Below, piece after piece: positions 1 to 64,000 of a DNA stretch of 64,000 bases. Numbering within the stretch: the first letter of the stretch is position 1; each line of letters begins with the position of its first letter. The notes under the pieces are model-generated. The model searched no databases and had not been told where the DNA came from. It worked only from the letters and a program-made list of their open reading frames with translations. The stretch lies in NCBI RefSeq assembly GCF_003334255.1, contig NZ_QOWU01000014.1; one strand, 5' to 3'. The stretch is from Escherichia coli (GTDB lineage: Bacteria; Pseudomonadota; Gammaproteobacteria; Enterobacterales; Enterobacteriaceae). Both the position numbers and the translations under genes were made by a program.

Positions 1-325
1 TAACACTCTACTGGCGCTGGGCAACAACGATCAACGTCCCGATTACGTGTGGCACGAAGGCACGGCATTCCACCTCTTTAATCTGCAAGACGGGCATGAA
101 GCCGTCTGTGAAGTGCCCGCTGCTGACGGATCGGTGATCTTTACTTTAAAAGCAGCACGTACTGGCAACACGATTACTGTGACTGGTGCGGGCGAGGCGA
201 AGAACTGGACACTGTGCCTGCGCAATGTTGTGAAAGTAAATGGTCTGCAAGACGGTTCGCAGGCTGAAAGTGAGCAGGGGCTGGTGGTGAAGCCTCAAGG
301 GAATGCGCTGACAATTACGTTGTAA
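1..325 (+). CDS. yicI: 3' end of alpha-xylosidase-like gene (GH31), partial at window edge
   Basis: ORF runs in from window start in frame and stops at 323-325; convergent with yicH as in E. coli gene order; product assigned from context and recalled C-terminus, not verified. Confidence 0.55.
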   Translation, partial: NTLLALGNNDQRPDYVWHEGTAFHLFNLQDGHEAVCEVPAADGSVIFTLKAARTGNTITVTGAGEAKNWTLCLRNVVKVNGLQDGSQAESEQGLVVKPQGNALTITL

Positions 326-377
326 TCTATTGATGGAATGCCGGGTACGTCTGAGTCGTACCCGGCGAGATTGATGT

Positions 378-2087
378 TTACCGCACCGGCTCCGTCGATG
401 TAACTTCACCGCTGGAAACGATGCCAGCATTCATGGTTTGAGTCACTTGCTGCTTTGCGGCGTTCACGGCATGCAATTGCCCGCTAACCGTAGGTTTCAA
501 CGGGACATTGGCCTGAATATCGCCACTGGCGGTAAGCTGAATATTGCCGTCGCCAGTCAACGGTAATTCAGGCCATCCCCACTGTTGCAAAATATTCACC
601 GGCACACCGCGTCCATTCAGGCTGATATGTGTCTGACGTTGTGGCGTTTGTGAAACACTGGCGGTGGCTTCCAGAATGCCTTTTTCAGTAAATGCACTCA
701 GTTCGCTGATATTCACCGTGCTGCTGTTGGCGGTCAGCGCCAGCGACGGGCGACGAACATCAACACGATTGAATGTCGCGGCGGCGGCATTCAGATTCGC
801 CGAGCCACTCCAGACGCCCCATTTATGATCGGTAACCAGCGTCAGGTTGGCACCGTAACCATCGAGCGCGGTGAGCTGCCACGGGAAGTCAGGGTCGATA
901 TCAATGATCAGATTGCGGCTGGCGCTAAATCTCTTCAGTTGCAGGCTGTTTAACCAACCGGGTGTCGTTTCCATCCACAACTGTTGCCAGTTTTTCGGCA
1001 AGGTATATTCCAGCCCGGCAATTGCCGCATCATCAAGGATCAACGTTTTCCCGTCACGCAGCCAGTTCCCTGACGTTCTGACCATACCCCCTTCCCAGCG
1101 GCTGGTGAACTGGCGCAGCGCTACGCCCTGCGGGGAAAATTCCGTGTTTATAATCGGGTCAAATAAATGCAGCGAACCATAAATGAACTCGCTAGCGTTC
1201 ATCGACAGTTTGCCTTCCTGTGTCTGCCAGTCATCTTTACTGAAGGTCATGTTGCGCAAGCTGAGATCGAGGTCGGTCACCGCCCAGTCCGGACCTTGCA
1301 AACGAGCATCGATCACTTCCAGGCGACCAATCTGCAACGACGGGACAGAGCGTAATGGCGCAAAGAAGTCGGTTAGCGATTTTTCGCTTTGTAGACGTAT
1401 ATCCGCCATGCGCAGGTTTTCCACTTGCCAGCTGCCGTCGGCGTTACGCTGCGCGTTTCCGGTTAATGTCCCGCGGGCGATGTCGGCACCCAGGTTAGTC
1501 AGCGTAACGCGATCGTTATCAATACTGCCTTCAATCAGTACATTGGTGGCAGGAACATCATTGAGCGAAAGCGATCCGGCACTAAACTGAATCTGCGCCT
1601 TCGTACCCAGCACTTTACCGGCTTTTGGTGACCACGGAACTACGCCGCCATTTACCCGCTGCGCGCTCAGTTTCCATTCGCTATTCGGGCTATTAAACGC
1701 CATATCACGCAGTTGCAGACGATCGGCTTTGAACGGTAGCGGCGCGGTCTGGTCGGTGAGATTCAGCGTCCCGTTTTCCAGCAGGATGGTATCGACATGG
1801 CGTGGTTCGGTCAGTTGCCGACTGCTTAGCGCAATGTCGACACTTTTGGCCACCAGGGTCGCGGGCTGGCCATCACGACCAAACGTGACGTTCTCCAGCA
1901 CGATATGAGATGGCGCGGAAAAACGGTGATCCATCGCCCCGAAGGCCAGATGATAGTCGCTATTCTCGGAAACCCATGCGCTGATATGTTCTGCTCCCCA
2001 GCGGGTTTGCAGAAGAAAATAGAGGCCAGCGATCGCCACTAACAGAGCGATGAGAATGTAGAGAAGCAGCTTCCCAATAAATTTCAT
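378..2087 (-). CDS. yicH: AsmA-family outer membrane assembly-like protein
   Basis: 577-aa ORF; internal ATG 8 codons in gives 569 aa starting MKFIGKLLLYILIALL with N-terminal membrane anchor; start refined by arithmetic on the ORF track. Confidence 0.85.
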   Translation of the reverse strand: MKFIGKLLLYILIALLVAIAGLYFLLQTRWGAEHISAWVSENSDYHLAFGAMDHRFSAPSHIVLENVTFGRDGQPATLVAKSVDIALSSRQLTEPRHVDTILLENGTLNLTDQTAPLPFKADRLQLRDMAFNSPNSEWKLSAQRVNGGVVPWSPKAGKVLGTKAQIQFSAGSLSLNDVPATNVLIEGSIDNDRVTLTNLGADIARGTLTGNAQRNADGSWQVENLRMADIRLQSEKSLTDFFAPLRSVPSLQIGRLEVIDARLQGPDWAVTDLDLSLRNMTFSKDDWQTQEGKLSMNASEFIYGSLHLFDPIINTEFSPQGVALRQFTSRWEGGMVRTSGNWLRDGKTLILDDAAIAGLEYTLPKNWQQLWMETTPGWLNSLQLKRFSASRNLIIDIDPDFPWQLTALDGYGANLTLVTDHKWGVWSGSANLNAAAATFNRVDVRRPSLALTANSSTVNISELSAFTEKGILEATASVSQTPQRQTHISLNGRGVPVNILQQWGWPELPLTGDGNIQLTASGDIQANVPLKPTVSGQLHAVNAAKQQVTQTMNAGIVSSGEVTSTEPVR

Positions 2088-2207
2088 GGTCTTCCATCCC
2101 GTGAAATGCACATAAGGGAGTTATGCACGATTTACGCGCAATCCTCAAGGCGGGAATGGTTAAAGAGGTGAGACTGCGGCGGTAATTATCTTACCGCCGC
2201 CAGTGAA

Positions 2208-3599
2208 TTACTGTTTTTCTGGTGGGAAAATCAGATTCAGCACGATGGCAGTAATACCGCCCGCGGCGATCCCGGAGGAGAGCAGGTTTTTCAGCCATTC
2301 AGGGGCAAACTGCAAAATCAGCGGCTGCTGAGACACGCCCAGACCAACCGCCAGCGACAGCGCGATAATCAGAATCGCCCGACGGTTCAGCGGCTCACGA
2401 GAAACGATACGCACACCGGAGGCGGCGATGGTGCCAAACATTACAAGCGTTGCGCCGCCCAGAACCGGTTCTGGAATGTGTTGTACAAAACCGCTCACTG
2501 CCGGGAACAGACCCAGCACGATCAACATCAGCGCGACGACAAAACCGACATAGCGGCTGGCAACACCAGTCAACTGGATCACTCCGTTGTTTTGCCCGAA
2601 GCAGGAGTTCGGGAAGGTGTTAAACACCGCCGAAACAAACGAGTTCAGGCCGTTTGCCAGCACGCCGCCTTTCAGGCGTTTCATGTACAGCGGACCGGAC
2701 ACTGGCTGTTCGGAAACGTCAGAGGTCGCCGTGATATCGCCAATGGTTTCCAGCGAAGTGATCATAAAGACCAGCATCAGCGGCAGCAGCAGACTCCATT
2801 CAATGCCAAGACCGTAATAGAGCGGCGTTGGCACCATAATCAGTTCTTGCGTCATAGGTTCGTTGCTTTCTGGCAACATGCCCATAAACCACGCCAGCGC
2901 ATATCCGGCCGCCATCGCAATTACCAGTGAGGCCACGCGTAAGTAAGGGTTACGTTGACGGTTAAGCAGGATAATTAAGGCTAAGACCACGCCTGCCAGC
3001 AGCAGATTTTTCGGTGCGCCGAAGGTGTTATCGCTCATGGCTGCGTAACCGCCGCCAATGGACGTTAACCCAACCTGAATTAGCGACAGGCCGATAATCA
3101 TCACCACAACGCCAGAAACCAGCGGCGTAATAATGCGGCGCGCCAGATGCAGAACGCGGGAGATCACCATCTCGGTGCAACTTGCCAGCATCAACGTGCC
3201 GAACAAAGCCGCCATCATGGTAGGAACATCAGCACCACCGGTTTTCAGCGCGGTACCGCCCATAATCAGCGGGGCAACAAAGTTGAAGCTGGTGCCCTGA
3301 ATAGACAACAGCCCGGAGCCAACCGGACCCCAGGCCTTAATTTGAATAATCGATGCCACACCGGAGGCAAACAGCGACATACTAATAATGTGTTGCGTGT
3401 CTTGTGCCGGTAAACCCAGCGCCTGGCAGATTAATAGCGCTGGCGTGATCACCGCAACGAACATCGCCAGCAGATGCTGACAGGCGGCAAACAGGGTTTG
3501 AGGAAGCGGCGGACGATCTTCAAGACGGTAAATCAGTTCGCTGTTTTGAGTCTGCGCAACCGGTTGCGCATTTTCTGACTCGAGGGTGGAAACAGACAT
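2208..3599 (-). CDS. xanP: xanthine permease (NCS2 family)
   Basis: polytopic membrane ORF; ATG 3 codons inside track ORF gives 463 aa starting [12 protein letters not shown]. Confidence 0.85.
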
Positions 3600-3878
3600 C
3601 GAAAACAATCCCGTGGTAGCAAAGCGGGCATTTTAGCTGACCGAAAGAGAAAAGCAAACGTTTGCCACATCCTCATCTAAATATTTAAATGAGATAAATG
3701 CACTTTTTTATATAACTTTTGGTATTTTTCTGCTTAAAATCCATGCCATTTGTTCATTAACAGCTGAGAATTTGACCCAGGAAAGCATAACTCGATACCC
3801 GTCATAGTTCATGAAGTTGCCACTGCGCGATGAAGTATGACGAGTATGAAAGAGTGATGCGGATACAAAGGAGTAACT

Positions 3879-5084
3879 ATGTTTCATCTCGATACTTTAG
3901 CAACGCTTGTTGCCGCAACGCTGACGTTGCTGCTCGGGCGTAAGTTGGTCCATTCCGTCTCCTTTTTGAAGAAATACACCATACCGGAACCTGTTGCGGG
4001 TGGTTTGTTGGTGGCGCTGGCGCTACTAGTACTGAAAAAAAGCATGGGCTGGGAAGTCAACTTTGATATGTCCCTGCGCGATCCGTTAATGCTGGCTTTC
4101 TTCGCCACCATTGGCCTGAACGCCAACATTGCCAGTTTGCGTGCCGGTGGGCGTGTGGTTGGCATCTTCTTGATTGTGGTTGTTGGTCTGTTGGTGATGC
4201 AAAATGCCATTGGCATTGGTATGGCTAGCTTGTTAGGGCTTGATCCGCTGATGGGGCTGTTGGCCGGTTCTATTACGCTTTCCGGCGGTCACGGTACGGG
4301 CGCTGCGTGGAGTAAATTGTTCATTGAACGTTATGGCTTCACCAATGCGACGGAAGTGGCGATGGCCTGTGCAACGTTCGGTCTGGTGCTGGGCGGCTTG
4401 ATTGGCGGTCCGGTGGCGCGCTATCTGGTGAAACACTCCACCACGCCGAACGGTATTCCGGATGACCAGGAAGTCCCGACGGCGTTTGAAAAGCCGGATG
4501 TGGGACGCATGATCACCTCGTTGGTGCTGATTGAAACTATCGCGCTGATTGCTATCTGCCTGACGGTGGGGAAAATTGTTGCGCAACTTTTGGCTGGCAC
4601 TGCTTTTGAACTGCCGACCTTCGTCTGTGTACTGTTTGTTGGCGTGATTCTGAGCAACGGTCTGTCAATAATGGGCTTTTACCGCGTCTTTGAGCGTGCG
4701 GTATCCGTGCTGGGTAACGTAAGCTTGTCGTTGTTCCTGGCGATGGCGTTGATGGGGCTGAAACTGTGGGAGCTGGCTTCGCTGGCGCTGCCGATGCTGG
4801 CGATTCTGGTGGTACAGACCATCTTCATGGCGTTGTATGCCATCTTCGTTACCTGGCGCATGATGGGCAAAAACTACGATGCGGCAGTGCTGGCTGCGGG
4901 TCACTGTGGTTTTGGCCTCGGTGCAACGCCAACGGCAATCGCCAACATGCAGGCGATCACTGAACGCTTTGGCCCGTCGCACATGGCGTTTTTGGTGGTG
5001 CCGATGGTCGGTGCGTTCTTTATCGATATCGTCAATGCGCTGGTAATTAAGTTGTATTTGATGTTGCCGATTTTTGCCGGTTAA
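3879..5084 (+). CDS. gltS: sodium/glutamate symporter
   Basis: 401-aa polytopic membrane protein, N-terminus MFHLDTLATLVAATLTLLLGRKL. Confidence 0.9.
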   Translation: MFHLDTLATLVAATLTLLLGRKLVHSVSFLKKYTIPEPVAGGLLVALALLVLKKSMGWEVNFDMSLRDPLMLAFFATIGLNANIASLRAGGRVVGIFLIVVVGLLVMQNAIGIGMASLLGLDPLMGLLAGSITLSGGHGTGAAWSKLFIERYGFTNATEVAMACATFGLVLGGLIGGPVARYLVKHSTTPNGIPDDQEVPTAFEKPDVGRMITSLVLIETIALIAICLTVGKIVAQLLAGTAFELPTFVCVLFVGVILSNGLSIMGFYRVFERAVSVLGNVSLSLFLAMALMGLKLWELASLALPMLAILVVQTIFMALYAIFVTWRMMGKNYDAAVLAAGHCGFGLGATPTAIANMQAITERFGPSHMAFLVVPMVGAFFIDIVNALVIKLYLMLPIFAG

Positions 5085-5252
5085 CCGATGAAGCGGCGGT
5101 AGAAGTGCCGCCGCAACAAAGACAAATGCCTGATACGCTTCGCTTATCAAGCCTGCGTATTGATTCATAATTTATTGAATTTGTAGGGTGATGAATCGCA
5201 TCCGGCAGGAAGGTAGGGTAACCTGAAATGGCGGTCTTCTCACTGCCGCCTT

Positions 5253-7334
5253 TTACGCATTCGAGTAACGTTCCGTCTCCGGCATCCAGCGTTCTATCAG
5301 GGCTTTTGCCTGTTGTGGGTAACGTTCGTGAATATGGCGTGCCAGGCGCTGAACTTCCGGGATCATCGCCTGATCGCGCAGTAAATCCGCCACTTTAAAT
5401 TCAGCATTACCCGTCTGACGCGTGCCTAACAATTCGCCAGGGCCGCGAATCTCCAGATCTTTTTGCGCAATCACAAAACCGTCGTTACTGTCGCGCAGCA
5501 CTTGCAGGCGAATTTGCGCCGTTTTAGAAAGCGGCGTTTTGTAGAGCAGCACGCAGTGAGAAGCCACCGCGCCACGACCTACGCGCCCGCGCAGCTGGTG
5601 TAACTGCGCCAGACCCAGACGCTCCGGGTTTTCGATAATCATCAGACTGGCGTTAGGCACATCAACGCCGACTTCAATAACGGTTGTGGCAACCAGCAGG
5701 TGTAGCTCACCTTGTTTAAACGACGCCATCACCGCCTGTTTCTCGGCAGGTTTCATCCGCCCGTGTACCAGGCCAACGTTCAACTCTGGTAGCGCCAGTT
5801 TCAACTCTTCCCAGGTAGCTTCCGCCGCCTGCGCTTCCAGCAATTCCGACTCTTCAATCAACGTACAAACCCAGTATGCCTGACGACCTTCAGTTATGCA
5901 GGCGTGGTGCACGCGGTCAATGATGTCGGTACGGCGGGTATCAGGAATAGCGACCGTAGTCACTGGCGTGCGGCCTGGCGGCAGCTCATCTATCACCGAG
6001 GTATCGAGATCGGCATACGCAGTCATTGCCAGCGTGCGGGGGATCGGCGTGGCGGTCATGATCAACTGATGCGGATGGAAGCCCTGCTGCTGGCCTTTCT
6101 CCCACAATGCCAGACGCTGATGCACGCCAAAACGATGCTGTTCGTCGATAATCACCAGCGCCAGGCCGTTAAACTGCACCTGTTCCTGGAAGATGGCGTG
6201 TGTACCGACAATCATCTGCACCTGACCGCTGGCGATGGCTTCCTGCTGTGCCAGCCGTGCTTTACCTTTCTGCTTACCGGCGAGCCAGCCCACTTCGATA
6301 CCGAGCGGTGCAAACCAGTTGCGGAAGTTATTGGCGTGCTGCTCGGCGAGTAATTCGGTTGGTGCCATCAATGCTACCTGTTTGCCGTGGGCAATCGCAC
6401 GCAACGCGGCGAGGGCGGCGACCAGCGTTTTACCGGAACCTACATCGCCCTGCACCAGACGCATCATCGGCACATCCAGCGCCATATCGCGCTCGATCTC
6501 CGCCACTACGCGTGCCTGTGCGCCCGTTGGCTTGAACGGTAAGGCGGCGAGGAGTTTATTTTTCAGCGTGTCATTGGCGCTCAGCGGCTGGGCATGAAAA
6601 CGCTGTGCTCCGGCACGTAAGGCTAACATGCTGAGGTTGTGCGCCAGCAGTTCTTCCAGAATCAGACGACGTTGCGCCGGATGCTGCCCGGTTTCCAGAT
6701 CGCTAAGCTGTAGCGTCGGTGGCGGGCGGTGCAAAGTGCGCAACGCTTCCGGTAGCGTCATCATTCCTTGTGACAGTTCCGGCGGCAGGAGTTCTTCAAT
6801 GGCGCAGGTGTCGAGCAGATCCAGCGCCTGGTCGGTTAATTTACGCAGCGTGGCCTGCTTTACGCCTTCCGTTGTTGGATAAACCGGCGTGAGCGTTTCC
6901 TGTAATTCTGGCGTGCTGAGATCGCCCTGCACGCGGTATTCCGGGTGGATCATCTCCGCACCATATTTACCGCGCTTTGCTTCGCCATAAGCCAGTACAC
7001 GGCGGCCCGCCGCCAGGCTATTTTTCATTGCCGCGCTGAAATTGAAAAAGCGCATGGTGAGGATGCCGGAACCGTCGCTGATCTGGCAGGTCATCATCCG
7101 CCGACCGCCGAAGGAGATATTGCAGTTCAGCACTTCGCCTTCCACCGTGGCATAAACGCCCGGCAGTAGTTCTCCGATGGGGTAGAGATGGGTGCGATCT
7201 TCGTAGCGCAGGGGAAGGTGTAAGAGTAGATCCTGCACGGTATGCAGGTTGATTTTCGCCAGTTTGTTACTAAGTGCTGCGCCAACGCCCGTTAGGGAAC
7301 TGAGTGGGACAGCATCTAACAGGCGACCTTTCAT
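5253..7334 (-). CDS. recG: ATP-dependent DNA helicase RecG
   Basis: 693 aa from internal ATG (MKGRLLDAVPLSSLTGVG); Walker A GSGKT and DEQHRFG helicase motifs present in translation. Confidence 0.93.
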   Translation of the reverse strand: MKGRLLDAVPLSSLTGVGAALSNKLAKINLHTVQDLLLHLPLRYEDRTHLYPIGELLPGVYATVEGEVLNCNISFGGRRMMTCQISDGSGILTMRFFNFSAAMKNSLAAGRRVLAYGEAKRGKYGAEMIHPEYRVQGDLSTPELQETLTPVYPTTEGVKQATLRKLTDQALDLLDTCAIEELLPPELSQGMMTLPEALRTLHRPPPTLQLSDLETGQHPAQRRLILEELLAHNLSMLALRAGAQRFHAQPLSANDTLKNKLLAALPFKPTGAQARVVAEIERDMALDVPMMRLVQGDVGSGKTLVAALAALRAIAHGKQVALMAPTELLAEQHANNFRNWFAPLGIEVGWLAGKQKGKARLAQQEAIASGQVQMIVGTHAIFQEQVQFNGLALVIIDEQHRFGVHQRLALWEKGQQQGFHPHQLIMTATPIPRTLAMTAYADLDTSVIDELPPGRTPVTTVAIPDTRRTDIIDRVHHACITEGRQAYWVCTLIEESELLEAQAAEATWEELKLALPELNVGLVHGRMKPAEKQAVMASFKQGELHLLVATTVIEVGVDVPNASLMIIENPERLGLAQLHQLRGRVGRGAVASHCVLLYKTPLSKTAQIRLQVLRDSNDGFVIAQKDLEIRGPGELLGTRQTGNAEFKVADLLRDQAMIPEVQRLARHIHERYPQQAKALIERWMPETERYSNA

Positions 7335-7339
7335 GGCAC

Positions 7340-8029
7340 TTACCCTGCAGCCTGCATAGTAGCCCACCAGTCGGCATCAGCTTCGATCTCGCCTTGCTGA
7401 TTGACGTGGGGATAAGGCAGGCCTTTGCGTTTTGCGACTTTCGCCAGCACCGGATAGCCGCCTTCAAACAACAGGCGTTGTTGCTCTGCTTCCGGCAACA
7501 TGCTGTTTTCACGCAGGTACATGCCTGCATTTTGCCGCTGACGCTGGGCTTCGTAAAGAATGAGGGCTGAGGCAACGGAAACATTCAGCGACTGCACCAT
7601 GCCGATCATCGGAATGATGATGTCCTGATCCGCCAGGGCCAATGCTTCCTGCGTGATGCCCGTTTTCTCCTGTCCCATCAAAATGCAGGTCGGGCGAGTG
7701 TAATCAATTTCGCGGAAATCGACAGCGTTATCAGAAAGATGGGTTGCCAGAATCTGCATGCCCTGGCCTTTGAGATGAGCGACGGCATCGCCAATGGTGC
7801 GGTGTGTTTTCACCTGTACCCAGCTGTTACTACCCGCCGCTGCCGAAGCCATGGTGCGCATGCGGCTACCAGGCCAGACGGCGTGAACTTCATGTACGCC
7901 AACGGCATCTGCGGTACGAATAATCGCAGAAACGTTATGAGGTTTGTGGACCTGCTCCATGCAGACGGTCAGATCAGGCTGCCGCCTGGCGAGCATTTCG
8001 CAGATGCGTGCATAACGTGTTGGGTTCAT
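7340..8029 (-). CDS. trmH: tRNA (Gm18) 2'-O-methyltransferase
   Basis: 229-aa SpoU-family ORF between spoT and recG, same strand, 5-bp gap to recG. Confidence 0.9.
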   Translation of the reverse strand: MNPTRYARICEMLARRQPDLTVCMEQVHKPHNVSAIIRTADAVGVHEVHAVWPGSRMRTMASAAAGSNSWVQVKTHRTIGDAVAHLKGQGMQILATHLSDNAVDFREIDYTRPTCILMGQEKTGITQEALALADQDIIIPMIGMVQSLNVSVASALILYEAQRQRQNAGMYLRENSMLPEAEQQRLLFEGGYPVLAKVAKRKGLPYPHVNQQGEIEADADWWATMQAAG

Positions 8030-8035
8030 AAAACA

Positions 8036-10144
8036 TTAATTTCGGTTTCGGGTGACTTTAATCACGTCTGGCATCACGCGGATTTTGCGCATGATATTCG
8101 CCAGATGCACACGGTCACGAGCGGTCAGACGAATAAAGGCGCTGTAGACGCGACCATCTTTCTCTTCCGTATTCAAACTTTGAATATTCGAAGTCGTGGT
8201 GTTAATTGCCGCCGTCAGGTTTGCCAGCGCACCCTGATGATTGAACATCTCCACCTTGATTTCGGTGATGAACTCCTGCGCCGTCTCTTTATCCCATTCC
8301 ACAGCCATAAACTTCTCTGGCTCTTTCTGGTAGCCACGGATATTACGGCAGGATTCATGGTGGATCACCAGACCTTTACCGGGGCTGACGTGGGCGATAA
8401 TCGGGTCGCCAGGAATAGGGCGGCAGCATTTCGCAAAGGTGATCAGCACGCCATCGGCACCTTTAATGGGCAGATGTCCGTGGCTTTGGGTTGCCGGTGG
8501 AATGGAGGCGTCCCCATGTTGCAGATTTTTCGCGACCACCACGCTCATTGCGTTACCAAGTCCGATTTCTGCCAGCAGATCGTCAAGCGTTGCCAGCTTC
8601 ATGCGATCCAGCTCGCGCTGAATATTTTCCTGCGGGATTTCATTCAGCTTACGGCTACCACCCAAAGCATGGTTGAGCAGACGACGGCCCAGGCTTACAG
8701 AATCATCACGCTTGAGGTTTTTCAGCAACTGACGAATTTTGGCGCGCGCTTTCGAGCTAACGACAAAGTTCAGCCAAGCGGCATTCGGGCGAGCGCCCGG
8801 AGCGGTAATGATTTCAACGGTTTGACCGCTGGTAAGCGGCTGCGACAGCGGGTAAGGCTGGCGGTCAACGCGTGCGCCCACGCAGGCATGACCGATATCG
8901 GTATGCACTGCATAAGCGAAGTCGACGGGCGTTGCACCGGCAGGCAGCTCGACAATGCGCCCTTCCGGTGTGAAAACGTAAATCTCATCCGGGAAGAGAT
9001 CGGATTTAACGCTCTCGATAAATTCAAACGAACTACCGGCGCTCTGTTGCAGCTCCAGCAGGCTTTGCATCCAGCGCTGGGCGCGGATTTGTGCGGTAGT
9101 ACTGGTTTCGCCGTGCTCTTTATAAGCCCAGTGCGCGGCAACACCCATCTCCGCCATCTGGTCCATATCTTCGGTACGGATCTGGACCTCAACCGGCACA
9201 CCGTGCGGGCCGATCATCGAGGTGTGCAAAGACTGATAGCCGTTCGCTTTTGGAATGGCGATATAGTCTTTCACGCGGCCCGGACGCGGCTTGTACAGGC
9301 TGTGCATCTGGCCCAGCACGCGATAACAGGTGTCAGAATCATTGACGATCACGCGGAAAGCGTAGATGTCCATGATCGAGTGAAAACGCTGCTCTTTGAG
9401 CACCATTTTGCAGTAAATCGAATAAAGATGCTTCTCGCGACCACTGACGCGGCACGGTATTCCCGCTTCCTGCAAACGCCCTTCGATTTCAGAAAGAATC
9501 TTCTGGATCATCTCTTTACGGTTGCCGCGCGCGGCTTTCACCACTTCTTTGATTACGCGATAACGGTTGGGATACAGCGCCTCAAAACCCAGCTCTTCGA
9601 GTTCGGTTTTAATGTGGTGGATACCTAAACGGTGCGCCAGCGGGCTATAAATTTCGAGAGTTTCACGGGCGATGCGGCGACGTTTGTCCGGGCGAAGTGA
9701 GCCCAGCGTGCGCATGTTGTGGGTACGGTCGGCAAGTTTGATGAGGATGACGCGGATATCCTGCACCATCGCCATAATCATCTTGCGAAAGTTTTCGGCC
9801 TGCGCCTCTTTCTTATCGCGGAACTTGAGTTTATCAAGTTTCGACACCCCCTCTACCAGCTCGGCGACGCTTTTACCAAAAAGCTGTTCCATATCCTGGT
9901 AGGTGGCGGGAGTATCTTCAATCACGTCATGCAGCAGCGCCGCCATCAGCGTTTCATAGTCGAGTTTCATCTCGGCCAGAATGCAGGCAACCGCTACCGG
10001 GTGCGTGATATAGGGTTCACCGCTTGAACGTGTTTGCCCCTCGTGAGCATCACGTGCAACGAGATACGCCTGCCGCAGACGCTTGATTTGGTCTTCCGGC
10101 AGGTAGGTTTGAATCAGTTGATTCAGGCTTTCAAACAGATACAA
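8036..10144 (-). CDS. spoT: bifunctional (p)ppGpp synthetase/hydrolase SpoT
   Basis: 702 aa, N-terminus MYLFESLNQLIQTYLPEDQIKRLRQAY, HD domain motif HDVIEDT present. Confidence 0.95.
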   Translation of the reverse strand: MYLFESLNQLIQTYLPEDQIKRLRQAYLVARDAHEGQTRSSGEPYITHPVAVACILAEMKLDYETLMAALLHDVIEDTPATYQDMEQLFGKSVAELVEGVSKLDKLKFRDKKEAQAENFRKMIMAMVQDIRVILIKLADRTHNMRTLGSLRPDKRRRIARETLEIYSPLAHRLGIHHIKTELEELGFEALYPNRYRVIKEVVKAARGNRKEMIQKILSEIEGRLQEAGIPCRVSGREKHLYSIYCKMVLKEQRFHSIMDIYAFRVIVNDSDTCYRVLGQMHSLYKPRPGRVKDYIAIPKANGYQSLHTSMIGPHGVPVEVQIRTEDMDQMAEMGVAAHWAYKEHGETSTTAQIRAQRWMQSLLELQQSAGSSFEFIESVKSDLFPDEIYVFTPEGRIVELPAGATPVDFAYAVHTDIGHACVGARVDRQPYPLSQPLTSGQTVEIITAPGARPNAAWLNFVVSSKARAKIRQLLKNLKRDDSVSLGRRLLNHALGGSRKLNEIPQENIQRELDRMKLATLDDLLAEIGLGNAMSVVVAKNLQHGDASIPPATQSHGHLPIKGADGVLITFAKCCRPIPGDPIIAHVSPGKGLVIHHESCRNIRGYQKEPEKFMAVEWDKETAQEFITEIKVEMFNHQGALANLTAAINTTTSNIQSLNTEEKDGRVYSAFIRLTARDRVHLANIMRKIRVMPDVIKVTRNRN

Positions 10145-10162
10145 GGGCGACCCGCTTTGTGA

Positions 10163-10438
10163 TTAACGACGACCTTCAGCAATAGCGGTAACGGCTTGTA
10201 ATTCAGCGGCTTCCTGCTCTTGCTGTTCCTGGCGTTCGCGAACGTCGAGGATCTGGTTGTTGATCAGACCTTCTTCGATTTCGCGCAGCGCGATTACAGT
10301 GGTTTTATCGTTTTCTTCCGGTACCAGCGGATCCTTTCCGCCTACCTGCATCTGACGAGCGCGACGCGCGGCGACCAGTACCAGGTCAAAACGGTTACCA
10401 ATTTTCTCTACAGCGTCCTGAACAGTTACGCGTGCCAT
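10163..10438 (-). CDS. rpoZ: RNA polymerase omega subunit
   Basis: 91 aa [29 protein letters not shown], immediately upstream of spoT. Confidence 0.95.
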
Positions 10439-10492
10439 ACTTAAAAAGCTCCACAGGTGAAGAAATGACTGGGCATGATACTGAAATCAGGT

Positions 10493-13670
<3,178 letters not shown>

Positions 13671-13960
13671 GGTTCTCTCCCTAAAAATCTGTCTGGCAGG
13701 GTAGCGATTTGTGCGCATTGTCACGATTGAGATTTTTTAAGGTGAGGGGAAATTGATAACTTGTAGTTATGTGAAATCGCTATTTTCTGTAGCAGAGATG
13801 CATTCTTCTGACTTCTTGTCTGAGAAAATGCATAAGAAAAAATAGGTTAAAACTGAGGGGGGAAAAGAAAGGTGCAATATTTAGCCATTGTGTTCACTGC
13901 ACCTGGACCTTGGCTTACGCATCGGGTGTCTCAATCAACAAAAAGAGTTTTTAGTTTCTG

Positions 13961-14785
13961 CTATTTCTTCTCTGTAATTTTTACACTGTTTTCCAACTGC
14001 TTGATGCTGACCTGCGGGGTCGGCAACTCCTCAGGCATGGTTCCGCCAAGTTCCTGAATGGTTTGCCTCACCTTGCGACCCACGTCAAAGTGTGTGGTGT
14101 TTGCTTGCTGTTTTGAATTCACGCCATCCCGCTTGAGTTTTTCTTCTGTTTGGGTAGCTCGAAAGAGATTAGCCGCCAGTTCTGTTGAACCCATATGATC
14201 CAGGATCTTCTGATTCTTTTTCAGCCCCTTCCGCTGATGAATAGCTTTCTGATCTAATCCACCATACAGCCCCCGGTAACCATGATTCTGAAATATGGCG
14301 AAATCGATAGCTGTCGCTCCCCCAGCTTGCTGCGCTGCCTCAACCAATTGTTTGTTATGTTCTTTCAATTCATTTCTCAGAAAAAGACGCTTTTCGTCTT
14401 CACGAAGTTGCCTGAAAGCTTCATCGTCAGCCAGCTCCTGCCGTCGGGTCTGGATAGCAAAATAAGTTTGCCCTGCCGCAATAACCGGTTTCGCAGGGTC
14501 GCCGTTTTGTACTACCAGGTAACAGGCATAGCGGGAGAGATGAACATCTTCAAGTTCTCGTTGAGCCCCTGAACCTAATACAACCATTTTGGTGGTTTCA
14601 ACGAAATGGTCAGATGCAGCTTGATTGCTGGCTTCGCACGCTTGAGTCGCGCGGGCCAGTACCTTTTGAAAATTGCGCCAGTCCCGATAATCCAGTAACG
14701 GTGCCAATTCTCTAGCTGACCAAAATTCTTGCCCTTCAGTGCCATAATGCCGTATTTCTTCAAAAGGTTGATGATGTTCGTTCAT
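13961..14785 (-). CDS. dinD: DNA damage-inducible protein D
   Basis: 274 aa from internal ATG (MNEHHQPFEEIRHYG); LexA-box-like palindrome upstream. Confidence 0.85.
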   Translation of the reverse strand: MNEHHQPFEEIRHYGTEGQEFWSARELAPLLDYRDWRNFQKVLARATQACEASNQAASDHFVETTKMVVLGSGAQRELEDVHLSRYACYLVVQNGDPAKPVIAAGQTYFAIQTRRQELADDEAFRQLREDEKRLFLRNELKEHNKQLVEAAQQAGGATAIDFAIFQNHGYRGLYGGLDQKAIHQRKGLKKNQKILDHMGSTELAANLFRATQTEEKLKRDGVNSKQQANTTHFDVGRKVRQTIQELGGTMPEELPTPQVSIKQLENSVKITEKK

Positions 14786-14830
14786 TGCCCACTCCATGTG
14801 ATATCGATTGCAAAGAAAGTAAATCTGTAA

Positions 14831-14846
14831 CTGTATTTATATACAG
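14831..14846. promoter_or_regulatory. LexA (SOS) box-like palindrome CTGTATTTATATACAG upstream of dinD
   Basis: CTGT-N8-ACAG palindrome about 50 bp upstream of the dinD start; coordinates hand-counted, +/-2 bp. Confidence 0.6.
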
Positions 14847-15005
14847 TTGTGAGTATCTCACGTTCTCAGTGTGCTGGGCAAAAAAACATCGCAAAATCTG
14901 GAGCAGGCACGCAAAACAGAATTGAAGTTGCGGGGAAGAAAAATGCCGCTCTGTTTGAGTGGGCGGCATTTGTGAAGGCTGAAAAGTAAGAATTAGTGTT
15001 ACGAG

Positions 15006-15869
15006 TTACTCAATATTCTGAATCTGCTCGCGCATCTGCTCAATCAACACTTTCAGCTCGATGGCGGAGTTTGTCACTTCGGCATTGATAGATTTCGACG
15101 CAAGAGTGTTCGACTCGCGGTTGAATTCCTGCATCATAAAGTCCAGACGACGACCAACGGCTTCTTTTTTCTTCAGAATGTTGTAGGTCTCTTTGACATG
15201 CGCTTCCAGGCGGTCCAGTTCTTCGGCAACGTCAATTCGTTGTGCCAGCAGAACCAACTCCTGCTCCAGACGGTTGTTTTCCAACTGAACCTGAGCATCT
15301 TCCAGCTTCGCGACCAGACGCTCACGCTGCCATTGCAGGATTTCCGGCATATGGGCGCGGACTTTGACCACTTCGGCGGTGACGCCTTCCAGACGCTGCT
15401 CGATCAATGCTTTCAGTGCCTGACCTTCGGTTTCGCGCGCGACAATAAAGTCGTCCAGCGTACCATCCAGCGCCGCGAGAATTTCAGCGGCAATGGCGTC
15501 GAGATCCTGCTCCTGGGCTGCCATCACGCCCGGCCAGCGCAGAATATCAACCGGGTTGATTTCCCCTTCGTCACTCTGCATTTTTACCCAGTTCGCGGCA
15601 GTTACCAGCTGTTTAGCCAGTTTTTCATTGAGGATCAGCTCACCTTGTGCGCTAACATCTGGCTCATAGCGCAGGGTACATTCCACTTTACCGCGCGTCA
15701 GGCGAGAACGAATACGCTCGCGAACGACAGGTTCAAGGCTACGGAACTGCTCCGGCAGACGAAAGTAAGTTTCCAGATAACGCTGGTTTACCGAGCGCAT
15801 TTCCCAGGTTGCGCTCCCCCATTCACCCTTGATTTCACGCCGGGCGTAGGCGGTCATACTGCGGATCAT
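15006..15869 (-). CDS. yicC: YicC-family stress-induced protein
   Basis: 287-aa ORF divergent from rph. Confidence 0.85.
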   Translation of the reverse strand: MIRSMTAYARREIKGEWGSATWEMRSVNQRYLETYFRLPEQFRSLEPVVRERIRSRLTRGKVECTLRYEPDVSAQGELILNEKLAKQLVTAANWVKMQSDEGEINPVDILRWPGVMAAQEQDLDAIAAEILAALDGTLDDFIVARETEGQALKALIEQRLEGVTAEVVKVRAHMPEILQWQRERLVAKLEDAQVQLENNRLEQELVLLAQRIDVAEELDRLEAHVKETYNILKKKEAVGRRLDFMMQEFNRESNTLASKSINAEVTNSAIELKVLIEQMREQIQNIE

Positions 15870-15995
15870 AGACGTTCCTGTTTATAAAAGGAGAGGTGGA
15901 AGGATTATAGCCATCGATGCCTTGTCAGGATAGGAATAACCGCCGGAAGTCCGTATAATGCGCAGCCACATTTGTTTCAAGCCGGAGATTTCAAT

Positions 15996-16712
15996 ATGCG
16001 TCCAGCAGGCCGTAGCAATAATCAGGTGCGTCCCGTTACCCTGACTCGTAACTATACAAAACATGCAGAAGGCTCGGTGCTGGTCGAATTTGGCGATACC
16101 AAAGTGTTGTGTACCGCCTCTATTGAAGAAGGCGTGCCGCGCTTCCTGAAAGGTCAGGACCAGGGCTGGATCACCGCAGAGTACGGCATGCTGCCACGTT
16201 CTACCCACACCCGTAACGCTCGTGAAGCGGCGAAAGGTAAGCAGGGTGGACGCACAATGGAAATCCAGCGTCTGATCGCCCGTGCTCTTCGCGCGGCAGT
16301 AGATTTGAAAGCGCTGGGTGAGTTCACCATTACGCTGGACTGCGACGTGCTTCAGGCTGATGGTGGCACGCGTACCGCGTCGATTACGGGTGCCTGCGTG
16401 GCGCTGGCAGATGCGCTACAGAAGCTGGTGGAAAACGGCAAGCTGAAAACCAACCCGATGAAAGGGATGGTAGCCGCAGTTTCTGTCGGTATTGTAAACG
16501 GTGAAGCAATTTGCGATCTGGAATACGTTGAAGACTCAGCCGCAGAGACCGACATGAACGTAGTGATGACCGAAGACGGGCGCATCATTGAAGTGCAGGG
16601 GACGGCAGAAGGCGAGCCGTTCACCCATGAAGAGCTACTCACCTTGTTGGCGCTGGCCCGAGGGGGAATCGAATCCATTGTAGCGACGCAGAAGGCGGCG
16701 CTGGCAAACTGA
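15996..16712 (+). CDS. rph: ribonuclease PH, full length
   Basis: 238 aa from [14 protein letters not shown] to ...[13 protein letters not shown] with no frameshift before the stop. Confidence 0.93.
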
Positions 16713-16717
16713 TTTTT

Positions 16718-16746
16718 AAGGCGACTGATGAGTCGCCTTTTTTTTG
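16718..16746 (+). terminator. rph-pyrE intercistronic attenuator hairpin with T-run
   Basis: AGGCGACT-GATG-AGTCGCCT stem-loop followed by a run of T, directly upstream of pyrE. Confidence 0.8.
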
Positions 16747-16777
16747 TCTGTAGAAAAGTAAGATGAGGAGCGAAGGC

Positions 16778-17419
16778 ATGAAACCATATCAGCGCCAGTT
16801 TATTGAATTTGCGCTTAGCAAGCAGGTGTTAAAGTTTGGCGAGTTTACGCTGAAATCCGGGCGCAAAAGCCCCTATTTCTTCAACGCCGGGCTGTTTAAT
16901 ACCGGGCGCGACCTGGCACTGTTAGGCCGTTTTTACGCTGAAGCATTGGTGGATTCTGGCATTGAGTTCGATCTGCTGTTTGGCCCTGCTTACAAAGGGA
17001 TCCCGATTGCGACCACTACCGCCGTGGCGCTGGCGGAGCATCATGACCTTGACCTGCCGTACTGCTTTAACCGCAAAGAGGCAAAAGACCACGGTGAAGG
17101 CGGCAATCTGGTTGGTAGCGCGTTACAAGGACGCGTAATGCTGGTAGATGATGTGATCACCGCCGGAACGGCGATTCGCGAATCGATGGAGATTATTCAG
17201 GCTAATGGCGCGACGCTTGCTGGCGTATTGATTTCGCTTGATCGTCAGGAACGGGGGCGCGGCGAGATTTCGGCGATTCAGGAAGTTGAGCGTGATTACA
17301 ACTGCAAAGTGATCTCTATCATCACCCTGAAAGATCTGATTGCCTATCTGGAAGAGAAGCCGGAAATGGCGGAACATCTGGCGGCGGTTAAGGCCTATCG
17401 CGAAGAGTTTGGCGTTTAA
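16778..17419 (+). CDS. pyrE: orotate phosphoribosyltransferase
   Basis: 213 aa from internal ATG ([13 protein letters not shown]); PRPP-binding motif [13 protein letters not shown]. Confidence 0.93.
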
Positions 17420-17455
17420 AGAAACTCGCCGGATGAAAAGTCATCCGGCGTCATA

Positions 17456-18052
17456 TTACTGCAACTGCGCGGCAATTAGCGGCCAGCGGGCGTCAAAATC
17501 ATCCGTCGGGCGGTATTTAAATTCGCTGCGGACAAAACGTGACAGCATACCTTCACAGAAGGCCAGGATCTGGCTTGCCAGCAGGGTTTCATCGGTGGTG
17601 TAACCTTCACCCTCACGCATTCTCTTTTCACGCAATACCTGACGCAGCTGCGCTTCAATACGCTCGAACAGCTGGTTGATACGCCCTTGCAGGCGATCCT
17701 GTTCAAACATCAGCGCATGACCAGTGAGGATGCGGGTCAGGCCAGGATTACGCTCACCAAAACCGAGAAGCAGCAACACAATCAGACGCAGGCGCGCTGT
17801 GGTGTCTTTCTCATCTTTCAGAATCAGGTTGATGCGAGTAATCAGGCTATCTTCGATAAACTCAATCAGGCTATCGAACATGCGGGTCTTACTGGGGAAG
17901 TGGCGATACAGTGCCGCTTCGGAAACGCCGACAGAGGCGGCCAGTTTTGCCGTCGTGATACGTTGGCTTCCATCGCTGGATTCCAGCATCAGCGCCAGAG
18001 ACTGAAGTATTTCCTCGCGACGGTTCCTTTTCGCAGTTTGTTTTTCTGCCAT
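17456..18052 (-). CDS. slmA: nucleoid occlusion factor SlmA (TetR family)
   Basis: 198 aa from internal ATG ([16 protein letters not shown]); helix-turn-helix near N-terminus. Confidence 0.9.
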
Positions 18053-18158
18053 GTTACAAAATACCCCTGAAAATAAGCACTTGCCAGGCGGCACCCACGC
18101 TATGACCGCAAACGAAATGTTTGCGGCTATGTTATGACGTTATTCGGATGCGTATGTG

Positions 18159-18617
18159 TTACTGACGACCAGAGTGACCAAAGCCGCCTTCACCGCGGTC
18201 GGTGGCGTCGAAATCTTCCACCAGATTAAATTCAGCCTGTACTACCGGAACAAAAATCATCTGGGCGATGCGTTCGCCAGGTTGAATGGTGAAGCTGTCC
18301 TGACCACGGTTCCAAACGGAAATCATCAACTGGCCCTGATAGTCAGAATCGATCAATCCTACCAGGTTACCAAGCACGATACCGTGCTTATGTCCCAATC
18401 CGGAGCGCGGCAGCATCATTGCCGCCAGTGAAGGATCGGCAATATGAATCGCCAGCCCGGTCGGAACCAGCGTAGTGTCACCCGGAGCCAGTTCTACGGC
18501 GTCGTCGAGACAGGCACGCAGGTCAAGTCCGGCAGAGCCAGAGGTGGCATAAGTCGGGAGCGGAAATTCCTTCCCAACGCGCGGGTCCAGAATCTTAACG
18601 TCGATTTTTTTCATCAT
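18159..18617 (-). CDS. dut: dUTP diphosphatase
   Basis: 152 aa [35 protein letters not shown]. Confidence 0.93.
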
Positions 18618-19815
18618 AACGGGTCACGATCTCGTCGAGTAATAATTGGCCAAGGAGCTCTTTGCGCTCAAGCGGTAAGACTTTATCTCCGTCCTGCCAG
18701 AAAAGGTGTAATGCGTTGTTGTCGCTGTTAAATCCTTGAGTTGGCTGGGAAACATCGTTCGCGCAGATCAGATCAAGGTTTTTACGGATACGTTTTTGCC
18801 GGGCGTATTCTTCCACATTATTTGTTTCGGCGGCAAATCCAACGACGTAGGGTCGATGGTCTTTTAGTGCGGCAACGCCTGCGACGATATCGGGGTTTTT
18901 AACCATTTTTATTGTTAATTCATCACCCTGCGTGGCCTGCTTTTTGATTTTTTCTGGGGCCACGGTAGCTGCGCGATAATCCGCCACGGCGGCGCAACCG
19001 ATAAAAATATTTTGCTGCTGTACAGAAGCATTCACGGCGGCTTCCATTTCCAGCGCGGTCATCACATCAACACGTTTAACAAACGGTGGCGTCGGTAGTG
19101 AAACCGGACCTGATACCAGCGTGACGTTCGCGCCACGACGGGCAGCGGCGGCGGCGATAGCAAAACCCATCTTGCCGGAGCTGTGATTAGAGATATAACG
19201 CACCGGATCGAGCGGTTCACGCGTCGGGCCGGCGGTAATCATAATGTTCAGATGTTTCAGGTCGTTGACGGGCGAAAAATGCGCTACCGCCATATCCACA
19301 ATGGTTAATGGATCGAGCATTCGCCCTGGGCCGATATCACCACAAGCCTGACTGCCACTGTCTGGCCCCCAGATCAGCAAACCACGGGAAGCAAGCACCT
19401 CTAAATTATGCTGCGTGGCAGCGGCACGGTACATCTGCTGGTTCATGGCGGGGAGCACGGCTACAGGCGCAGGTGTAGCCAGACAAATCGTCGATACCAG
19501 GTCATTCGCCATTCCGGCAGCAACACGGGCAATCAAATCTGCCGTGGCAGGGGCGAGAATCACTAAATCAGCCCATTTACCCAGCTCAATATGGCCCATA
19601 GCGGCTTCGGCTGCCGGGTCCAGCAGACTGTCGGAAACGGGATAACCAGAAACCGCCTGCAAGCTAAGTGGGGTGATAAAGGCTTTTGCCGCTTCGGTCA
19701 TGGCTACGCGGACGTCGGCCCCGCGATCGCGCAAACGACGCACCAGTTCAGGGGTTTTATAGGCAGCAATACCGCCGCTAACGCCGAGAACGATTTTTTT
19801 ACCGGCCAGGCTCAT
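18595..19815 (-). CDS. coaBC: bifunctional phosphopantothenoylcysteine decarboxylase / synthetase
   Basis: 406 aa from internal ATG ([20 protein letters not shown]); overlaps dut start. Confidence 0.92.
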
Positions 19816-19986
19816 GATGATTTTTCCTGTTGGGTGACACCAGAAGTTGGCGATTTTATCACAATACTTTTGTTGTCGTGCCTTCACCTGAGATTCACTT
19901 TGCGAGGCTCTTTCCAGGATTGAAAACTGGCCGTCGATTTAACGGAACGACTATGACAGGATGCGAGCACCACAAAGGAGGTGAAG

Positions 19987-20655
19987 GTGAAAAACAATGC
20001 ACAGCTGTTGATGCCGCGCGAAAAAATGCTGAAGTTTGGTATTAGCGCCTTAACGGATGTCGAGCTGCTGGCGCTATTTCTGCGTACCGGAACGCGCGGT
20101 AAAGATGTATTAACCCTGGCAAAAGAGATGCTGGAGAATTTCGGCTCTCTTTATGGCTTGTTAACCTCTGAATATGAACAATTTAGTGGTGTTCATGGAA
20201 TTGGCGTAGCGAAATTTGCCCAGTTAAAGGGGATTGCTGAACTGGCGCGACGTTACTACAACGTGCGGATGCGTGAAGAAAGCCCTTTACTCAGCCCGGA
20301 GATGACGCGGGAATTTTTACAAAGCCAGCTCACGGGTGAGGAGCGGGAGATCTTTATGGTGATCTTTCTCGACTCCCAACACCGGGTTATAACGCATAGC
20401 CGTCTTTTTTCCGGCACGCTAAACCATGTTGAAGTCCATCCTCGGGAAATTATCCGCGAAGCGATAAAAATAAACGCCTCGGCGCTGATCCTTGCACATA
20501 ATCATCCTTCGGGTTGTGCTGAACCCAGTAAAGCGGATAAACTCATTACTGAACGGATAATAAAGAGTTGTCAGTTCATGGATTTACGCGTGCTCGACCA
20601 TATCGTGATTGGGCGTGGAGAGTATGTTTCTTTTGCCGAACGCGGCTGGATTTAA
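19987..20655 (+). CDS. radC: RadC-like JAB-domain protein
   Basis: 222 aa from second GTG, which has better spacing to the AAAGGAG ribosome-binding site; HNHPSG motif present. Confidence 0.85.
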
Positions 20656-20850
20656 CCCGCTATGCGCGATCCTTCGGGATCTTTGTCTGTTCGGGACTTG
20701 AGCACATCGCTGAGTCAGCGTATACTACGCCACCTTTGAGAATCTCGGGTTTGGCATTTGGGCCTGGCAATCGAGAGTTCACATAGAACTGCGATGACCG
20801 GGCTGTAAAGCCTGACGAGGCGCCAATACCCCATACGAAGCTCGAGCTAA

Positions 20851-21108
<258 letters not shown>

Positions 21109-21125
21109 GTACTTAGAGGAAATAA

Positions 21126-21296
<171 letters not shown>

Positions 21297-21320
21297 TTCT
21301 CGCTTTGATGTAACGAAAAA

Positions 21321-21343
21321 CCTCGCTCCGGCGGGGTTTTTTG
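21321..21343 (+). terminator. rho-independent terminator after rpmG
   Basis: CCTCGC-TCCG-GCGGGG stem-loop followed by TTTTTT. Confidence 0.7.
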
Positions 21344-21393
21344 TTATCTGCTTACCCCCATATTGATTGCATCTGTTCATTCCTGGAGATGCT

Positions 21394-22203
21394 ATGCCTG
21401 AATTACCCGAAGTTGAAACCAGCCGCCGCGGCATAGAACCGCATCTCGTTGGTGCAACCATTCTTCATGCTGTGGTGCGCAACGGACGCTTGCGCTGGCC
21501 GGTTTCAGAAGAGATCTACCGATTAAGCGATCAACCAGTGCTTAGCGTGCAGCGGCGGGCTAAATATCTGCTGCTGGAGCTGCCTGAGGGCTGGATTATC
21601 ATTCATTTGGGGATGTCTGGCAGCCTGCGCATCCTTCCAGAAGAACTTCCCCCTGAGAAGCATGACCATGTTGATTTGGTGATGAGCAACGGCAAAGTGC
21701 TGCGCTACACCGATCCGCGCCGCTTTGGTGCCTGGCTGTGGACCAAAGAGCTGGAAGGGCACAACGTGCTGGCCCATCTTGGACCGGAGCCGCTTAGCGA
21801 CGATTTCAACGGTGAGTACCTGCATCAGAAGTGCGCGAAGAAAAAAACGGCGATTAAACCGTGGCTGATGGATAACAAGCTGGTGGTAGGGGTAGGTAAT
21901 ATTTATGCCAGCGAATCACTGTTTGCGGCGGGGATCCATCCGGATCGGCTGGCGTCATCACTGTCGCTGGCAGAGTGTGAATTGTTAGCTCGGGTGATTA
22001 AAGCGGTGTTGCTGCGTTCGATTGAGCAGGGTGGTACAACGCTGAAAGATTTTCTGCAAAGTGATGGTAAACCGGGCTATTTCGCGCAGGAATTGCAGGT
22101 TTACGGGCGAAAAGGCGAGCCGTGTCGGGTGTGCGGTACGCCGATTGTGGCGACTAAACATGCGCAGCGGGCAACGTTTTATTGTCGGCAGTGCCAGAAG
22201 TAA
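21394..22203 (+). CDS. mutM: formamidopyrimidine-DNA glycosylase
   Basis: 269 aa from internal ATG ([20 protein letters not shown]); C-terminal zinc finger [26 protein letters not shown]. Confidence 0.93.
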
Positions 22204-22212
22204 TTCATGCGC

Positions 22213-22234
22213 GCCGGATGGCATACCATCCGGC
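22213..22234. other. perfect palindrome GCCGGATGG-CATA-CCATCCGGC between convergent mutM and coaD
   Basis: 9-bp inverted repeat in the 38-bp gap between the two stop codons; no T-run on either side. Confidence 0.5.
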
Positions 22235-22241
22235 ATAAACG

Positions 22242-24006
<1,765 letters not shown>

Positions 24007-24357
24007 AGTAAATAGCTGACTTATGGATGTGCTGGGGATTCTATGTATTTAGCTGTGGCTTTACCATTACTTTTCCCGTTTTTGACTTAAATAGCAATTT
24101 ACCCGCCAATTCTTGCTGAACATCTATACTTTTTTTGTATTTTTATGCGATTCATTGATTTCTGCTGTACGTGCAGGAAGGAATCGCAGAGCAACAGTGA
24201 AAGAATATGGTTGCTAATGATTTTATTTGATTGATTTCTTTATTGAAAATCAACAATGTGCTTAAAAATCATTCGGGTCGGATTGCCGCGAAAGAAGTGA
24301 TACACTAGCGCGTCAATATCAGTGCGGTATCAGTATTCAGGTAGCTGTTGAGCCTGG

Positions 24358-24369
24358 GGCGGTAGCGTG
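24358..24369 (+). promoter_or_regulatory. ops element GGCGGTAGCGTG (RfaH recruitment site) in the waaQ leader
   Basis: exact 12-mer about 50 bp upstream of the waaQ start. Confidence 0.8.
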
Positions 24370-24418
24370 CTTTTTCTGCTTCACCTTAATCGGATAATCT
24401 CAACAAAAAGAGTTACTT

Positions 24419-25477
24419 GTGGATAAGCCATTTCGAAGAATTTTGCTCATTAAGATGCGTTTTCATGGGGATATGTTATTAACTACTCCCGTCATTAGTT
24501 CGCTGAAAAAAAATTACCCTGACGCAAAAATCGATGTGCTGCTTTATCAGGACACCATCCCGATCCTGTCTGAAAATCCAGAGATTAACGCGCTCTACGG
24601 CATAAAAAATAAAAAAGCAAAAGCCTCAGAAAAAATTGCCAACTTTTTTCATCTCATCAAGGTATTACGTGCCAATAAGTATGACCTTATCGTCAATCTT
24701 ACCGATCAATGGATGGTTGCTATACTGGTTCGCTTATTAAATGCTCGTGTGAAAATTTCCCAGGATTATCATCATCGGCAGTCTGCTTTTTGGCGTAAAA
24801 GTTTCACCCATTTGGTGCCGTTGCAGGGTGGAAATGTGGTGGAAAGTAACTTATCCGTGCTGACACCATTGGGACTTGATTCGTTGGTGAAGCAGACAAC
24901 CATGAGTTACCCGCCTGCAAGCTGGAAACGTATGCGTCGCGAACTTGATCACGCTGGTGTTGGACAAAATTATGTGGTTATCCAACCTACGGCGCGGCAA
25001 ATCTTCAAATGCTGGGACAACGCCAAGTTTTCCGCTGTGATTGATGCCTTACATGCTAGTGGTTATGAAGTCGTTCTGACGTCCGGCCCGGATAAAGACG
25101 ATCTGGCCTGCGTCAATGAAATTGCGCAGGGATGCCAGACGCCACCAGTAACGGCGCTGGCTGGAAAGGTGACCTTCCCGGAACTTGGTGCGTTAATCGA
25201 TCATGCGCAGCTGTTTATTGGCGTTGATTCCGCACCGGCGCATATTGCCGCTGCAGTTAATACGCCGCTGATATCGCTGTTTGGTGCGACAGACCATATT
25301 TTCTGGCGTCCCTGGTCAAATAACATGATTCAATTCTGGGCGGGAGATTACCGGGAAATGCCAACGCGCGATCAGCGTGACCGAAATGAGATGTATCTTT
25401 CGGTTATTCCGGCGGCAGATGTCATTGCTGCTGTCGATAAATTACTGCCCTTCTCCACGACAGGTACGTCGTTATGA
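24419..25477 (+). CDS. waaQ: LPS heptosyltransferase III (GT9)
   Basis: GT9 N-terminal motif RILLIKMRFHGDMLLTTPVISSL; GTG start as in ORF track, ATG at 24455 is the alternative. Confidence 0.85.
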   Translation: MDKPFRRILLIKMRFHGDMLLTTPVISSLKKNYPDAKIDVLLYQDTIPILSENPEINALYGIKNKKAKASEKIANFFHLIKVLRANKYDLIVNLTDQWMVAILVRLLNARVKISQDYHHRQSAFWRKSFTHLVPLQGGNVVESNLSVLTPLGLDSLVKQTTMSYPPASWKRMRRELDHAGVGQNYVVIQPTARQIFKCWDNAKFSAVIDALHASGYEVVLTSGPDKDDLACVNEIAQGCQTPPVTALAGKVTFPELGALIDHAQLFIGVDSAPAHIAAAVNTPLISLFGATDHIFWRPWSNNMIQFWAGDYREMPTRDQRDRNEMYLSVIPAADVIAAVDKLLPFSTTGTSL

Positions 25478-26598
25478 TCGTTGCTTTTTGTTTATATAAA
25501 TATTTTCCCTTTGGCGGTTTGCAGCGCGATTTTATGCGTATTGCTCAGACAGTCGCCGCCCGAGGTCATCATGTTCGGGTTTATACCCAGTCGTGGGAAG
25601 GCGAATGCCCTGATGTATTTGAACTGATCAAAGTGCCGGTTAAATCGCATACCAATCACGGGCGCAATGCGGAGTATTTTACCTGGGTGCAAAAACATTT
25701 ACGCGAACATCCCGTCGATAAAGTCGTTGGATTCAACAAAATGCCGGGGCTGGACGTTTATTATGCCGCTGATGTTTGTTATGCCGAGAAAGTAGCGCAG
25801 GAGAAAGGCTTTTTCTATCGCCTGACGTCACGTTATCGCCATTATGCCGCCTTTGAGCGGGCAACCTTCGAACAGGGCAAGCCGACACAGCTGCTGATGC
25901 TGACAGATAAGCAAATCGCCGATTTCCAGAAACATTATCAGACTGAAGCGGAGCGTTTTCATATTCTGCCACCGGGGATTTATCCTGATCGTAAATATAG
26001 CCAGCAGCCAGCCAATAGCCGTGAAATCTTCCGTAAGAAGAATGGAATAACCGAACAACAATATTTATTGTTGCAGGTCGGTTCAGACTTCACGCGTAAA
26101 GGTGTCGATCGTTCCATTGAAGCACTTGCTTCTTTACCGGATTCGCTGCGCCACAACACATTGCTATATGTTGTTGGGCAGGATAAACCGCGAAAATTTG
26201 AGGCGCTGGCAGAAAAACGCGGCGTGCGCAGTAATGTTCACTTCTTCTCGGGGCGCAATGATGTCTCGGAATTAATGGCGGCGGCGGATTTATTACTGCA
26301 TCCTGCCTACCAGGAAGCGGCGGGAATTGTGCTGCTGGAAGCGATTACTGCAGGATTACCGGTACTAACAACAGCCGTTTGTGGCTATGCGCCTTATATT
26401 GTCGAGGCCAATTGCGGCGAGGCTATTGCTGAGCCATTCCGCCAGGAAACATTGAATGAGATTTTACGCAAAGCGTTAACGCAATCTTCATTGCGCCAGG
26501 CCTGGGCGGAAAATGCGCGACATTATGCTGATACACAAGATTTATACAGTCTGCCAGAGAAAGCGGCGGATATCATAACGGGTGGTCTGGATGGTTGA
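25474..26598 (+). CDS. waaG: LPS glucosyltransferase I (GT4)
   Basis: 374-aa ORF overlapping waaQ stop by 4 bp. Confidence 0.9.
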
Positions 26599-27388
26599 AC
26601 TTAAAGAGCCGTTTGCCACGTTATGGCGCGGTAAAGATCCTTTTGAGGAAGTTAAAACCTTGCAGGGTGAGATATTTCGTGAACTGGAAACTCGCCGTAC
26701 TCTGCGCTTTGAAATGGCGGGAAAAAGCTATTTTCTCAAATGGCATCGCGGCACGACCCTGAAAGAGATAATCAAAAATTTACTCTCATTGCGGATGCCA
26801 GTATTAGGCGCAGACCGCGAATGGAATGCGATTCATCGACTGCGGGATGTCGGCGTTGATACTATGTATGGGGTGGCATTCGGCGAAAAAGGCATGAATC
26901 CGCTGACCAGAACCTCGTTTATTATTACCGAAGATCTGACACCAACCATAAGTCTGGAAGATTACTGTGCTGACTGGGCGACCAACCCACCAGATGTTCG
27001 CGTAAAGCGTATGCTTATTAAGCGTGTCGCGACGATGGTGCGCGATATGCATGCTGCGGGCATTAATCACCGTGACTGTTATATCTGTCATTTCCTGCTG
27101 CACTTGCCTTTTTCCGGTAAGGAAGAGGAGTTAAAAATTTCGGTAATTGACCTGCACCGGGCGCAGCTTCGCACGCGCGTTCCACGTCGTTGGCGCGATA
27201 AAGATCTTATTGGACTTTATTTTTCTTCGATGAATATTGGCCTGACTCAGCGGGATATCTGGCGGTTTATGAAGGTGTATTTTGCCGCTCCGCTTAAAGA
27301 CATTCTCAAGCAGGAACAAGGACTGCTGTTGCAAGCAGAAGCAAAAGCCACAAAAATCAGGGAAAGAACGATTCGAAAATCGTTGTAA
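26591..27388 (+). CDS. waaP: LPS core heptose(I) kinase
   Basis: 265 aa from internal ATG ([21 protein letters not shown]). Confidence 0.9.
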
Positions 27389-27430
27389 CCCGTAACTTAT
27401 TTTTGCCAAAATTTTGGATACAGAATAAAT

Positions 27431-28438
27431 ATGTCTCAACTCAATGATAGTGACATCATCCTTTTTGAGTATAATTTTCATTATCAAAATATAAGATCTA
27501 AAAATACTCTTGATATAGCATTTGGTATTGACAGAAATTTTCTTTTTGGATGTGGTGTAGCCATCGCATCTATTCTATTAAACAATAGAGAAATCTCTTG
27601 TGAATTTCATGTTTTCACAGATTATATCAGTGATAAAGACAAATTATATTTTTCTGATTTAGCAAAACAATATAATTCAAGAATTAATATTTATGTTATC
27701 AATTGTGATAAGCTGAAGTCATTACCAAGCACGAAAAACTGGACTTACGCAACATATTTTCGATTTATAATTGCAGATTATTTCTATCATAAACATGAAA
27801 AAATACTATATCTTGATGCAGATATTGCTTGCAAGGGTAGTATTAAAGAACTCTTAGATTATCAATTTTCTACTAATGAAATTGCCGCAGTTGTAGCTGA
27901 AAGAGATGTTGAATGGTGGCAAAATCGAGCCTCGGTATTAACTACACCACAGTTAGCTTCTGGATATTTCAATGCTGGTTTTTTACTGATAAATATTGAT
28001 GAGTGGAATCTAAATAACATTTCGTCAAAAGCTATTGAAATGTTGCGTGACCCAGATTGGGTAAGTAAAATCACCCACCTTGATCAAGATGTACTGAATG
28101 TATTATTGAATGGTAAAGTGAAGTTTATTTCGGAGAAATATAATACCCGATATAGTATTAACTATGAATTAAAAGACAAAGTTGATAATCCAGTCAATGA
28201 TGACACCGTGTTTATACACTATGTGGGACCTACAAAACCCTGGCATGAGTGGGCTGACTATCCGGTGTCACGTAGTTTTTTGATCGCCAAAGCAGCTTCT
28301 CCGTGGAGTAAAGAAGATTTACTTAAACCTGTAAATAGCAATCAGTATCGGTATTGTGCAAAACATAAATTTAAACAAAAGCATTATATGGCAGGCATTT
28401 TTAATTATTTAAAGTATTATAAAGAAAAATGCTTCTAA
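27431..28438 (+). CDS. waaI: GT8-family outer-core glycosyltransferase (WaaI-like)
   Basis: 335 aa with GT8 DxD motif YLDADIACKGSI; position after waaP fits the R3 gene order; AT-rich. Confidence 0.7.
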   Translation: MSQLNDSDIILFEYNFHYQNIRSKNTLDIAFGIDRNFLFGCGVAIASILLNNREISCEFHVFTDYISDKDKLYFSDLAKQYNSRINIYVINCDKLKSLPSTKNWTYATYFRFIIADYFYHKHEKILYLDADIACKGSIKELLDYQFSTNEIAAVVAERDVEWWQNRASVLTTPQLASGYFNAGFLLINIDEWNLNNISSKAIEMLRDPDWVSKITHLDQDVLNVLLNGKVKFISEKYNTRYSINYELKDKVDNPVNDDTVFIHYVGPTKPWHEWADYPVSRSFLIAKAASPWSKEDLLKPVNSNQYRYCAKHKFKQKHYMAGIFNYLKYYKEKCF

Positions 28439-28463
28439 AGATTTAAGGTTAAAATAATTCATT

Positions 28464-29171
28464 ATGATATATAATAAAACGATAAATGGGTTGAAAGTTT
28501 TCATAAAAGATAATGATCCCTTTTATGAGCAAGTTCTAAATGACTTTTTAACTTGCAGGGTTAAAACATTAAAAGTTTTTCGTTCTATTGATGATACTAA
28601 AGTCATTCTTATTGACACTGCTCGTGGACCTCTTGTACTTAAAGTTTATGCGCCAAAGCATAAAATGACCGAACGTTTCTTAAAATCTTGCATAAAAAAA
28701 GATTATTATGAAAATTTAATTTATCAAACCGATCGGGTACGTGGTGAAGGCATCCAATCAATTAATGACTATTTTTTGCTAGCTGAACGTAAAACATTAA
28801 ATTTCGCTCATTATTATATTATGCTCATTGAGTATATTGAAGGTGTCGGGTTAAATGAGTATTTGGAAATTTCTGAAGATCTGAAGGATCAATTATCAGA
28901 ATCGATAAAAGAGTTGCATCAGCATGGAATGGTGTCTGGCGATCCTCATAAAGGAAATTTTATAGTATCCGAAAAAGGTTTAAGACTAATTGACCTTTCA
29001 GGTAAAAAAACAACCGCTGTTTTAAAAGCAAAAGATCGCATTGATCTTGAACGGCACTATAATATAAAAAATGAATTGAAAGACTTTGGCTATACATATC
29101 TTATATTCAAAAAGAAAATTAAAAAAGTAATCAGGGATGTAAAAGTCAAACTAGGATTGAAGAGCAAATAA
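28464..29171 (+). CDS. waaY: LPS core heptose(II) kinase
   Basis: 235-aa kinase-like ORF (LVLKVY...HGMVSGDPHKGNF) between the two GT8 genes. Confidence 0.75.
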   Translation: MIYNKTINGLKVFIKDNDPFYEQVLNDFLTCRVKTLKVFRSIDDTKVILIDTARGPLVLKVYAPKHKMTERFLKSCIKKDYYENLIYQTDRVRGEGIQSINDYFLLAERKTLNFAHYYIMLIEYIEGVGLNEYLEISEDLKDQLSESIKELHQHGMVSGDPHKGNFIVSEKGLRLIDLSGKKTTAVLKAKDRIDLERHYNIKNELKDFGYTYLIFKKKIKKVIRDVKVKLGLKSK

Positions 29172-29195
29172 TGATTATGATGAAGGGTAATTAAA

Positions 29196-30209
29196 TTGGA
29201 TTTTAAACATCTTACTCAATTTAAAGATATAATTGAACTGGACAAGCGCCCCGTTAAACTTGATGAACGGGAAACGTTTAATGTCTCATGGGGTATTGAT
29301 GAGAACTACCAGGTTGGGGCTGCGATTTCAATTGCTTCAATTCTTGAAAATAATAAACAAAACAAATTTACCTTTCACATAATCGCTGATTACTTAGACA
29401 AAGAGTATATTGAATTATTATCACAATTAGCAACGAAGTATCAAACAGTAATTAAATTATATCATATTGATTCTGAGCCATTGAAGGCGCTACCTCAATC
29501 AAATATCTGGCCAGTATCTATTTATTATCGTTTGCTTTCATTTGATTATTTTTCTGCGCGATTGGATTCATTATTATATCTTGATGCTGATATCGTCTGT
29601 AAGGGTTCATTGAACGAGTTAATAGCATTAGAGTTTAAAGATGAATATGGGGCAGTGGTAATTGATGTAGATGCTATGCAAAGTAAAAGCGCTGAGCGTT
29701 TGTGTAATGAGGATTTTAACGGTAGCTATTTTAACTCTGGTGTAATGTATATTAATTTACGGGAATGGTTAAAACAAAGACTAACGGAAAAATTCTTTGA
29801 TCTATTATCAGATGAGTCAATTATAAAAAAATTAAAGTACCCGGATCAAGATATTTTAAACTTAATGTTTCTACATCATGCTAAAATATTACCGAGAAAA
29901 TATAATTGTATTTATACTATAAAGTCAGAATTTGAAGAAAAAAATAGTGAATATTACACCCGGTTTATTAATGATGACACTGTCTTCATACATTATACTG
30001 GTATAACTAAGCCATGGCATGATTGGGCGAACTACGCCTCTGCAGATTATTTTCGTAATATTTATAATATATCACCATGGAGAAATATACCTTATAAAAA
30101 AGCTGTTAAAAAACATGAGTACAAAGAAAAATATAAACACTTGCTTTACCAGAAAAAATTTCTCGATGGTGTTTTTACAGCAATTAAATATAATGTTATG
30201 AAAGGTTAA
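29196..30209 (+). CDS. waaJ: GT8-family outer-core glycosyltransferase (WaaJ-like)
   Basis: 337 aa with GT8 motif YLDADIVCKGSL; paralogous to the 27431-28438 ORF. Confidence 0.7.
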   Translation: MDFKHLTQFKDIIELDKRPVKLDERETFNVSWGIDENYQVGAAISIASILENNKQNKFTFHIIADYLDKEYIELLSQLATKYQTVIKLYHIDSEPLKALPQSNIWPVSIYYRLLSFDYFSARLDSLLYLDADIVCKGSLNELIALEFKDEYGAVVIDVDAMQSKSAERLCNEDFNGSYFNSGVMYINLREWLKQRLTEKFFDLLSDESIIKKLKYPDQDILNLMFLHHAKILPRKYNCIYTIKSEFEEKNSEYYTRFINDDTVFIHYTGITKPWHDWANYASADYFRNIYNISPWRNIPYKKAVKKHEYKEKYKHLLYQKKFLDGVFTAIKYNVMKG

Positions 30210-30217
30210 TATACGAG

Positions 30218-31360
30218 ATGGTTGATAAAATAATATTTACGGTTACTCCTATTTTTTCAATTCCTCCTCGCGGAGCGGCTGCTGTTGAAACGTGGATGTA
30301 TCAGGTTGCTCAGCGTACCAATTTTCCAAATCGTATTGTTTGTATCAAAAATCCAGGATACTCAAATTACACCTTTGTTAATGATAATTGTAGTATTCAT
30401 AGGGTTGGATTCAGTCGCATATATAAGCGGTTATTTCAAAAATGGACAAGACTTGATCCTCTTCCATATTCACAGAGAATATTGAATATTGCACATGATT
30501 TTCCTATAACGAAAGAAAGTGTTATTGTAGTTCATAATAGCATGAAGCTATACACTCAAATTCGTAAGCGAGCTCCTCAGGCAAGAGTGGTTATACATAT
30601 GCATAATGCATTTGAACCAAAATTGCTTGAGCAAAATGTTAAAATGATAGTGCCTAGTTTATACTTGAAAAAGTATTACCAATCTTATTTAGCAAATGCA
30701 GATATTGAGATTGTACCAAATGGAATTGATTTAGAAACCTATCAATCTAATTTTCAGCCGATCACTAGAAGCGAACTTAATATCTCCCCTGAAGAGAAAA
30801 TTATTTTTTATGCTGGGCGTATCGTCCCTGACAAAGGCATATTGCTGTTGATGCAATCATTCGAAAAATTGGCCGCTGCTCACAAAAATTTAAAATTAGT
30901 TGTGATTGGTGATTATACAGAAATGAGTAAAAGTGACAAAGGTGCATATCAACGCAATGTCAGGGAAATTGCAAAACGTTTGAAGGATCGTTGCATTATG
31001 TTAGGAAGCATACCGCCTGAAAAGATGCATTGTTATTACCCACTGGCAGATTTAGTCGTCATTCCTTCCCAGTTCCAGGAACCATTTTGCATGGTGGCAA
31101 TTGAAGCTATGGGTGCTGGTAAGCCTGTTTTAGTGAGTACGCGTGGGGGGATGACGGAATTTGTCAAAGAAAATACTACGGGATTCCATTTAAAAGAACC
31201 TATGACTGCAGACTCCATAAGCAGCGATATTTTAAAAACGTTAGCGAATCCTGAATTAACAGCAGTTGCAAAGCAAGGTCAGGACTTTGTGTTTGATCAC
31301 TACAGTTGGGATGGCGTAACTCAAAGATTCGAAGAGGTTATTCATAATTGGTTTGAATAA
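30218..31360 (+). CDS. waaD: GT4-family glycosyltransferase (WaaD-like, R3 outer core)
   Basis: 380 aa with retaining-GT4 C-terminal motif (FQEPFCMVAIEAMGAGKPV); last gene of the waaQ operon before convergent waaL. Confidence 0.65.
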   Translation: MVDKIIFTVTPIFSIPPRGAAAVETWMYQVAQRTNFPNRIVCIKNPGYSNYTFVNDNCSIHRVGFSRIYKRLFQKWTRLDPLPYSQRILNIAHDFPITKESVIVVHNSMKLYTQIRKRAPQARVVIHMHNAFEPKLLEQNVKMIVPSLYLKKYYQSYLANADIEIVPNGIDLETYQSNFQPITRSELNISPEEKIIFYAGRIVPDKGILLLMQSFEKLAAAHKNLKLVVIGDYTEMSKSDKGAYQRNVREIAKRLKDRCIMLGSIPPEKMHCYYPLADLVVIPSQFQEPFCMVAIEAMGAGKPVLVSTRGGMTEFVKENTTGFHLKEPMTADSISSDILKTLANPELTAVAKQGQDFVFDHYSWDGVTQRFEEVIHNWFE

Positions 31361-31362
31361 AT

Positions 31363-31395
31363 AAAAAGGCCGCATTATGCAGCCTTTTTTATTTT
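31363..31395. terminator. bidirectional rho-independent terminator between waaD and waaL
   Basis: AAAAAGGC...GCCTTTTTT perfect stem with A-run on one side and T-run on the other. Confidence 0.8.
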
Positions 31396-32604
31396 TTACT
31401 TGTTTTTCATCGCTAATAATAAGCCGGCGTAAACGCCTAATAAATTTGGTTCAATTTGTTCTACGTTTCCACGGATAACAAAATAACCTATAAAAGATAG
31501 TAAGATTATATAATATGCATTATATGGTGAGCGATATTTATTCTTGACGCCATTTTTTATACACTCTTTCAATATTGCACAGTATAGCATCATAAGACTT
31601 ACCAGCCCTAATAAACCAGTGCCAAACCAGATGAATAGCGCAAAATTATGTGGCCCTATTGATTGTCTAAAGGTCCATTCTGGATAATCAATGACACGTT
31701 TATTATAGACATCTTTATATGCAACGTTACCGTAACCATAACCAATAACAGGATTTTCTAATATTAGATCGAGTGCGCTGCCTTGAGTACCATTTGCATA
31801 GCGATAAGAACTATTAGTTTGTTGAAGTTTATACGTTAGCTTTGCGGTCATCTCCTTATGTGTGAAAATAACCGACAATGCAATGATGGCAACCATTACT
31901 CCTACTAATAGTAACTTCCATTGTTTAAACATCAGAATCCATATTAATCCAATGACTAACACGGAAAGCCAGGCCCCTCTGGATAAAGTTCCTAATATCA
32001 GAAAAATAAAAATAACGCTTAGAACCACAAAAGAAATGCGGTATTTTGCTGATTTGATAAGCCAGAGATTTAACAATGCAGGGAATAAAAAGACCATCGA
32101 GTCAGAAATGCTACGGTGTCTATAATCTGCGAATGGCATTATCCCTTGTTGATAGTCCTTATAATAGGTAATCAATTCAGAAAAACAGCGTAAGCCCAAC
32201 GCACTAATAAATGAGAAGAAAACGATTTTTTCGACATCTTCTCTTTTCTCGTCTCTCAATATGATCGGTATTGCTATTGTGCATAGTAAAGTATTCTCAA
32301 TAATAGCTTTGAAAATTTCCTTCATGCTAGCACCTGCATCAGGGGATTGAAGAAGTGACAGCAATGCAGCAATAGTTAATATGGCAACACTACCAAAAAG
32401 AAATGTTTTAAATAGTGAGAGATAGTGTTTTGGCCGTTTGCAGAGATAGACGATTGTCGTTATTGTCATAAGAATAACAATAAGATGTTTATACCTTGTA
32501 ATCCCACCCAAAAAATAGGTGGTAATGAATAAGAATACGAGAGCTCTGTTCCAGTACGCTATCCAGTTTTTTTTCTCGAGAGAGAAAAATAATGTTGAGG
32601 TCAT
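31396..32604 (-). CDS. waaL: O-antigen ligase
   Basis: 402-aa polytopic membrane protein downstream of waaC in the hldD-waaF-waaC operon; AT-rich. Confidence 0.8.
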   Translation of the reverse strand: MTSTLFFSLEKKNWIAYWNRALVFLFITTYFLGGITRYKHLIVILMTITTIVYLCKRPKHYLSLFKTFLFGSVAILTIAALLSLLQSPDAGASMKEIFKAIIENTLLCTIAIPIILRDEKREDVEKIVFFSFISALGLRCFSELITYYKDYQQGIMPFADYRHRSISDSMVFLFPALLNLWLIKSAKYRISFVVLSVIFIFLILGTLSRGAWLSVLVIGLIWILMFKQWKLLLVGVMVAIIALSVIFTHKEMTAKLTYKLQQTNSSYRYANGTQGSALDLILENPVIGYGYGNVAYKDVYNKRVIDYPEWTFRQSIGPHNFALFIWFGTGLLGLVSLMMLYCAILKECIKNGVKNKYRSPYNAYYIILLSFIGYFVIRGNVEQIEPNLLGVYAGLLLAMKNK

Positions 32605-33593
32605 CTTATCTCCGATGTCAACTTATTGGTTATTATTTCAAGATTTAAATTTTGAAAAACGGTTTGAGCTGGCAAATCTGCAAGAGACATACTTGTAGAA
32701 CGACACTCTACTTGATTCTTCCCATACCCACCAATTAATCCCGGATCGGTTGGTCCATAAACCGTGATATTGGGTCTATCCAGTGCCGCCGTTAAATGGC
32801 TTAACCCCGTATCCACCGACACTACAAATTTAGCCCCGGCCAGCACGCGGGCAACGCCTTCCAGACTCATCTTCGGCAATACTTCAACATAAGCAAATCC
32901 TTCCGCCAGTCGTTTCGCCCGTTCTTCCTCATGCGGCGCGCCCCACGGAAGTTTAATCCGTATTCCTGAATCAGCCAGTAAACCAATCAATTCTCGCCAG
33001 TGTTCTTCCGGCCAGTGTTTATCATCACGGGTCGTCGCATGAAGAAATACGGCATATTCGCCAGCATCTGTAGGCAGGTTCGTCAGAAAATGCTGTGCGA
33101 TAGCATAATCGCCCTGGGTTTGCGGTTTGCTATAGCCCAAACTTTTGGCAAACAGTTCGCGGGTGCGTTCTACGGCGTGCTGCTGTTTTGCAATATGATG
33201 CTTACGATTGTAAAACAGGCTGGCTAAAGGTTCGCGAGCGGTTTGCCAGTCCATGCCATGCTTTACGCCATGCGCCAGACGCGTCACCAGCGCCGCGCTT
33301 TTTACCAGCCCCTGAGCGTCGATAACTGCGTCATAGTTCTCTGCTTGTAGCGCTTCACGAAACGCTTTGCGTTCCGCTTTTATGGGGGCCGAGAACCAGG
33401 CTTTACGCCAGCGACGTATTGCCACAGGAATAACTCGCTCAACGGCAGCGTGCCAGGAAGGAATCTGTGCGAACCCTTCTTCCACCACCCAGTCAAACTT
33501 AATCCCTGGGATTGCCTGCTGGGCATCAGTGAGTGCGGGCAACGTATGGAGAACATCGCCCATCGACGATGTTTTAACGATCAAAACCCGCAT
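32601..33593 (-). CDS. waaC: LPS heptosyltransferase I (GT9)
   Basis: 330 aa MRVLIVKTSSMGDVLHTLPAL; stop overlaps waaL start. Confidence 0.9.
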   Translation of the reverse strand: MRVLIVKTSSMGDVLHTLPALTDAQQAIPGIKFDWVVEEGFAQIPSWHAAVERVIPVAIRRWRKAWFSAPIKAERKAFREALQAENYDAVIDAQGLVKSAALVTRLAHGVKHGMDWQTAREPLASLFYNRKHHIAKQQHAVERTRELFAKSLGYSKPQTQGDYAIAQHFLTNLPTDAGEYAVFLHATTRDDKHWPEEHWRELIGLLADSGIRIKLPWGAPHEEERAKRLAEGFAYVEVLPKMSLEGVARVLAGAKFVVSVDTGLSHLTAALDRPNITVYGPTDPGLIGGYGKNQVECRSTSMSLADLPAQTVFQNLNLEIITNKLTSEIR

Positions 33594-33596
33594 CCG

Positions 33597-34643
33597 TCAG
33601 GCTTCCTCTTGTAACAATAGCGCGTTGAGTTCTTCCAGTACGCGCTGGGGAGTAATGTCGATTAAGCTCTGGTGATAACCCTCCGCAGCGTCACCTTTAC
33701 GCACTTTGTGATAGCCGGTAATCAAACGGATCACGCGCGCTTTATGGGATAGCGGCGGTGTGAAGTCCGGGCTACTCGGACCATACAGGGCAACCAGCGG
33801 ACGATTGAGCGCCGCCGCAACATGCATCAGGCCAGAATCGTTAGTGACAATGGCTTTACAGGCTGCAATCAGGATAACCGCTTGATCAAGCTGTGTTTCC
33901 CCCGCCAGGTTCCGACACCATGCCTGCTGCTCGGTATTCAAAGCGGCAAGAATCTCATTGCCCGCTTCATGATCTTTCGCCGAGCCAAACAGAACCACCT
34001 GATAACCTTCATCAATCAGCTGCTTTGCCAGCTCCGCATAGTGGTAGTGTGGCCAGCGTTTTGCCGGACCAAACTCCGCACCCGGGCAAAAACCAATCAT
34101 CGGACGTTCTGATGAAAGCGAAAATTGATTACAGGTATATGATTTTTCACCTTCGCTCACCTGCAACTGCGGCCATAACAATGGCTGCGGCAGATCTTGT
34201 GCTGTGCGCATAATGCCTTTGTCATAGGCCAGCGCTATATAGCGTTCCACCATTAGCGGCCAGGCTTCTTTATCGAGCACGCGTACATCGTTGAGTAAAC
34301 CGTAGCGCATCTCGCCGCGCCAGCCGGTGCGATGAGGAATACCCGCGAAGAAAGGCACTAATGCAGATTTGAAGGAGTTGGGTAAGACGTAGGCGCGGTC
34401 GTAGCGCTTTTCACGCAGGCTATGACCCAGTTTGCGGCGTTCGCCGATTTCCAGCGCTCCGTGACCGAGAGGCATAGGAATAGCTTCGTTAACTTCCGGC
34501 ATCCGCGATAATAATGGACGGCACCATGCCGGTGCCATCACATCGATTATCGCCTGGGGATAGCGCGCCTGGAGCGTGCGATAGAGACTTTGCGACATCA
34601 TCATGTCGCCAACCCAAGACGGGCCGATCACCAGTATTTTCAT
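33597..34643 (-). CDS. waaF: LPS heptosyltransferase II (GT9)
   Basis: 348 aa MKILVIGPSWVGDMMMSQSLYRTL. Confidence 0.92.
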   Translation of the reverse strand: MKILVIGPSWVGDMMMSQSLYRTLQARYPQAIIDVMAPAWCRPLLSRMPEVNEAIPMPLGHGALEIGERRKLGHSLREKRYDRAYVLPNSFKSALVPFFAGIPHRTGWRGEMRYGLLNDVRVLDKEAWPLMVERYIALAYDKGIMRTAQDLPQPLLWPQLQVSEGEKSYTCNQFSLSSERPMIGFCPGAEFGPAKRWPHYHYAELAKQLIDEGYQVVLFGSAKDHEAGNEILAALNTEQQAWCRNLAGETQLDQAVILIAACKAIVTNDSGLMHVAAALNRPLVALYGPSSPDFTPPLSHKARVIRLITGYHKVRKGDAAEGYHQSLIDITPQRVLEELNALLLQEEA

Positions 34644-34652
34644 GCAGAGCTC

Positions 34653-35585
34653 TTATGCGTCGCGATTCAGCCAGGCCATGTATTCCGTTACACCTTCAGC
34701 AACGGTTTTGAACGGTTTGTCGTAACCCGCCGCGCGCAGATTCGTCAGATCTGCCTGAGTGAACGCCTGATAGCGGCCTTTCAGTTTATCCGGGAACGGA
34801 ATGTATTCGATCTGGCCTTTCTTGTGATAAGCCAGCGTAGCATCAGCTACCGCCTGGAAGGATTCCGCACGACCAGTACCGAGATTGAAGATGCCGGAAA
34901 CGCCATTTTCCAGGAACCACAGATTCACATCAGCCACGTCGCCCACATAGACGAAGTCGCGTTTGAAGTTCTCGCTACCTTCAAACAGCTTCGGTGATTC
35001 ACCGTTGTTAAGCTGGGTGTTGAGATGGAAAGCGACGCTCGCCATGCTGCCTTTATGGCCTTCACGCGGTCCATAAACGTTGAAATAACGGAAGCCAACA
35101 ATCTGCGAGTTCGCTTCAGGCAGGATTTGACGAACATATTCATCAAACAGGAATTTTGAGTAACCGTAGACGTTCAACGGTTTTTCGTACTCGCGGGATT
35201 CAATAAAGTCGGAGGTGCGTCCGCCGTAGGTGGCTGCGGAAGAAGCGTACAGGAACGGGATTTCACGCTCCAGGCAGTAGTGCAGCAGCTCCTTGGAGTA
35301 TTGATAGTTGTTATCCATCATATACTTGCCGTCCCACTCGGTGGTGGAAGAGCACGCGCCTTCGTGGAAAATCGCTTCGACATCGCCGAACTCTTCGCCA
35401 GCCATAATCTGGATCAGGAAGTCTTCCTTATCCATATAGTCTGCGATATTCAGATCCACCAGGTTCACAAACTTGGTGCCGTCTTTCAGGTTGTCCACCA
35501 CCAGAATATCGGTGATGCCTTTATCATTCAGGGCTTTAACGATGTTGCTGCCGATAAAGCCCGCGCCGCCGGTAACGATGATCAT
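34653..35585 (-). CDS. hldD: ADP-L-glycero-D-manno-heptose 6-epimerase
   Basis: 310 aa [23 protein letters not shown] (Rossmann GxGxxG). Confidence 0.93.
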
Positions 35586-35873
35586 AACTGTAACCTTCGA
35601 ATTATGGAGTCAGAGACAATCTCAGACACGAATGTCTGTAATCATACCATCACATCCGAATCCCTTCAGCCCTTTACATAGAGGTGCAAGGATGCTAATT
35701 GCAACAAACTAGTTTGGGTTTTAGCTAGTCCTTCATGGCGGATGTTGGTTTTGCATGTGAATAGTGCTTTAGTATCAATATTCCGATGTATGATAAATAA
35801 CGGAAGCATTTGAATGGATAATATACAGTATACATTCTATTAATATTTATGATATAATTCTTTTTTTATATTA

Positions 35874-36746
35874 ATGGTCTTATTAGTAATGAAATCATCC
35901 ACCACAATTATCACTGCATATTTTGACATTGGTAGAGGGGATTGGACTGCTAATAAAGGGTTCCGTGAAAAACTAGCTCGTTCAGTTGATGTTTATTTTA
36001 GTTACTTTGAGCGTCTGGCCGCACTTGAAAATGAGATGATTATTTTCACTTCTCCCGATTTGAAACCAAGGGTTGAAGCGATTCGCAACGGAAAACCAAC
36101 AACGGTTATCGTTATCGATATAAAAAAGAAATTTAGATATATCAGAAGTCGTATCGAAAAAATTCAAAAAGATGAGTCGTTTACAAATAGACTTGAGCCT
36201 CGACAATTAAAAAACCCAGAGTACTGGTCACCAGAGTATGTTTTGGTATGTAACCTTAAGGCCTATTTTGTAAATAAAGCTATCAACATGGGCTTAGTGA
36301 AAACGCCTCTTGTTGCGTGGATAGATTTTGGCTATTGCCGTAAGCCAAATGTAACTCGAGGATTGAAAATTTGGGATTTCCCATTTGATGAAAGTAAGAT
36401 GCATCTTTTCACTATAAAAAAAGGGCTTACTGTCACATCTCAACAACAGGTTTTTGATTTCATGATTGGCAATCATGTATATATTATTGGGGGCGCAATT
36501 GTTGGTTCACAGCATAAATGGAAAGAATTCTATAAATTAGTTCTGGAAAGTCAAAAAATAACACTAAATAATAACATTGTGGACGATGACCAGGGCATTT
36601 TTGTCATGTGCTATTACAAACGCCCCGATCTCTTCAACCTAAACTATCTGGGGAGAGGAAAATGGTTCGATTTGTTTCGCTGCTTCAGGAGTAACACTTT
36701 AGGGGCAAAAATGCAGGCGCTGAGAATTTTCCTTTCAAGAAAATAG
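35874..36746 (+). CDS. htrL: HtrL (YibB) family protein
   Basis: 290-aa AT-rich ORF between hldD and kbl; alternative start at 35889 gives 285 aa. Confidence 0.75.
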   Translation: MVLLVMKSSTTIITAYFDIGRGDWTANKGFREKLARSVDVYFSYFERLAALENEMIIFTSPDLKPRVEAIRNGKPTTVIVIDIKKKFRYIRSRIEKIQKDESFTNRLEPRQLKNPEYWSPEYVLVCNLKAYFVNKAINMGLVKTPLVAWIDFGYCRKPNVTRGLKIWDFPFDESKMHLFTIKKGLTVTSQQQVFDFMIGNHVYIIGGAIVGSQHKWKEFYKLVLESQKITLNNNIVDDDQGIFVMCYYKRPDLFNLNYLGRGKWFDLFRCFRSNTLGAKMQALRIFLSRK

Positions 36747-37020
36747 GTTTCCCTCCATTAGTGGGTAGCGTTTTGATACCAACTGAGATAGGAAAAATGA
36801 TGCTTTGGCATCATTTTTTCTTTTTATATCAATGCAGTAAAATCAATCATCATTATGCCCAGCCAAAACTGTACAGTTTTTCTACTATCTGTAGGTGTTG
36901 AGAGACATCAAGTTACACGTTATTTATCCTGAATTTTGCAGAAGTGTTAACGCGTTATCTCGTCGCGACCTATAAGTTTGGGTAATATGTGCTGGAATTT
37001 GCCCTGTCTGGAGAATCGCA

Positions 37021-38217
37021 ATGCGTGGAGAATTTTATCAGCAGTTAACCAACGATCTGGAAACCGCACGGGCGGAAGGGTTGTTTAAAGAAGAGCGCAT
37101 TATTACGTCTGCGCAGCAAGCAGATATCACTGTGGCTGATGGAAGCCACGTCATTAACTTTTGTGCCAACAACTATCTCGGGCTGGCGAATCATCCTGAT
37201 CTGATTGCGGCGGCAAAGGCGGGAATGGATTCTCACGGTTTCGGCATGGCTTCGGTGCGTTTTATTTGCGGCACTCAGGACAGCCATAAAGAGCTTGAAC
37301 AAAAACTGGCGGCCTTCCTGGGGATGGAAGATGCGATTCTCTACTCTTCCTGCTTTGATGCTAACGGTGGCCTGTTTGAAACGCTTCTGGGTGCGGAAGA
37401 CGCCATTATCTCCGACGCACTGAACCACGCGTCTATTATTGATGGTGTGCGTCTGTGCAAAGCTAAACGCTATCGCTATGCCAACAACGATATGCAGGAG
37501 CTGGAAGCACGTCTGAAAGAAGCGCGTGAAGCCGGTGCGCGTCATGTGCTGATCGCCACCGATGGTGTGTTCTCAATGGACGGCGTGATTGCCAACCTGA
37601 AGGGCGTTTGCGATCTGGCAGATAAATATGATGCCCTGGTGATGGTAGACGACTCCCACGCGGTCGGTTTTGTCGGTGAAAATGGTCGTGGTTCCCATGA
37701 ATACTGCGATGTGATGGGCCGGGTCGATATTATCACCGGTACGCTTGGTAAAGCGCTGGGCGGGGCTTCTGGTGGTTATACCGCGGCGCGCAAAGAAGTG
37801 GTTGAGTGGCTGCGCCAGCGTTCTCGTCCGTACCTGTTCTCCAACTCGCTGGCACCGGCCATTGTTGCCGCGTCCATCAAAGTACTGGAGATGGTCGAAG
37901 CGGGCAGCGAACTGCGTGACCGTCTGTGGGCGAACGCGCGTCAGTTCCGTGAGCAAATGTCGGCGGCGGGCTTTACCCTGGCGGGAGCCGATCACGCCAT
38001 TATTCCGGTCATGCTTGGTGATGCGGTAGTGGCGCAGAAATTTGCCCGTGAGCTGCAAAAAGAGGGCATTTACGTTACCGGTTTCTTCTATCCGGTCGTT
38101 CCGAAAGGTCAGGCGCGTATTCGTACCCAGATGTCTGCGGCGCATACCCCTGAGCAAATTACGCGTGCAGTAGAAGCATTTACGCGTATTGGTAAACAAC
38201 TGGGCGTTATCGCCTGA
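37021..38217 (+). CDS. kbl: 2-amino-3-ketobutyrate CoA ligase
   Basis: 398-aa PLP-dependent transferase. Confidence 0.93.
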
Positions 38218-38226
38218 GGATGTGAG

Positions 38227-39252
38227 ATGAAAGCGTTATCCAAACTGAAAGCGGAAGAGGGCATCTGGATGACCGACGTTCCTGTACCGGAACTCGGGCA
38301 TAACGATCTGCTGATTAAAATCCGTAAAACAGCCATCTGCGGGACTGACGTTCACATCTATAACTGGGATGAGTGGTCGCAAAAAACCATCCCGGTGCCG
38401 ATGGTCGTGGGCCATGAATATGTCGGTGAAGTGGTAGGTATTGGTCAGGAAGTGAAAGGCTTCAAGATCGGCGATCGCGTTTCTGGCGAAGGCCATATCA
38501 CCTGTGGTCATTGCCGCAACTGTCGTGGTGGTCGTACCCATTTGTGCCGCAACACGATAGGCGTTGGTGTTAATCGCCCGGGCTGCTTTGCCGAATATCT
38601 GGTGATCCCGGCATTCAACGCCTTCAAAATCCCCGACAATATTTCCGATGACTTAGCCGCAATTTTTGATCCCTTCGGTAACGCCGTGCATACCGCGCTG
38701 TCGTTTGATCTGGTGGGCGAAGATGTGCTGGTTTCTGGTGCAGGTCCGATAGGTATTATGGCTGCGGCGGTGGCGAAACACGTTGGTGCACGCAATGTGG
38801 TGATCACCGATGTTAACGAATACCGCCTTGAGCTGGCGCGCAAAATGGGTATCACCCGTGCGGTTAACGTCGCGAAAGAAAACCTTAATGATGTGATGGC
38901 TGAACTGGGCATGACCGAAGGCTTTGATGTCGGTCTGGAAATGTCCGGCGCGCCGCCAGCGTTTCGTACCATGCTCGATACCATGAACCACGGCGGTCGT
39001 ATTGCGATGCTGGGTATTCCACCGTCTGACATGTCTATCGACTGGACCAAAGTGATCTTTAAAGGCTTGTTCATTAAAGGCATTTACGGTCGTGAGATGT
39101 TTGAAACCTGGTACAAGATGGCGGCGCTGATTCAGTCTGGCCTCGATCTCTCGCCGATCATTACCCATCGTTTCTCTATCGATGATTTCCAGAAGGGCTT
39201 TGACGCCATGCGTTCGGGCCAGTCCGGGAAAGTTATTCTGAGCTGGGATTAA
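38227..39252 (+). CDS. tdh: L-threonine 3-dehydrogenase
   Basis: 341-aa zinc alcohol dehydrogenase family ([15 protein letters not shown]). Confidence 0.93.
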
Positions 39253-39256
39253 CACG

Positions 39257-39285
39257 AAAAAGGGCTGGTATTCCAGCCCTTTTGC
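39257..39285 (+). terminator. rho-independent terminator after tdh
   Basis: AAAAAGGGCTGG-TATT-CCAGCCCTTTT hairpin. Confidence 0.8.
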
Positions 39286-39490
39286 CTGAGGATAATCCGT
39301 TAAATATGTAAAATCCTGTCAGTGTAATAAAGATATCGTAATTGCGCTGATCTCTTATATAGCTGCTCTCATTATCTCTCTACCCTGAAGTGACTCTCTC
39401 ACCTGTAAAAATAATATCTCACAGGCTTAATAGTTTCTTAATACAAAGCCTGTAAAACGTCAGGATAACTTCAGAGGTCGTCGGTAATTT

Positions 39491-40525
39491 ATGATGAACA
39501 GCACCAATAAACTTAGTGTTATTATTCCGTTATATAATGCGGGCGATGATTTCCGCACTTGTATGGAATCTTTAATTACGCAAACCTGGACTGCTCTGGA
39601 AATCATTATTATTAACGATGGTTCAACGGATAATTCTGTTGAAATAGCAAAGCATTACGCAGAAAACTATCCGCACGTTCGTTTGTTGCATCAGGCGAAT
39701 GCTGGCGCATCGGTGGCGCGTAATCGTGGGATCGAGGTGGCAACGGGCAAATATGTCGCTTTTGTCGATGCTGACGATGAAGTCTATCCCACCATGTACG
39801 AAACGCTGATGACCATGGCGTTAGAGGACGACCTCGATGTAGCGCAGTGCAACGCTGACTGGTGTTTTCGTGAAACGGGAGAAACCTGGCAATCTATCCC
39901 CAGCGATCGCCTTCGCTCAACCGGTGTATTAACCGGCCCGGACTGGCTGCGGATGGGGCTTTCTTCGCGCCGTTGGACTCACGTTGTCTGGATGGGGGTT
40001 TATCGCCGCGATGTTATTGTTAAAAATAACATTAAATTTATTGCCGGATTACATCATCAGGATATTGTCTGGACAACAGAATTCATGTTTAATGCGCTGC
40101 GTGCGCGATATACCGAGCAATCATTATATAAATATTATCTGCATAATACGTCAGTGAGTCGGTTGCATAGACAAGGGAATAAAAACCTTAATTATCAACG
40201 TCACTATATTAAGATTACCCGCCTGCTGGAGAAATTAAATCGAAATTATGCCGACAAAATTACGATTTATCCGGAATTTCATCAGCAAATAACTTACGAA
40301 GCATTGCGTGTTTGCCATGCGGTGCGCAAAGAGCCGGATATTCTTACCCGCCAACGGATGATTGCCGAGATATTTACTTCCGGTATGTATAAGCGCCTGA
40401 TTACCAATGTGCGCAGCGTGAAGGTGGGTTACCAGGCGTTACTGTGGTCTTTCCGCTTATGGCAATGGCGCGACAAAACGCGGTCGCACCATCGCATTAC
40501 GCGTAGCGCCTTTAATTTGCGCTAG
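39491..40525 (+). CDS. waaH: GT2-family glycosyltransferase WaaH (YibD)
   Basis: 344 aa with GT2 N-terminal motif LSVIIPLYNAGDDF and DAD motif. Confidence 0.85.
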   Translation: MMNSTNKLSVIIPLYNAGDDFRTCMESLITQTWTALEIIIINDGSTDNSVEIAKHYAENYPHVRLLHQANAGASVARNRGIEVATGKYVAFVDADDEVYPTMYETLMTMALEDDLDVAQCNADWCFRETGETWQSIPSDRLRSTGVLTGPDWLRMGLSSRRWTHVVWMGVYRRDVIVKNNIKFIAGLHHQDIVWTTEFMFNALRARYTEQSLYKYYLHNTSVSRLHRQGNKNLNYQRHYIKITRLLEKLNRNYADKITIYPEFHQQITYEALRVCHAVRKEPDILTRQRMIAEIFTSGMYKRLITNVRSVKVGYQALLWSFRLWQWRDKTRSHHRITRSAFNLR

Positions 40526-41471
40526 CGTTAAACTTCGCCGCTTCGGGCTGTTTGCCCCAGCCTTGCCACTGATGCTGGAAGTAAACGATCAGCGTGCTCT
40601 GGCTGATGCTTTCGCTTAATACTTCAAAGAAGCGATTAGCATAAACAGGTTCTATCGGTTTCTTCGGTTTGCACAGCTTCACGCCACGGAACGGATTACG
40701 CGGTGCATCAGGCACAGCGTTTTTCGGCGGTGTAGAAGTATCAACCTGCGGTTCATTCAGCAAGCTGCTGGCTTTCACCAGCGTAATGTCTGGCGGCAGG
40801 TTATAAACCATCTGTTGCAACACGCGTACCGTTGCAGGGTGAGGATGCCCAATGGCAATGGTCGAACCGTTGCGACGCGCCAGGTCAATTGCGCGATTAA
40901 ATTGCACACGGATGTCCGCTTCATTTTGCGAATCGTCGAGGAATACCTTCCGTTTGATCACCTTCACGCCAGTGCCTTGCGCGGCGCGCATCGCCTGGGT
41001 ATTACCGATGGTTACGCTGTCGAGGAAGTAAAGATTGTAACGCTCCAGCGCCTGCATCACTTTCTGCATACCAAACAGGTTAGAGGTCATCTTGCTGCCC
41101 ATGTGGTTGTTGATCCCCACGGCATAGGGCACGTTATTGACCGCACTACGAATAATGCGCTCAATTTCGTCGCTGCTCATCTCCGGGCGTAGCGTATTTT
41201 TCTCCAGCGGCTGTTTACTCAACGGTGCCATCGGGAGATGAATCAACACTTCGTGCCCGCTGTTATGCGCTTTGGTCGCCATCTCTCTGGCGTGCGGTGA
41301 ATCGGGTAATACAGCGACGGAGATAGCGGAAGGCATCGCCAGCACCTGGTTTTCGTTGTGCGGGCGATACCCAAAATCATCAATGACGATGGCAAGTTTG
41401 CCAGCAAGTACGGGGGAGGAGAGCGCCAACAGAGCGGCAAATGCAAGAACGTTACGACGAAATGGAAACAA
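40512..41471 (-). CDS. yibQ: divergent polysaccharide deacetylase family protein
   Basis: 319 aa with signal peptide-like N-terminus; 3' end overlaps waaH 3' end. Confidence 0.85.
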   Translation of the reverse strand: MFPFRRNVLAFAALLALSSPVLAGKLAIVIDDFGYRPHNENQVLAMPSAISVAVLPDSPHAREMATKAHNSGHEVLIHLPMAPLSKQPLEKNTLRPEMSSDEIERIIRSAVNNVPYAVGINNHMGSKMTSNLFGMQKVMQALERYNLYFLDSVTIGNTQAMRAAQGTGVKVIKRKVFLDDSQNEADIRVQFNRAIDLARRNGSTIAIGHPHPATVRVLQQMVYNLPPDITLVKASSLLNEPQVDTSTPPKNAVPDAPRNPFRGVKLCKPKKPIEPVYANRFFEVLSESISQSTLIVYFQHQWQGWGKQPEAAKFNASAN

Positions 41472-41474
41472 AAC

Positions 41475-42734
41475 TTATCTTCCCAACCACGGCTGTGGAT
41501 TGACCGCCTGACCCTGGCGGCGAATTTCGAAATAGAGTGAAGGCCGACCCTGACCGCCACTGCTGCCCACCAGTGCAATCGGCTGGCCCGCGCGAACCTG
41601 CGAACCAACGCTCACCAGTGCGCTCTGATTATAGCCGTAAAGACTCATGTCGCCTTTACCATGCTCAACCACCACCACCAGACCGTAGCCTTGCAGCCAG
41701 TCAGCCAGAATCACCCGACCGTCGGCAATCGCTTTAACTTCAGTACCTTCAGAAGCACCGATAACCATACCTTTCCAGCGTAATTCACCCTGTAGCTGTT
41801 CGCCATAGCGATGCAGCGTCGGCCCGCGAACCGGCCAGAATGCCTGACCACGCGGCGCGCCCAGACCACCGGTACGGGACATCAGCGATTTTTCGCTTTC
41901 GGTCGGTTTGTAGGTGGTGCCTTTGCGCGTCGCTTCTTTCTGGCGGTCGCGAACCGCCTGGGCCTCACGTGCTTCTCGTTCTGCACGCGCTTTCGCCGCG
42001 GCTTCCGCACGGGCAATGCTGTTACGCAGACGGGATTCGTTGGCGCGCAGCTCGCTCAACTGTTGCTGACCTTGCTGGATGGAAGACTCCAGCCCTGCCA
42101 GCGTCTTTTTACGCTCGTTCAGCGCCTGAGTCAGTTTCGCCTGTTGGGCGCGCTGCTCATATAACAGCGTTTGTTGCTCGCTCTGTTTCTCTTCCAGTTC
42201 AGCACGCTGCATGGCGACTTCTTCACGCGTTTGCTTCAACTGGGCAATGGTTTCTTGTCGCGCCTGGTTGAGATAGCCGAAATAAGCCTGTAAACGCTGT
42301 CCACGCTGGCTTTCTTCACCGCTGAGAATCAGCTGAATACCGGTATGCTCGCCCTGACGGAATGCGGCATCCAGTTGTGCGGCGAGGCTGCGCTCCTGGG
42401 CGGCTTTTTGCTGCTCCAGTTTGGCAATCGACGCGTTCATCTCATCAATCTGTTTATTGAGTTGATTGAGCGTGTTTTGCGTTTCGCGCAGCTTACGGGT
42501 GGCTTCAGAGATCGCTTCTTCCTGCTTTTTCAATTGTGCGAGCAGGCTTGCGCGTTGTTGTTGCTTTTGGCGTACCGCGCGCTCTTTTGCGGCGATGTCA
42601 GCCTGAATAGATTTGAGTTGGTCACGCTCATCCGCGTGGGCGGAAAAGGCGCACAACAATACGCCAGCGCTAAGAACGCTGGCGTAGATGATGGGCCTGA
42701 TTGCAAACCTGCGCGGTTTCACGGCCCGTGTCAT
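41475..42734 (-). CDS. envC: murein hydrolase activator EnvC
   Basis: 419 aa from internal ATG (MTRAVKPRRF); long coiled-coil then C-terminal LytM-like domain. Confidence 0.9.
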   Translation of the reverse strand: MTRAVKPRRFAIRPIIYASVLSAGVLLCAFSAHADERDQLKSIQADIAAKERAVRQKQQQRASLLAQLKKQEEAISEATRKLRETQNTLNQLNKQIDEMNASIAKLEQQKAAQERSLAAQLDAAFRQGEHTGIQLILSGEESQRGQRLQAYFGYLNQARQETIAQLKQTREEVAMQRAELEEKQSEQQTLLYEQRAQQAKLTQALNERKKTLAGLESSIQQGQQQLSELRANESRLRNSIARAEAAAKARAEREAREAQAVRDRQKEATRKGTTYKPTESEKSLMSRTGGLGAPRGQAFWPVRGPTLHRYGEQLQGELRWKGMVIGASEGTEVKAIADGRVILADWLQGYGLVVVVEHGKGDMSLYGYNQSALVSVGSQVRAGQPIALVGSSGGQGRPSLYFEIRRQGQAVNPQPWLGR

Positions 42735-42767
42735 GGTATTAATCGCCTTTCCCCTCATGGGGAGGGA

Positions 42768-44312
42768 TTATTCCACGATGAACAGCGGCTTACCAGTCAT
42801 CTCTTGCGGGATTTCCATACCCATCAGCGACAACATGGTCGGCGCGATGTCAGAAAGTTTGCCGCCTTCAACCGCTTTCACGTTCTTATCACCAACGTAA
42901 ATCAGCGGAACTGGCAGGTTGGTGTGTGCCGTGTGTGCCTGACCCGTTGCCGGATCGCGCATCTGCTCAGCGTTACCGTGGTCAGCGGTGATCAGCAGTT
43001 GTCCACCCACGGACTCAACCGCTTTCGCGACTTCTTCCACGCAGTGATCCAGCGCTTCAACCGCTTTAACCGCCGCTTCCATCACCCCGGTGTGACCTAC
43101 CATGTCGCCGTTCGGATAGTTACAGATGATGGTGTCGTATTTGCCGCTCTTGATGGCCGCAACCAGTTTTTCGGTCAGCTCTGCGGAGCTCATTTCCGGT
43201 TGCAGATCGTAGGTAGCCACTTTCGGTGAGTTGATCAGAATGCGATCTTCGCCTTTGAACGACTCTTCTACGCCACCGTTGAAGAAGAAAGTAACGTGGG
43301 CATATTTTTCGGTTTCGGAAATACGCAACTGAGTTTTGTCGTTTTTCGCCATCCACTCGCCGAAGGTGTTAACCAGGGAAGCGGGTGGGTAAGCAACCGC
43401 AGTTTTGATGTCAGCGGCGTATTCGGTCAGCATCACGAAATCGACGTTAACCACTTTCTTACGCGCGAAGCCATCGAAATCAGCGTTCACGAAAGCACGA
43501 GTGATTTCACGCGCGCGGTCAGCACGGAAGTTCATGAAAATCAGTGCATCGCCGTCTTCCATTGCCGCGTCTGGCTGACCTTCAGCACGGATAACGGTCG
43601 CTTTCACGAATTCATCATTTTCGTCGCGAGCATAAGCAGCCTGCAAACCAGCAACGGCGGTATCGGCCTGGAACTCGCCCTGCGCCAGAGTCAGCAGGTC
43701 ATAAGCTTTTTCTACGCGATCCCAACGGTTATCGCGGTCCATCGCGTAGTAACGACCAATGATGGACGCTACGCGGCCTTTGCCCAGCGCGGCAAATTTT
43801 TCTTCGAATTTTTTCAGCGAGGATTCAGCACTGCGCGGCGGAGTGTCGCGACCGTCAAGGAATGCGTGCAGGTAGATTTTTTCTGCGCCACGTTCAGCTG
43901 CCAGTTCTACCATCGCCATGATGTGATCTTCGTGGCTGTGTACGCCGCCTGCGGAGAGCAGACCCATAATGTGTACCGCTTTGCCTGCGTTTTTCGCTTT
44001 ATTTACCGCGCCAGTCAGCACCGGATTAGCAAAGAAAGCGCGATCTTTGATTTCAACGTCCAGACGAGTCAGGTCCTGATACACGATGCGGCCGGCACCC
44101 AGGTTAACGTGGCCTACTTCGGAGTTACCCATCTGACGGTCAGGCAGACCGACTTCCAGACCGGAAGCGTCGATTAGGGTATGCGGACGATTGGCCCACA
44201 GTGCATCCATTACCGGGGTTTTAGCACTAAAAATGGCGTTATCCTGCTGTTCTTCGCGATAGCCATAGCCATCCAGAATCACCAGTACCATAGGTTTTTT
44301 AGAAACCGACAT
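42768..44312 (-). CDS. gpmI: 2,3-bisphosphoglycerate-independent phosphoglycerate mutase
   Basis: 514 aa from internal ATG ([20 protein letters not shown]). Confidence 0.92.
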
Positions 44313-44556
44313 TGCGACAACCTCATACTCAAGAGTCAAAATTTGCGTAATTTTACTACAGCTGAATCGATAAAATAGCCTCTGAAGATCAAAATATACG
44401 ACCGCTCGCGGCAAGCCGATGCCAGATTTACGCTTTTTTTTCGTCGCGCCCCGCAAAATTGCATTCCAGTTAACGCGCTGGCTGTATTTGCCGCACCGCG
44501 CAGGTATACTCCTTTCCTGGTTTTTTTAATCACTACGTCGGGAGTTGTTACCCCCC

Positions 44557-44988
44557 ATGCAAGAAATTATGCAATTTGTTGGCCGTCATCCCATACTGAG
44601 TATCGCCTGGATCGCGTTACTGGTGGCGGTTCTTGTGACTACGTTTAAGAGCCTGACCTCGAAAGTGAAGGTGATTACTCGTGGTGAAGCTACGCGTCTG
44701 ATCAACAAAGAAGACGCTGTGGTTGTGGATTTACGTCAGCGTGATGACTTCCGTAAAGGCCATATCGCAGGTTCTATTAATCTGTTGCCGAGCGAAATCA
44801 AAGCCAACAATGTTGGTGAGCTTGAGAAGCACAAAGACAAACCGGTTATCGTGGTAGACGGTTCTGGCATGCAGTGCCAGGAGCCTGCAAACGCACTGAC
44901 GAAAGCTGGTTTTGCGCAAGTATTCGTGCTGAAAGAAGGCGTCGCTGGCTGGGCTGGCGAAAACTTGCCTTTGGTGCGCGGCAAATAA
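44557..44988 (+). CDS. yibN: rhodanese-domain inner membrane protein
   Basis: 143 aa from internal ATG ([24 protein letters not shown]). Confidence 0.85.
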
Positions 44989-45129
44989 TTTACCTGTCGT
45001 CTTTCATGATGCAGGCCGTTAGCTGCAATTAGGCCCCCAGCGACTTATTGTTATAAGCTTCTGGGGACACTCCATTTTGCTGCCGCCCTGCAACATGAAA
45101 TTTCAGGGTAAAAAAACAGGAGCTAATTT

Positions 45130-45381
45130 ATGGCCAATGTTGAAATCTATACCAAAGAAACCTGCCCGTATTGCCATCGTGCAAAAGCACTGCTGAGCAG
45201 CAAGGGCGTGAGTTTCCAGGAGCTGCCGATCGATGGCAACGCCGCCAAGCGTGAAGAGATGATCAAACGCAGCGGTCGCACCACGGTTCCCCAGATTTTT
45301 ATTGACGCACAGCACATTGGCGGCTGTGATGACTTGTATGCATTGGATGCACGTGGTGGACTGGATCCCCTGCTGAAATAA
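45130..45381 (+). CDS. grxC: glutaredoxin 3
   Basis: 83 aa with CPYC active site. Confidence 0.95.
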
Positions 45382-45443
45382 CGTGTGAACGTTGGCATTA
45401 CATTGCGCAGTATTTAAGGACAACACTTAAGGGTTTTCTACAC

Positions 45444-45911
45444 ATGTCAGAACAAAACAACACTGAAATGACTTTCCAGATCCAACGTATTTATACCAAG
45501 GATATCTCTTTCGAAGCGCCGAACGCGCCGCACGTTTTCCAGAAAGATTGGCAACCAGAAGTTAAACTTGATCTGGATACGGCATCTTCCCAACTGGCAG
45601 ATGACGTATACGAAGTGGTACTGCGTGTTACCGTAACGGCCTCTTTGGGCGAAGAAACCGCGTTCCTGTGTGAAGTTCAGCAGGGCGGTATTTTCTCCAT
45701 CGCGGGTATCGAAGGCACCCAGATGGCGCATTGCCTGGGAGCATACTGCCCGAACATTCTGTTCCCGTATGCTCGTGAGTGCATCACCAGCATGGTATCC
45801 CGCGGTACATTCCCGCAACTGAACCTTGCGCCGGTTAACTTCGATGCGCTGTTCATGAACTATTTGCAGCAGCAGGCTGGCGAAGGTACTGAAGAACATC
45901 AGGATGCCTGA
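45444..45911 (+). CDS. secB: protein-export chaperone SecB
   Basis: 155 aa [29 protein letters not shown]. Confidence 0.95.
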
Positions 45912-46930
45912 TGAACCAACGTAATGCTTCAATGACTGTGATCGGTGCCGGCTCGTACGGCACCGCTCTTGCCATCACCCTGGCAAGAAATGGCCACGAG
46001 GTTGTCCTCTGGGGCCATGACCCTGAACATATCGCAACGCTTGAACGCGACCGCTGTAACGCCGCGTTTCTCCCCGATGTGCCTTTTCCCGATACGCTCC
46101 ATCTTGAAAGCGATCTCGCCACTGCGCTGGCAGCCAGCCGTAATATTCTCGTCGTCGTACCCAGCCATGTCTTTGGTGAAGTGCTGCGCCAGATTAAACC
46201 ACTGATGCGTCCTGATGCGCGTCTGGTGTGGGCGACCAAAGGGCTGGAAGCGGAAACCGGACGTCTGTTACAGGACGTGGCGCGTGAGGCCTTAGGCGAT
46301 CAAATTCCGCTGGCGGTTATCTCTGGCCCAACGTTTGCGAAAGAACTGGCGGCAGGTTTACCGACAGCTATTTCGCTGGCCTCGACCGATCAGACCTTTG
46401 CCGATGATCTCCAGCAGCTGCTGCACTGCGGCAAAAGTTTCCGCGTTTACAGCAATCCGGATTTCATTGGCGTGCAGCTTGGCGGCGCGGTGAAAAACGT
46501 TATTGCCATTGGTGCGGGGATGTCCGACGGTATCGGTTTTGGTGCGAATGCGCGTACGGCGCTGATCACCCGTGGGCTGGCTGAAATGTCGCGTCTTGGT
46601 GCGGTGCTGGGTGCCGACCCTGCCACCTTTATGGGCATGGCGGGGCTTGGCGATCTGGTGCTTACCTGTACCGACAACCAGTCGCGTAACCGCCGTTTTG
46701 GCATGATGCTCGGTCAGGGCATGGATGTACAAAGCGCGCAGGAGAAGATTGGTCAGGTGGTGGAAGGCTACCGCAATACGAAAGAAGTCCGCGAACTGGC
46801 GCATCGCTTCGGCGTTGAAATGCCAATAACCGAGGAAATTTATCAAGTATTATATTGCGGAAAAAAAGCGCGCGAGGCAGCATTGACTTTACTAGGTCGT
46901 GCACGCAAGGACGAGCGCAGCAGCCACTAA
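45911..46930 (+). CDS. gpsA: NAD(P)H-dependent glycerol-3-phosphate dehydrogenase
   Basis: 339 aa with [10 protein letters not shown] Rossmann motif; start overlaps secB stop. Confidence 0.93.
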
Positions 46931-47009
46931 CCCCAGGGAACCTTTGTTACCGCTATGACCCGGCCCGCGCAGAACGGGCCGGTCATTATCTCATCGTGTG
47001 GAGTAAGCA

Positions 47010-47831
47010 ATGTCGTGTGAAGAACTGGAAATTGTCTGGAACAATATTAAAGCCGAAGCCAGAACGCTGGCGGACTGTGAGCCAATGCTGGCCAGTTTTT
47101 ACCACGCGACGCTACTCAAGCACGAAAACCTTGGCAGTGCACTGAGCTACATGCTGGCGAACAAGCTGTCATCGCCAATTATGCCTGCTATTGCTATCCG
47201 TGAAGTGGTGGAAGAAGCCTACGCCGCTGACCCGGAAATGATCGCCTCTGCGGCCTGTGATATTCAGGCGGTGCGTACCCGCGACCCGGCAGTCGATAAA
47301 TACTCAACCCCGTTGTTATACCTGAAGGGTTTTCATGCCTTGCAGGCCTATCGCATCGGTCACTGGTTGTGGAATCAGGGGCGTCGCGCACTGGCAATCT
47401 TTCTGCAAAACCAGGTTTCTGTGACGTTCCAGGTCGATATTCACCCGGCAGCAAAAATTGGTCGCGGTATCATGCTTGACCACGCGACAGGCATCGTCGT
47501 TGGTGAAACGGCGGTGATTGAAAACGACGTATCGATTCTGCAATCTGTGACGCTTGGCGGTACGGGTAAATCTGGTGGTGACCGTCACCCGAAAATTCGT
47601 GAAGGTGTGATGATTGGCGCGGGCGCGAAAATCCTCGGCAATATTGAAGTTGGGCGCGGCGCGAAGATTGGCGCAGGTTCCGTGGTGCTGCAACCGGTGC
47701 CGCCGCATACCACCGCCGCTGGCGTTCCGGCTCGTATTGTCGGTAAACCAGACAGCGATAAGCCATCAATGGATATGGACCAGCATTTCAACGGTATTAA
47801 CCATACATTTGAGTATGGGGATGGGATCTAA
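47010..47831 (+). CDS. cysE: serine O-acetyltransferase
   Basis: 273 aa with hexapeptide repeats. Confidence 0.93.
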   Translation: MSCEELEIVWNNIKAEARTLADCEPMLASFYHATLLKHENLGSALSYMLANKLSSPIMPAIAIREVVEEAYAADPEMIASAACDIQAVRTRDPAVDKYSTPLLYLKGFHALQAYRIGHWLWNQGRRALAIFLQNQVSVTFQVDIHPAAKIGRGIMLDHATGIVVGETAVIENDVSILQSVTLGGTGKSGGDRHPKIREGVMIGAGAKILGNIEVGRGAKIGAGSVVLQPVPPHTTAAGVPARIVGKPDSDKPSMDMDQHFNGINHTFEYGDGI

Positions 47832-47845
47832 TGTCCTGTGATCGT

Positions 47846-47879
47846 GCCGGATGCGATGTAATCATCTATCCGGCCTACA
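47846..47879. repeat. REP (palindromic unit) element
   Basis: GCCGGATGCG...CATCTATCCGGCCTACA resembles the REP consensus; between cysE and trmL; coordinates +/-2 bp. Confidence 0.7.
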
Positions 47880-47883
47880 GTAA

Positions 47884-48357
47884 CTAATCTCTCAATACCG
47901 CTCCCGGATACCCCAACTGCCGCCAGGCTTCATACACCACTACCGACACCGCATTGGACAGATTCATGCTGCGGCTGTCCGGCACCATCGGAATGCGAAT
48001 TTTTTGTTCAGCGGGCAGGGCATCAAGAATGCTCGCTGGCAGGCCGCGTGTTTCCGGGCCGAACATCAGATAATCGCCATCCTGATAGCTTACGGCGCTG
48101 TGAGCAGGTGTACCTTTCGTGGTGAGGGCGAACAGGCGCTGGGGATTTTCTGCTTCGAGGAACGCGCGATAGTCATGATGACGCGTAACGGCGGTAAACT
48201 CGTGATAGTCCAGCCCCGCGCGGCGCAGGCGCTTATCGTCCCAGGCAAATCCCATCGGTTCGATGATATGCAGACGAAAGCCGGTATTAGCGCAAAGACG
48301 GATGATGTTGCCAGTATTTGGCGGAATTTCTGGTTCGTAAAGTACGATGTTTAGCAT
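47884..48357 (-). CDS. trmL: tRNA (cytidine/uridine-2'-O)-methyltransferase
   Basis: 157-aa SpoU-family ORF. Confidence 0.9.
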
Positions 48358-48415
48358 ACTGCCCCCTTAGTGCGGGGGCAGGATAGCAGAAAATTGGTGA
48401 GCAGTGCGGCCTTTT

Positions 48416-48546
48416 CCCCTCACCCCGGCCCTCTCCCCGGAGGGGCGAGGGAGAAAAAAAGAGTGCGGTGTCGTTTCAGAGTGAGGGAGTACATACAGCG
48501 CCGAACGGTCCCCTCTCCCTGAGGGAGAGGGTTAGGGTGAGGGGGC
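48416..48546. repeat. pair of GGTGAGGG / CCCTCTCC-type palindromic intergenic repeats
   Basis: CCCCTCACCCCGGCCCTCTCCCCGGAGGGGCGAGGG and CCCTCTCCCTGAGGGAGAGGGTTAGGGTGAGGGGG; same motif family recurs in the mtlA-mtlD spacer; named family not assigned. Confidence 0.65.
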
Positions 48547-48554
48547 GCAAACGA

Positions 48555-49745
48555 CTATGCCGCATTCCCTTTCGCCATGGGATCCAGTGCCGCAGGCAAC
48601 TCTTTACCCAGCCCCTGCACCAGCGAATCTTGCGTAATTTCGCTGATCGATTTCGCGCCAGTCAGCGTCATCGCCACTTTCATCTCTTTTTCGATCAGAT
48701 TTAGCAGGTTAGCTACACCCGCCTGGCCCGCTGTTGCCAGCGCATACAAGAAAGCACGACCCAGCAGTACGGTGTCGGCACCGAGCGCAATCATACGCAC
48801 GACATCAAGCCCGTTACGAATTCCGCTATCCGCCAGAATGGCGATATCACCTTTCACCGCATCTGCAATAGCGGGCAACGCACGAGCGGAAGAGAGTACA
48901 CCGTCCAGCTGGCGGCCACCGTGGTTAGAAACCACAATTCCATCAGCACCAAAACGTACGGCATCGCGCGCATCTTCCGGATCGAGGATCCCTTTGATCA
49001 CCATCGGGCCATCCCAGAAATCGCGGATCCACTCAAGGTCTTTCCATGAGATAGACGGATCGAAGTTATTCCCCAGCCAGCCGATGTAATCTTCCAGTCC
49101 GGTCGGTTTGCCGAGATAAGCTGAGATATTACCTAAATCATGCGGACGACCGTTCAGACCCACATCCCACGCCCATTGCGGATGCGTCACCGCCTGCAAG
49201 TAACGGCGCATTGCCGCATTCGGGCCGCTCATACCTGAATGCGCATCACGGTAGCGTGCGCCCGGTGTCGGCATATCCACGGTGAAAACCAGCGTCGAAC
49301 AACCCGCTGCTTTTGCTCGCTCCAGCGCGTTACGCATAAAGCCGCGATCGCGCAGTACATAAAGCTGGAACCACATTGGGCGCTTGATGGCTGGCGCGAC
49401 TTCTTCAATCGGGCAAACGGAAACCGTCGAGAGAGTAAACGGAATGCCATGCGCGTCCGCCGCTTTGGCTGCCTGAACTTCGCCACGACGCGCATACATG
49501 CCACACAAACCCACCGGTGCCAGTGCTACCGGCATCGACAATTTCTCATTAAACAGCGTCGTTTCCAGGCTTAAGTCGGACATGTTTTTCAGAATACGCT
49601 GGCGCAGTGCCACTTCTGACAAATCTTCCACGTTGCGGCGCAGCGTGTATTCAGAATATGCACCACCATCCATATAGTGGAACAGGAACGGCGGCAGAAT
49701 GCGTTGCGCTGCGGCGCGATAATCGCTGGCTGCGGAAATAATCAT
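48555..49745 (-). CDS. lldD: L-lactate dehydrogenase (FMN-dependent)
   Basis: 396 aa [24 protein letters not shown]. Confidence 0.93.
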
Positions 49746-50518
49746 GCGTTTTTCTCCCTCGAATGCTCATTATGCTCACCGGGCAGGCGGGTAATCCGTG
49801 CGTGGCGAGCCTGATCTTCATCGAATCGTTTCATGGTGGTGTGAACAAAACTAAGGTGCGCCATCATTGCTTTACGCGCCCCGTCGGCATCACCAGCAAA
49901 AATGGCGTCAATGACAGCCTGATGTTGTTCGGTCAGTTGTGAAAAAACCGGTGGCACCAGATACATCCGCTGACGGCTATGCTTCACTGAGGATTGCAGG
50001 ACATCGAAGAAACCGCGCATGGTTTGCAGCAGCACGATGTTATGTGAGGCTTCGGCAATCGCCAGATGAAAACGAACGTCCGCTTGTGAGGCGATATCCG
50101 GGTCTTCACTTAGCGTTGCTTCAAAGCAAAGCTGAATCTTTTCTTTGTCGCCAGGTGTGGCGCGCATTGCCGCATGCCATGCGGTGCTGGCTTCAATGGC
50201 GTAGCGGGCTTCCAGAATATCGAAACTGTAATCCGGATCATCGGCCATCAGCGTTTTTAGCGGCTGGACGATGTTTTGCTCCGACCATGTGTCATGACGC
50301 CAGCGAATAAACGTCCCGCCGCCGCGTCGACTGAGCAGCACGCCTTCGCTCACCAGTTTTGCCAGTGCCTCGCGCAGTGAATTACGCGATACGCCGAGTT
50401 GCATCGCCAGTTGACGTTCAGCGGGCAACTTCATGCCCGCCTCCAGGTTTTTTTCATCAATCAGCGCCCGCACACGATCGGCAACCTCGTCTGACAGGCG
50501 TCTGGGTAAAACAATCAT
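49742..50518 (-). CDS. lldR: GntR-family regulator LldR
   Basis: 258 aa from internal ATG ([16 protein letters not shown]). Confidence 0.9.
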
Positions 50519-52173
50519 TAAGGAATCATCCACGTTAAGACATAAGCCTGAAGCGTGGTGATCACGCCCACCATACAGGTGAAGATCAGGCTGTGTTTGA
50601 CAGTAAAGCGGAACAAATCAGACTCTTTGCCCACCAGGCCTACCGCCGCACAGGCGATAGCGATAGATTGCGGGGAGATCATCTTACCGGTGACGCCACC
50701 GGTGGTATTGGCGGCAACCAGCAACAGATCAGAGACGCCAATTTGTTGTGCTGCGGTGGCTTGCAGCGCGGCGAACAGGGCGTTAGATGAGGTATCCGAC
50801 CCGGTCAGGAATACCCCCAGCCAGCCGAGGAACGGCGAGAAGAAGGTGAATGCATGACCGGTGTGCGCCAGTGCCAGCGCCAGGGTTGATGACAGTCCGG
50901 AATAGTTCGAAATAAAGGCGAATGCCAGCACCATACCGATGGAGTAGATGGGCAGAGCCAGTTCTTTCAGCGTGCTGCCGAAGGTGCTGATAGCGTCAGA
51001 CGGTTTCATCTTCAGCCAGACAATCGAGAGCAGTGCAGCAAACAGAATGGCGGTGCCGGTGGCAGAGAACCAGTCAAACTTAAACACGGCGGCATAGGCT
51101 GTAGCCTCGCTGACCACTGGCGGCATACGGGCAACCAGTTTATCGAGGTACGGCACCGGAATGTTGATCACCCACTCATACAGCGCGCCACCCGATGCGA
51201 ACAGGGCTTTAAACGGCGGGATACTCCACAGTGTTACGGTAGCTGTCAGGAACAGGAATGGTGTCCAGGCACGTAACACCTGACCCGCAGTGTAACCGGT
51301 GTGGGCCAGCGTCATATCAACCTGTGACGCCCCCAAATCACCAAAACGGAATACGCGCACTGGCTGCCAGCGTTTGAGGAACAGCGTCAGGCAGAGCAGT
51401 GATACCAGCGAAGAGATAATGTCCGGCAGCTCCGGCCCAATGAAGTTAGAGCTAAGGTACTGAGCGATGGCAAACGAGCCGCCCGCAACCACGACCGCAG
51501 GCCAGGTTTCTTTGATACCGCGCCAGCCGTCCATAATCGCCATGATCCAGAACAGCACGATGATGGTCATAAACGGTAGCTGACGCCCCACCATCTGGCC
51601 AATCTCAAAGCTGTCGATGCCTGTTACCTGTCCGGCAACCAGGATTGGAATGCCCATCGCACCAAATGCCACTGGCGCGGTGTTAACAATCAGGCACAGC
51701 CCGGCGGCGTACAGCGGTTTAAAGCCCAGACCGACCAGCAATGCGGCGGTAATTGCTACCGGTGCGCCAAAGCCTGCAGCTCCTTCGAGGAACGCGCCGA
51801 AACAGAAACCGACGATCAGCATTTGCAGGCGCTGGTCTGGGGTTATCGAAAGAATAGACGAGCGAATGATGTCAAACTGCCCGGTTTTCACCGAGATCTT
51901 ATAGACGAACACTGCTGCAATAATGATCCACGCGATGGGCCACAAACCATAGAAGAAGCCATAAACCACCGAGGCCAGCGCGTTAGCGACCGGCATTTTA
52001 TAGAACAGCAAAGCCACGGCAAGGGCGATTGCCACCGTCCATGAGGCGGCGACGTATCCTTTCAGTTTGAGCTTAATCAGCGCAAAGAAGAAAAACAGGA
52101 TGGGAAGCGATGCTATCAGACTGGAAAGCCAGATATTCCCGGCGGGATCGTAGTTTTGTTGCCAGAGATTCAT
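50518..52173 (-). CDS. lldP: L-lactate permease
   Basis: 551 aa from internal ATG ([18 protein letters not shown]). Confidence 0.92.
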
Positions 52174-52486
52174 TGCAGGTCTCCTGGAGTCCACGCACAT
52201 CGTGTAATGAGTCTGTTGCTCATCTCCTTGTCACACGTTGTGTAAAAGTGGCACTGCCAATTGTGTTGTGTAGGGATAATGACAATGAATAGTTAACTAA
52301 ATGTTATGTATTGGCAACGTTGATGTGAGTTTTAATTGGGGAATTGTGAACCAGAGGTCAGATAAGCGAAGAATTGGTAGGGCCAATTTTTTGGTGAAGG
52401 GAGATGTCTGGTAAAGAAAAGGGCAATCCTCATCAGAGAATTGCCCTTAGATTGTTGATCCAGAGCGCCTTATCTTGCCGGATGCG

Positions 52487-52519
52487 GCGTGAACACCTTA
52501 CTCGGCCTATAGGAATGTG
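52487..52519. repeat. REP (palindromic unit) element
   Basis: TGCCGGATGCGGCGTGAACACCTTACTCGGCCTATAGG; coordinates +/-2 bp. Confidence 0.7.
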
Positions 52520-52546
52520 CAGAATCACCCTGTAGATACTGTGTTC

Positions 52547-52909
52547 TTAAAACGCGGTCTTTGAAAACCCAGTCATCTCCTGCAGGCCCATTTCGCGGCC
52601 CAGTGCGGTCATTGGGTGCACAACGACCAGTCCGCGAACACTTTTCTTCAGCTTGCCCATATCAGCCTGCTCTTTTTTGGTAATTGCGCGCTGGAATGGC
52701 ATCTTCATCAGCTTCTGTGCTTCTTTACTCAGTTTTTGGCTATGAACTTCACGCAGGCGAGCAATTTCTGCTTCCAGCGTGGCTTTCTCTTTTTCCAGCT
52801 CGGCATATTTGTCTGCGGCTTCAACCAGCGAAAGATCGGCCTGCTGGTGGCGGATGGCGTCCAGGCGATCGCTGAGACGTTTGATTTCGTTTTTTTCGAC
52901 TTCTTTCAT
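52547..52909 (-). CDS. yibL: DUF2810 family protein YibL
   Basis: 120-aa lysine-rich ORF between lldP and mtlR. Confidence 0.8.
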
Positions 52910-53193
52910 GTGATGGCTTCTGATAAAGATAAATTTATAGCCCCTAGTATGCGCGACCAGGTGCTTTGTTCACAACTAATGACATTGTAATAGTTCTGTA
53001 ACGTAATCATTAACATGCTCAAAAACTACGCAATTCGTTGATTAATTAAGAAATCTATAGAAAAAAGATAATAAACAGCAGCGGATGATTATTGAGGATT
53101 CAGCACGTTTTCCTTAATGTCATCTTTACCGGGAACCTAAACTAAAATTGGCGGCCGCGCATTCCCGGCGCGGGGTAATACGGAGATATCATC

Positions 53194-53403
53194 ATGGGCA
53201 AATTAGGTGAAAACGTTCCGCTTCTTATCGATAAAGCCGTAGATTTCATGGCATCAAGCCAGGCGTTCCGGGAGTATCTGAAAAAACTTCCTCCCCGTAA
53301 CGCGATTCCGTCCGGAATACCCGATGAAAGCGTGCCGTTATATCTACAACGTCTGGAGTATTATCGTCGGCTTTATCGGCCGAAGCAGGTAGAGGGGCAG
53401 TAA
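53194..53403 (+). CDS. yibT: small uncharacterized protein YibT
   Basis: 69-aa [34 protein letters not shown] in the mtlR-yibL gap. Confidence 0.6.
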
Positions 53404-53414
53404 GCAGACGTTGC

Positions 53415-54002
53415 TTACTTTTGAAAGGCTTTTTTTAAGCTGATTTTGGAAATCAGCTCAGTCAGTGAAAGGACCATTGTTGATCGCACAGCCTGTTGAT
53501 AGCGCTGAATTTGCATTGCATACAAACTGGAGTCTGCTGGTTCAAACTGTGGCGGCGGTGGTAACGCCGCCACGCAGTGCAGTTCACCAAAGGGTCCAAG
53601 GATTTCGTCGTCGGTAAAGGCGTACTCGTTGCCGTCGTGATTTAGCTCTTCACGCAATGCCATCAGCAGTTCCGCATCTTCGTATTCCTGGCGGTTAATG
53701 ACGCCCAACCCGTAAATGAGTTTTAAACGCACAGAAAGATCGCCCAGCGGACCATCGCCGTCGAGTAACGGTTCTACAGCATACTTCACCGCGTAATCGT
53801 CTTTGCGGAATACCTGAAGCACCAGAAGATTTACCGCCTCGGTCAGGAGCTCGACGGCGGTGATCAGAAAGCTTCGCACGGTTTTGCCAGCATTCAGACG
53901 CTCAAGCACACGGTTTTCAAAGGCCTGGGTTTGTTCCATTGTTGCCTGCATATCTGACAATCTGTTATTCGGGCGCAGGGTGTCCTGCGCCTGGTCCACC
54001 AT
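53415..54002 (-). CDS. mtlR: mannitol operon repressor
   Basis: 195-aa ORF directly downstream of mtlD. Confidence 0.9.
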   Translation of the reverse strand: MVDQAQDTLRPNNRLSDMQATMEQTQAFENRVLERLNAGKTVRSFLITAVELLTEAVNLLVLQVFRKDDYAVKYAVEPLLDGDGPLGDLSVRLKLIYGLGVINRQEYEDAELLMALREELNHDGNEYAFTDDEILGPFGELHCVAALPPPPQFEPADSSLYAMQIQRYQQAVRSTMVLSLTELISKISLKKAFQK

Positions 54003-55150
54003 TATTGCATTGCTTTATAAGCGGTTACCGCCTCGGATACAACCTCGCTGTTGGCATCAAGACCGGAAATCTGTGCCAGCGCCGCCTGCGGACCTTTGTC
54101 AGCGATCAGTGCTGCCAGTTCCTGAGCCTGCGGATCATCTTCACTGCGGAAGTGCATTGCAGCGGCAATACCTTCAATCAGGTTTTTATGTGGCAGACCA
54201 TATTCCAGCGTACCGAGCAGTGGCTTGATCAGACGGTCGCCAGCACTCAGTTTACGCAGTGGCTGACGGCCTACGCGCTCTACATCATCTTTCAGATACG
54301 GGTTCTCAAAACGGCCGAGAATTTTCTGGATGTACGCCGCATGCTTGTCAGCGTCAAAGCCGTAGCGCTTGATCAATACTGCACCACTTTCTTCCATCGC
54401 ACCTTTTACCACCGCGCGGATTTTCTCGTCGAGAATCGCGTCACGAATGGTCTGATGACCGGCCAGTTTTCCGAGGTACGCGGTTATAGCATGACCCGTG
54501 TTCAGGGTGAAGAGTTTACGTTCGACAAATGCCATCAGGTTGTCGGTTAACTCCATGCCTGGGATGTTCGGCAGTGCGCCTTTGAACTGCGTTTTATCGA
54601 CAATCCATTCGCTGAAGGTTTCTACCGTCACTTCCAGCGGATCGTTAGTTGCCGAAGCCGAAGGCGGTACGATGCGGTCAACGGCGGAATCGACAAAGCC
54701 AACGTGTTCTTCTACCCACGCTTTGGCGTCTTCCGGCAGGGCGTTCATCACATGGCCTTTCAGCTGCGTGGTACCGCGTACCATGTTTTCACAGGCGATG
54801 ATGTTCAGCGGGGATTCATTACCTTGTTCTTTACGTTTCACCAGCCCTTTGGCGATTGCCGGAGCAATACGTTCCAGCACAACCGGGCCAACGGCGGTAG
54901 TGACTAAATCAACCTGAGCAATCAGATCAACGACATCATCACCAATGCTGCTGACAGCATTGACGCCGGAAACGGTATCTACCTGCTCGGTTTCACCAAC
55001 CACATGTACCTGATAGCTATGACGGGCATTCAGGGCATCAAGTACCACCTGATTGACATCGGCAAACGTCAGTTGGATACCCGCGTCTGCCAGCAGTTTA
55101 CCGATAAAGCCACGACCGATATTACCTGCGCCAAAATGTAATGCTTTCAT
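54002..55150 (-). CDS. mtlD: mannitol-1-phosphate 5-dehydrogenase
   Basis: 382 aa from internal ATG ([20 protein letters not shown]); the longer track ORF is read-through of the REP spacer. Confidence 0.93.
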
Positions 55151-55179
55151 AGTATTAACCTTCATCAATGTTTTTACCC

Positions 55180-55375
55180 GAGAGGGCTGGGGTGAGGCTT
55201 TTCCCTCACCCAAACCCTCTCCGTGAGGAGAGGGGCAGCGCCGGATGCGGCGTAAGCGCCTTATCCGGCCTACAAGAACGTGCAAATTCAACAAATTGTG
55301 ATGCATCCTGTAGGCCTGATAAGCGTAGCGCATCAGGCAATTAACCCCACCTTCTCCATGTGGAGAGGGTGGGAT
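55180..55375. repeat. composite REP cluster in the mtlA-mtlD spacer
   Basis: two inverted REP units (GCCGGATGCGGCGTAAGCGCCTTATCCGGCCTACA and TGTAGGCCTGATAAGCGTAGCGCATCAGGC) flanked by GGTGAGG/CCCTCTCC palindromes. Confidence 0.8.
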
Positions 55376-55379
55376 TGGA

Positions 55380-57293
55380 TTACTTACGACCTGCCAGCAG
55401 TTCCAGCACTTCATCCACGCTGGTGGTGTGTGCCAGACGCTCGATGACGGACTCATCATCCAGTGCATTGGTCAGGCTGGTGATAACCTGAATGTGCTCG
55501 TTGTTACGGGCAGCAATACCAATCACCAGACGGGCAATGTCATCTTCTTCTTCACCGAAGCGCACGCCTTCCGGGTACTGGCAGAACACGACGCCCGTTT
55601 TCAGTACGCGATCTTTCGCTTCAACCGTACCGTGTGGCACCGCGATAGACTCACCCAGATAAGTCGGGGTCAGTTTTTCACGATCCAGCATCGCCTGAAC
55701 GTATTCCGGCTCAACGTAACCGCCTTTCACCAGCTGCTCGCCAGCAAAACGAATCGCTTCTTCTTTGGTTGCCGCTTTGCGACCGAGGAAGATGTTCTCC
55801 GCGCCTAGCTTGAACAGGTTAGCACTGGAATCGTCAAAGCTGTCTTTCAGGCTGTCTTTTACTTTCTCTTCGTTTGCCGTGTGGCGTTGGGCAGCAACCA
55901 GACGTTCGGTCAGGCTGGTGTACAGGCCGCTGTCGAGGAAGTTGGTCAGCGAAATATGCTGTGCCTGCGGAACCTGGCGCATAGCGCGTTCGGTCAGGTC
56001 ACGGTGAGTGATGACGAGGTCCACATCTGGCGGCAGGTTGTTGATCGCGCTGTTAGTAACAGAAATCTGCGACAGACCTGCATCCTGAATTTTCTTACGC
56101 AGAACGCCTGCGCCCATCGCACTGGAACCCATACCGGCGTCACAGGCAACGATGATTTTACGTACGTGGCTCAGGTCGTTAGTCACATCGCCAGCAGACA
56201 GCGGAGATGCGCCTTTAGACTCAGCTTTCATGTCCTGCATACGACGAGTTGCTGCTTCAATATCATCTTCTTCTTTCACTTTGCTGGTTTTCAGCAAAAT
56301 AGCAGAGACAACGAAGGAGACAGCCATCGCCGCACACACACCCGCGATGTTAGCGAAGTAAGCACCTTTTGGTGTCATCGCCAGTACAGCAAGGATAGAA
56401 CCCGGAGATGCCGGAGAAACCAGACCACCGCCCAGGATAGTCAGCGTGAACACGCCAGTCATACCGCCGAGGATGACTGCGAGGATCAGACGCGGATTCA
56501 TCAGCACATACGGGAAGTAGATTTCGTGGATACCCCCCAGGAAGTGGATGATTGCCGCACCGCCCGCAGACTGTTTAGCGCTACCACGACCAAAGAACAT
56601 GTACGCCAGCAGCACGCCCATACCTGGACCTGGGTTAGCTTCAATCAGGAAGAAGATTGATTTACCCAGTTCATGGGACTGCTGAATACCCAGCGGCGAG
56701 AAGATACCGTGGTTAATGGCGTTGTTGAGGAACAGGATTTTCGCCGGTTCAACAAAGATAGACGCCAGCGGCAGCATGTCATGGACAACCATGAAGTTAA
56801 CGCCCGCAGCCAGCATTTTGGACAGGGCTTCAACAATCGGGCCAATGCCGAGGAATGCCAGAATAGCGAGGATCATCCCGATGATGCCTGCGGAGAAGTT
56901 ATTCACCAGCATCTCAAAACCGGATTTGATCTTACCGTCTACCCAGCGGTCGAAGTGCTTAATGCACCAGCCGCCCAGCGGACCTGCAATCATAGAACCG
57001 AGGAACATCGGCATGTCTGCGCCGACGATAACGCCCATGGTGGTGATGGCACCGACTACGCCGCCACGTTCGCCGCCTACCAGCTTACCACCGGTATAAC
57101 CGATCAGCAGCGGCAGGAGATAAGTGATCATCGGCCCGACCAGCTTCGCCAGCGTCTCGTTCGGTAACCACCCTGTTGGAATAAATAACGCGGTGATGAT
57201 ACCCCACGCGATAAACGCGCCGATATTTGGCATCACCATGTTGCTGAGGAAACGACCAAAGCTTTGCACTTTGATCTTAATATCGGATGACAT
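55380..57293 (-). CDS. mtlA: PTS mannitol-specific EIICBA component
   Basis: 637 aa [39 protein letters not shown]. Confidence 0.95.
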
Positions 57294-57436
57294 AAAAACA
57301 CCCCTTCTTATGTTTGCTGTCGCGCAGGCTGGAAGCCCGAGGTTTTTTGTTAATGTGGCGGCAGAGGTAGCCGGACCTTGTAGATACTGCGAAATCTGGC
57401 ACTGAATCGGTTAACTGTCCAGTCGACGGCCTTTTG

Positions 57437-57613
57437 TGTGATATCAATCACATAAATATAGGGGGTAGAGAGGTAATTGACGTGACGTTCATCACAAAAC
57501 GCTTGTGTAAAAAAGCAACAAGGCGGCGATTTTCGCTAAAAATGGCATTTAAATGTGAGTAGTGTCACATTTTTGTTTTGATGGTTTGTTGAATCTTTGT
57601 GATCTGAATCACA
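57437..57613. promoter_or_regulatory. array of four CRP-type palindromes upstream of mtlA
   Basis: TGTGA-N6-TCACA at about 57437-57452, 57481-57496 (CGTGA half-site), 57554-57569 and 57598-57613, plus a half-site near 57641; coordinates +/-2 bp. Confidence 0.65.
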
Positions 57614-57829
57614 AGATATTTTCTTACGGCGTTCACCTGATGTGATCTACAGCATGTTATGCCTTCGTCATACAATCGTTATGTAACTAAGCAACTCATC
57701 ACCTCTAAAAATTATTCTTTGGTGTTATGGCGAGAATCGCGAACCCGGATTATTGTCAAAATATCAGCCTGACTCCCTTCTGGCTGCCAGCCCAAAAACA
57801 ACACTGATAAACGTGAATCCGAGGCAGAT

Positions 57830-58192
57830 ATGTTTCTAAACTATTTCGCGTTGGGAGTGCTGATCTTCGTCTTTCTGGTGATTTTTTATGGAATCATCGC
57901 GATACATGACATCCCTTATCTGATTGCCAAAAAGCGCAACCATCCCCATGCCGACGCTATTCATACGGCGGGCTGGGTGAGCCTGTTTACTCTGCATGTT
58001 ATCTGGCCGTTTCTGTGGATCTGGGCGACGCTCTATCAACCGGAGCGTGGCTGGGGTATGCAGTCACATGTTGCGTCGCAGGAGAAAGCGACTGACCCGG
58101 AAATCGCCGCACTTTCTGACCGAATTTCCCGGCTGGAGCATCAACTCGCCGCCGAGAAAAAGACTGACTATTCCACGTTCCCGGAGATCTAA
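57830..58192 (+). CDS. yibI: DUF3302 small inner membrane protein
   Basis: 120 aa with two N-terminal TM helices; divergent from mtlA. Confidence 0.85.
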
Positions 58193-58194
58193 TT

Positions 58195-59331
58195 ATGGAT
58201 CTATTGATTGTTTTAACTTACGTGGCGCTGGCGTGGGCGGTCTTTAAAATCTTCCGCATTCCGGTAAATCAGTGGACGCTGGCGACGGCGGCGCTGGGAG
58301 GCGTGTTTCTGGTGAGTGGTTTGATTTTGTTGATGAACTACAACCACCCTTACACTTTTACCGCGCAAAAGGCAGTGATAGCGATCCCTATCACGCCACA
58401 GGTGACGGGAATTGTTACTGAAGTCACTGACAAGAATAATCAGCTTATTCAAAAGGGCGAGGTGCTTTTTAAGCTCGACCCGGTTCGTTACCAGGCGCGA
58501 GTTGACAGACTTCAGGCTGACCTGATGACGGCGACGCATAATATAAAGACGCTGCGTGCGCAGCTCACTGAAGCGCAGGCCAACACCACCCAGGTTTCAG
58601 CGGAGCGCGACCGTCTGTTTAAAAATTATCAACGTTACTTGAAAGGCAGCCAGGCGGCGGTGAATCCGTTCTCGGAACGTGACATCGACGATGCGCGGCA
58701 AAATTTCCTCGCGCAGGATGCGCTGGTGAAAGGCTCGGTGGCGGAGCAGGCGCAGATCCAGAGCCAGCTCGACAGTATGGTTAACGGCGAGCAATCGCAG
58801 ATTGTGAGCTTAAGAGCGCAACTTACTGAAGCAAAATATAACCTTGAGCAGACTGTCATTCGCGCGCCGAGCAATGGCTACGTTACTCAGGTACTGATCC
58901 GCCCAGGTACATACGCAGCTGCCTTGCCGCTGCGTCCGGTGATGGTCTTCATCCCCGAGCAAAAACGGCAAATTGTCGCCCAATTTCGGCAAAACTCGCT
59001 GTTACGTCTGAAACCCGGCGATGATGCGGAAGTGGTGTTTAACGCGCTACCTGGGCAGGTGTTTCACGGCAAACTGACTAGTATTTTACCTGTCGTGCTA
59101 GGCGGTTCTTATCAGGCGCAGGGGGTATTGCAATCATTAACGGTCGTGCCCGGCACGGACGGTGTGCTGGGAACCATTGAACTGGACCCTAACGATGATA
59201 TCGATGCCTTACCCGACGGCATCTACGCCCAGGTGGCGGTTTACTCCGACCATTTCAGCCATGTTTCGGTGATGCGGAAAGTGCTGCTAAGAATGACCAG
59301 CTGGATGCATTATCTTTATTTGGATCATTGA
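58195..59331 (+). CDS. yibH: HlyD-family membrane fusion protein
   Basis: 378 aa with N-terminal TM and coiled-coil; 3 bp after yibI. Confidence 0.85.
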
Positions 59332-59790
59332 GGGGGAGGGGGGAGATTATGGAACTTTGCTCCTTGTAAGGACTAATTATTTTTGCATATTACTTCATTA
59401 GCTGCGATGATTTTTCTTTAATATTCATTATGTTAATAAGTTCTGGATGAGTGTGCTCTCATTGGATTTTTTATCCGTCTTGTTCTGCCGCAGGATGAGA
59501 CTATACATCGTCGAGATCGCAATGATGATATGAGTTGTTCCTCCTGCGACGGCTCTAATCAAAAAAGAGCAGGAGTGCTTTTCCATCTATTGCGATGATG
59601 GCTTTATTATCTGAAGGATGACAGTCACATTTAAAAAATATTTAATCTATAGATCACAATGTAGGGTCATGGAATATATGTATACAACTATTTTCTTCTT
59701 CACTTTTAATTATCGTATTCATTATAAAACTAAGTTAAAAAAACTCCTGGAGAGTGAGTTATTAATATATTTTTAAATAAAATTAAGTTA

Positions 59791-60228
59791 TCATTCATCG
59801 ATGCACTTTATAGAATCATCAATGGCCATAATAGTACTATTAACTCTCAATTTTATATTTTTATCATCACTACAAATATTAACTGAATTTATATCAATGA
59901 TTTTTTTATTCTTATCTTTTATTTTATTTACTGTTTCAATGCAATCAGCGGCAAGTTGGAGTGGATTTAGATTTTTCAGATATGGTCTTATGATCTTTCC
60001 CTTACTTAATAAATAGCATGTATAGGATTCGGAAAGTCCAGCATCTATTTTGTACCTCATTATATTAGATAAGGATGTGAGAAATTCCTTGTTATCATTC
60101 GCAGCCATATATGCCAGTCCGAGTTCAGCCTCTGCGGCCTTACAGGCAAAATAGCTTAGTGAACACGCTTTTCGTCCCTCTTTAGTACTGGCTGATATTA
60201 GTGCCCATAATATTGCTTTGTCTGCCAA
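59791..60228 (-). CDS. hypothetical protein, possible immunity gene of the decayed rhs module
   Basis: 145-aa AT-rich ORF immediately downstream of the rhs remnant; TTG start in track, first in-frame ATG is 40 codons in; weak Sel1-like segment KAAEAELGLAYMAAND. Confidence 0.35.
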   Translation of the reverse strand: MADKAILWALISASTKEGRKACSLSYFACKAAEAELGLAYMAANDNKEFLTSLSNIMRYKIDAGLSESYTCYLLSKGKIIRPYLKNLNPLQLAADCIETVNKIKDKNKKIIDINSVNICSDDKNIKLRVNSTIMAIDDSIKCIDE

Positions 60229-60316
60229 ATCTAACTCTCTCTGAAATTGTCTTGCAGTAACTGCACTCGCAGAAATAGAGAAAAAAATACAATTGTTAAT
60301 AATCTTGCCATATTTT

Positions 60317-60930
60317 TTAGTCCGTAACTGTTAATGTGCTATCTGGCTCTGAAAATATTAACTCATTTAATTTTTGCATGTCATTAGATAAACCAGTTAT
60401 ACAACCCTCGGAACAGAATCGAGGTCCTAAAGACGGACCAAAAGCGTTTAAACAACTATGTATTGAAAATCCATTGCGATTATAAGTTCCTGTATTAACT
60501 GACGGTACTAATCGTATGCCGTCAGGTTTTCTATTGCTTGCTCCCGGGTCATTAACATTCCAACTCCATAGGCCTTGAGGTATTGGCCATCTATTTATAA
60601 ATGTGTACAACGGGGATTATTTTTACATTGCATATTATTACCAGAAGCGACTGGAATACTAAGCACATCATAAAAATTATCATCACATGGTATATCTGAA
60701 ACACACGAAAGCATACCTAAAGTTATGCTGTATAAACAGGTGGCTAATCCCAAGGGGATCGATTCCAGAAATCGGGTTCAACGGATACTGATAAAAATTC
60801 CACCTACCTTCCAGCCCAATCGGAGCCTGAGTGTTATACCGCCCCTGCTGCGGTTAATGTTACCGATAATAGTTATAGTACAGCCCTGATTCATCATCAT
60901 ACTACTGCTGCGGCAGTCTGATGAACTATT
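60317..60930 (-). pseudogene. decayed orphan rhs C-terminal fragment (frameshifted)
   Basis: 60750-60930 encodes a degenerate Rhs core end ([32 protein letters not shown]) that hits a stop near 60600, while a 97-aa ORF 60317-60610 continues in another frame. Confidence 0.55.
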
Positions 60931-60934
60931 GCTT

Positions 60935-61396
60935 TTACGGATTCTCCTTATTCTTCCTTCTATCCATTCGCTTTAGCTTTTTGAGCTCTTGAAGTTTGCT
61001 CTTTGCATCAATATTACCGTTATTTACAGCGAATTCCATCCAATAAATAGCTCTATTCAAATTATAATATTCTGATAATGTTGGATTTGTATCTGATAAA
61101 AAGACCCCATAATTAAACTGCGCTGTAACATTCCCCTGAGATGCTGATCTTTCCAAGAATCGCAATTGTTTGTAAATGTTATTTTTAGTAAAGCAGTAAT
61201 ATTGATATAGTCGAAATGATGCCTCTGAATCACCATGTTGTGATTTATACTTCAGTTTCATCAACTTTTCTTCACTTAAATCATAGGTCATTGCTGTAGA
61301 CCCCATCATACTTTCGTTTTGTTTTATTTTCACATCAGCACCATGCAATTGACAAATAAAAGAGAAATAAAAAAATAGTAACAAGCATGCTTTCAT
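60935..61396 (-). CDS. yibG: Sel1-repeat protein with N-terminal signal peptide (YibG-like), candidate immunity protein
   Basis: 153 aa; hydrophobic N-terminus MKACLLLFFYFSFICQLHG then Sel1-like repeat SASQGNVTAQFNYGVFL; directly downstream of orphan rhs tip. Confidence 0.75.
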   Translation of the reverse strand: MKACLLLFFYFSFICQLHGADVKIKQNESMMGSTAMTYDLSEEKLMKLKYKSQHGDSEASFRLYQYYCFTKNNIYKQLRFLERSASQGNVTAQFNYGVFLSDTNPTLSEYYNLNRAIYWMEFAVNNGNIDAKSKLQELKKLKRMDRRKNKENP

Positions 61397-61407
61397 ACAT
61401 CTACAAC

Positions 61408-62346
61408 CTATCTTATATCACTGGGTTTTTCTGGCGTACCTTGCATATTAGAAATGGGGTGCCCAGATGGCCCATATGTTATCCAATTACCAAGGTCTTT
61501 TGTTGTTATAGCCATTAGATCCTTATTTGAATTAAGGTTCGTTGGTGCTGTTAGCACTGTATCCATTTTTAACTTACCATTAGTTCCTCGCCCCCACCAC
61601 GTCCATAGCGTGTCAGGTCCTATTACATTTGTATGTAACTCTTTAGCTAATTGGCTAGCAAATGAATTTTGTCCTTTACCTGTATTACAAGAAAATAACC
61701 AAACTGTCATCCCATCTTTATAATTCCCATCAAATTTAATTAGATATGCTAGATCTTTAGCTGTCATGATACTGCGCGTTGCGGATTCAATAGATGTGGG
61801 GGTACCATGCCCCCCGATTGTGAAAACGCCTGGGATATTAATCTCATCAGCTACAGAATGGATAAGATCACTTTCGGGGTATAAATTTATATCAACCAAA
61901 CCTTGCGGATCTACATTTATGACCGGATTCAACGGATACTGATAAAAATTCCATCCCCCCTTCAGTCCAATCGGATCCTGAGTGATATACCGCCCCAGCA
62001 GCGGGTCATAATAGCGGTGGCGGTTGTAATACAGGCCGGACTCCTCATCATACTGCTGACCCGGCAGGCGAATGAGCTGCTGCAGATGATGCGGGTTCTC
62101 ATCACTCAGCAGGTTGCCCCATTCATCATATTCTGCGCACCACGCTGTTGCCCCTTCCGTGCTGATGAGCGCCAGCGGCAGGCCGCGATGGTCGCAGTGG
62201 TACAGGTGGATTTTTCGCGCCGGCGTGTACACCGGGTCCATCTGGTTTTGCATCTGCTCCACGGTCAGGCCGCACGATGCCAGCCAGCGGCGGCTTTCCT
62301 CACTCACCCGGTCAGCCAGGATTTCACTTTCCAGCCGGTCGAGCAT
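61408..62346 (-). CDS. orphan Rhs C-terminal toxin module (core end plus variable CT)
   Basis: starts inside Rhs core homology (MLDRLES...[26 protein letters not shown]...[39 protein letters not shown]) followed by about 160 aa of unrelated sequence; ATG at third codon of track ORF. Confidence 0.75.
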
Positions 62347-62393
62347 CTGCACCGTGCCGGCGGGAATCCCCCACTGTGCATAGGCAACTCACG

Positions 62394-63236
62394 CTATGAA
62401 CGCTTCAGCTTATCAATAGCGGAAGTTATAATTTCATTGTCATCAAACTTGTACAACATAGTATCTAAAACAGGAAGTAGCGTTTTATCACCTAATTCAC
62501 CCGCAGCTTCAATGATATCATCATAAACAGTATTTTTTTTTAACTCATCGCATAAAACAGATAAAACCCTTTTATCTTTTCTGTAGGAAAGTCCGATTAT
62601 TGCTTCAATACGGACTTCCTCATTTTTATCCTGAAGCATCTCCACAAAACAATCCCTAATATCACTATTATCATATTTATTGATATTTATTGCAAATGCG
62701 GCCCAGTTTCTGACATCTCCATTTGGATCTTTTAACAGATTAATCAATAGTGGAATTGTTGCTTTATCATTGATAACAGAAATAGCAAATGCTGTAGCAC
62801 GTCTGACATTAGTCGATTTATCAAAAGCAGTAATTTGAGATTGTTCTACTATTTTAGGTGAATAAATTGGGTTTTTCTTGCATCGCTGAGCTGTTGACTC
62901 GATTGCCGTAGCTCGAACGCAAGCGCTCTTATCATTCAATGCCATATTGTTCAAAATATTAAAAACATTATCTTCGCATTTTTTGCAAATTTTTATTTGC
63001 CCGAGTATAAATGCTCCGATATCTCTACGGATATAATTTTTATCAGAGCAGAACTCAATTGCCAATCTAACAGCGTCTTGCCCACCTCTTAACTGTAATA
63101 CTCTGGCAGATGAAATCCTTTTCAAGGAATTGTGATCATCAAGTAAGCGAAATAATTCATCATCATTTAGTTTCTTACATTGATTATATAAACCATACTC
63201 TTTACTTGCCTTTCTTTTCTGGTATGTATTTGACAT
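62394..63236 (-). CDS. yibA: HEAT-repeat protein YibA, candidate immunity protein for the main Rhs tip
   Basis: 280 aa from internal ATG (MSNTYQKRKASKEYGLYNQ); directly downstream of main rhs stop. Confidence 0.8.
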   Translation of the reverse strand: MSNTYQKRKASKEYGLYNQCKKLNDDELFRLLDDHNSLKRISSARVLQLRGGQDAVRLAIEFCSDKNYIRRDIGAFILGQIKICKKCEDNVFNILNNMALNDKSACVRATAIESTAQRCKKNPIYSPKIVEQSQITAFDKSTNVRRATAFAISVINDKATIPLLINLLKDPNGDVRNWAAFAININKYDNSDIRDCFVEMLQDKNEEVRIEAIIGLSYRKDKRVLSVLCDELKKNTVYDDIIEAAGELGDKTLLPVLDTMLYKFDDNEIITSAIDKLKRS

Positions 63237-63256
63237 TGCAGGAACCTCCACAAGGG

Positions 63257-64000
63257 CTATCTTTTTTTATCGTTTGACTGTCTGGAGTGACGACAATTCC
63301 AGGCTTTCTGTGTGCTTTTTGCATCTTTAGCACTAATATCACCACAATCAATTAGTTCCTGAAGTACGTCACATCTGTCGGGTTTTTTCCCATCACTCCA
63401 GAATCTGTCATTTATTATGTCATTGACACGATCAGTTATCCCTGTGTCTGCAACATTTCCACGAGAAGCTATCATTGTTATATCTAATGCTAGTCCCGGA
63501 TTATTCAATATTAGAGAGTCAAATATTCTTTGTGATGCTGTATCGTTCCACCATTTTGTCAATGCTTTTGCAGCATTATCATCTGCTTGCTGCTGTGCAG
63601 GGCTTTTGGGCCATGGAATTGGCAAGGGGAATGGTCTAGGAAAAACTTCTAACCCCAGAGGATCTGTATTCGTAACTGGATTCAACGGATACTGATAAAA
63701 ATTCCATCCCCCCTTCAGCCCAATCGGATCCTGAGTGATATACCGCCCCTGCAGCGGGTCATAATAGCGGTGGCGGTTGTAATACAGGCCGGACTCCTCA
63801 TCATACTGCTGCCCCGGCAGGCGGATAAGCTGCTGCAGCTGATGCGGGTTCTCTTCATTCAGCAGGTTGCCCCATTCATCGTATTCTGCGCACCATTCTG
63901 TTGTCCCTTCCTTGCTGATAAGGGCCAGCGGCAGGCCGCGATGGTCGCAGTGGTACAGGTGGATTTTTCGCGCCGGCGTGTACACCGGGTCCATCTGGTT
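63257..64000 (-). CDS. rhsA: 3' end of main rhs gene (core end plus C-terminal toxin tip), partial at window edge
   Basis: frame open to window end; encodes ...[26 protein letters not shown]...[39 protein letters not shown] then about 130-aa variable tail; gene symbol by synteny only. Confidence 0.75.

Follow-up and report, generated by a model that had tools for sequence, protein, structure and literature searches.

The closest described relatives of the DNA considered here are of two kinds. The first are the H-repeats (H-rpt, or ISEc1-like elements), which are insertion sequences (ISs) of the ISAs1 family, with ydcC, yhhI and ybfD among their representatives. The second are the arrays of orphan toxin and immunity modules, or Rhs C-terminal tips, of the Rhs elements. 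Zhao et al., in 1993, reportedly described H-rpt as following the Rhs core and the orphan modules, with its orientation matching theirs and with AT-rich DNA specific to each element in between. The same work is said to have given its length as 1,291 bp, which agrees with the copy measured here (L008). To our knowledge, the classical description assigns H-rpt to RhsB, RhsC and RhsE, and not to RhsA. Defective copies are also known: three lie in tandem in RhsC, and a 291-bp fragment lies near min 5 of K-12.

The window is the whole 64-kb stretch of Escherichia coli DNA that was analysed. Its genes were assigned from a list of open reading frames (ORFs) and from the RefSeq annotation of genomes that are 99.8-100% identical to it over the region of interest. 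That region is a 459-bp gap (59332-59790) between the convergent stop codons of yibH on the plus strand and an Imm57-family immunity gene on the minus strand; its K-12 counterpart is NZ_CP169569.1 3699935-3700393. On the yibH side lie mtlA (55380-57293, minus strand), yibI (57830-58192, plus) and yibH, of the HlyD family (58195-59331, plus). In the window, yibH is an intact ORF of 378 codons, and its TGA stop codon (59329-59331) supplies the final bases of the core genome ahead of the island junction. The divergent mtlA and yibI are separated by 536 bp (57294-57829) that are 97% identical to isolate 648. In strain E2865 (L002 4934-6000), yibH is annotated as frameshifted, although the gap there is 100% identical to that of the window.

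On the other side of the gap, the minus strand carries the frameshifted Imm57 gene (59791-60312; yibV/yibU in K-12), as annotated by PGAP in the 99.8-100% identical genomes. It is followed by remnants of a Tlde1-type toxin and fragments of rhs core, yibG, a partial rhs and yibA, while rhsA itself lies outside the window, past its end. The original prediction had described an AT-rich interval of about 460 bp between yibH and the rhs modules, and this is what is found: the gap has a GC content of 33%, against 53% for yibH, and every feature that had been reported in it lies where it was placed. GC content falls from about 55% to 20-45% at 59332, and within the gap it is 41% over 59332-59395, 40% over 59396-59628 and 20% over 59629-59790.

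Taken together, the observations argue strongly that the gap is the distal, non-functional tail of the RhsA island, made up largely of a broken ISAs1-family (H-repeat) IS, and that it is very probably not a new gene or RNA. The relic resembles the H-rpt/ISEc1 elements in its sequence, with 77% nucleotide and about 60% protein homology over transposase residues 95-172, and in a right terminal repeat and stop-codon region that are still recognisable. It also resembles them in position, as it comes after the Rhs core and its orphan modules, points the same way and is set apart from them by element-specific AT-rich DNA. Unlike an intact H-rpt, it retains only about 270 of 1,291 bp in recognisable form, has an internal deletion of about 570 bp, and shows no detectable 5' end or left repeat. 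Unlike a functional one, it contains a stop codon and a frameshift and cannot transpose. Its divergence also far exceeds that of the other copies in the comparison. It is thus a relic; a functional member of the family would span about 1.3 kb and keep its transposase frame open.

Compared with the defective H-rpt copies described for RhsC and min 5, the relic is likewise an internally deleted and interrupted ISAs1 remnant, as is a copy in Escherichia sp. MOD1-EC7003. It differs from the RhsC and min 5 copies in its deletion end points and in forming the very edge of an island, at a core stop codon. The gap also shares features with orphan toxin and immunity arrays. It is the end of such an array (rhsA, yibA, partial rhs, yibG, partial rhs/Tlde1, Imm57), has a low GC content and follows the same pattern of presence and absence; unlike these arrays, it yielded no match to Rhs core, toxin or immunity sequences. 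Both the IS family of the relic and the island that contains it are well known. The relic itself is not described in the searchable literature on yibU, yibV and H-rpt, a scope outside which the original RhsA papers fall.

Comparison across 5,426 complete E. coli genomes places the gap outside the core genome. Used as a megablast query, it was found in 3,726 of them, always on the chromosome and nearly always as a single copy, and it is unannotated in every record among the matches listed. The end of yibH is present in 5,405 genomes, of which only 3,670 match a longer query (the 3' end of yibH, the gap and Imm57) throughout. In the remaining genomes, approximately 1,700, the match stops at query position 601, which corresponds to window position 59332, one base beyond the yibH stop codon. 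Because the match of island-free genomes ends there, the whole gap is island-side DNA, and its left edge is the junction between island and core (59332/59333).

Empty sites have the same organisation in UTI89 and in an O145 strain. In both, yibF follows 70 bp after yibH and is itself followed by selA-selB, and neither the gap nor Imm57 is present. In K-12-type genomes, the entire rhsA element lies between yibF and yibH. The island has taken the place of the 32 bp with which the empty-site spacer begins behind the yibH stop codon, and the common sequence restarts at GCCATACTGATATTTT, just upstream of yibF. The RhsA island occupies this position in about two thirds of E. coli genomes, and the gap is present or absent as a block with the rhsA modules. 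Imm57, the last orphan module of the RhsA element, is almost always its companion: the two occur together in 3,670 genomes, compared with 3,685 for the gap. The inspected exceptions are IS1 insertions with adjacent deletions.

The original prediction had suggested that the gap might be an island boundary and had proposed a comparison with strains lacking the rhs tail. It had also named conservation of the gap in genomes without rhs modules as the observation that would speak against it. The comparison identifies the boundary as the left edge of the gap, since empty-site genomes match only up to 59332 and reach yibF 70 bp on in UTI89 and the O145 strain; genomes without rhs modules do not have the gap.

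The junction has also been the site of other rearrangements. Strains Z142-3 (L007 4288-5041) and 2018-01-1CC (L014 3001-4131) carry IS1 insertions inside the gap, at window positions 59715/59716 and 59749/59750. One IS1-linked deletion removes the region from mid-yibH to 59749, and the other removes every orphan module between 59716 and rhsA. In 70 E. coli genomes, a different island of about 10.3 kb lies between yibH and yibF (L005, L017; NZ_CM136157.1 3246739-3257167). It encodes an AraC-like HTH regulator, a fimbrial operon and an S6-family peptidase autotransporter. This island keeps GGGGGAAGGGG directly after the yibH stop codon (L005 6601-6611, equivalent to window 59332-59342) and then diverges, while on its yibF side a version of the empty-site spacer with about 70% similarity is kept. 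The GGGGGAAGGGG of this island is identical to the G-tract haplotype of strain GF66.1, and the shared sequence suggests either that an RhsA-type tail was replaced or that the joint was reused. Three PLSDB plasmid records also contain the chromosomal yibH-rhsA junction: NZ_OL790696.1 (4.8 Mb), CP061233.1 (1.0 Mb) and CP088525.1 (20 kb). They are probably mislabelled chromosomes or assembly fragments. CP088525.1 contains many 1-bp indels, which are typical of uncorrected long reads.

The largest recognisable part of the relic (59396-59628) lies on the minus strand and derives from the interior of an ISAs1-family transposase gene, as detected by blastn, tblastn, NCBIfam and Pfam. It corresponds to IS positions 661-428 and to transposase residues ~95-172, where the DDE domain begins and the IAIDGK motif lies. 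In blastn and local alignment, it is 77% identical over 235 columns (E ~4e-50) to three independent ISAs1 copies. Its matches are ISAs1-type genes (ydcC/ISEc1, ybfD and others) in thousands of genomes, at a median of five places per genome, and further family members occur in plasmid records. In tblastn with YdcC, residues 96-123 and 124-159 align in two different frames (E 2e-13). A TAG stop codon lies at 59557-59555, and a 1-bp insertion near 59544 shifts the frame, so that the reconstructed translation of the relic contains an in-frame stop (DCHPSDNKAIIAIDGKALLLFFD*SRRR / GTTHIIIAISTMYSLILRQNKTDKKSNESTLIQNLL).

Family assignment of the reconstructed peptide is consistent across searches. 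It matches the NCBIfam profile NF033564, ‘ISAs1 family transposase’, with an E-value of 9.6e-16 and 57.8 bits. The match covers only 75 of the 314 positions of the profile, which is why its score falls short of the 70 bits required for a whole protein. It also matches Pfam DDE_Tnp_1 (E 3.8e-4). An exhaustive search of 1.84 billion representative proteins returned ISAs1-type transposases only, together with ORF calls from the same relic, and the best full-length match had 62% identity. A word-indexed protein search returned only ORFs called in the same relic. The DNA is thus ISAs1-type DDE transposase coding sequence, as a fragment only. The original prediction had offered a decayed gene as its other alternative, and this segment is a pseudogene of just that kind. 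The decayed gene is an IS transposase and not an rhs module. Both alternatives, island boundary and decayed gene, are therefore supported.

A second and shorter piece of the IS adjoins yibH. As the intact reference, the ydcC element was used (L008 1871-3161), with its ends set by the terminal repeats CAGGG...CCCTG. It is 1,291 bp long, and its terminal repeats read CAGGGAAAGATCACG... and CAGGGCAAGATTACG...; three IS copies from different contexts begin to align with each other exactly at (G)CAGGG. Local alignment to the extreme IS end identifies 59337-59374 (minus strand) as a decayed right terminus, equivalent to IS positions ~1291-1253, the last ~39 bp. It comprises the terminal inverted repeat together with the end of the transposase gene, namely its final codons and its stop codon (59347-59349). 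Over 59339-59374, the sequence is colinear with, and on the same strand as, IS positions 1253-1289, with 25 of 36 positions identical and the mismatches mostly C-to-T. The terminal repeat CAGGGAAAGATTA reads AGGGGGGAGATTA in the window; over the terminus, isolate 648 has CTCCCTGCAAGGAC, the window CTCCTTGTAAGGAC and the IS CTCCCCGCAAGGAC.

Support for this 38-bp terminal piece differs between haplotypes. With the window sequence, the alignment score was reached by 2-5 of 300 shuffles against the whole IS and, when the target was its final 200 nt, by 1 of 1000. With the less decayed haplotype of isolate 648, it was reached by 0 of 1000 shuffles against the whole IS. In the window's own haplotype, the homology is modest. 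In alignments of the gap to the IS, the right terminal repeat is recognisable, if decayed, and no left one was found. The two IS-homologous blocks are joined by 21 bp (59375-59395) that show no significant similarity of their own. This joint stands in place of approximately 590 bp of the IS (positions ~662-1252, residues ~173-370), which amounts to an internal deletion of about 570 bp.

The G-rich tract that the original prediction had noted at the start of the gap is real, and it is not a chance feature. It reads GGGGGAGGGGGGAG, occupies 59332-59345, begins straight after the yibH stop codon, and is found in other haplotypes as GGGGGAAGGGGG and GGGGGGCGGGGG. Segments of 14 nt with at least 12 G were absent from all 1000 dinucleotide shuffles of the gap, and this tract is the only one in the 64-kb window. 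Alignment of the window, the empty site and the IS ends distinguishes five junction bases, GGGGG (59332-59336). The tract is explained as these five G followed by the decayed IS terminus (AGGGGGGAGATTA for CAGGGAAAGATTA). A six-codon mini-ORF, MELCSL* (59350-59370, plus strand), begins 3 nt behind an SD-like GGGGAG within the tract. It looks like a by-product of C-to-T decay, since its ATG is ACG in the intact IS end.

Between the transposase fragment and the immunity gene lies an AT-rich segment of 146 bp (59629-59774; ~20% GC) that is unique to the locus. Local and global alignment with shuffle controls gave no significant similarity to the IS 5' region, no paralogue was found in the fetched sequences with the low-complexity filter off, and sensitive blastn gave no second match in the 5,426 E. 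coli genomes. It could be either IS 5' sequence decayed past recognition or spacer DNA specific to the Rhs element. The last 16 nt of the gap (59775-59790, minus strand) form a 3' flank of Imm57 that is shared with Escherichia sp. MOD1-EC7003. This strain, on a short contig, has the single Imm57 locus outside E. coli that was found when a genome collection was scanned with Imm57.

In MOD1-EC7003, the left terminal repeat of an H-rpt starts directly past this flank, 19 nt after the Imm57 stop codon. Its orientation is the same, and it begins at the very point where similarity to the window's flank is lost (59775/59774). A relative therefore shows, independently, an H-repeat right behind this Imm57 module. 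The MOD1-EC7003 Imm57 is 88% identical (L015 2632-2850). Its H-rpt is internally deleted, with the left repeat and ~90 nt fused straight to transposase codons ~248-285, and the contig ends inside the element.

The immunity and toxin genes next to the gap are also degraded. The Imm57 stop codon is at 59791-59793, and the ORF adjoining the gap is the C-terminal part of the frameshifted gene, which is intact and encodes 173 aa in isolate 648 and GF66.1. The orphan Tlde1-domain toxin (60317-60610, minus strand) is N-terminally truncated to an ORF of 97 aa. In isolate 648 the protein is intact, at 135 aa, and its residues 44-135 share 88% identity with this ORF. An NCBIfam scan of the Imm57 and Tlde1 ORF fragments gave no match, and their identity consequently rests on the PGAP annotation and on similarity to the intact copies. 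With Tlde1 truncated and Imm57 frameshifted, the last toxin/immunity module is dead in the window lineage, as it is in K-12.

Isolate 648, with intact Tlde1 and Imm57, also provides a divergent haplotype against which conservation of the gap can be judged. Identity to the window is 93.9% for the gap, 92.9% for Imm57, 97.5% for yibH, 98.4% for yibI and 97.6% for mtlA. The gap has therefore diverged by 6.1%, much like the neighbouring island gene and above the 2.5% of yibH; it evolves as the island does, and not more slowly. Changes within the transposase fragment were polarised with the IS copies as outgroup. On this basis, 10 are derived in the lineage of the window and K-12, including the 1-bp insertion that shifts the frame, which both isolate 648 and the IS lack, and 5 are derived in isolate 648. 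A further 34 differences from the IS are common to both haplotypes, 16 of them GC-to-AT transitions, and both haplotypes carry stop codons and frameshifts. Retention of the full length in ~3,700 genomes is expected of linked neutral DNA in a clonal island, and is no proof of functionlessness.

Several searches for RNA and transcription signals in the gap returned results at the level of chance. An Rfam scan of 58900-60400 in E-value mode found no known sRNA or cis-regulatory RNA family; the best hits were eukaryotic and archaeal snoRNA and lncRNA models (E at least 1.2), with scores far under the gathering scores. Folding of the whole gap on both strands gave z-scores of -1.3 and -0.3, and a scan for intrinsic terminators gave 0 sites on either strand. 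The inverted repeat that had been noted previously, CTCCTGC (59541-59547) and GCAGGAG (59569-59575), is indeed present, inside the transposase fragment. Significance is another matter: perfect 7-bp inverted repeats with loops of 3-30 nt number 2 in the gap against a shuffle mean of 1.62, 44% of shuffles contain at least 2, and the folding of the hairpin does not stand out from that of shuffles (z = -1.1 and -0.75).

RNA folding also picks out a weak terminator-like hairpin at 59760-59736 of the minus strand, which the Imm57 stop codon precedes by 31 nt. It consists of AACUC-A-CU and AG-GAGUU around the loop CUCC, followed by a U run. Its 7-bp stem is AU-rich and was missed by the terminator scan, and the 66-nt piece that contains it folds at -5.3 kcal/mol (z = 0.1); the sequence is nearly invariant among haplotypes. 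This predicted hairpin could help to end the transcript of the orphan module.

The composition of the gap bears on several other accounts of its origin. The position directly behind yibH and the lack of annotation might suggest ordinary core intergenic DNA, a terminator or promoter spacer of yibH that is independent of the rhs island. This reading has practically no probability and was rejected, as it is already refuted by the empty-site genomes, in which the gap is missing altogether, the match ends at 59332 and yibF follows 70 bp later; nor is a terminator predicted behind yibH with or without the island. That the gap encodes a small protein is scarcely more credible. The original prediction had seen no credible ORF here, and only two ORFs of at least 30 aa exist, both of 52 aa and neither a credible gene. 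Both begin with ATG, and gene callers occasionally call ORFs here in E. coli assemblies, with N-termini that vary with local indels or adjacent insertions. The minus-strand ORF (59428-59586) is, however, a piece of the decayed transposase frame read in one frame, and the plus-strand ORF (59618-59776) loses its frame through deletions of 1 bp in both EDL933 and isolate 648 and has no family match in a profile search.

A more serious alternative, still doubtful but clearly the most probable of those considered, concerns the AT-rich segment. It would make 59629-59774 the 5' untranslated end of the IS, so that 59337-59774 would be one doubly deleted IS copy beginning 16 nt after the Imm57 stop codon. 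An IS-5'-end origin of the 146 nt is plausible because MOD1-EC7003 has an H-repeat right behind Imm57, with its left end at the equivalent of 59775/59774. The segment is also close in length to the IS 5' untranslated region (146 and 144 nt), and its order and orientation are colinear with the two recognised IS blocks. Alignment does not bear this out: globally, the 146 nt against IS positions 1-144 score at the shuffle mean (513 of 1000 shuffles were as good), local alignments are non-significant (201 of 1000 and 55 of 1000), and the left terminus CAGGG is missing. The recognised blocks are 68-77% identical to the IS, and complete loss of signal in DNA adjoining them would need a separate history.

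The remaining alternatives would give the relic a present-day role. A consensus scan finds a promoter-like TTAACT-N18-GATAAT on the minus strand (59738-59709), facing the relic and, beyond it, the 3' end of yibH, and it is the sole such hexamer pair in the 12.4-kb K-12 locus. Shimada et al. 2014 (PMC3946193) include among their constitutive RpoD holoenzyme sites one at 81.20 min, ‘yibV > yibU’, which reads TTAACT-15-GATAAT. The hexamers are the same, and the match may be that K-12 site, although the spacers differ (18 here, 15 in the paper) and the paper puts its site between yibV and yibU. From such a sigma-70 promoter, an RNA could run through the relic, antisense to the 3' end of yibH, as a small RNA or antisense regulator. 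A functional unit of this kind is very unlikely. Promoter-like matches are not enriched in the gap (8, against 5.7 +/- 2.7 in shuffles), no Rfam family or structural signal (z = -0.3) accompanies them, and indels and 6% divergence separate the haplotypes. AT-rich island DNA often binds RNA polymerase non-productively. The match is a lead and not evidence. The published site, bound by RNA polymerase in vitro, may fall in the AT-rich segment, so that some transcription might start inside the gap.

There is, at most, a slight chance that the relic has some activity, either through a transcript from 59738-59709 that affects yibIH or through a G-rich IS terminus that serves as a reused recombination joint. 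The latter is suggested by the 70 genomes with the other fimbrial/autotransporter island, which keep GGGGGAAGGGG behind yibH. If the former were true, a promoter-driven transcript colliding or pairing with the 3' end of the yibIH mRNA would cause yibIH regulation to differ between island-bearing and island-free strains.

The reading of the gap as the decayed tail of the RhsA island can be followed along the minus strand, from the truncated Tlde1 and frameshifted Imm57, through the 16-nt flank and 146 nt of AT-rich DNA, to an ISAs1-family relic in the same orientation. On this reading, an ISAs1-family H-repeat would once have stood at the distal end of RhsA, behind the Tlde1/Imm57 orphan module; an intact copy was presumably present downstream of Imm57. 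It would then have lost its interior (~570 bp) and probably its 5' part. The survivors are transposase codons ~95-172 and ~39 bp at the IS end, which include the terminal inverted repeat, with the 5' third of the 1,291-bp IS either missing or unrecognisable. What is left has acquired a stop codon and a frameshift, besides numerous GC-to-AT substitutions, and appears to be decaying neutrally; the decayed terminus and five G that abut the yibH stop codon form the junction between island and core. The gap would accordingly have no sequence-specific function today and would act, at most, as a passive spacer between two convergent transcription units.

The importance of these findings is modest, and they open no major question. 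They do explain an unannotated 459-bp gap in K-12 and in ~3,700 other complete E. coli genomes, and they place the distal edge of the RhsA island one base past the yibH stop codon. Annotation of the relic as an ISAs1 pseudogene or mobile-element remnant would stop spurious ‘hypothetical proteins’ of 60-90 aa from being called there. For the family as a whole, the relic indicates that RhsA probably once carried a terminal H-repeat IS, like RhsB, RhsC and RhsE, which fits the broader association of this IS with Rhs elements.

Follow-up and report, generated by a model that had tools for sequence, protein, structure and literature searches.

Toxin tips and immunity genes in the 3' part of the Escherichia coli rhsA locus: two catalogued pairs and an orphan cassette with a putative cysteine peptidase tip

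Background

In Rhs proteins the C-terminal toxin tip lies within a shell made by the core and is cut off at a DPxGL motif, and in strains possessing a type VI secretion system (T6SS) the tip is delivered into neighbouring cells. Three of the toxin/immunity pairs listed by Zhang et al. 2012 (PMC3482391) are of interest for the present work: Ntox34 with Imm-HEAT in RHS proteins, Tox-LD-peptidase with Imm57, and Tox-Caspase, for which Imm36 was given as partner. The activity of Ntox34 is described as that of an RNase in one source, and the domain is listed among nuclease domains in another. Hill and colleagues, as cited by Poole et al. 2011 (PMC3150448), found that RhsA of E. coli has a C-terminal region which keeps stationary-phase cells from recovering, and that this effect is neutralised by yibA. 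An in silico study of RhsA of E. coli O157:H7 (PMC7216683, published in 2020) found no motif in the tip, noted its structural resemblance to PDB entry 3HO6 and proposed a Sel1-like protein as immunity candidate. The Pseudomonas aeruginosa proteins Tce1 and Tce2 showed no toxicity in E. coli, and no immunity gene goes with them (PMC13323088).

The DNA analysed here, referred to as the window, is a stretch of 64,000 nucleotides from E. coli (contig NZ_QOWU01000014.1), whose last part carries the 3' end of an rhs gene.

Identity and layout of the locus

The segment 59791-64000 (minus strand) forms the tail of rhsA, an E. coli toxin locus with a long history of study, and its layout was already known. 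In the direction of transcription, the 3' end of rhsA and yibA are followed by the intact orphan tip yibJ with yibG, and these by a decayed tip with a 145-aa ORF:

63650-64000, minus strand: 3' end of the rhsA core (rhsA itself runs past the window); PxxxxDPLGL motif at 63650-63664
63257-63649, minus strand: C-terminal toxin tip of RhsA, 130 aa, with Ntox34 at 63275-63499
62394-63236, minus strand: yibA, HEAT-repeat protein (yibA in PGAP; NCBIfam PRK09687, E 3e-140)
61897-62376, minus strand: core-end repeat of the orphan (yibJ), about 157 codons, DPQGL at 61897-61911
61408-61896, minus strand: orphan toxin tip, 162 aa and stop; invariant His (codon 61807-61809) and invariant Cys (codon 61687-61689)
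60935-61396, minus strand: yibG, Sel1-like repeat protein ('sel1 repeat family protein' in PGAP) with a signal-peptide-like N-terminus by hydropathy
60746-60953, minus strand: decayed third core-end remnant, about 61 codons, starting inside the last yibG codons, DPLGI at 60746-60760
60317-60756, minus strand: decayed toxin tip of Tlde1/LD-peptidase type, split over two frames (60598-60756 and 60317-60595)
59791-60311, minus strand: Imm57 immunity gene, originally 173 codons, that has lost 1 nt from a T-run in the part coding for the signal peptide

The E. coli K-12 rhsA element (rhsA-yibA-yibJ-yibG-yibV/yibU), studied by the Hill laboratory, occupies the same chromosomal site and has the same gene order and sequence. 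No difference of substance was found, and the segment represents a strain-level variant. Many E. coli chromosomes match the 5-kb stretch at 99.9% identity, and in 2476 of 5426 complete genomes a single place covers at least 80% of it. The core ends have a GC content of 55-61%, as opposed to 23-45% in the tips and the genes downstream of them. The three tips are mutually unrelated, and each has a small ORF downstream. With NCBIfam the tips gave no match beyond Rhs core models, and Rfam at gathering thresholds gave no match in 59000-64000.

All three minus-strand modules of identical layout had been placed at essentially these coordinates in the initial annotation, which was also correct in reading the architecture as a main, an orphan and a decayed tip with an immunity candidate behind each, and in naming yibA and yibG.

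Core-end repeats and exchange of tips

The end of the rhsA core matches the NCBIfam model RHS_core at positions 1147-1261 (E 1.2e-69), TIGR03696 (E 6.4e-25) and Pfam RHS, and PGAP labels the rhsA part as RHS element core protein. The core end preceding the orphan tip (61907-62376) is 94.3% identical to nucleotides 3261-3731 of rhsA over 471 nt (blastn, E = 0), and it matches RHS_core at positions 1111-1261 (E 2e-90) and the Rhs-associated core model TIGR03696 (E 4e-25). In the third module the segment 60774-60953 aligns with rhsA nucleotides 3531-3713 (183 nt, 76.5% identity, blastn E 9e-35); this core end contains four in-frame stops (at 60928, 60904, 60862 and 60856), and PGAP calls the remnant a pseudogene with 'internal stop'. 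In locus L001 the first 200 amino acids, where an N-terminal PAAR domain would lie, match the RHS_core model only. These values, both from blastn and from TIGR03696 for the two intact ends, are far beyond chance, and the core-end homology is not the misreading that the initial annotation had allowed for. Its lengths for the orphan module need adjustment, since the repeat has about 157 rather than about 100 codons and the unrelated tail 162 rather than 160 amino acids. The third remnant, which it had described as frameshifted, is indeed decayed, to which the four stops in the core end and two frameshifts in the tail can be added.

Full-length RhsA consists of a conserved GC-rich YD-repeat core, the DPxGL motif and an AT-rich exchangeable toxin tip, and each tip would have its own immunity gene downstream. 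The two downstream cassettes are displaced tips with their immunity genes, each retaining a piece of the core end. In the mechanism that we propose, these pieces serve as handles for recombination: if the DNA from the main core end to the orphan core end were deleted, Ntox34-yibA would be lost and the orphan tip would be placed on the full-length gene. In O157:H7 chromosomes the yibJ tip is found on a full-length rhs gene, exactly as this model predicts. A junction query for the O157-type arrangement returned 309 records with a best place at least 99% identical, but this figure is confounded by joined BLAST pieces of K-12-type loci and is not usable as a count. Delivery, cleavage and the recombination event are parts of the mechanism that we infer.

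The main and the decayed modules

The RhsA tip matches Pfam Ntox34 (PF15606) over the full length of the model (1-80 of 80, E 2.9e-43), and its translation contains both motifs given for this family by Zhang et al. 2012, GNxxD as RGNVAD and WxCxH as WNCRH. YibA has two Pfam HEAT_2 matches (E 3e-9 and 7e-6) and, judged by hydropathy, no N-terminal hydrophobic segment. YibA is the cytoplasmic immunity protein for the Ntox34 tip, and the module can be described as a predicted nuclease tip with a cytoplasmic HEAT protein.

The tip of the third module is recognized by Pfam Tlde1_dom with an E value of only 0.008. Its homologues at 50-87% identity carry PF10908, and an intact copy with 90% DNA identity is annotated as 'tlde1 domain-containing protein'. 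In tblastn an intact homologue (P0170) matches the tip in two frames at 82-87% identity; with two frameshifts, the coding sequence is not intact. The tip retains H-x16-SEGC(I). Compared with the motif H-x(14-17)-(S/T)HGC-h, this preserves the first His and the Cys, with Glu in place of the second His in all eight homologues. A sequence-profile search of the PDB with this Tlde1-like subfamily found no solved Tlde1 structure, only chance matches to alphavirus capsids and other proteins.

The 145-aa ORF downstream (59791-60228) matches Pfam Imm57 (PF15596) over the whole model (1-100 of 100, E 1.7e-47) and gave only spurious weak matches with NCBIfam. The ORF had been noted before, and can now be seen to represent the 3' portion of a gene of 173 codons that lacks 1 nt close to the 5' end. 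PGAP describes it as 'Imm57 family immunity protein, frameshifted', and intact homologues (P0190 and P0193) have 173 amino acids. The deletion separates the ATG and the signal peptide from the Imm57 domain, which is kept in full, and the export signal of the intact family members is lost. The module appears to be a dead Tlde1-type peptidoglycan LD-peptidase tip; because its Imm57 partner has also lost the export signal, it is probably non-functional.

The toxin and immunity domains had been regarded as unassignable in the initial annotation, which had proposed profile-HMM searches of the tails and the downstream ORFs. These searches matched Ntox34, HEAT_2 and Imm57 (see above), and the statement holds only for the yibJ tip and YibG, which belong to no named and tested family.

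The orphan tip and its Sel1-repeat partner

The orphan is flagged as a pseudogene by PGAP, although the ORF of the tip is intact; a newer PGAP annotation names the tip domain DUF8616. Of 5426 complete E. coli genomes, 3497 carry the yibJ/YibG pair, and in 3488 of these 3497 the tip is at least 99% identical to that of the window (99.8% in MG1655). In O157:H7, RhsA (EDL933_4854) and RhsAI have a tip and a yibG identical to those in the window; the difference is that there the tip is part of a full-length gene, whereas here it is an orphan.

Among 39 tip homologues the only invariant columns are H30, G31, L67 and C70. Strands are predicted at alignment positions 24-28 and 64-68, placing a hydrophobic strand before the His-Gly and another before the Cys. 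The predicted fold of the tip is of the caspase/hemoglobinase alpha/beta type, and clan CD cysteine peptidases are its best structural matches. In the Foldseek search against the PDB nothing reached E<=0.001, TM-scores were about 0.35, and nitrilase-superfamily amidases were mixed among the matches. The curated clan CD families (C13, C14, C25, C80, CHAT and DUF4347) were not matched by the query tip, and the best values among the family members were 2e-3 to 8e-2. Sequence-profile searches of the PDB found no match with an alignment of four tips and only legumain (E 0.58) with the alignment of 39. The yibJ tip is most likely a cysteine peptidase of clan CD (caspase/legumain/CPD-like), with His182 and Cys222 as the putative catalytic residues; they are numbered by the 314-aa ORF at 61408-62352, in which the tip takes up residues 153-314. 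It is highly improbable that the tip is another Cys-dependent hydrolase whose alpha/beta sandwich is similar, for example an amidase of the nitrilase superfamily; a nitrilase-type enzyme was rejected, as the homologues share no invariant Glu or Lys. In PMC7216683 the likeness to 3HO6 was taken to imply inhibition of small GTPases. By its title, that entry concerns the InsP6-induced autoprocessing domain of toxin A, and small-GTPase inhibition would be the wrong functional conclusion, the dyad pointing to a cysteine peptidase.

The repeats of YibG are only weakly recognized (Pfam TPR_27, E 0.006), the precomputed Sel1 matches of its homologues are 'faint', and NCBIfam gave only spurious weak matches. 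A YibG-like Sel1 protein is encoded downstream of all seven related tips examined, and the pairing is kept down to about 30-40% identity. YibG is thus a candidate for the cognate immunity protein of the orphan tip and most likely neutralises it. Because six of the seven Sel1 partners have a signal-peptide-like N-terminus, the target of the tip may lie in the cell envelope, and neutralisation by an exported YibG would make the periplasm or the cell envelope its probable place of action. Since the Sel1 partner in L012 shows no signal peptide, a periplasmic site does not seem to be universal. Protease activity and site of action are what we infer for this tip.

Searches of the literature for DUF8616 found no papers, and those for yibJ/yibG found no functional study; the descriptions of the pair are in silico only. 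The literature searched contained no interbacterial toxin of caspase fold that has a periplasmic target and has been characterised by experiment.

Function and expression of the orphan cassettes

It is unlikely that everything downstream of yibA is neutral debris of past tip replacements without present function. The third module, with its four stop codons, its two frameshifts and the loss of the signal peptide from its immunity gene, is clearly decayed and would fit such a view, as would the pseudogene flags on the orphan and the remnant. The yibJ tip does not follow this pattern: its ORF is intact, its sequence is nearly uniform among the E. coli genomes carrying it (3488 of 3497, see above), it is in use on a full-length Rhs protein in O157:H7, and its pairing with Sel1 proteins is conserved among distant relatives.

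It is less likely still that the orphan cassettes do not form a silent reservoir. Salmonella Rhs tips have internal promoters and show toxin-antitoxin behaviour (Starsta et al. 2020, PMC7043789), Genomic SELEX in K-12 located constitutive RpoD promoter sites between yibA and yibJ, between yibJ and yibG, and between yibV and yibU (PMC3946193), and the orphan ORF has in-frame GTG and ATG starts. However, an exported YibG would sit in the wrong compartment for neutralising a toxin made in the cytoplasm, and our consensus scan did not rise above shuffled sequence: 15 promoter-like sites were found with 16.1 expected, and three terminator-like sites with 3.2 expected, so that the scan has no evidential value.

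Taken together, the 3' part of rhsA is very probably a polymorphic toxin locus with two displaced cassettes, whose components have the roles proposed above. The identity of the locus, the repeats, the domain assignments, the decay lesions, the population variants and the conserved toxin-Sel1 linkage are directly supported. We are much less certain of one component: that yibJ-type tips (DUF8616) are active clan CD peptidase toxins of the periplasm or envelope of target bacteria, blocked by exported YibG, is a tentative proposal and somewhat doubtful. If it were true, the toxin would act on a new target, with an envelope protein or a peptidoglycan peptide as its substrate, and the retention of yibG in about 64% of E. 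coli genomes would be explained. A testable hypothesis is now defined, that of a His182/Cys222 clan CD peptidase with periplasmic action and Sel1 immunity.

Comparison with known systems

The locus is a real but ordinary Rhs element and adds nothing new to the Rhs architecture. It is a textbook case, in which the O157:H7 variant illustrates replacement of the main tip by the orphan tip. The segment had been singled out as the best place in the window for unstudied toxin biology. It is not rich in this respect: there is one such toxin family, yibJ, and this was already modelled in silico for O157:H7 (PMC7216683). What is useful here is the correction that, of the three toxin/immunity pairs regarded as unassignable, two are catalogued families, one of them experimentally tested, and the open question is narrowed to the yibJ/YibG cassette.

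The main module shares with the catalogued Ntox34/Imm-HEAT pair the full-length Pfam match, both motifs, the RHS carrier and the HEAT gene directly downstream, and no difference between them was found. The decayed module resembles the Salmonella T6SS pair Tlde1/Tldi1 and the Tox-LD-peptidase/Imm57 pair in that homologues of its tip carry PF10908 and are accompanied by an Imm57 protein bearing a signal peptide, as would suit peptidoglycan in the periplasm as target. The differences are that Tlde1a has (S/T)HGC and the Rhs-borne subfamily of the window SEGC, that immunity to Salmonella Tlde1 is provided by Tldi1 and the partner of the window tip is Imm57, and that the window copy is a pseudogene.

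The yibJ tip has the His-Gly...Cys dyad after hydrophobic strands in common with the C80 cysteine protease domains of MARTX, TcdA and TcdB, with Tce1/Tce2 (DUF4347) and with Tox-Caspase. Like the toxin-type caspase-like domains described by Zhang et al. 2012, it is located at the C-terminus of an RHS toxin, and giant proteins bear arrays of the yibJ-type domain, as was described there for caspase-like domains. It differs from the clan CD families in having no significant Pfam membership, and there is no evidence for activation by InsP6. In contrast to Tce1/Tce2, which have no immunity gene and look anti-eukaryotic, yibJ-type tips have a dedicated, mostly exported Sel1-repeat partner.

The region is the tail of the rhsA element

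Positions 59000-64000 match many E. coli chromosomes at 99.9% identity, and at least 80% of this interval is covered at one place in 2476 of 5426 complete genomes. In the best-matching RefSeq record the gene order is mtlA, yibI, yibH, 'Imm57 family immunity protein (frameshifted)', 'RHS repeat-associated core domain-containing protein (internal stop)', yibG, a second RHS core-end pseudogene, yibA, 'RHS element core protein' and yibF. This gene order identifies the feature as the tail of the classical rhsA element, and every gene of the three modules lies on the minus strand:

63257-64000, minus strand: module 1, 3' end of RhsA with its tip (PF15606 match), followed by yibA
60935-62376, minus strand: module 2, orphan core end, 162-aa tip (yibJ) and yibG
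59791-60953, minus strand: module 3, remnant of a Tlde1-type tip and the Imm57 gene

The three-module layout proposed in the initial annotation was borne out. Three-way DNA alignment showed a core end common to all modules followed by abrupt divergence, and the core ends have a higher GC content (55-61%) than the tips and downstream genes (23-45%). Both the main and the orphan core end match the Rhs-associated core model; in the RHS_core model they match the last 115 and the last 151 positions, respectively. The terminal motifs are DPLGL (main), DPQGL (orphan) and DPLGI (remnant). Using the full rhsA gene of a comparison locus (L001) as reference, the orphan core end (61907-62376) was found to be 94.3% identical over 471 nt to rhsA nt 3261-3731; the suggested repetition of the core end is thus real, but it comprises about 157 codons, not about 100. 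The remnant core end (60774-60953) is 76.5% identical over 183 nt to rhsA nt 3531-3713, and it contains four in-frame stops, with the module 3 tail divided between two frames. Its rhsA homology begins within the final six codons of yibG (60935-60953) and in the yibG reading frame, therefore the yibG stop codon lies within former rhs core.

Two catalogued toxin-immunity pairs

The claim that the domains could not be assigned to characterised families does not hold for modules 1 and 3. The module 1 tip gave a full-length match to Ntox34 (PF15606, E 2.9e-43) and contains the GNxxD and WxCxH motifs described for this family by Zhang et al. 2012 (PMC3482391), whose table lists 'Imm-HEAT' as immunity partner and RHS as carrier. 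Ntox34 has been counted among characterised nuclease domains (PMC9635880) and labelled an RNase motif (PMC8263058). YibA matches HEAT_2, and its N-terminus is not hydrophobic. In the part of Poole et al. 2011 (PMC3150448) that bears on this pair, Hill and colleagues are credited with demonstrating that the C-terminal part of RhsA from E. coli stops stationary-phase recovery and that yibA neutralises it. In view of the listing and this report, the Ntox34/YibA pair is both catalogued and experimentally tested.

In module 3, a 97-aa ORF weakly matches Tlde1_dom (E 0.008) and YkuD (E 0.038), and its homologues with 50-87% identity carry PF10908. An intact copy with 90% DNA identity, annotated 'tlde1 domain-containing protein', is present in strain SCU-102. 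By tblastn, residues 5-60 of an intact homologue (P0170) aligned at 60598-60756 and residues 62-153 at 60320-60595, in different frames. The subfamily retains H-x16-SEGC, whereas the Tlde1a motif is H-x(14-17)-(S/T)HGC (PMC9638812). The downstream ORF matches the full Imm57 model (PF15596, E 1.7e-47). This 145-aa ORF had been recognized, but it is only a truncated version of a gene of 173 codons: one nucleotide is deleted from a T run in the signal-peptide coding region (60270-60311), which cuts the start off from the domain. Intact 173-aa versions (e.g. P0193, in a cluster of 542 sequences) have a signal-peptide-like N-terminus, MARLLTIVLFFSISANA. Zhang et al. (PMC3482391) paired Tox-LD-peptidase with Imm16 and Imm57 in RHS carriers; module 3 is a catalogued pair, now decayed. 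PGAP calls the Imm57 gene 'frameshifted' in every record opened, i.e. the WG5 (K-12-like) locus, O157:H7, E8 and SCU-102, in the last of which the adjoining tlde1 tip is intact. The segment 59600-59950, which takes in the Imm57 gene's 3' end and the neighbouring spacer between yibH and Imm57, is very AT-rich (23-26% GC), with short unannotated ORFs only (59428-59586, 59618-59776).

The Imm57 row of the same paper (PMC3482391) associates gammaproteobacterial Imm57 with Tox-Caspase as well as with Tox-LD-peptidase. The position of Imm57 3' of a caspase-like tip in this locus is due only to the decay of the intervening LD-peptidase tip, therefore the listed association may be a neighbourhood artefact.

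The yibJ tip and YibG

Module 2 is the only one without a named family. The 162-aa yibJ tip matched nothing in Pfam, even at E 10, or in NCBIfam; newer PGAP annotation calls the yibJ pseudogene 'DUF8616 domain-containing protein'. A word-indexed search found relatives in E. coli and Salmonella only, and a full profile search yielded 729 cluster representatives at E<=0.001 (116 at E<=1e-10), including tips carried by full-length Rhs proteins (1337-2449 aa). Across 39 aligned sequences, 29-52% identical to the yibJ tip, no columns are invariant except His30, Gly31, Leu67 and Cys70.

In an AlphaFold2 model built from this alignment (pLDDT 83.7, pTM 0.83) the His and the Cys directly follow strands 24-28 and 64-68. 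When members were compared with Pfam one by one, the four strongest sub-threshold families (C13, DUF4347, CHAT and C80), together with C25, belonged to the clan CD group, and the other six were scattered single matches. A profile match to sunflower asparaginyl endopeptidase (E 0.58) aligned the His-Gly and the Cys. Support from Foldseek was weaker: the best match was a V. cholerae protease domain (E 7.8e-3), TM-scores were around 0.35, and the matches included nitrilase-fold amidases. The invariant residues, the model and the sub-threshold matches point, with moderate confidence, to a predicted clan CD, 'Tox-Caspase'-type class, the tip falling into none of the curated clan CD families.

A YibG-like protein is encoded directly 3' of every related tip examined (7/7). 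Identity to YibG is 42% in a Salmonella salamae orphan, 27% at a full-length Rhs beside VgrG and PAAR genes and 45% in a metagenomic orphan; the tips examined also included those of three further full-length Rhs genes, one with a YibG-like ORF missed by the gene caller. Six of the seven proteins have a signal-peptide-like N-terminus, in one case only if translation is read from an upstream in-frame ATG. This linkage, kept while tip identity falls to approximately 30-50%, argues for YibG as the probable cognate immunity protein and for a yibJ toxin that would act outside the cytoplasm. Downstream of the yibJ-orphan homologue and its YibG-like gene, the Salmonella enterica subsp. salamae contig (L003:1638-3898) carries two additional orphan cassettes: one has a TseH-type tip with Imm58, the other a PLA2G12-like tip.

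An alternative role for orphans is internal expression as toxin-antitoxin modules (PMC7043789), and K-12 SELEX promoter sites are reported between yibA and yibJ and between yibJ and yibG (PMC3946193). The export signal of YibG, however, argues against a cytoplasmic role of this kind for yibJ/YibG, and we consider it improbable.

Distribution and comparison with known systems

Of 5426 genomes, 3497 carry the yibJ tip, 3488 of them with at least 99% identity. In O157:H7 it ends a protein of 1409 aa whose RHS_core match is above the equivalog threshold, with yibG directly 3'; the Ntox34 tip and yibA are both absent from this locus. Such an arrangement would be expected to result from a deletion between the main core end and its repeat in the orphan. 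Other strains have further arrangements, including yibA without its toxin: in SCU-102 (L008:8371-9213) the Ntox34 tip is absent and yibA persists as an immunity-only orphan; the main tip upstream of it is a different one, with NTF2-fold and DUF6258 immunity candidates.

By PCR, the fused form was detected in EDL933 and the PF15606 tip in HB101 (PMC7216683). In its in silico analysis of O157:H7 RhsA the same study found no motif in the tip but a resemblance to PDB 3HO6, described the downstream protein as Sel1-like, and deduced small-GTPase inhibition, and possibly phosphatase activity, from the 3HO6 likeness. The title of the 3HO6 entry names the InsP6-induced autoprocessing (protease) domain of toxin A, which fits the His/Cys dyad found here, thus the functional deduction appears mistaken.

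The feature is real and was correctly described, and corresponds to the well-known rhsA locus. Of its three pairs, two are catalogued, one of these with support from experiments, and the third has already been examined in silico. For yibJ/YibG, our tentative reading, held with less than even confidence, is a caspase-fold toxin that would act in the periplasm and be countered by Sel1 immunity. Among the profile-search relatives are also giant proteins of 3000-7400 aa (P0028-P0040, P0058 and P0069), in which the yibJ-tip-like His/Cys domain occurs in three to six spaced copies; these resemble the caspase-like arrays described as processing peptidases by Zhang et al. 2012.

Follow-up and report, generated by a model that had tools for sequence, protein, structure and literature searches.

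The window analysed here, a stretch of 64,000 nucleotides from Escherichia coli, includes the rhsA locus, the third cassette of which occupies positions 59791-60933 on the minus strand, with yibG on one side and yibH on the other. The gene order at the locus is mtlA, yibI, yibH, the decayed module, yibG, rhsJ, yibA and the end of the main rhs gene, the last of these lying at 63257-63994 (minus strand) and the rhsJ fragment at 61408-62352 (minus strand), between yibA and yibG. An identical gene order surrounds the decayed module in K-12-like annotation, and the module displays 99.9% identity to the same locus of a strain with K-12 coordinates. In K-12 its genes are called yibS, yibW, yibV and yibU, the names used in EcoCyc/EcoGene. 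Both yibV and yibU have been mapped at 81.2 min, after yibG (PMC3946193).

The module encodes a 57-codon remnant of an Rhs core, a Tlde1/DUF2778 L,D-peptidase tip and an Imm57 immunity gene, with a GC content of 0.37 in the tip, 0.33 in Imm57 and 0.52-0.58 in the neighbouring rhs core sequence. A first-pass annotation had called it the third rhs module of the locus and a decayed one, and it is indeed the third, the most distal and the most decayed. The three ORFs that this annotation had placed here, of 97 and 145 aa together with a 52-aa tail, were all found at those positions on the minus strand. Both the toxin and Imm57 are labelled as pseudogenes by RefSeq/PGAP.

The Rhs core remnant and the toxin tip

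Homology to the Rhs core starts at approximately position 60933, straight after the yibG stop codon, and translation, together with alignment against the intact 6409 orphan, delimited a remnant of the last ~57 codons (60761-60933, minus strand; IRLPxQxYDxESGLYYN…). This remnant has neither a start codon nor an N-terminal region, ends in GIDPLG, and contains four in-frame stop codons (60926-60928, 60902-60904, 60860-60862 and 60854-60856); PGAP describes it as an 'RHS repeat-associated core domain-containing protein, internal stop, incomplete'. Its divergence amounts to a dS of 0.78. The DPLG motif that closes the core (60749-60760, minus strand) carries an extra C in the run at 60754-60757 (+1), the junction reading GATCCCCTTGGG here versus GACCCGTTGGG in intact alleles. 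GIDPLG is consequently encoded in frame 1 (codons phased from 60934) and the tail that ends at 60595 in frame 2, which refutes the earlier proposal that the core end reads through DPLG into the tail. The length of this C-run was identical across all matches in a spread sample drawn from 3,489 genomes.

Homologues of the tip were retrieved at E-values of 1e-46 to 1e-83, and lesions in the toxin were scored against the intact E. coli alleles of strains Ec73552 and 6409. Alignment to the homologues identified the 52-aa ORF (60595-60753, minus strand) as the N-terminal third of the toxin domain (SGNN..QCKNNP.C), lacking 9 bp (GNN) at approximately 60644, an in-frame deletion within a loop kept by all 22 homologues. 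It terminates at a TAA codon (60595-60597), part of a junction lesion (60595-60600, minus strand) in which CAA has become TAA and one A has been lost (-1), such that intact TTA CAA AAT is TTA TAA AT here; the lesion itself spans 60595-60598 and the C to T substitution makes the stop. Junction length was identical among the matches in a spread sample drawn from 3,493 genomes. The 97-aa ORF (60317-60610, minus strand) corresponds, on the basis of PF10908 and alignment, to the C-terminal two-thirds of the Tlde1/DUF2778 L,D-peptidase domain, and keeps the motif His (60458-60460) and the SEGC Cys (60401-60403). It also carries two substitutions, of G to W in the near-invariant NRGPIP segment and of T to I directly before the motif His.

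The proposal that one toxin tip had given rise to both the 52-aa tail and the 97-aa ORF was borne out by homologues in which the two frames are joined, namely in three E. coli loci (L001, L003 and L004), Ralstonia and Paraburkholderia. The accompanying suggestion of a single-base frameshift held only with regard to frameshifting; the alignment to intact tips that it called for placed lesions at 60754-60757 and 60595-60598, and in total there are at least two frameshifts, a nonsense codon, the 9-bp deletion and two substitutions, with no usable core or start. The toxin thus differs from intact alleles by more than a single frameshift, and a complete translatable domain is absent: the domain is divided between two frames, a stop intervenes, and three conserved residues have been lost. 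A search for window-type alleles (at least 95% identity) whose toxin is intact returned none, and the sole 'joined' window-type version (P0001) arose by a secondary 2-bp deletion.

The frame-corrected tip matched Pfam PF10908 (E 9.9e-6), with a weak additional match to YkuD; PF10908 is likewise precomputed for the homologues P0002 and P0006-P0011, and the open L001 copy is named 'tlde1 domain-containing protein' by PGAP. None of the reconstructed tip, Imm57 and the 97-aa ORF matched a family in NCBIfam, a PDB sequence search with the intact tip returned nothing relevant, and a PDB profile search with the tip alignment recovered only Rhs core ends, via the core columns of the alignment; the fold was therefore assigned by AlphaFold2 (AF2) and Foldseek. 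An AF2 model of the intact E. coli tip, rather than of the window pseudogene, had a pLDDT of 86 and a pTM of 0.83, and its top eight Foldseek matches in the PDB (E 5e-5 to 4e-2) were all of the L,D-transpeptidase fold, the best being DpaA (8ikr), Bd1075 (7o21) and Ldt_fm (1zat/3zg4). High-pLDDT beta-strands occupy the segment that matches the 52-aa ORF, indicating that this segment belongs to the fold rather than being a linker. H104 and C123 (of SEGC), both present in the 97-aa ORF, were invariant in 23 sequences and are the putative catalytic residues, given the motif described previously (bioRxiv 10.1101/2020.02.18.954545). We also considered LATC…GMLSC as the lipobox of an independently exported orphan toxin; this was rejected because the segment, including both Cys, is conserved in full-length Rhs-fused beta- and gammaproteobacterial homologues and forms confident beta-strands of the domain.

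The Imm57 gene

The 145-aa ORF (59791-60228, minus strand) was assigned by PF15596 and alignment as the mature part of Imm57, residues 29-173, with an E-value of 1.9e-47 over the whole Pfam model. It had been put forward as an immunity gene, in agreement with our finding that Imm57 also adjoins tips of this kind elsewhere in E. coli (L001, L003 and L004) and in Ralstonia (L005), where conserved homologues of the ORF adjoin rhs tips. Residues D90, S94, E95 and C99 and six Cys are invariant in the mature part and all are kept in the window copy. An N-terminal hydrophobic, signal-like segment is present in all six aligned intact homologues, down to 36% identity, and together with the six Cys it fits a periplasmic protein.

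The apparent lack of interruption in the 145-aa ORF is genuine for the ORF itself, though not for the gene, as it arises from taking an internal TTG as the start; the ORF represents the 3' 84% of a 173-codon gene from which the ATG and signal peptide have been cut off. The true start and signal-peptide codons (MARLLTIV…) lie at 60231-60311 (minus strand, frame 3), with the ATG at 60311, five bases past the toxin stop; intact 173-aa copies (P0038, P0039 and those of L003 and L004) begin MARLLTIVLFFSISANA. A -1 frameshift relative to intact alleles was located in a T7 run at 60281-60287 (minus strand), where intact alleles have C followed by T7 (GTGCTTTTTTTC) and a rare allele has T8 (P0045). 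As a result, the signal peptide (frame 3) is out of frame with the mature part (frame 2), and the start frame stops after 26 codons. The earlier idea that an intact immunity gene had been retained after loss of its toxin is thereby contradicted, given that start codon and signal peptide were lost through this frameshift. In a strain that shares the window's allele, Imm57 is likewise annotated by PGAP as a pseudogene with a frameshift. Upstream, the Imm57 frame is open as far as an ATT at 60300, giving 169 codons, and P0036 is annotated from an ATT start. Within the gene, an A7 run (59901-59907, minus strand) varies in length between strains: seven A, as here, leave the ORF open, whilst eight A in K-12 constitute a second frameshift, hence the window fragment has one frameshift fewer than that of K-12. 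The window copy additionally shows a synonymous AGA/AGG difference at codon 3, which only four complete genomes have.

An Rfam scan of 59300-61000 detected no RNA family, and in the promoter and terminator scan, sites were not above shuffled sequence and no terminator was found. The promoter that has been described for yibV/yibU (PMC3946193), TTAACT-15-GATAAT, could not be located with its 15-nt spacing; a TTAACT/GATAAT version with 18-nt spacing sits downstream of the Imm57 stop codon.

Distribution of the lesions and alternative readings

Among 5,426 complete E. coli genomes, the window-type lesions were present in about 3,300-3,500 (from ~3,331 to 3,493, according to the lesion), and they are fixed in the window-type allele, copies of which share at least 99% identity. 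The T7 state was found in ~3,331 genomes (~61% of complete E. coli) versus ~316 with the in-frame state. At the A-run, 2,141 carriers were identical to the window and 1,182 had one difference; of 14 sampled rows of the latter, 12, K-12 MG1655 included, spanned 82 nt. A further A-run frameshift is carried by ~35% of T7 carriers. Between the window and the intact allele, dN/dS came to 0.24 in the toxin and 0.33 in Imm57, immunity therefore showing no stronger constraint than the toxin. As both values are below 1, most of the divergence between alleles accrued under constraint, and inactivation is accordingly recent relative to the allele split.

Other alleles preserve what has been lost here. 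At this same yibF-yibH locus, strain Ec73552 encodes a 1,392-aa Rhs protein that ends in the same tip and, after it, an Imm57 of 173 aa; the intact version of the tip has here been re-armed naturally. Strain 6409 carries an orphan in which a 355-aa core fragment is in frame with the whole tip, accompanied by an intact Imm57. In a different allele and strain (L007), an intact Imm57 stands beside a truncated toxin, and in O166:H15-type strains Imm57 is broken and the tlde1 ORF is open, the latter indicating no general trend towards keeping immunity. The pairing of tip and Imm57, kept as far as Ralstonia (L005), has previously been predicted (PMC3482391) and noted (bioRxiv 10.1101/2020.02.18.954545).

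It is unlikely that the orphan Imm57 still protects against Rhs-Tlde1, either by a -1 ribosomal or transcriptional slip on U7 or by initiation at the ATT at 60300 (MNNCIFFSISASA, with a shortened signal peptide). Such protection would accord with the frame being open from 60300 to 59791 with the six Cys and the D/SE/C motif conserved, with the A7 state being kept in 2,141 genomes, with the intact immunity gene of L007, and with the existence within E. coli of attackers that have the toxin (L003). Nonetheless, an open frame of 145-169 codons needs no selection where window-type alleles are at least 99% identical, and some 35% of carriers, K-12 among them, have the extra frameshift. The slip site, A UUU UUU U, differs from the canonical X XXY YYZ heptamer, no stable RNA structure follows the T-run (MFE -10.2 kcal/mol; z +1.38 versus shuffles), and the peptide initiated at ATT is without the positively charged n-region seen in every intact homologue; moreover, the O166:H15-type strains lost Imm57 yet kept the tlde1 ORF open. 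More speculative still, and very improbable, is the notion that low-level slippage on U7 might restore some signal peptide and so afford most E. coli a cheap 'herd' immunity against an Rhs-Tlde1 minority.

It is also very improbable that the 97-aa ORF (yibV of K-12) is a functional stand-alone small protein, for instance a shortened L,D-peptidase that serves a housekeeping or regulatory function. Although its 97 codons are open with the motif His and Cys kept, yibV is listed as a K-12 gene name, and RpoD has been reported to bind between yibV and yibU (PMC3946193), which may be counted in its favour, the ORF begins at a TTG created by the frameshift and is missing ~55 N-terminal residues of the domain, comprising three modelled beta-strands and the invariant SGNN…QCKNN…C segment. 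It also has no signal peptide, despite peptidoglycan being a periplasmic substrate, and bears the G to W and T to I changes at conserved positions, whilst in all homologues found the domain is C-terminal in a longer Rhs-type protein or fragment. Homopolymer runs are error-prone in long-read assemblies and three of the indels fall in such runs (C4, T7 and A7), so sequencing or assembly error masking intact genes was also weighed; it is scarcely credible, given identical run lengths in thousands of independent complete genomes, K-12 laboratory strains included, and five base-substitution stop codons and a 9-bp deletion in the toxin that are not homopolymer errors.

Origin of the cassette and comparison with known systems

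Our preferred reading, held at a probability of roughly 0.86, is that of a displaced orphan Rhs-Tlde1/Imm57 cassette, the oldest and most distal at rhsA, in which both genes have decayed. [quoted passage not shown] Newer tips (RhsA-CT/YibA, then RhsJ/YibG) may then have been gained upstream, pushing the cassette downstream with 57 codons of core. Decay of the toxin would have involved the core stops, the +1 frameshift, the 9-bp deletion, the nonsense codon with its -1 and the two probably damaging substitutions, and a -1 slip in the T-run would have removed the Imm57 start codon and signal peptide. Presumably neither product is made in functional form, and this order of events is a likely one. 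Two observations weigh against this reading: the dN/dS values below 1, and an Imm57 frame that runs open for 169 codons from the ATT at 60300 in about 2,141 genomes with every conserved residue of the mature protein kept, from which some weak expression, by a non-canonical start or by slippage on the T-run, is conceivable though improbable. As toxin tip and immunity gene are both broken, the module is an ordinary pseudogene remnant and not a retained immunity gene: it is the known, dead third orphan toxin/immunity cassette 3' of rhsA, in a region that is already known and is a textbook case of how C-terminal tips at rhs loci are displaced and decay.

The result is of little importance beyond correct annotation, and the reference annotation already marks the pseudogenes. 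It does clarify that the 'genes' named here in K-12 are pieces of a single Tlde1-type peptidoglycan toxin and of its Imm57 gene, and that the seemingly intact 145-aa ORF is a truncated gene without an export signal. Our search of the literature found no experimental test of an Rhs-fused Tlde1 member, of any Imm57 or of an Imm57 pairing; intact and re-armed cassettes do circulate in E. coli (6409 and Ec73552) and could serve for the first such test of Rhs-Tlde1/Imm57.

Orphan rhs-CT/immunity modules 3' of full-length rhs genes have been described previously (Jackson et al. 2009, PMC2935791; Poole et al. 2011, PMC3150448; Koskiniemi et al. 2014, PMC3967940). Like these, the present module lies on the same strand and 3' of the main rhs gene, has a core fragment ending in DPLG (PxxxxDPxGL motif) with no start codon or delivery domain, continues into an A+T-rich tip (37% GC) and then a small immunity gene, and conforms to their greater degeneracy with distance from the main gene. 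The orphan of Salmonella LT2, however, remains intact, and recombination with the main gene can re-arm it. This is impossible for the E. coli module because its core is 57 codons long, diverged and stop-filled, and both toxin and immunity gene are frameshifted.

The tip resembles the Rhs-fused Tlde1/DUF2778 effectors of the T6SS (Sibinelli-Sousa et al., bioRxiv 10.1101/2020.02.18.954545; Tlde1a structure, PMC9638812) and the 'Tox-LD-peptidase' (Zhang et al. 2012, PMC3482391) in its PF10908 match, predicted L,D-transpeptidase fold, His…[S/T]xGC motif, fusion to an Rhs C-terminus and immunity partner predicted to be periplasmic. The characterised Tlde1a of Salmonella, by contrast, is a stand-alone effector of 173 aa whose immunity protein, Tldi1, belongs to a different family (DUF2195). 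The window tip is a pseudogene. It also has an extra Cys-rich N-terminal beta segment, and the spacing of its His and Cys is 19 residues, which matches YkuD enzymes, rather than 10 (H121 and C131 of Tlde1a). Intact members of the Imm57 family (Zhang et al. 2012, PMC3482391) are 173-180 aa in length with an N-terminal signal sequence, whilst the window copy is without the ATG and signal peptide; in its strong Pfam match, its mostly alpha-helical character, its conserved D, SE and C residues and its position directly downstream of a Tox-LD-peptidase tip, the window copy is nevertheless like that family.

Location and distribution of the cassette

The ORFs around the cassette (59791-60933, minus strand) identified the site as the E. 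coli rhsA locus in reverse orientation. These comprised mtlA (55380-57293), yibH (58195-59331), yibI between the two and, all on the minus strand, the Sel1-repeat gene yibG (60935-61396), a second-module rhs fragment, rhsJ/yibJ (61408-62352), the HEAT-repeat immunity gene yibA (62394-63251) and the end part of the main rhs gene (63257-63994), with the cassette filling the stretch between yibG and yibH. The cassette is a decayed orphan Rhs-Tlde1/Imm57 pair, real and well-defined, yet ordinary and already known. For a strain with K-12 coordinates in RefSeq, an ‘RHS repeat-associated core domain-containing protein’ is recorded as an incomplete pseudogene with an internal stop, and an ‘Imm57 family immunity protein’ as a frameshifted pseudogene. 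We take the K-12 names of the cassette features to be yibS, yibW, yibV and yibU. Of these, yibV and yibU have been placed after yibG at 81.2 min (PMC3946193).

Megablast searches of 5,426 complete E. coli genomes with 59600-61000 returned matches in 3,708, including 3,343 at ≥99% identity, and the location was always chromosomal. The cassette is also disrupted by IS elements in some lineages. For instance, the match in strain EA7 (NZ_CP069709.1) fell in three pieces over ~2.95 kb, where two IS1 transposase features are annotated, whilst the copy in ETEC4077 was surrounded by IS1 and ISAs1 fragments and had yhhJ/rbbA, not yibH, as its downstream flank. Within the neighbouring second module (61408-62352), a 314-aa ORF starting from GTG was unbroken in the window, its K-12-like counterpart having an internal stop according to PGAP. 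A 207-aa ORF (61903-62526, plus strand) antisense to this G+C-rich rhs core fragment resembles the spurious antisense frames that are common in high-GC core sequence.

Identity and decay of the toxin tip

The frame-corrected tip matched the Pfam Tlde1_dom (PF10908, E 9.9e-6), with a weak match to YkuD. An AlphaFold2 model of the intact tip of strain Ec73552, built from a 23-sequence alignment, was confident (pLDDT 86, pTM 0.83), and its top eight Foldseek matches in the PDB, among them DpaA, Bd1075 and Ldt_fm, were without exception enzymes of the L,D-transpeptidase fold. Both residues of the H…[S/T]xGC motif, the His and the Cys within SEGC, were invariant across the 23 tips; periplasmic toxicity of Salmonella Tlde1a requires His and Cys (Sibinelli-Sousa et al., bioRxiv 10.1101/2020.02.18.954545). 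The same authors noted Rhs-DUF2778 fusions, Shigella among them, and Zhang et al. 2012 (PMC3482391) predicted that Tox-LD-peptidase is paired with Imm57 as well as with RHS repeats. Searched exhaustively with HMMER, 1.84 billion representatives yielded just 183 clusters with this tip type, in all of which it was C-terminal, the hosts ranging from short fragments to full-length Rhs proteins of up to ~1,570 aa.

The first-pass annotation had the Rhs core reading through its terminal DPLG motif into a short tail, and considered the split toxin consistent with a single-base frameshift. The three ORFs that it named were confirmed when the minus strand was translated in three frames (frame 1 being phased from 60934), namely a 52-aa tail (60595-60753, frame 2), a 97-aa ORF (60317-60610, frame 1 again) and a 145-aa ORF (59791-60228, frame 2). 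The core end itself lies in frame 1 and contains four stop codons (60926-28, 60902-04, 60860-62 and 60854-56), hence it does not read into the frame 2 tail.

A ~90% identical allele, preserved to differing degrees, was found within E. coli, and the toxin lesions were mapped by alignment to the copy in strain 6409 (L004). Relative to this copy, the window has an extra C in the run at 60754-60757, a +1 shift within the DPLG codons; lacks 9 bp (one GNN unit) at ~60644; and reads TTA TAA AT in place of TTA CAA AAT at 60595-60600, where a nonsense codon is joined by a -1 deletion. Since the +1 and -1 cancel, the 97-aa ORF is in the frame of the core remnant. In the 23-tip alignment, three positions deleted in the window were occupied in all other tips (one has a single-residue gap), and the window has a W in place of the near-invariant G of NRGPIP and an I before the motif His, where every other sequence has T or S. 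The toxin is thus damaged in at least seven ways, in addition to being without a start codon and a delivery domain, so that mending one single-base frameshift would not be enough to restore it; the proposed decay of the toxin stands, whilst its proposed cause overlooked the DPLG frameshift and the other lesions. Because the 52-aa tail corresponds to beta-strands modelled with confidence as part of the domain, the break at 60597 cuts the domain, and what the 97-aa ORF encodes must be an incomplete enzyme.

The DPLG and junction lesions were length-invariant in about 3,490 of the 5,426 genomes (81-nt probes). A rare allele (P0001; Logan assembly, 1,846-nt contig) carries a further 2-bp deletion in ACAC at window ~60595-60606, which rejoins the tail and the Tlde1 ORF in one 131-aa frame (…NNPRCTFINRWPIPQG…). 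It was rejected as an ancestral intact allele, its frame having been restored secondarily by the extra deletion.

State of the Imm57 gene

The downstream gene had been correctly taken for an immunity gene, its match to Pfam Imm57 (PF15596) covering the full length of the model (E 1.9e-47). An N-terminal hydrophobic signal-like segment was present in every intact homologue, whether from E. coli, from a metagenome (48% identity) or from Ralstonia (36% identity), and these proteins share six invariant cysteines and D…SE…C residues, features that would, as expected, fit a periplasmic protein blocking a peptidoglycan-targeting toxin. In Ralstonia pseudosolanacearum the Imm57 gene directly follows a 59%-identical tip.

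The gene is not intact in the window, contrary to the earlier suggestion. Relative to the 6409 copy, the T-run at 60281-60287 in the signal-peptide region has lost one base (GTGCTTTTTTTC to GTATTTTTTTC), and this frameshift cuts off the ATG and signal peptide, the 145-aa ORF beginning at an internal TTG. The ATG at 60311, five bases past the toxin stop, opens frame 3, which reads MARLLTIVFFSLFLRVQ… and ends after 26 codons. Strain PI7, identical to the window over the 81 nt at 60240-60320, including a rare AGA at codon 3, has its Imm57 annotated by PGAP as a frameshifted pseudogene. The nr cluster P0036, a 169-aa ‘Imm57 family immunity protein’ with 788 members beginning MNNCIFF…, is the same frameshifted gene with its start called at a non-canonical ATT (60300 to 59791), hence annotation of this pseudogene differs between records.

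Probes of 81 nt centred on each lesion found the T7 state in about 3,331 of the 5,426 complete genomes, with length differences in none of 39 sampled matches, the in-frame C+T7 state in about 316, and the window's synonymous AGA in only 4. At the A-run (59901-59907), 2,141 genomes had 7A, the window's state, and 1,182 had one difference, mostly 8A, a second frameshift in Imm57 carried by K-12 MG1655 among others. O157:H7 strains occurred in both classes. This variation stems either from slippage that recurs or from assemblies with homopolymer errors.

It is improbable that the window copy still protects. Its mature-protein frame is open back to the ATT at 60300, from which all 788 of those nr sequences were called, and a slip on the U7 run might in principle bring the signal peptide back into frame. 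Against a programmed event, the run does not form a canonical slippery heptamer, the 68 nt downstream of it fold less stably than shuffled controls (-10.2 kcal/mol, z +1.38), and one in three carriers has an additional frameshift. As window-type alleles are <1% apart, one would expect a frame to stay open over 145-169 codons even in the absence of selection. Between the window and the intact allele, the toxin domain had a dN/dS of 0.24 and Imm57 one of 0.33; judged by these ratios, both were constrained over most of their divergence, with Imm57 no more so than the toxin.

Decay states and apparent re-arming of the orphan

Every toxin/Imm57 combination is displayed among strains. Both are intact in 6409, where the main rhsC and ybfB are followed by an orphan whose 355 core codons run in frame into a complete 150-residue tip, and then by a 173-aa Imm57, and in Ec73552 (L003), which at the same yibF-yibH locus as the window encodes a full-length 1,392-aa Rhs with the C-terminal tip and downstream Imm57 of 6409. 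The O166:H15 type (L001 8102-9069; at least 119 genomes) has an open tlde1 ORF and an Imm57 broken by a 5-bp deletion, whilst RIVM_C039227 (L007 2990-3754) has lost the toxin 5' end, leaving the last ~77 codons, and has an intact Imm57. Immunity is therefore sometimes kept after toxin loss at this locus, as had been proposed for the window, but this is not a rule, nor is it the state of the window, where Imm57 is frameshifted.

In the C-terminal displacement model, older tip/immunity pairs are shifted downstream as the main gene gains new tips at its 3' end, and the shifted pairs, left without start codons, degenerate (PMC2935791). The layout of the cassette fits such displacement of an older pair. 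It is the most distal and most decayed module of the locus, and its core remnant has diverged much further than its tip (dS 0.78 versus 0.26-0.28). The window copy cannot re-arm, since only 57 degenerate core codons are left and the tip is broken. The reverse process was seen when Ec73552 (L003 3735-7913) was compared with 6409 (L004 1871-7916). The first ~3,465 nt of the Ec73552 rhs gene are identical to the main rhsC of 6409, beyond which there is a clean switch to the 6409 orphan, with 13 main-type informative sites followed by 234 orphan-type sites. This looks like a natural re-arming of the orphan by core-core recombination, with deletion of the rhsC tip and ybfB, and resembles the recombination selected experimentally in Salmonella (PMC3967940).

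Follow-up and report, generated by a model that had tools for sequence, protein, structure and literature searches.

Introduction

The known T6SS and Rhs toxins that act in the periplasm comprise papain/NlpC-P60 amidases, glycoside hydrolases, lipases, pore formers and L,D-transpeptidase-like enzymes. Rhs toxin and immunity genes are also organized in main/orphan arrays, which were reportedly described by Koskiniemi et al. in 2013 and 2014. These arrays have in common with the locus studied here, located at the end of a 64,000-nucleotide stretch of Escherichia coli DNA (hereafter the window), a truncated core with a DPxGL motif, a low-GC variable tip, a small downstream gene and homology to the main gene, and no architectural difference was found between them. 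At this locus, the tip is a C-terminal tail of 162 residues and the small downstream gene is yibG.

Regarding the downstream gene, small Sel1-repeat (SLR) proteins encoded beside a T6SS toxin, and resembling YibG in this respect, are known as immunity proteins. These are the exported PA5086-PA5088 of Pseudomonas aeruginosa, which protect from PldB (as cited in PMC7216683), and Sel1E of Klebsiella pneumoniae, which protects from VgrG4 (PMC7108748). However, the toxin that they neutralize is not a cysteine protease but either a phospholipase D or the C-terminal domain of a VgrG, and they are longer than YibG, which has about 2-3 repeats.

Regarding the toxin, one of the closest described domains is “Tox-Caspase” (Zhang et al., 2012; PMC3482391), which shares with the tail a caspase-like fold with H and C. 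According to the sections of that survey available to us, “Tox-Caspase” is likewise the domain closest to the C-terminus of Rhs toxins and also occurs in arrays within giant proteins, where some copies are devoid of the catalytic residues. In contrast with the present locus, the partners given in these sections are Imm36 and Imm57, and neither a Sel1 protein nor an extracytoplasmic site of action is proposed there. The EHEC pair “RhsA/RhsAI” (z5017/z5018) was studied in silico only; its tip was guessed to be a phosphatase and RhsAI was annotated as a protein of 132 aa, in which the signal peptide is missing (PMC7216683). Our literature search found no functional study of yibG or yibJ, nor of the combinations Rhs and Sel1, C80 and Rhs, or Sel1-like protein and cysteine protease.

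Organization of the rhsA locus

The minus strand at the end of the window, on which all the features reported below are located, corresponds to the E. coli rhsA locus. The gene order is the 3′ end of rhsA, yibA, a 5′-truncated Rhs core carrying the 162-aa tail (the equivalent of yibJ), and yibG. The 3′ end of the main rhsA gene (63257-64000) encodes core sequence and its own, different tip, and extends past the window edge. It is followed by yibA (62394-63251), encoding a HEAT-repeat protein (NF007244, E 3e-140; RefSeq annotation), which thus sits between the main rhsA gene and the displaced cassette.

The Rhs fragment (61408-62352) can be read as an ORF of 314 aa from an internal GTG. Residues 1-152 (61897-62352) are a 5′-truncated Rhs core remnant matching TIGR03696 (E 3.7e-25), PF03527 (E 4.7e-15) and NF041261, the last at positions 1111-1261 of 1261 in a profile search. 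This remnant closes with a PxxxxDPxGL-type motif (DPQGL), directly before the tail, which starts with VDINLY. The tail itself (residues 153-314, VDINLYPES...PSDIR; 61411-61896) is a C-terminal toxin domain with a predicted clan CD (caspase/C80/DUF4347-like) fold; its stop codon (61408-61410) and the start of yibG are separated by a gap of 11 bp. The GC content falls from 0.575 in the core to 0.391 in the tail and 0.323 in yibG, resulting in a composition break at the core/tip junction. Over 323 nt, the remnant (61925-62247) shows 95.4% nucleotide identity with the core of the main rhsA gene (63678-64000), and such a stretch would supply homology for recombination with it. Both ORFs are present on the minus strand, as the sequence-only reading of this DNA had described; the end of its span (62346) falls inside the Rhs fragment.

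For identical DNA in other E. coli, RefSeq annotates a partial, N-terminally incomplete “RHS repeat-associated core domain-containing protein,” and the neighbor gene is labeled “yibG: sel1 repeat family protein.” The Rhs fragment has neither an evident promoter nor a native start, and a consensus scan for promoters and terminators from 60700 to 62500 gave nothing above chance. The Rhs fragment and yibG are a displaced (“orphan”) Rhs toxin-immunity cassette of the E. coli rhsA locus, in which the toxin and immunity roles are predicted. The toxin is probably silent in the present genome.

A second displaced cassette, which has decayed, is found at 59791-60900. It is made of three parts, i.e., a Rhs core remnant interrupted by stops (about 60725-60900), a Tlde1/YkuD-like ORF of 97 aa (60317-60610) and an Imm57 gene with a frameshift (59791-60228 and upstream). 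The L,D-transpeptidase-like fold at this locus belongs to this neighboring cassette and not to the tail. In the survey cited above, Imm57 is tied to Tox-Caspase in gammaproteobacteria (PMC3482391), a link which, we infer, fits the present locus.

The same tip was then considered in other E. coli. In O157:H7, the tail ends an intact RhsA of 1409 aa (“RHS element core protein”) and is followed by yibG; the rhsA locus of this strain is devoid of yibA and carries the tail on its main gene. PCR evidence for the tail being fused to RhsA is available for EDL933 (PMC7216683). Hence, the tip would be live in strains such as O157:H7 and stored without promoter in the present one. The tail together with yibG was found in 3429 of 5426 complete E. 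coli genomes (about 63%).

Catalytic residues and predicted fold of the tail

From the look of its Cys and His positions, the tail had been tentatively suggested to be a Cys/His hydrolase. The two motifs concerned, IGGHGTP and WLFSCNTG, are both in the tail and their conservation is not due to chance. Indeed, in an alignment of 87 homologues with a mean column identity of 13%, the only invariant columns (87/87) are His30 (ORF residue 182; 61807-61809; motif FTIGGHG), the predicted catalytic histidine, and Cys70 (ORF residue 222; 61687-61689; motif VWLFSCNTG), the predicted nucleophile. Gly31, right after His30, is conserved in 86 of the 87 sequences, and Cys70 is the sole cysteine of the tail.

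The AF2 model of the tail (pLDDT 89, pTM 0.86) has an alpha/beta caspase-type fold matching clan CD cysteine proteases, in agreement with the proposed hydrolase; a run on a 4-sequence alignment (pLDDT 61) was set aside. In this model, a beta-strand (24-28) precedes His30, and Cys70 lies between a beta-strand (64-68) and a helix (79-87). The order of the dyad, His-Gly followed by Cys (VFTIGGH30G, VWLFSC70), each behind a hydrophobic beta-strand, is that of clan CD. The best Foldseek matches of the model are MARTX CPDs, legumains and PIGK, with weak E-values against the PDB (7e-3), and its structural neighbors in AFDB carry the names “Peptidase C80” or “DUF4347.” The closest solved structure is that of Tce1 (PDB 9qpe), which shares about 12% identity with the tail.

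In searches of Pfam, NCBIfam and PDB sequences, only the Rhs core was matched, and the tail had no match in Pfam-A even at E<=10, PF11713, PF14252 and PF21527 included. The weak Pfam matches among its relatives all fall in clan CD families (Peptidase_C80, DUF4347, C13 and CHAT). A C80 match at E<=1e-3 was obtained for only 2 of the 87 relatives, the best DUF4347 match was 6e-3, and the repeat region of a related giant protein had DUF4347 as its only Pfam match (E 0.038). A cysteine endopeptidase or transpeptidase activity relying on the His30/Cys70 dyad is predicted for the tail.

Other enzyme types were considered and discarded. An alpha/beta-hydrolase lipase would carry GxSxG, which is absent, and the fold matches are those of clan CD. 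In papain/NlpC-P60 amidases, Cys precedes His and the fold is different. In L,D-transpeptidases, His and Cys are spaced by about 16-18 residues, compared with 40 in the tail. The Stv domain (PF21527; bioRxiv 10.1101/2022.08.23.504947) is another uncharacterized domain resembling the tail, being CPD-like with His and Cys and found at Rhs C-termini and alongside C80 domains; it was discarded because neither the tail nor its 87 relatives match PF21527. Besides, the C80 CPDs of MARTX (RtxA) and of the large clostridial toxins TcdA and TcdB are internal, InsP6-activated and self-cleaving in the eukaryotic cytosol, whereas the tail is terminal, acidic (pI 5.7) and without PF11713 match.

Distribution of the tail family

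A genome scan using a 6-sequence alignment of the tail retrieved 8 loci. The family as a whole gave 729 matches, spans free-living aquatic bacteria and oral streptococci, and forms the C-terminal end of full-length Rhs proteins encoded beside VgrG/PAAR genes. The tail is a member of a large family of C-terminal polymorphic-toxin domains.

In actinobacterial and giant proteins, the domain is internal and located upstream of other toxins, and some copies are devoid of His or Cys. Such copies would be expected if the domain were the remnant of a self-processing (“releasing”) peptidase or a dead cassette without toxin role, the region being decaying junk in the present genome. This would be in line with Zhang et al. 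(2012; PMC3482391), according to whom most caspase-like domains of polymorphic toxins are releasing peptidases, as well as with the absence of the N-terminus here, a nonsense codon in the K-12 tail and a frameshift in other alleles. However, here and in full-length Rhs proteins, the domain directly follows the Rhs cleavage motif and is the last one of the protein, which leaves no downstream part to be released. Moreover, it has a dedicated and conserved downstream partner, which is also found alone and in an immunity array, and the tail is undamaged both in the window and at the end of the intact O157:H7 RhsA. A remnant without toxin role is therefore considered improbable.

YibG and its relatives

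yibG (60935-61396) encodes a protein of 153 aa starting with MKACLLLFFYFSFICQLHGADVK. Its signal-like N-terminus, pointed out by the sequence-only reading, was also recognized by a heuristic based on hydrophobicity and charge, combined with conservation. The predicted Sec signal peptide, MKACLLLFFYFSFICQLHG (61340-61396), has Lys2, an uncharged h-region of 13 residues (mean Kyte-Doolittle 2.45) and then a polar region, with a probable cleavage between G19 and A20. The residue at -1 of this site is Gly, and that at -3 is Leu, which is not ideal. The same layout persists in homologues down to 25-30% identity, in which G or A stands at the proposed cleavage position, with an acidic residue after it. 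E. coli YibG has no lipobox and was thus not regarded as a lipoprotein.

Mature YibG (134 aa and the stop codon; 60935-61339) probably consists of Sel1-like repeats and is the likely cognate immunity protein, on the basis of its PDB Sel1 matches, its RefSeq name and its position. The Sel1 assignment, already made from the letters, is clear when YibG is compared with the solved Sel1 proteins 6ok3 and 8sxq (E about 6e-8, phmmer) and weak in Pfam, where Sel1 reaches only E 1.2 and TPR_27 E 8e-4. Matches were also obtained in the PDB sequence search with 5jkp (E 8e-4) and 5jjo (0.16), which we take to be PA5087/PA5088.

The cognate pairing with the tail, which had been put forward as a supposition, is borne out across lineages, the intact RhsA of O157:H7 included. 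Indeed, a YibG-family gene was found directly 3′ of the toxin domain at every locus for which downstream DNA was read, except L024. Such a Sel1 partner is directly downstream in Salmonella (L002), Rheinheimera (L004, L008, L009) and Streptococcus (L011, L014), as well as at four further loci (L005, L006, L022, L023), and another one (P0266) is encoded downstream of a protein of >1597 aa. Other copies of the YibG family stand alone (L016-L018) or lie within an array with WapI (L019), which looks like the behavior of immunity genes.

Export signals were recognized by the heuristic in about 17 of the 21 full-length partners checked; YibG and almost all of its relatives have either a signal of the Sec type or a lipobox. 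A Sec-type signal was found in all the enterobacterial and Rheinheimera partners as well as in those of L006 and P0266, and the L005 partner has a hydrophobic N-terminus without K/R. A lipobox was found in L023, P0260, P0263 and P0269; for L014a, it lies in a mini-ORF with a frameshift, located upstream. Some Gram-positive partners are among those carrying an export signal or lipobox. Instead, the proteobacterial L022 partner, encoded next to a full-length PAAR-Rhs (VgrG-DUF2169-PAAR-Rhs), has no signal and only 2 upstream codons are possible, and no signal was found in the streptococcal partners L014b, L011 and P0250.

These signal-less partners are what would be expected from a protease acting in the cytoplasm, like the papain-type Cpe1 or the C80-like Tce2, with YibG neutralizing it outside the periplasm or having an N-terminus that is no working export signal. 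Besides, the structural neighbors of the tail work in the cytosol and a catalytic thiol is suited to a reducing compartment; in the periplasm, the lone thiol would be open to oxidation. Against a cytoplasmic site, most partners do have export signals, in Enterobacteriaceae, Rheinheimera and further proteobacteria and as lipoprotein versions in Gram-positive bacteria. In addition, close homologues of the signal-less streptococcal type have an intact lipobox (P0260, P0263) or a decayed signal upstream (P0267), and the different, non-Sel1 protein downstream at L024 also has a hydrophobic N-terminal signal. Action in the cytoplasm is thus regarded as unlikely, although it keeps an appreciable chance. 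Given the signal-less L022 and streptococcal partners and the closest structural relatives (CPDs, Tce2), which work in the eukaryotic cytosol, action in the periplasm stands as a well-supported inference and not as a demonstration.

Tce1 and Tce2 are DUF4347 effectors of the P. aeruginosa H3-T6SS; neither was toxic upon expression in E. coli, and toxicity to yeast is known for Tce2 (PMC13323088). With Tce1 as the closest solved structure, the tail might be an anti-eukaryotic effector like Tce2 or MARTX-type CPDs and YibG an adaptor or chaperone, as Sel1 proteins often mediate host interactions. However, Tce1 and Tce2 are Hcp-loaded cargo without immunity gene, whereas the tail is a Rhs tip with a conserved exported partner, and a chaperone of T6SS/Rhs cargo is expected to be cytoplasmic. 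Furthermore, the partner gene is found as orphan copies and within an immunity array, and the family is common to free-living aquatic bacteria and oral streptococci. An anti-eukaryotic role is consequently very improbable.

Proposed mechanism and significance

All the computational checks suggested by the sequence-only reading turned out favorable. From the comparative data, YibG most likely confers immunity as an exported protein and has as its counterpart a Cys/His hydrolase that would act in the periplasm; the toxin probably attacks the cell envelope and not the cytoplasm. An immunity protein that diderms export, and that takes the form of a lipoprotein in some monoderms, points to a toxin acting beyond the cytoplasmic membrane. 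The whole reading, i.e., a displaced Rhs cassette, a His30/Cys70 protease tail acting outside the cytoplasmic membrane and an exported YibG conferring immunity, is the one that we favor, with reasonable though limited confidence. According to this proposal, YibG would be made with a cleavable Sec signal, reside in the periplasm, and bind and block the tail as its immunity protein. The target may be a protein of the envelope or the peptide moiety of peptidoglycan, and yibG may still guard the present strain against neighbors deploying the same tip. In ordinary laboratory E. coli, toxicity assays would be masked by the chromosomal yibG.

A broader proposal, held more tentatively, is that a clan CD protease serves as an interbacterial toxin beyond the cytoplasmic membrane and is blocked by exported or lipid-anchored Sel1 proteins in diderms and monoderms alike. 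If true, a toxin blocked in this way in both types of bacteria would suggest that its substrate is an envelope component common to all of them; lipid II, the stem peptide of peptidoglycan or a penicillin-binding protein are examples. An envelope-acting clan CD protease would then bring a novel class of activity and a novel type of target, in a toxin class so far undescribed for T6SS/Rhs effectors and found in most E. coli genomes. If the proposal is true, the retention of yibG in many strains, K-12 included, would be explained by protection against tip-carrying neighbors.

Locus architecture

The last 10 kb of the window corresponds to the E. coli mtlADR-yibIH-rhsA region, whose rhs genes lie on the minus strand; to our knowledge, every E. 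coli genome carries an annotation of the rhsA locus. The main rhsA, of which the window holds only the 3' end (63257-64000), is followed on this strand by yibA, encoding a HEAT-repeat protein (62394-63251; NF007244, E 3e-140), by an ORF of 314 codons (61408-62352) and by yibG (60935-61396). Residues 1-152 of the 314-codon ORF form the last part of an Rhs core (TIGR03696, E 3.7e-25; PF03527, E 4.7e-15; NF041261, positions 1111-1261 of 1261), sharing 95.4% DNA identity with the terminal part of the main rhsA across the 323 nt that the window contains. The tail (residues 153-314, 162 aa) had no match in Pfam or NCBIfam. The GC content is 0.575 for the core, lower for the tail (0.391) and lowest for yibG (0.323). 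The displaced-cassette layout of Rhs is textbook knowledge, and the 314-codon ORF and yibG are arranged as displaced ("orphan") Rhs tips and the genes behind them usually are. The two sequence details quoted in the sequence-only reading were both found in the window as stated.

Downstream of yibG (59791-60900, minus strand) lies another, heavily decayed Rhs remnant, together with an Imm57 gene that RefSeq annotates as frameshifted. Its Rhs core carries in-frame stops (about 60725-60900, minus strand), and a 97-aa ORF (60317-60610, minus strand) weakly matches Tlde1_dom (E 0.008) and YkuD (E 0.04). This cassette resembles the remains of a toxin of the L,D-transpeptidase type, which would act in the periplasm, together with its immunity gene. 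Between mtlA and mtlD (about 55150-55470), the longest mtlD ORF exceeds the annotated one by about 100 codons at its 5' end, where PSPHGEG-type peptides recur in translation; this suggests repeated (REP-like) DNA.

Intact and broken alleles across E. coli

Compared with E. coli K-12 RV308, the window differs at 2 of 2166 bases, at 61653 and 62250. Position 61653 is G in the window and A in K-12, where the A makes Gln82 of the tail a stop (NSFAS-stop), and the K-12 tail ends after residue 81. With this single-base difference, the tail is intact in the window and dead in K-12. Because of the same nonsense codon, the UniProt YibJ is only 233 aa and aligns over just 80 residues. Besides, two protein clusters (P0018 and P0020) represent a frameshifted tail allele. 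The GGHG codons hold a run of G on the coding strand (about 61805-61816), and the frameshift is consistent with the loss of one G from this homopolymer, exactly at the predicted catalytic His codon; this would be a second independent route to tail inactivation, in some strains.

Tail and yibG were found at a coverage of at least 80% in 3429 of 5426 complete E. coli genomes, and in many of the 3429 the tail is covered by a feature annotated as a full-length "RHS element core protein". This is illustrated by E. coli O157:H7 PNUSAE147325 (L021, 6474-10703), in which an intact 1409-aa RhsA terminates in the tail, with yibG directly after it, while the K-12-type tip and yibA are both absent. As read from the sequence, this arrangement is a natural tip replacement at the rhsA locus, and the cassette a putatively live tip in other strains. 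The O157:H7 pair is the "RhsA (z5014 fused to z5017) / RhsAI (z5018)" pair of an EHEC in-silico study, which confirmed the fusion by PCR, worked from a 132-aa Sel1 protein annotation and proposed a phosphatase activity (PMC7216683).

Toxin domain family and predicted fold

Close homologues of the tail are few, namely displaced tips of Salmonella with 44-47% identity. When 1.84 billion representative proteins were searched with a profile, 729 matched at E<=1e-3 and 116 at E<=1e-10. Many matches are extreme C-termini of Rhs/YD proteins, right behind the DPxGL motif, and in Rheinheimera (L004) and CP063166.1 (L022) the genes of full-length members follow those for VgrG and PAAR. In actinobacterial proteins, the domain precedes other toxin domains. 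Giant proteins of 3000-7000 aa hold 2-6 copies, some missing the His or the Cys, as in P0110 (4395 aa, residues 2600-3450), with degenerate copies such as ...STLGTATSM... and ...LFAGHTG.... Instead of being toxins, such copies may serve in processing or as structural modules. That the tail of the window would itself be a releasing peptidase, or its cassette a dead one, is considered improbable.

In an alignment of 87 homologues with a mean column identity of 13%, only His30 and Cys70 are invariant, Gly31 being kept in 86 of 87. Both residues directly follow a hydrophobic strand (VFTIGG-H-G; VWLFS-C), and the His-Gly...Cys arrangement is typical of clan CD. The AlphaFold model obtained from this alignment reached a pLDDT of 89 and a pTM of 0.86; an earlier run on a four-sequence alignment had a pLDDT of only 61. 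The structural matches to the model, with their scores, were the C-terminal domain of Pseudomonas aeruginosa Tce1 (9qpe, "DUF4347 domain-containing protein"; 8.8), the CPDs of Vibrio cholerae RtxA (8.2) and TcdA (7.8), Lys-gingipain (7.3) and SAVED-CHAT (6.6), followed by legumain, clostripain-like C11 and GPI transamidase. Foldseek against the PDB placed the same CPDs on top (E 7e-3, probability 0.97), ahead of legumains, PIGK and CHAT. Pfam matches in family members are weak and belong to clan CD families only (Peptidase_C80, 2 at E<=1e-3; DUF4347; Peptidase_C13; CHAT). At the sequence level, the tail falls outside Pfam C80 and DUF4347, and it had no match to the recently described Stv domain (PF21527). 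Hence, the dyad and the clan CD fold matches support the earlier guess of a Cys/His hydrolase, and refine it to a caspase/C80-like peptidase. The tail appears to represent a toxin domain that is widespread, has a His/Cys dyad and is predicted to adopt a clan CD fold. Judged from its description, the "Tox-Caspase" class fits this family: its caspase-like domain may occur as the toxin at the C-terminus of Rhs proteins, and also in arrays that include degenerate copies (Zhang et al., 2012, PMC3482391). An anti-eukaryotic effector is regarded as very improbable.

YibG as a predicted exported partner

YibG is a Sel1-repeat protein, matched by solved Sel1 proteins at about E 6e-8 and weakly by Pfam. 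At nine of ten further loci of this family read downstream, the next ORF after the toxin domain encodes a YibG homologue of 107-153 aa: Salmonella (L002), three Rheinheimera genomes (L004, L008, L009), metagenomic loci (L005, as an uncalled ORF, and L006), L022 and L023 (profile E 1e-12 and 1e-15) and Streptococcus (L011, L014). The family member P0266 is encoded after a protein of >1597 aa, and the exception, L024, has an unrelated small protein downstream. This recurrence makes YibG a conserved partner of the toxin domain. Stand-alone YibG-family lipoprotein genes lie between housekeeping genes (DUF2130 and NMO) in human-associated metagenomes (L016-L018), and another family gene lies inside an array of small genes including WapI (L019). 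Stand-alone copies and arrays are known behaviour of immunity genes, and by analogy these loci would reflect orphan immunity.

The YibG N-terminus consists of Met-Lys, 13 uncharged residues (mean hydropathy 2.45) and QLHG|AD. Such a stretch is too short to anchor in the membrane and is typical of a Sec signal; signal calls here are heuristic. The same layout occurs in the Enterobacter, Salmonella, Rheinheimera, L006 and P0266 relatives, and L005 has the hydrophobic stretch without the basic n-region; in all of these the aligned -1 position is G or A, with an acidic residue next. L023, P0260, P0263 and P0269 carry a lipobox instead (AGAC, LLSC, LVGC). In Streptococcus timonensis (L014), the Sel1 partner (3417-3740) looks signal-less; a 29-codon mini-ORF (3331-3420; MEILKNFFILFLLLTPLISC...) with a lipobox (…LLLTPLISC) lies in another frame and ends on the partner's start codon, in an ATGA overlap behind a run of A. 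Together, they are probably one frameshifted lipoprotein immunity gene. The toxin upstream is likewise divided into two ORFs. A second streptococcal type (MKSNANISIN...) is signal-less in L011, L014 and P0250; among its close homologues, P0260 and P0263 have a signal and P0267 shows a decayed one. In the VgrG-DUF2169-PAAR-Rhs locus of CP063166.1 (L022, 7611-7955), the Sel1 partner of a full-length Rhs with this toxin domain lacks a signal peptide and leaves no space for one, which makes it, as read, the one clear Gram-negative exception.

An extracytoplasmic location thus looks ancestral for the YibG immunity family, in diderm and monoderm bacteria, and this is the main argument that the toxin would act in the envelope. 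Alternatively, the tail may act in the cytoplasm. Its nearest structural relatives work in the eukaryotic cytosol, the L022 partner and some streptococcal ones lack signals, and the signal call is heuristic. Tce1 and Tce2 of P. aeruginosa have no immunity gene and no toxicity in E. coli (PMC13323088). On these grounds, a cytoplasmic site, though unlikely, keeps some weight.

Proposed action and expression

For envelope action, Rhs delivery, through a T6SS where VgrG/PAAR are linked, would be followed by release of the tail, which would act as a cysteine peptidase on an extracytoplasmic substrate, and exported YibG would bind and block it. Speculatively, a target common to Gram-positive and Gram-negative envelopes could be peptidoglycan peptides, lipid II or penicillin-binding proteins. 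The fragment (61408-62352) has no native start, and a consensus promoter scan of 60700-62500, including the yibA-yibJ and yibJ-yibG gaps, found nothing above chance; it would therefore be a stored tip in this genome, which homologous recombination could move onto rhsA. Genomic SELEX in K-12 gave RNA polymerase (RpoD holoenzyme) peaks in both gaps, yibA-yibJ and yibJ-yibG (PMC3946193), equivalent to about 62353-62393 and 61397-61407 in the window. Such binding, seen in vitro, would allow separate yibG expression.

In the literature searched, neither the assignment of the tail to the clan CD fold nor a conserved exported Sel1 partner pointing to envelope action appears to have been described. 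The system is not categorically new; rather, a common E. coli gene pair without assigned function becomes directly testable.

Follow-up and report, generated by a model that had tools for sequence, protein, structure and literature searches.

The 64,000-nt stretch of Escherichia coli DNA analysed here (hereafter, the window) carries the rhsA locus on its minus strand, in the state known from strain K-12, and the direct repeats at its edge belong to the well-known layout of that locus. Two tip/immunity modules have very probably been displaced downstream of the main gene at this K-12-type locus, and the repeat of the rhsA core 3′ end is, with similar probability, both the footprint of tip displacement and a sequence that can still serve as a substrate for recombination. 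Chimeric main/orphan genes of the kind that such recombination would generate were found at the same chromosomal site in other strains.

Organization of the rhsA locus

Rhs elements were first defined at the rhsA locus. In the window, the 3′ end of rhsA is followed by yibA, the orphan yibJ, yibG, yibS/yibW, and yibV, all on the minus strand (Table 1), and the annotation of K-12 MG1655 gives the order rhsA-yibA-yibJ-yibG-yibS-yibW-yibV-yibU. The locus is flanked by yibF-selA at one end and yibH-yibI-mtlA at the other, as in K-12, and the MG1655 element corresponds to the one described here in location, gene order, repeats, and flanks, with 8 differences across positions 57800–64000 (6.2 kb). 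However, yibJ of K-12 is truncated by a nonsense change at window position 61653 and is hence annotated as a pseudogene, whereas the orphan ORF is intact here (314 aa; its GTG start, at 62352, lies at the margin of the homologous region), and a T-tract in yibV near 59900 differs by 1 nt. Only the last 245 codons of rhsA lie in the window (positions 1147–1261 of the RHS_core model). Beyond the window edge we used E. coli WG5 (L001), which has 3 differences from the window in 59300–64000 (99.9% identity) and whose complete rhsA gene (4,134 nt) encodes a DUF6531 domain, more than 10 RHS repeats, and the RHS domain.

Table 1. Positions of the features of the rhsA locus in the window, with the basis of each assignment
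Feature	Position	Strand	Basis or remark
Main rhsA core 3′ end, repeat copy 1	63660..64000 (cut by the window edge; reaches 64130-equivalent)	-	Alignment; RHS_core and Rhs_assc_core models; Pfam RHS domain
Main toxin tip, Ntox34	63257..63659 (including stop codon)	-	Ntox34 E = 2.9e-43; follows the PxxxxDPxGL motif
yibA, HEAT-repeat protein, immunity partner of the RhsA tip	62394..63236	-	PRK09687 E = 3e-140; K-12 annotation; published work
17-nt spacer, yibA stop codon to 5′ edge of the orphan core fragment	62377..62393	.	Cassette boundary
Orphan (yibJ) core fragment, repeat copy 2	61907..62376	-	Encodes the final ~155 residues of the core, with the RHS domain
Orphan toxin tip, 162 aa, intact	61408..61906	-	Predicted clan-CD cysteine protease fold
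yibG, Sel1/TPR-like, putative immunity gene for the orphan tip	60935..61396	-	Partner role by position only
yibS, third, decayed core fragment	60683..60934 (alignable repeat 60773-60927)	-	Alignment; K-12 annotation
yibW, frameshifted third tip	60317..60681	-	Weak YkuD/Tlde1-like signal (HS..SEGCI)
yibV, Imm57 immunity gene of the third module	59791..60311	-	Imm57 E = 2.7e-48; frameshifted per PGAP

The locus has the features that we looked for in an enterobacterial rhs main/orphan array of toxins and immunity genes. The PxxxxDPxGL motif closes the core in both the main and the orphan copies, and a polymorphic C-terminal domain, a toxin in the main gene and presumably one in the orphan, is then followed directly by a small gene of known (yibA) or presumed (yibG) immunity function. 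In terms of base composition, the G+C content falls from 62% in the core and 55–59% in the repeat copies to 39–40% in the tips (40% in the main tip), 34% in yibA, and 32% in yibG; the step is evident within the orphan gene itself, with 58.5% in the core fragment versus 39% in the tip. The main pair consists of the Ntox34 tip and yibA, and according to the summary of Vlazny and Hill (1995) given in Poole 2011 (PMC3150448), yibA neutralises the toxicity of the RhsA C-terminus, the two forming an experimentally supported toxin/antidote pair.

The orphan tip had no Pfam match. It contains an invariant His30/Cys70 pair and is predicted to adopt a clan-CD cysteine protease fold of the C80 or DUF4347-like type. 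Its neighbour yibG is presumably the cognate immunity gene, and the pair would then be a toxin with its antidote; a search of the literature found no functional studies of yibG/yibJ.

Extent and identity of the direct repeat

Within the window, the local alignment of 61907–62247 with 63660–64000 comprises 341 gap-free columns with 320 matches (93.8%; blastn E = 4e-150). Six of the 21 mismatches fall in the first 18 nt, and the high-identity part begins at exactly 61925 and 63678, in agreement with an earlier sequence-only reading of the window, which had described a segment at 63678 recurring near 61925 with scattered substitutions and continuing into the window edge. When the WG5 sequence was added, the full repeat was found to reach 62376 in the orphan copy and the 64130-equivalent in the main copy, giving 471 columns with 444 matches (94.3%); the single gap, of 1 nt, lies close to the orphan 5′ edge, and none occurs from 61907 to about 62350. 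The term "near-identical" used in that reading is a little strong for 94%, but the values of 93.8–94.3% stay clear of the divergence (well under 90% identity) at which it would have regarded the copies as unable to support homologous recombination.

Both copies are direct and in the same reading frame, with a repeat unit of 1,753 bp, and between them lie the spacer, yibA, and the main tip, as had been proposed from the sequence. The orphan copy lacks the N-terminal and repeat regions of the gene, and its homology stops 17 nt past the yibA stop codon. The repeat contains exact blocks of 183 nt (62171–62353), 61 nt (61998–62058), and 41 nt (61925–61965). At 471 bp, it is long enough and similar enough for homologous recombination and lies in frame, and its 94% identity together with these exact blocks makes the copies a substrate for recombination of the RecA type. 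Mismatch repair would be expected to reduce recombination strongly at this identity. Because the copies are direct, in frame, and gap-free, a crossover between them would remove the Ntox34 tip and yibA and leave the yibJ tip joined in frame to rhsA.

A degenerate third copy, expected near 60770–60930, was located at 60773–60927 in yibS. Its identity is 78% with the orphan copy and, in a gapped alignment, about 76% with the main copy; it has several in-frame stops and retains a PISGIDPLG motif followed by a break in the frame. We rejected this copy as a useful partner for switching in view of its 76–78% identity, indels, and stops, and of the frameshifts in its tip and its Imm57 gene; recombination with it would yield only a pseudogene.

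Fused alleles in other E. coli genomes

A synthetic deletion junction, consisting of the orphan tip, the repeat, and the core upstream of the repeat, was searched for in 5,426 complete E. coli genomes, with at least 80% coverage in one place required of a match (a window-type genome reaches 69% at most). The junction was contiguous in 928 of these genomes, and 2,480 had the window-type layout with Ntox34 and yibA. Thus, the product foreseen in the sequence-only reading, in which the main tip and yibA are deleted and the orphan tip is fused to rhsA, is found as an allele of other E. coli. All six fused loci that were inspected had an rhs gene with the yibJ tip, directly followed by yibG and without yibA. 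Five were located between yibF-selA and yibH-mtlA, the sixth having a rearranged upstream flank, and four contained an intact fused gene of 4,230 nt. A third allele at the same site, with a DUF4329 tip, yhhH, and then yibA, was seen in one genome (L013).

To place the crossovers, the six fused loci were typed at 15 sites in 61966–62170 that separate the two repeat copies, and three classes were distinguished. Class 1 (L002) was orphan-type throughout, including 61966 T and 61997 A, both of which are absent from class 2, and 1 of 569 sites in its upstream core departed from the window-type main copy; this pattern places the crossover within the exact block of 183 nt. Class 3 (ETEC H10407, ML35, and H3) had main-type states at 61966 and above and orphan-type states below 61925, with 0–1 differences in the 569 upstream sites, indicating a crossover in the 41-nt exact block. 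This chimera was matched over its full length at 99.7% or more in the 30 genomes listed, and 69 records fell in the band of at least 99%. Class 2 (L003 and L004) was orphan-type at 62059–62170, had 7–8 upstream differences, and is plausibly, judging from these substitutions, the undisplaced ancestor. The class 3 pattern is that of the rhsA main copy at 15 of 15 sites, whereas the paralogues rhsB, rhsC, and ybfO are mixed, including at 62128–62170; gene conversion from any of these paralogues was accordingly rejected as the source of class 3. Mosaics with at least two crossover intervals show that recombination within the repeat has occurred in nature, although most of the 928 genomes may retain the fused state as an ancestral one, the clear recombinants being the mosaic classes only.

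Origin of the repeat and of the fused alleles

In the scenario that we favour, an ancestral rhsA would have ended in the yibJ tip, and a 1,753-bp cassette composed of a core 3′ fragment, the Ntox34 tip, and yibA would have recombined into the rhsA core, displacing the former core end and tip downstream together with yibG. A later crossover between the repeats would remove the cassette, which formally leaves as a circle, and yield an RhsA of 1,409 aa, in frame, with the yibJ tip and with yibG immediately downstream. Such events are presumably intrachromosomal and may still occur in this strain.

It is improbable that the repeat is merely the passive scar of one ancient displacement, its copies no longer recombining to a meaningful extent and the fused alleles all being ancestral. 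The class 2 loci do have the appearance of ancestors in both their SNPs and their upstream cores, and the identity of 98.7–98.8% to the junction query in most of the matches listed suggests that theirs is the commonest fused type; moreover, the window-type layout is stable across 2,480 genomes, and the third module illustrates how displaced tips decay in place. Nevertheless, class 3 follows the main copy at every typed site and then changes to the orphan allele within 41 nt of exact identity, and class 1 shares its two orphan-specific substitutions with the window. Furthermore, the window type cannot descend from both class 2 and class 3: these two are 13 substitutions apart within 112 nt, and clustering of this kind is a signature of recombination, not of point mutation. 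A different route to the mosaics, allelic replacement between strains by transduction or conjugation in place of intrachromosomal deletion, seems unlikely to us. Rhs cassettes do move across loci and strains, as illustrated by the DUF4329–yhhH–yibA allele and by the rhsC locus of strain MT102, which holds Ntox34 and DUF4329 orphan modules; the paralogous cores are themselves SNP mosaics, and the flanks of the class 3 strains are 98.9–99.9%, not 100%, identical to the reference. Deletion on a single chromosome, however, takes one event and no donor, and class 3 closely matches the window-type main copy over the typed sites and the upstream core alike. Replacement between strains would still require crossovers in the same repeat, so that the part played by the repeat would stay the same and only the route would differ.

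It is also conceivable, though rather unlikely, that the core 3′ fragment has been kept for expression, supplying an internal promoter and a start codon to an orphan pair that acts inside the cell like a toxin–antitoxin module. The intact orphan ORF with its GTG start fits this view, and there is a precedent in Salmonella, in which a P2 promoter in the shared core 3′ region drives transcription of both tips, main and orphan, which form type II toxin–antitoxin modules, P2-like sequences having been reported in E. coli as well (PMC7043789). Against it, K-12 tolerates the nonsense mutation in yibJ, and neither repeat copy has a sigma-70 consensus site; the promoter and terminator scan of 60300–64000 from which the latter result comes gave 8 sigma-70 sites, compared with 11.5 in shuffled sequence, and is uninformative on orphan expression. 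Such a function would in any case be compatible with the recombination role of the repeat and would not replace it.

A circular record resembling a cassette

One ambiguous database record, NZ_CP054971.1, is a circle of 2,294 bp filed as a Klebsiella pneumoniae plasmid. It corresponds to exactly one repeat unit of the sister allele, with a hybrid core fragment, the DUF4329 tip, yhhH, yibA, and the spacer. It was the sole circle candidate found, and the circle itself is hypothetical. A search for the main tip with yibA on plasmids returned this record and mislabelled chromosomes, and no bona fide plasmid. We consider it very unlikely that the record is a real excised Rhs tip cassette, that is, the circular intermediate that Jackson et al. 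proposed without having observed it, in another genus. In that case, the window repeats would act as attachment sites for a small element whose movement depends on RecA only, beyond their role as a substrate for deletion.

Comparison with related systems

The closest parallel is the pair STM0291/STM0292 of Salmonella Typhimurium LT2 (Koskiniemi et al. 2014), in which, as here, a main rhs gene and its immunity gene precede an orphan that consists of a core fragment and another tip and has an immunity gene of its own. In LT2, the segment common to the main and the orphan gene measures 522 bp with 95% identity, compared with 471 bp and 94% here, and recombination between the two genes yields a chimeric rhs through which the orphan toxin is deployed (PMC3967940); these experiments uphold the statement in the sequence-only reading that toxin switching by such recombination is a known Rhs mechanism. 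The switch in LT2 was observed experimentally, after a duplication of the locus that keeps the main immunity gene, whereas here it is known by genome comparison alone. A simple deletion loses yibA, and the Salmonella work argues that a prior duplication is required. A synthetic tandem-duplication junction gave 70 records with at least 80% coverage; the best 12 of these 70 were two-piece, permuted, non-colinear joins, and no true tandem-duplication junction was found among them, so that they lend stable duplications no support, although transient duplications would be absent from finished assemblies.

The rhs genes of LT2 lie within a type VI secretion system (T6SS) island, whereas there is no vgrG or PAAR gene at the present locus. 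The upstream neighbour of rhsA is the divergently transcribed yibF, not vgrG, so that the locus does not have the setting of a T6SS effector, and no PAAR domain was found in RhsA residues 1–1200. K-12 strains are generally regarded as having no T6SS. Delivery of either toxin to other cells, that of the switched protein included, is putative in this lineage.

The displacement model of Jackson et al. 2009 (PMC2935791), in which circles of core and tip are excised and inserted by homologous recombination, describes dissociated tips in arrays, where every tip has a core fragment belonging to the clade of the upstream gene, as well as GC-rich cores, AT-rich tips, and tips that are attached or dissociated depending on the strain, all of which apply here. 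However, clade I loci of E. coli generally have no dissociated tips in that study, whereas this rhsA locus has two. Similarly, in the cdiA-CT/cdiI orphans of CDI systems and in Neisseria mafB and pilE/pilS, C-terminal cassettes that lack promoters and share a short conserved upstream segment lie downstream of an expressed gene, and this shared segment, as in rhsA, permits replacement by homologous recombination. The protein families are unrelated, and pilE/pilS undergoes high-frequency, non-reciprocal gene conversion, whereas the products observed here are deletions.

Implications

The gene order, the displacement of tips, and the switching mechanism have already been published, and no new kind of biology is involved; the genome counts, crossover classes, and yibJ tip fold were computed in this analysis. 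What is added are the numbers of alleles at one chromosomal site (Ntox34/yibA in 2,480 and the fused yibJ tip in 928 of 5,426 genomes), the placement of natural crossovers in exact blocks of 183 and 41 nt, and a predicted clan-CD cysteine protease fold for the yibJ tip. The repeat explains how the toxin can be changed and one immunity gene lost in a single recombination step, and a change of toxin at rhsA bears on kin discrimination and on competition among strains in the gut.

Identity and gene order of the rhsA locus

Gene content was taken from an ORF listing and family searches, and all listed parts of the Rhs region lie on the minus strand; mtlR-mtlD-mtlA and yibI-yibH are upstream on the map. 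Positions 59300–64000 were found in 2,480 complete E. coli genomes (megablast, at least 80% coverage). Across 57800–64000, only eight positions differ between the window and K-12 MG1655, in which the matching stretch is annotated as rhsA, yibA, yibJ (pseudogene), yibG, yibS, yibW, yibV, and yibU. This match and the K-12 gene order therefore identify the region as the classical rhsA element. At 61653, the window has G and MG1655 has A, which creates a stop codon, so that yibJ is a pseudogene in K-12 and the orphan is intact in the window strain. A 1-nt difference in a T tract near 59900 shifts the reading frame of yibV (Imm57), and position 62250 is listed alongside these two as a site of difference from K-12. 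The mtlA-mtlD intergenic region (55214–55370) contains an imperfect inverted repeat pair, with 21-nt arms 115 nt apart, that looks like REP-type palindromic elements.

Features of the rhsA locus and of the corresponding allele in E. coli MLI107
Feature	Position	Strand	Source
rhs gene 3′ end	63257 to window edge	-	ORF listing, family search
HEAT-repeat gene	62394–63236	-	ORF listing, family search
314-aa ORF beginning with Rhs core sequence	61408–62352	-	ORF listing, family search
Sel1/TPR-like gene	60935–61396	-	ORF listing, family search
Decayed Rhs fragment, then Imm57 gene	3′ of Sel1/TPR-like gene	-	ORF listing, family search
Unit comparable to NZ_CP054971.1	L013 7001–9748		E. coli MLI107

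The direct repeat

Pairwise alignment of the repeat copies, as proposed in the sequence-only reading, matched 61907–62247 with 63660–64000 over 341 gap-free nt at 93.8% identity (blastn E = 4e-150). Six of the 21 mismatches lie in the first 18 nt, where variable positions of the PxxxxDPxGL motif are encoded, so the near-identical stretch starts at 61925 and 63678, exactly where that reading had placed it, and the window ends inside the repeat, which that reading had followed to the edge. Read past the edge in E. coli WG5 (three differences in 4.7 kb), the repeat ends at 62376 and the equivalent of 64130, 17 nt past the yibA stop codon. The full repeat spans 471 columns at 94.3% identity, with a single 1-nt gap within the last 25 nt, exact blocks of 183, 61, 41, and 30 nt, and a period of 1,753 bp. 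The degenerate third copy reported near 60770–60930 was located at 60773–60927, with 76–78% identity and several stop codons. The G+C content was 55–62% in the core fragments vs 32–40% in the tips and immunity genes.

Toxin tips and immunity genes

The complete RhsA protein of WG5 contains DUF6531, RHS repeats, and the RHS domain, and no PAAR domain was found in residues 1–1200. The main tip is Ntox34 (E = 2.9e-43), and in the summary of the work of Vlazny and Hill contained in PMC3150448, the RhsA C-terminal region and yibA behave as toxin and antidote. The orphan (yibJ) tip had no Pfam or NCBIfam match. An exhaustive HMMER search identified 562 relatives, many at the C-termini of proteins of 1,300–2,400 amino acids, and the domain is repeated, in up to five copies, within some giant proteins (3,000–6,800 amino acids). 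His30, Gly31, and Cys70 were invariant in an alignment of 29 relatives. The yibJ tip (61408–61896) belongs to this widespread family and has a predicted clan-CD protease fold (C80/DUF4347/Tce1-like), Tce1 itself being a putative His/Cys protease (PMC13323088); we infer that the tip is a putative toxin and yibG its putative immunity gene. The third module is broken, with stops in the core fragment, a frameshifted tip weakly similar to YkuD/Tlde1, and a frameshifted Imm57 gene. No T6SS gene is present at the rhsA locus, and any export of RhsA in this lineage is putative.

Fused alleles in other genomes

Recombination between the repeats had been proposed to delete yibA and the main tip and to fuse the orphan tip onto the main rhs gene. 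A synthetic deletion product, comprising the orphan tip (61500–61906), the repeat, and 400 nt of core upstream of the repeat, was covered to at least 80% in one place in 928 of 5,426 genomes; in a window-type genome, any single place covers at most 69% of it. The predicted arrangement was present in all six loci fetched from other genomes: an rhs gene ends in the yibJ tip, yibG follows 12 nt further on, and yibA and the Ntox34 tip are absent. Five of these loci sit between yibF-selA and yibH-yibI-mtlA. In the sixth (E. coli 2011C-4251, L003 5909–12911), rpmE-priA replaces yibF-selA as the upstream flank, which points to a large rearrangement of the chromosome that ends in the rhs gene. Four of the six fused genes are intact at 4,230 nt and exceed the window-type gene by 96 nt, matching the prediction from tip length. 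The other two (L002 and L004) have internal core deletions of 542 and 1,118 nt relative to WG5, and both are annotated as frameshifted.

Predicted crossover intervals and probable origin of the fused alleles

Fifteen positions at 61966–62170 at which the main and orphan copies differ divided the fused loci into three classes. Class 1 (L002) carries the orphan state at each of the 15 sites, among them T at 61966 and A at 61997, elsewhere seen in the window's orphan copy, and only one of 569 sites in its upstream core departs from the window-type main copy. A crossover within the 183-nt exact block would produce this pattern. In class 2 (2011C-4251 and L004), the sites at 62059–62170 are orphan-type, and those at 61966 and 61997 are main-type; 7–8 of 569 sites differ in the upstream core, and this class may well represent the ancestor before displacement. 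Class 3 (ETEC H10407, H3, and ML35) has the main-copy state from 61966 upward and the orphan state from 61924 downward, and 0–1 of 569 upstream sites differ, the pattern that a crossover within the 41-nt exact block at 61925–61965 would produce. A class-3 chimeric query matched over its full length at 99.7–99.8% identity in all 30 genomes listed, and 69 records fell in the band of 99% identity or higher. The class-3 allele agrees with the rhsA main copy at 15 of 15 sites; the core ends of K-12 rhsB, rhsC, and ybfO are mixed.

Between classes 2 and 3, 13 substitutions fall within 112 nt of a gene that is elsewhere at least 98% conserved. The two classes cannot both be ancestral to the window type, so at least one of them arose by recombination in the rhsA repeat. 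The simplest route to the recombinant class is intrachromosomal deletion; replacement between strains, which would also yield recombinant fused alleles, is a less likely route. The observation made in the sequence-only reading is correct and its interpretation is sound, the comparative evidence supporting it at the rhsA locus itself; in the window strain, toxin switching is putative.

Relation to published models

The locus, its architecture, and the mechanism have all been established previously. Jackson et al. (PMC2935791) proposed that tips are displaced when circular core-tip cassettes insert by homologous recombination, and that a dissociated core fragment can recombine with the main core to release such circles. 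The structure of rhsA is exactly that which, in their model, single-crossover insertion of a 1,753-bp circle would leave, because the repeat is as long as the core fragment and the 5′ edge of the orphan abuts the cassette end. For a Salmonella repeat of 522 bp and 95% identity, Koskiniemi et al. (PMC3967940) demonstrated the reverse reaction by experiment, and argued that the switch follows duplication and that the main immunity gene is thus retained. No stable duplication junction was found for rhsA among the best matches to a synthetic duplication junction. Starsta et al. (PMC7043789) report that the main and orphan tips are expressed as TA-like modules from promoters within the 3′ part of the core that they share. 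In rhsA, a sigma-70 consensus scan of 60300–64000 placed no promoter within the two repeat copies and gave 8 sites overall vs 11.5 in shuffled sequence, a result that speaks neither for nor against such promoters.

A third allele and cassettes at other rhs loci

When a plasmid database was searched with the yibA/main-tip unit, a circular record of 2,294 bp deposited as Klebsiella pneumoniae (NZ_CP054971.1) was recovered; its full length (1–2294) corresponds exactly to a single main-to-orphan unit of the repeat in a third rhsA allele. It contains, in order, a core fragment, a DUF4329 (RhsB-type) tip, yhhH, the last ~50 nt of the Ntox34 tip, yibA, and a spacer. Its core fragment is a hybrid, orphan-type at the 5′ end and main-type at the 3′ end, as expected of an excised circle and equally of an assembly-graph loop; the record may be an excised Rhs cassette circle, such a loop, or a contaminant. 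The chromosomal form occurs between yibF and yibH in E. coli MLI107 (L013 3741–10737) with a period of 2,295 bp, at the same site as window 60935–64000, and comprises a DUF4329 main tip, yhhH, yibA, the yibJ orphan, and yibG. In this allele yibA is orphaned, its Ntox34 toxin being nearly all gone. At least 80% of the third-allele unit is covered in 915 genomes, a count that does not imply an rhsA location.

After rhsC, E. coli MT102 (L012 5578–9697) carries an Ntox34 orphan that retains a long core fragment, and a yibA-like gene, followed by a DUF4329 orphan, yhhH, and a HEAT-repeat fragment, whereas MG1655 has ybfO-ybfC at the corresponding position, a difference showing that tip cassettes move from one rhs locus to another. 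At the K-12 rhsB locus (L009 5836–6237), 3′ of yhhH, the yrhC pseudogene region resembles the end of the Ntox34 tip and the 5′ part of yibA, a homology that links the rhsA and rhsB cassettes in their history.
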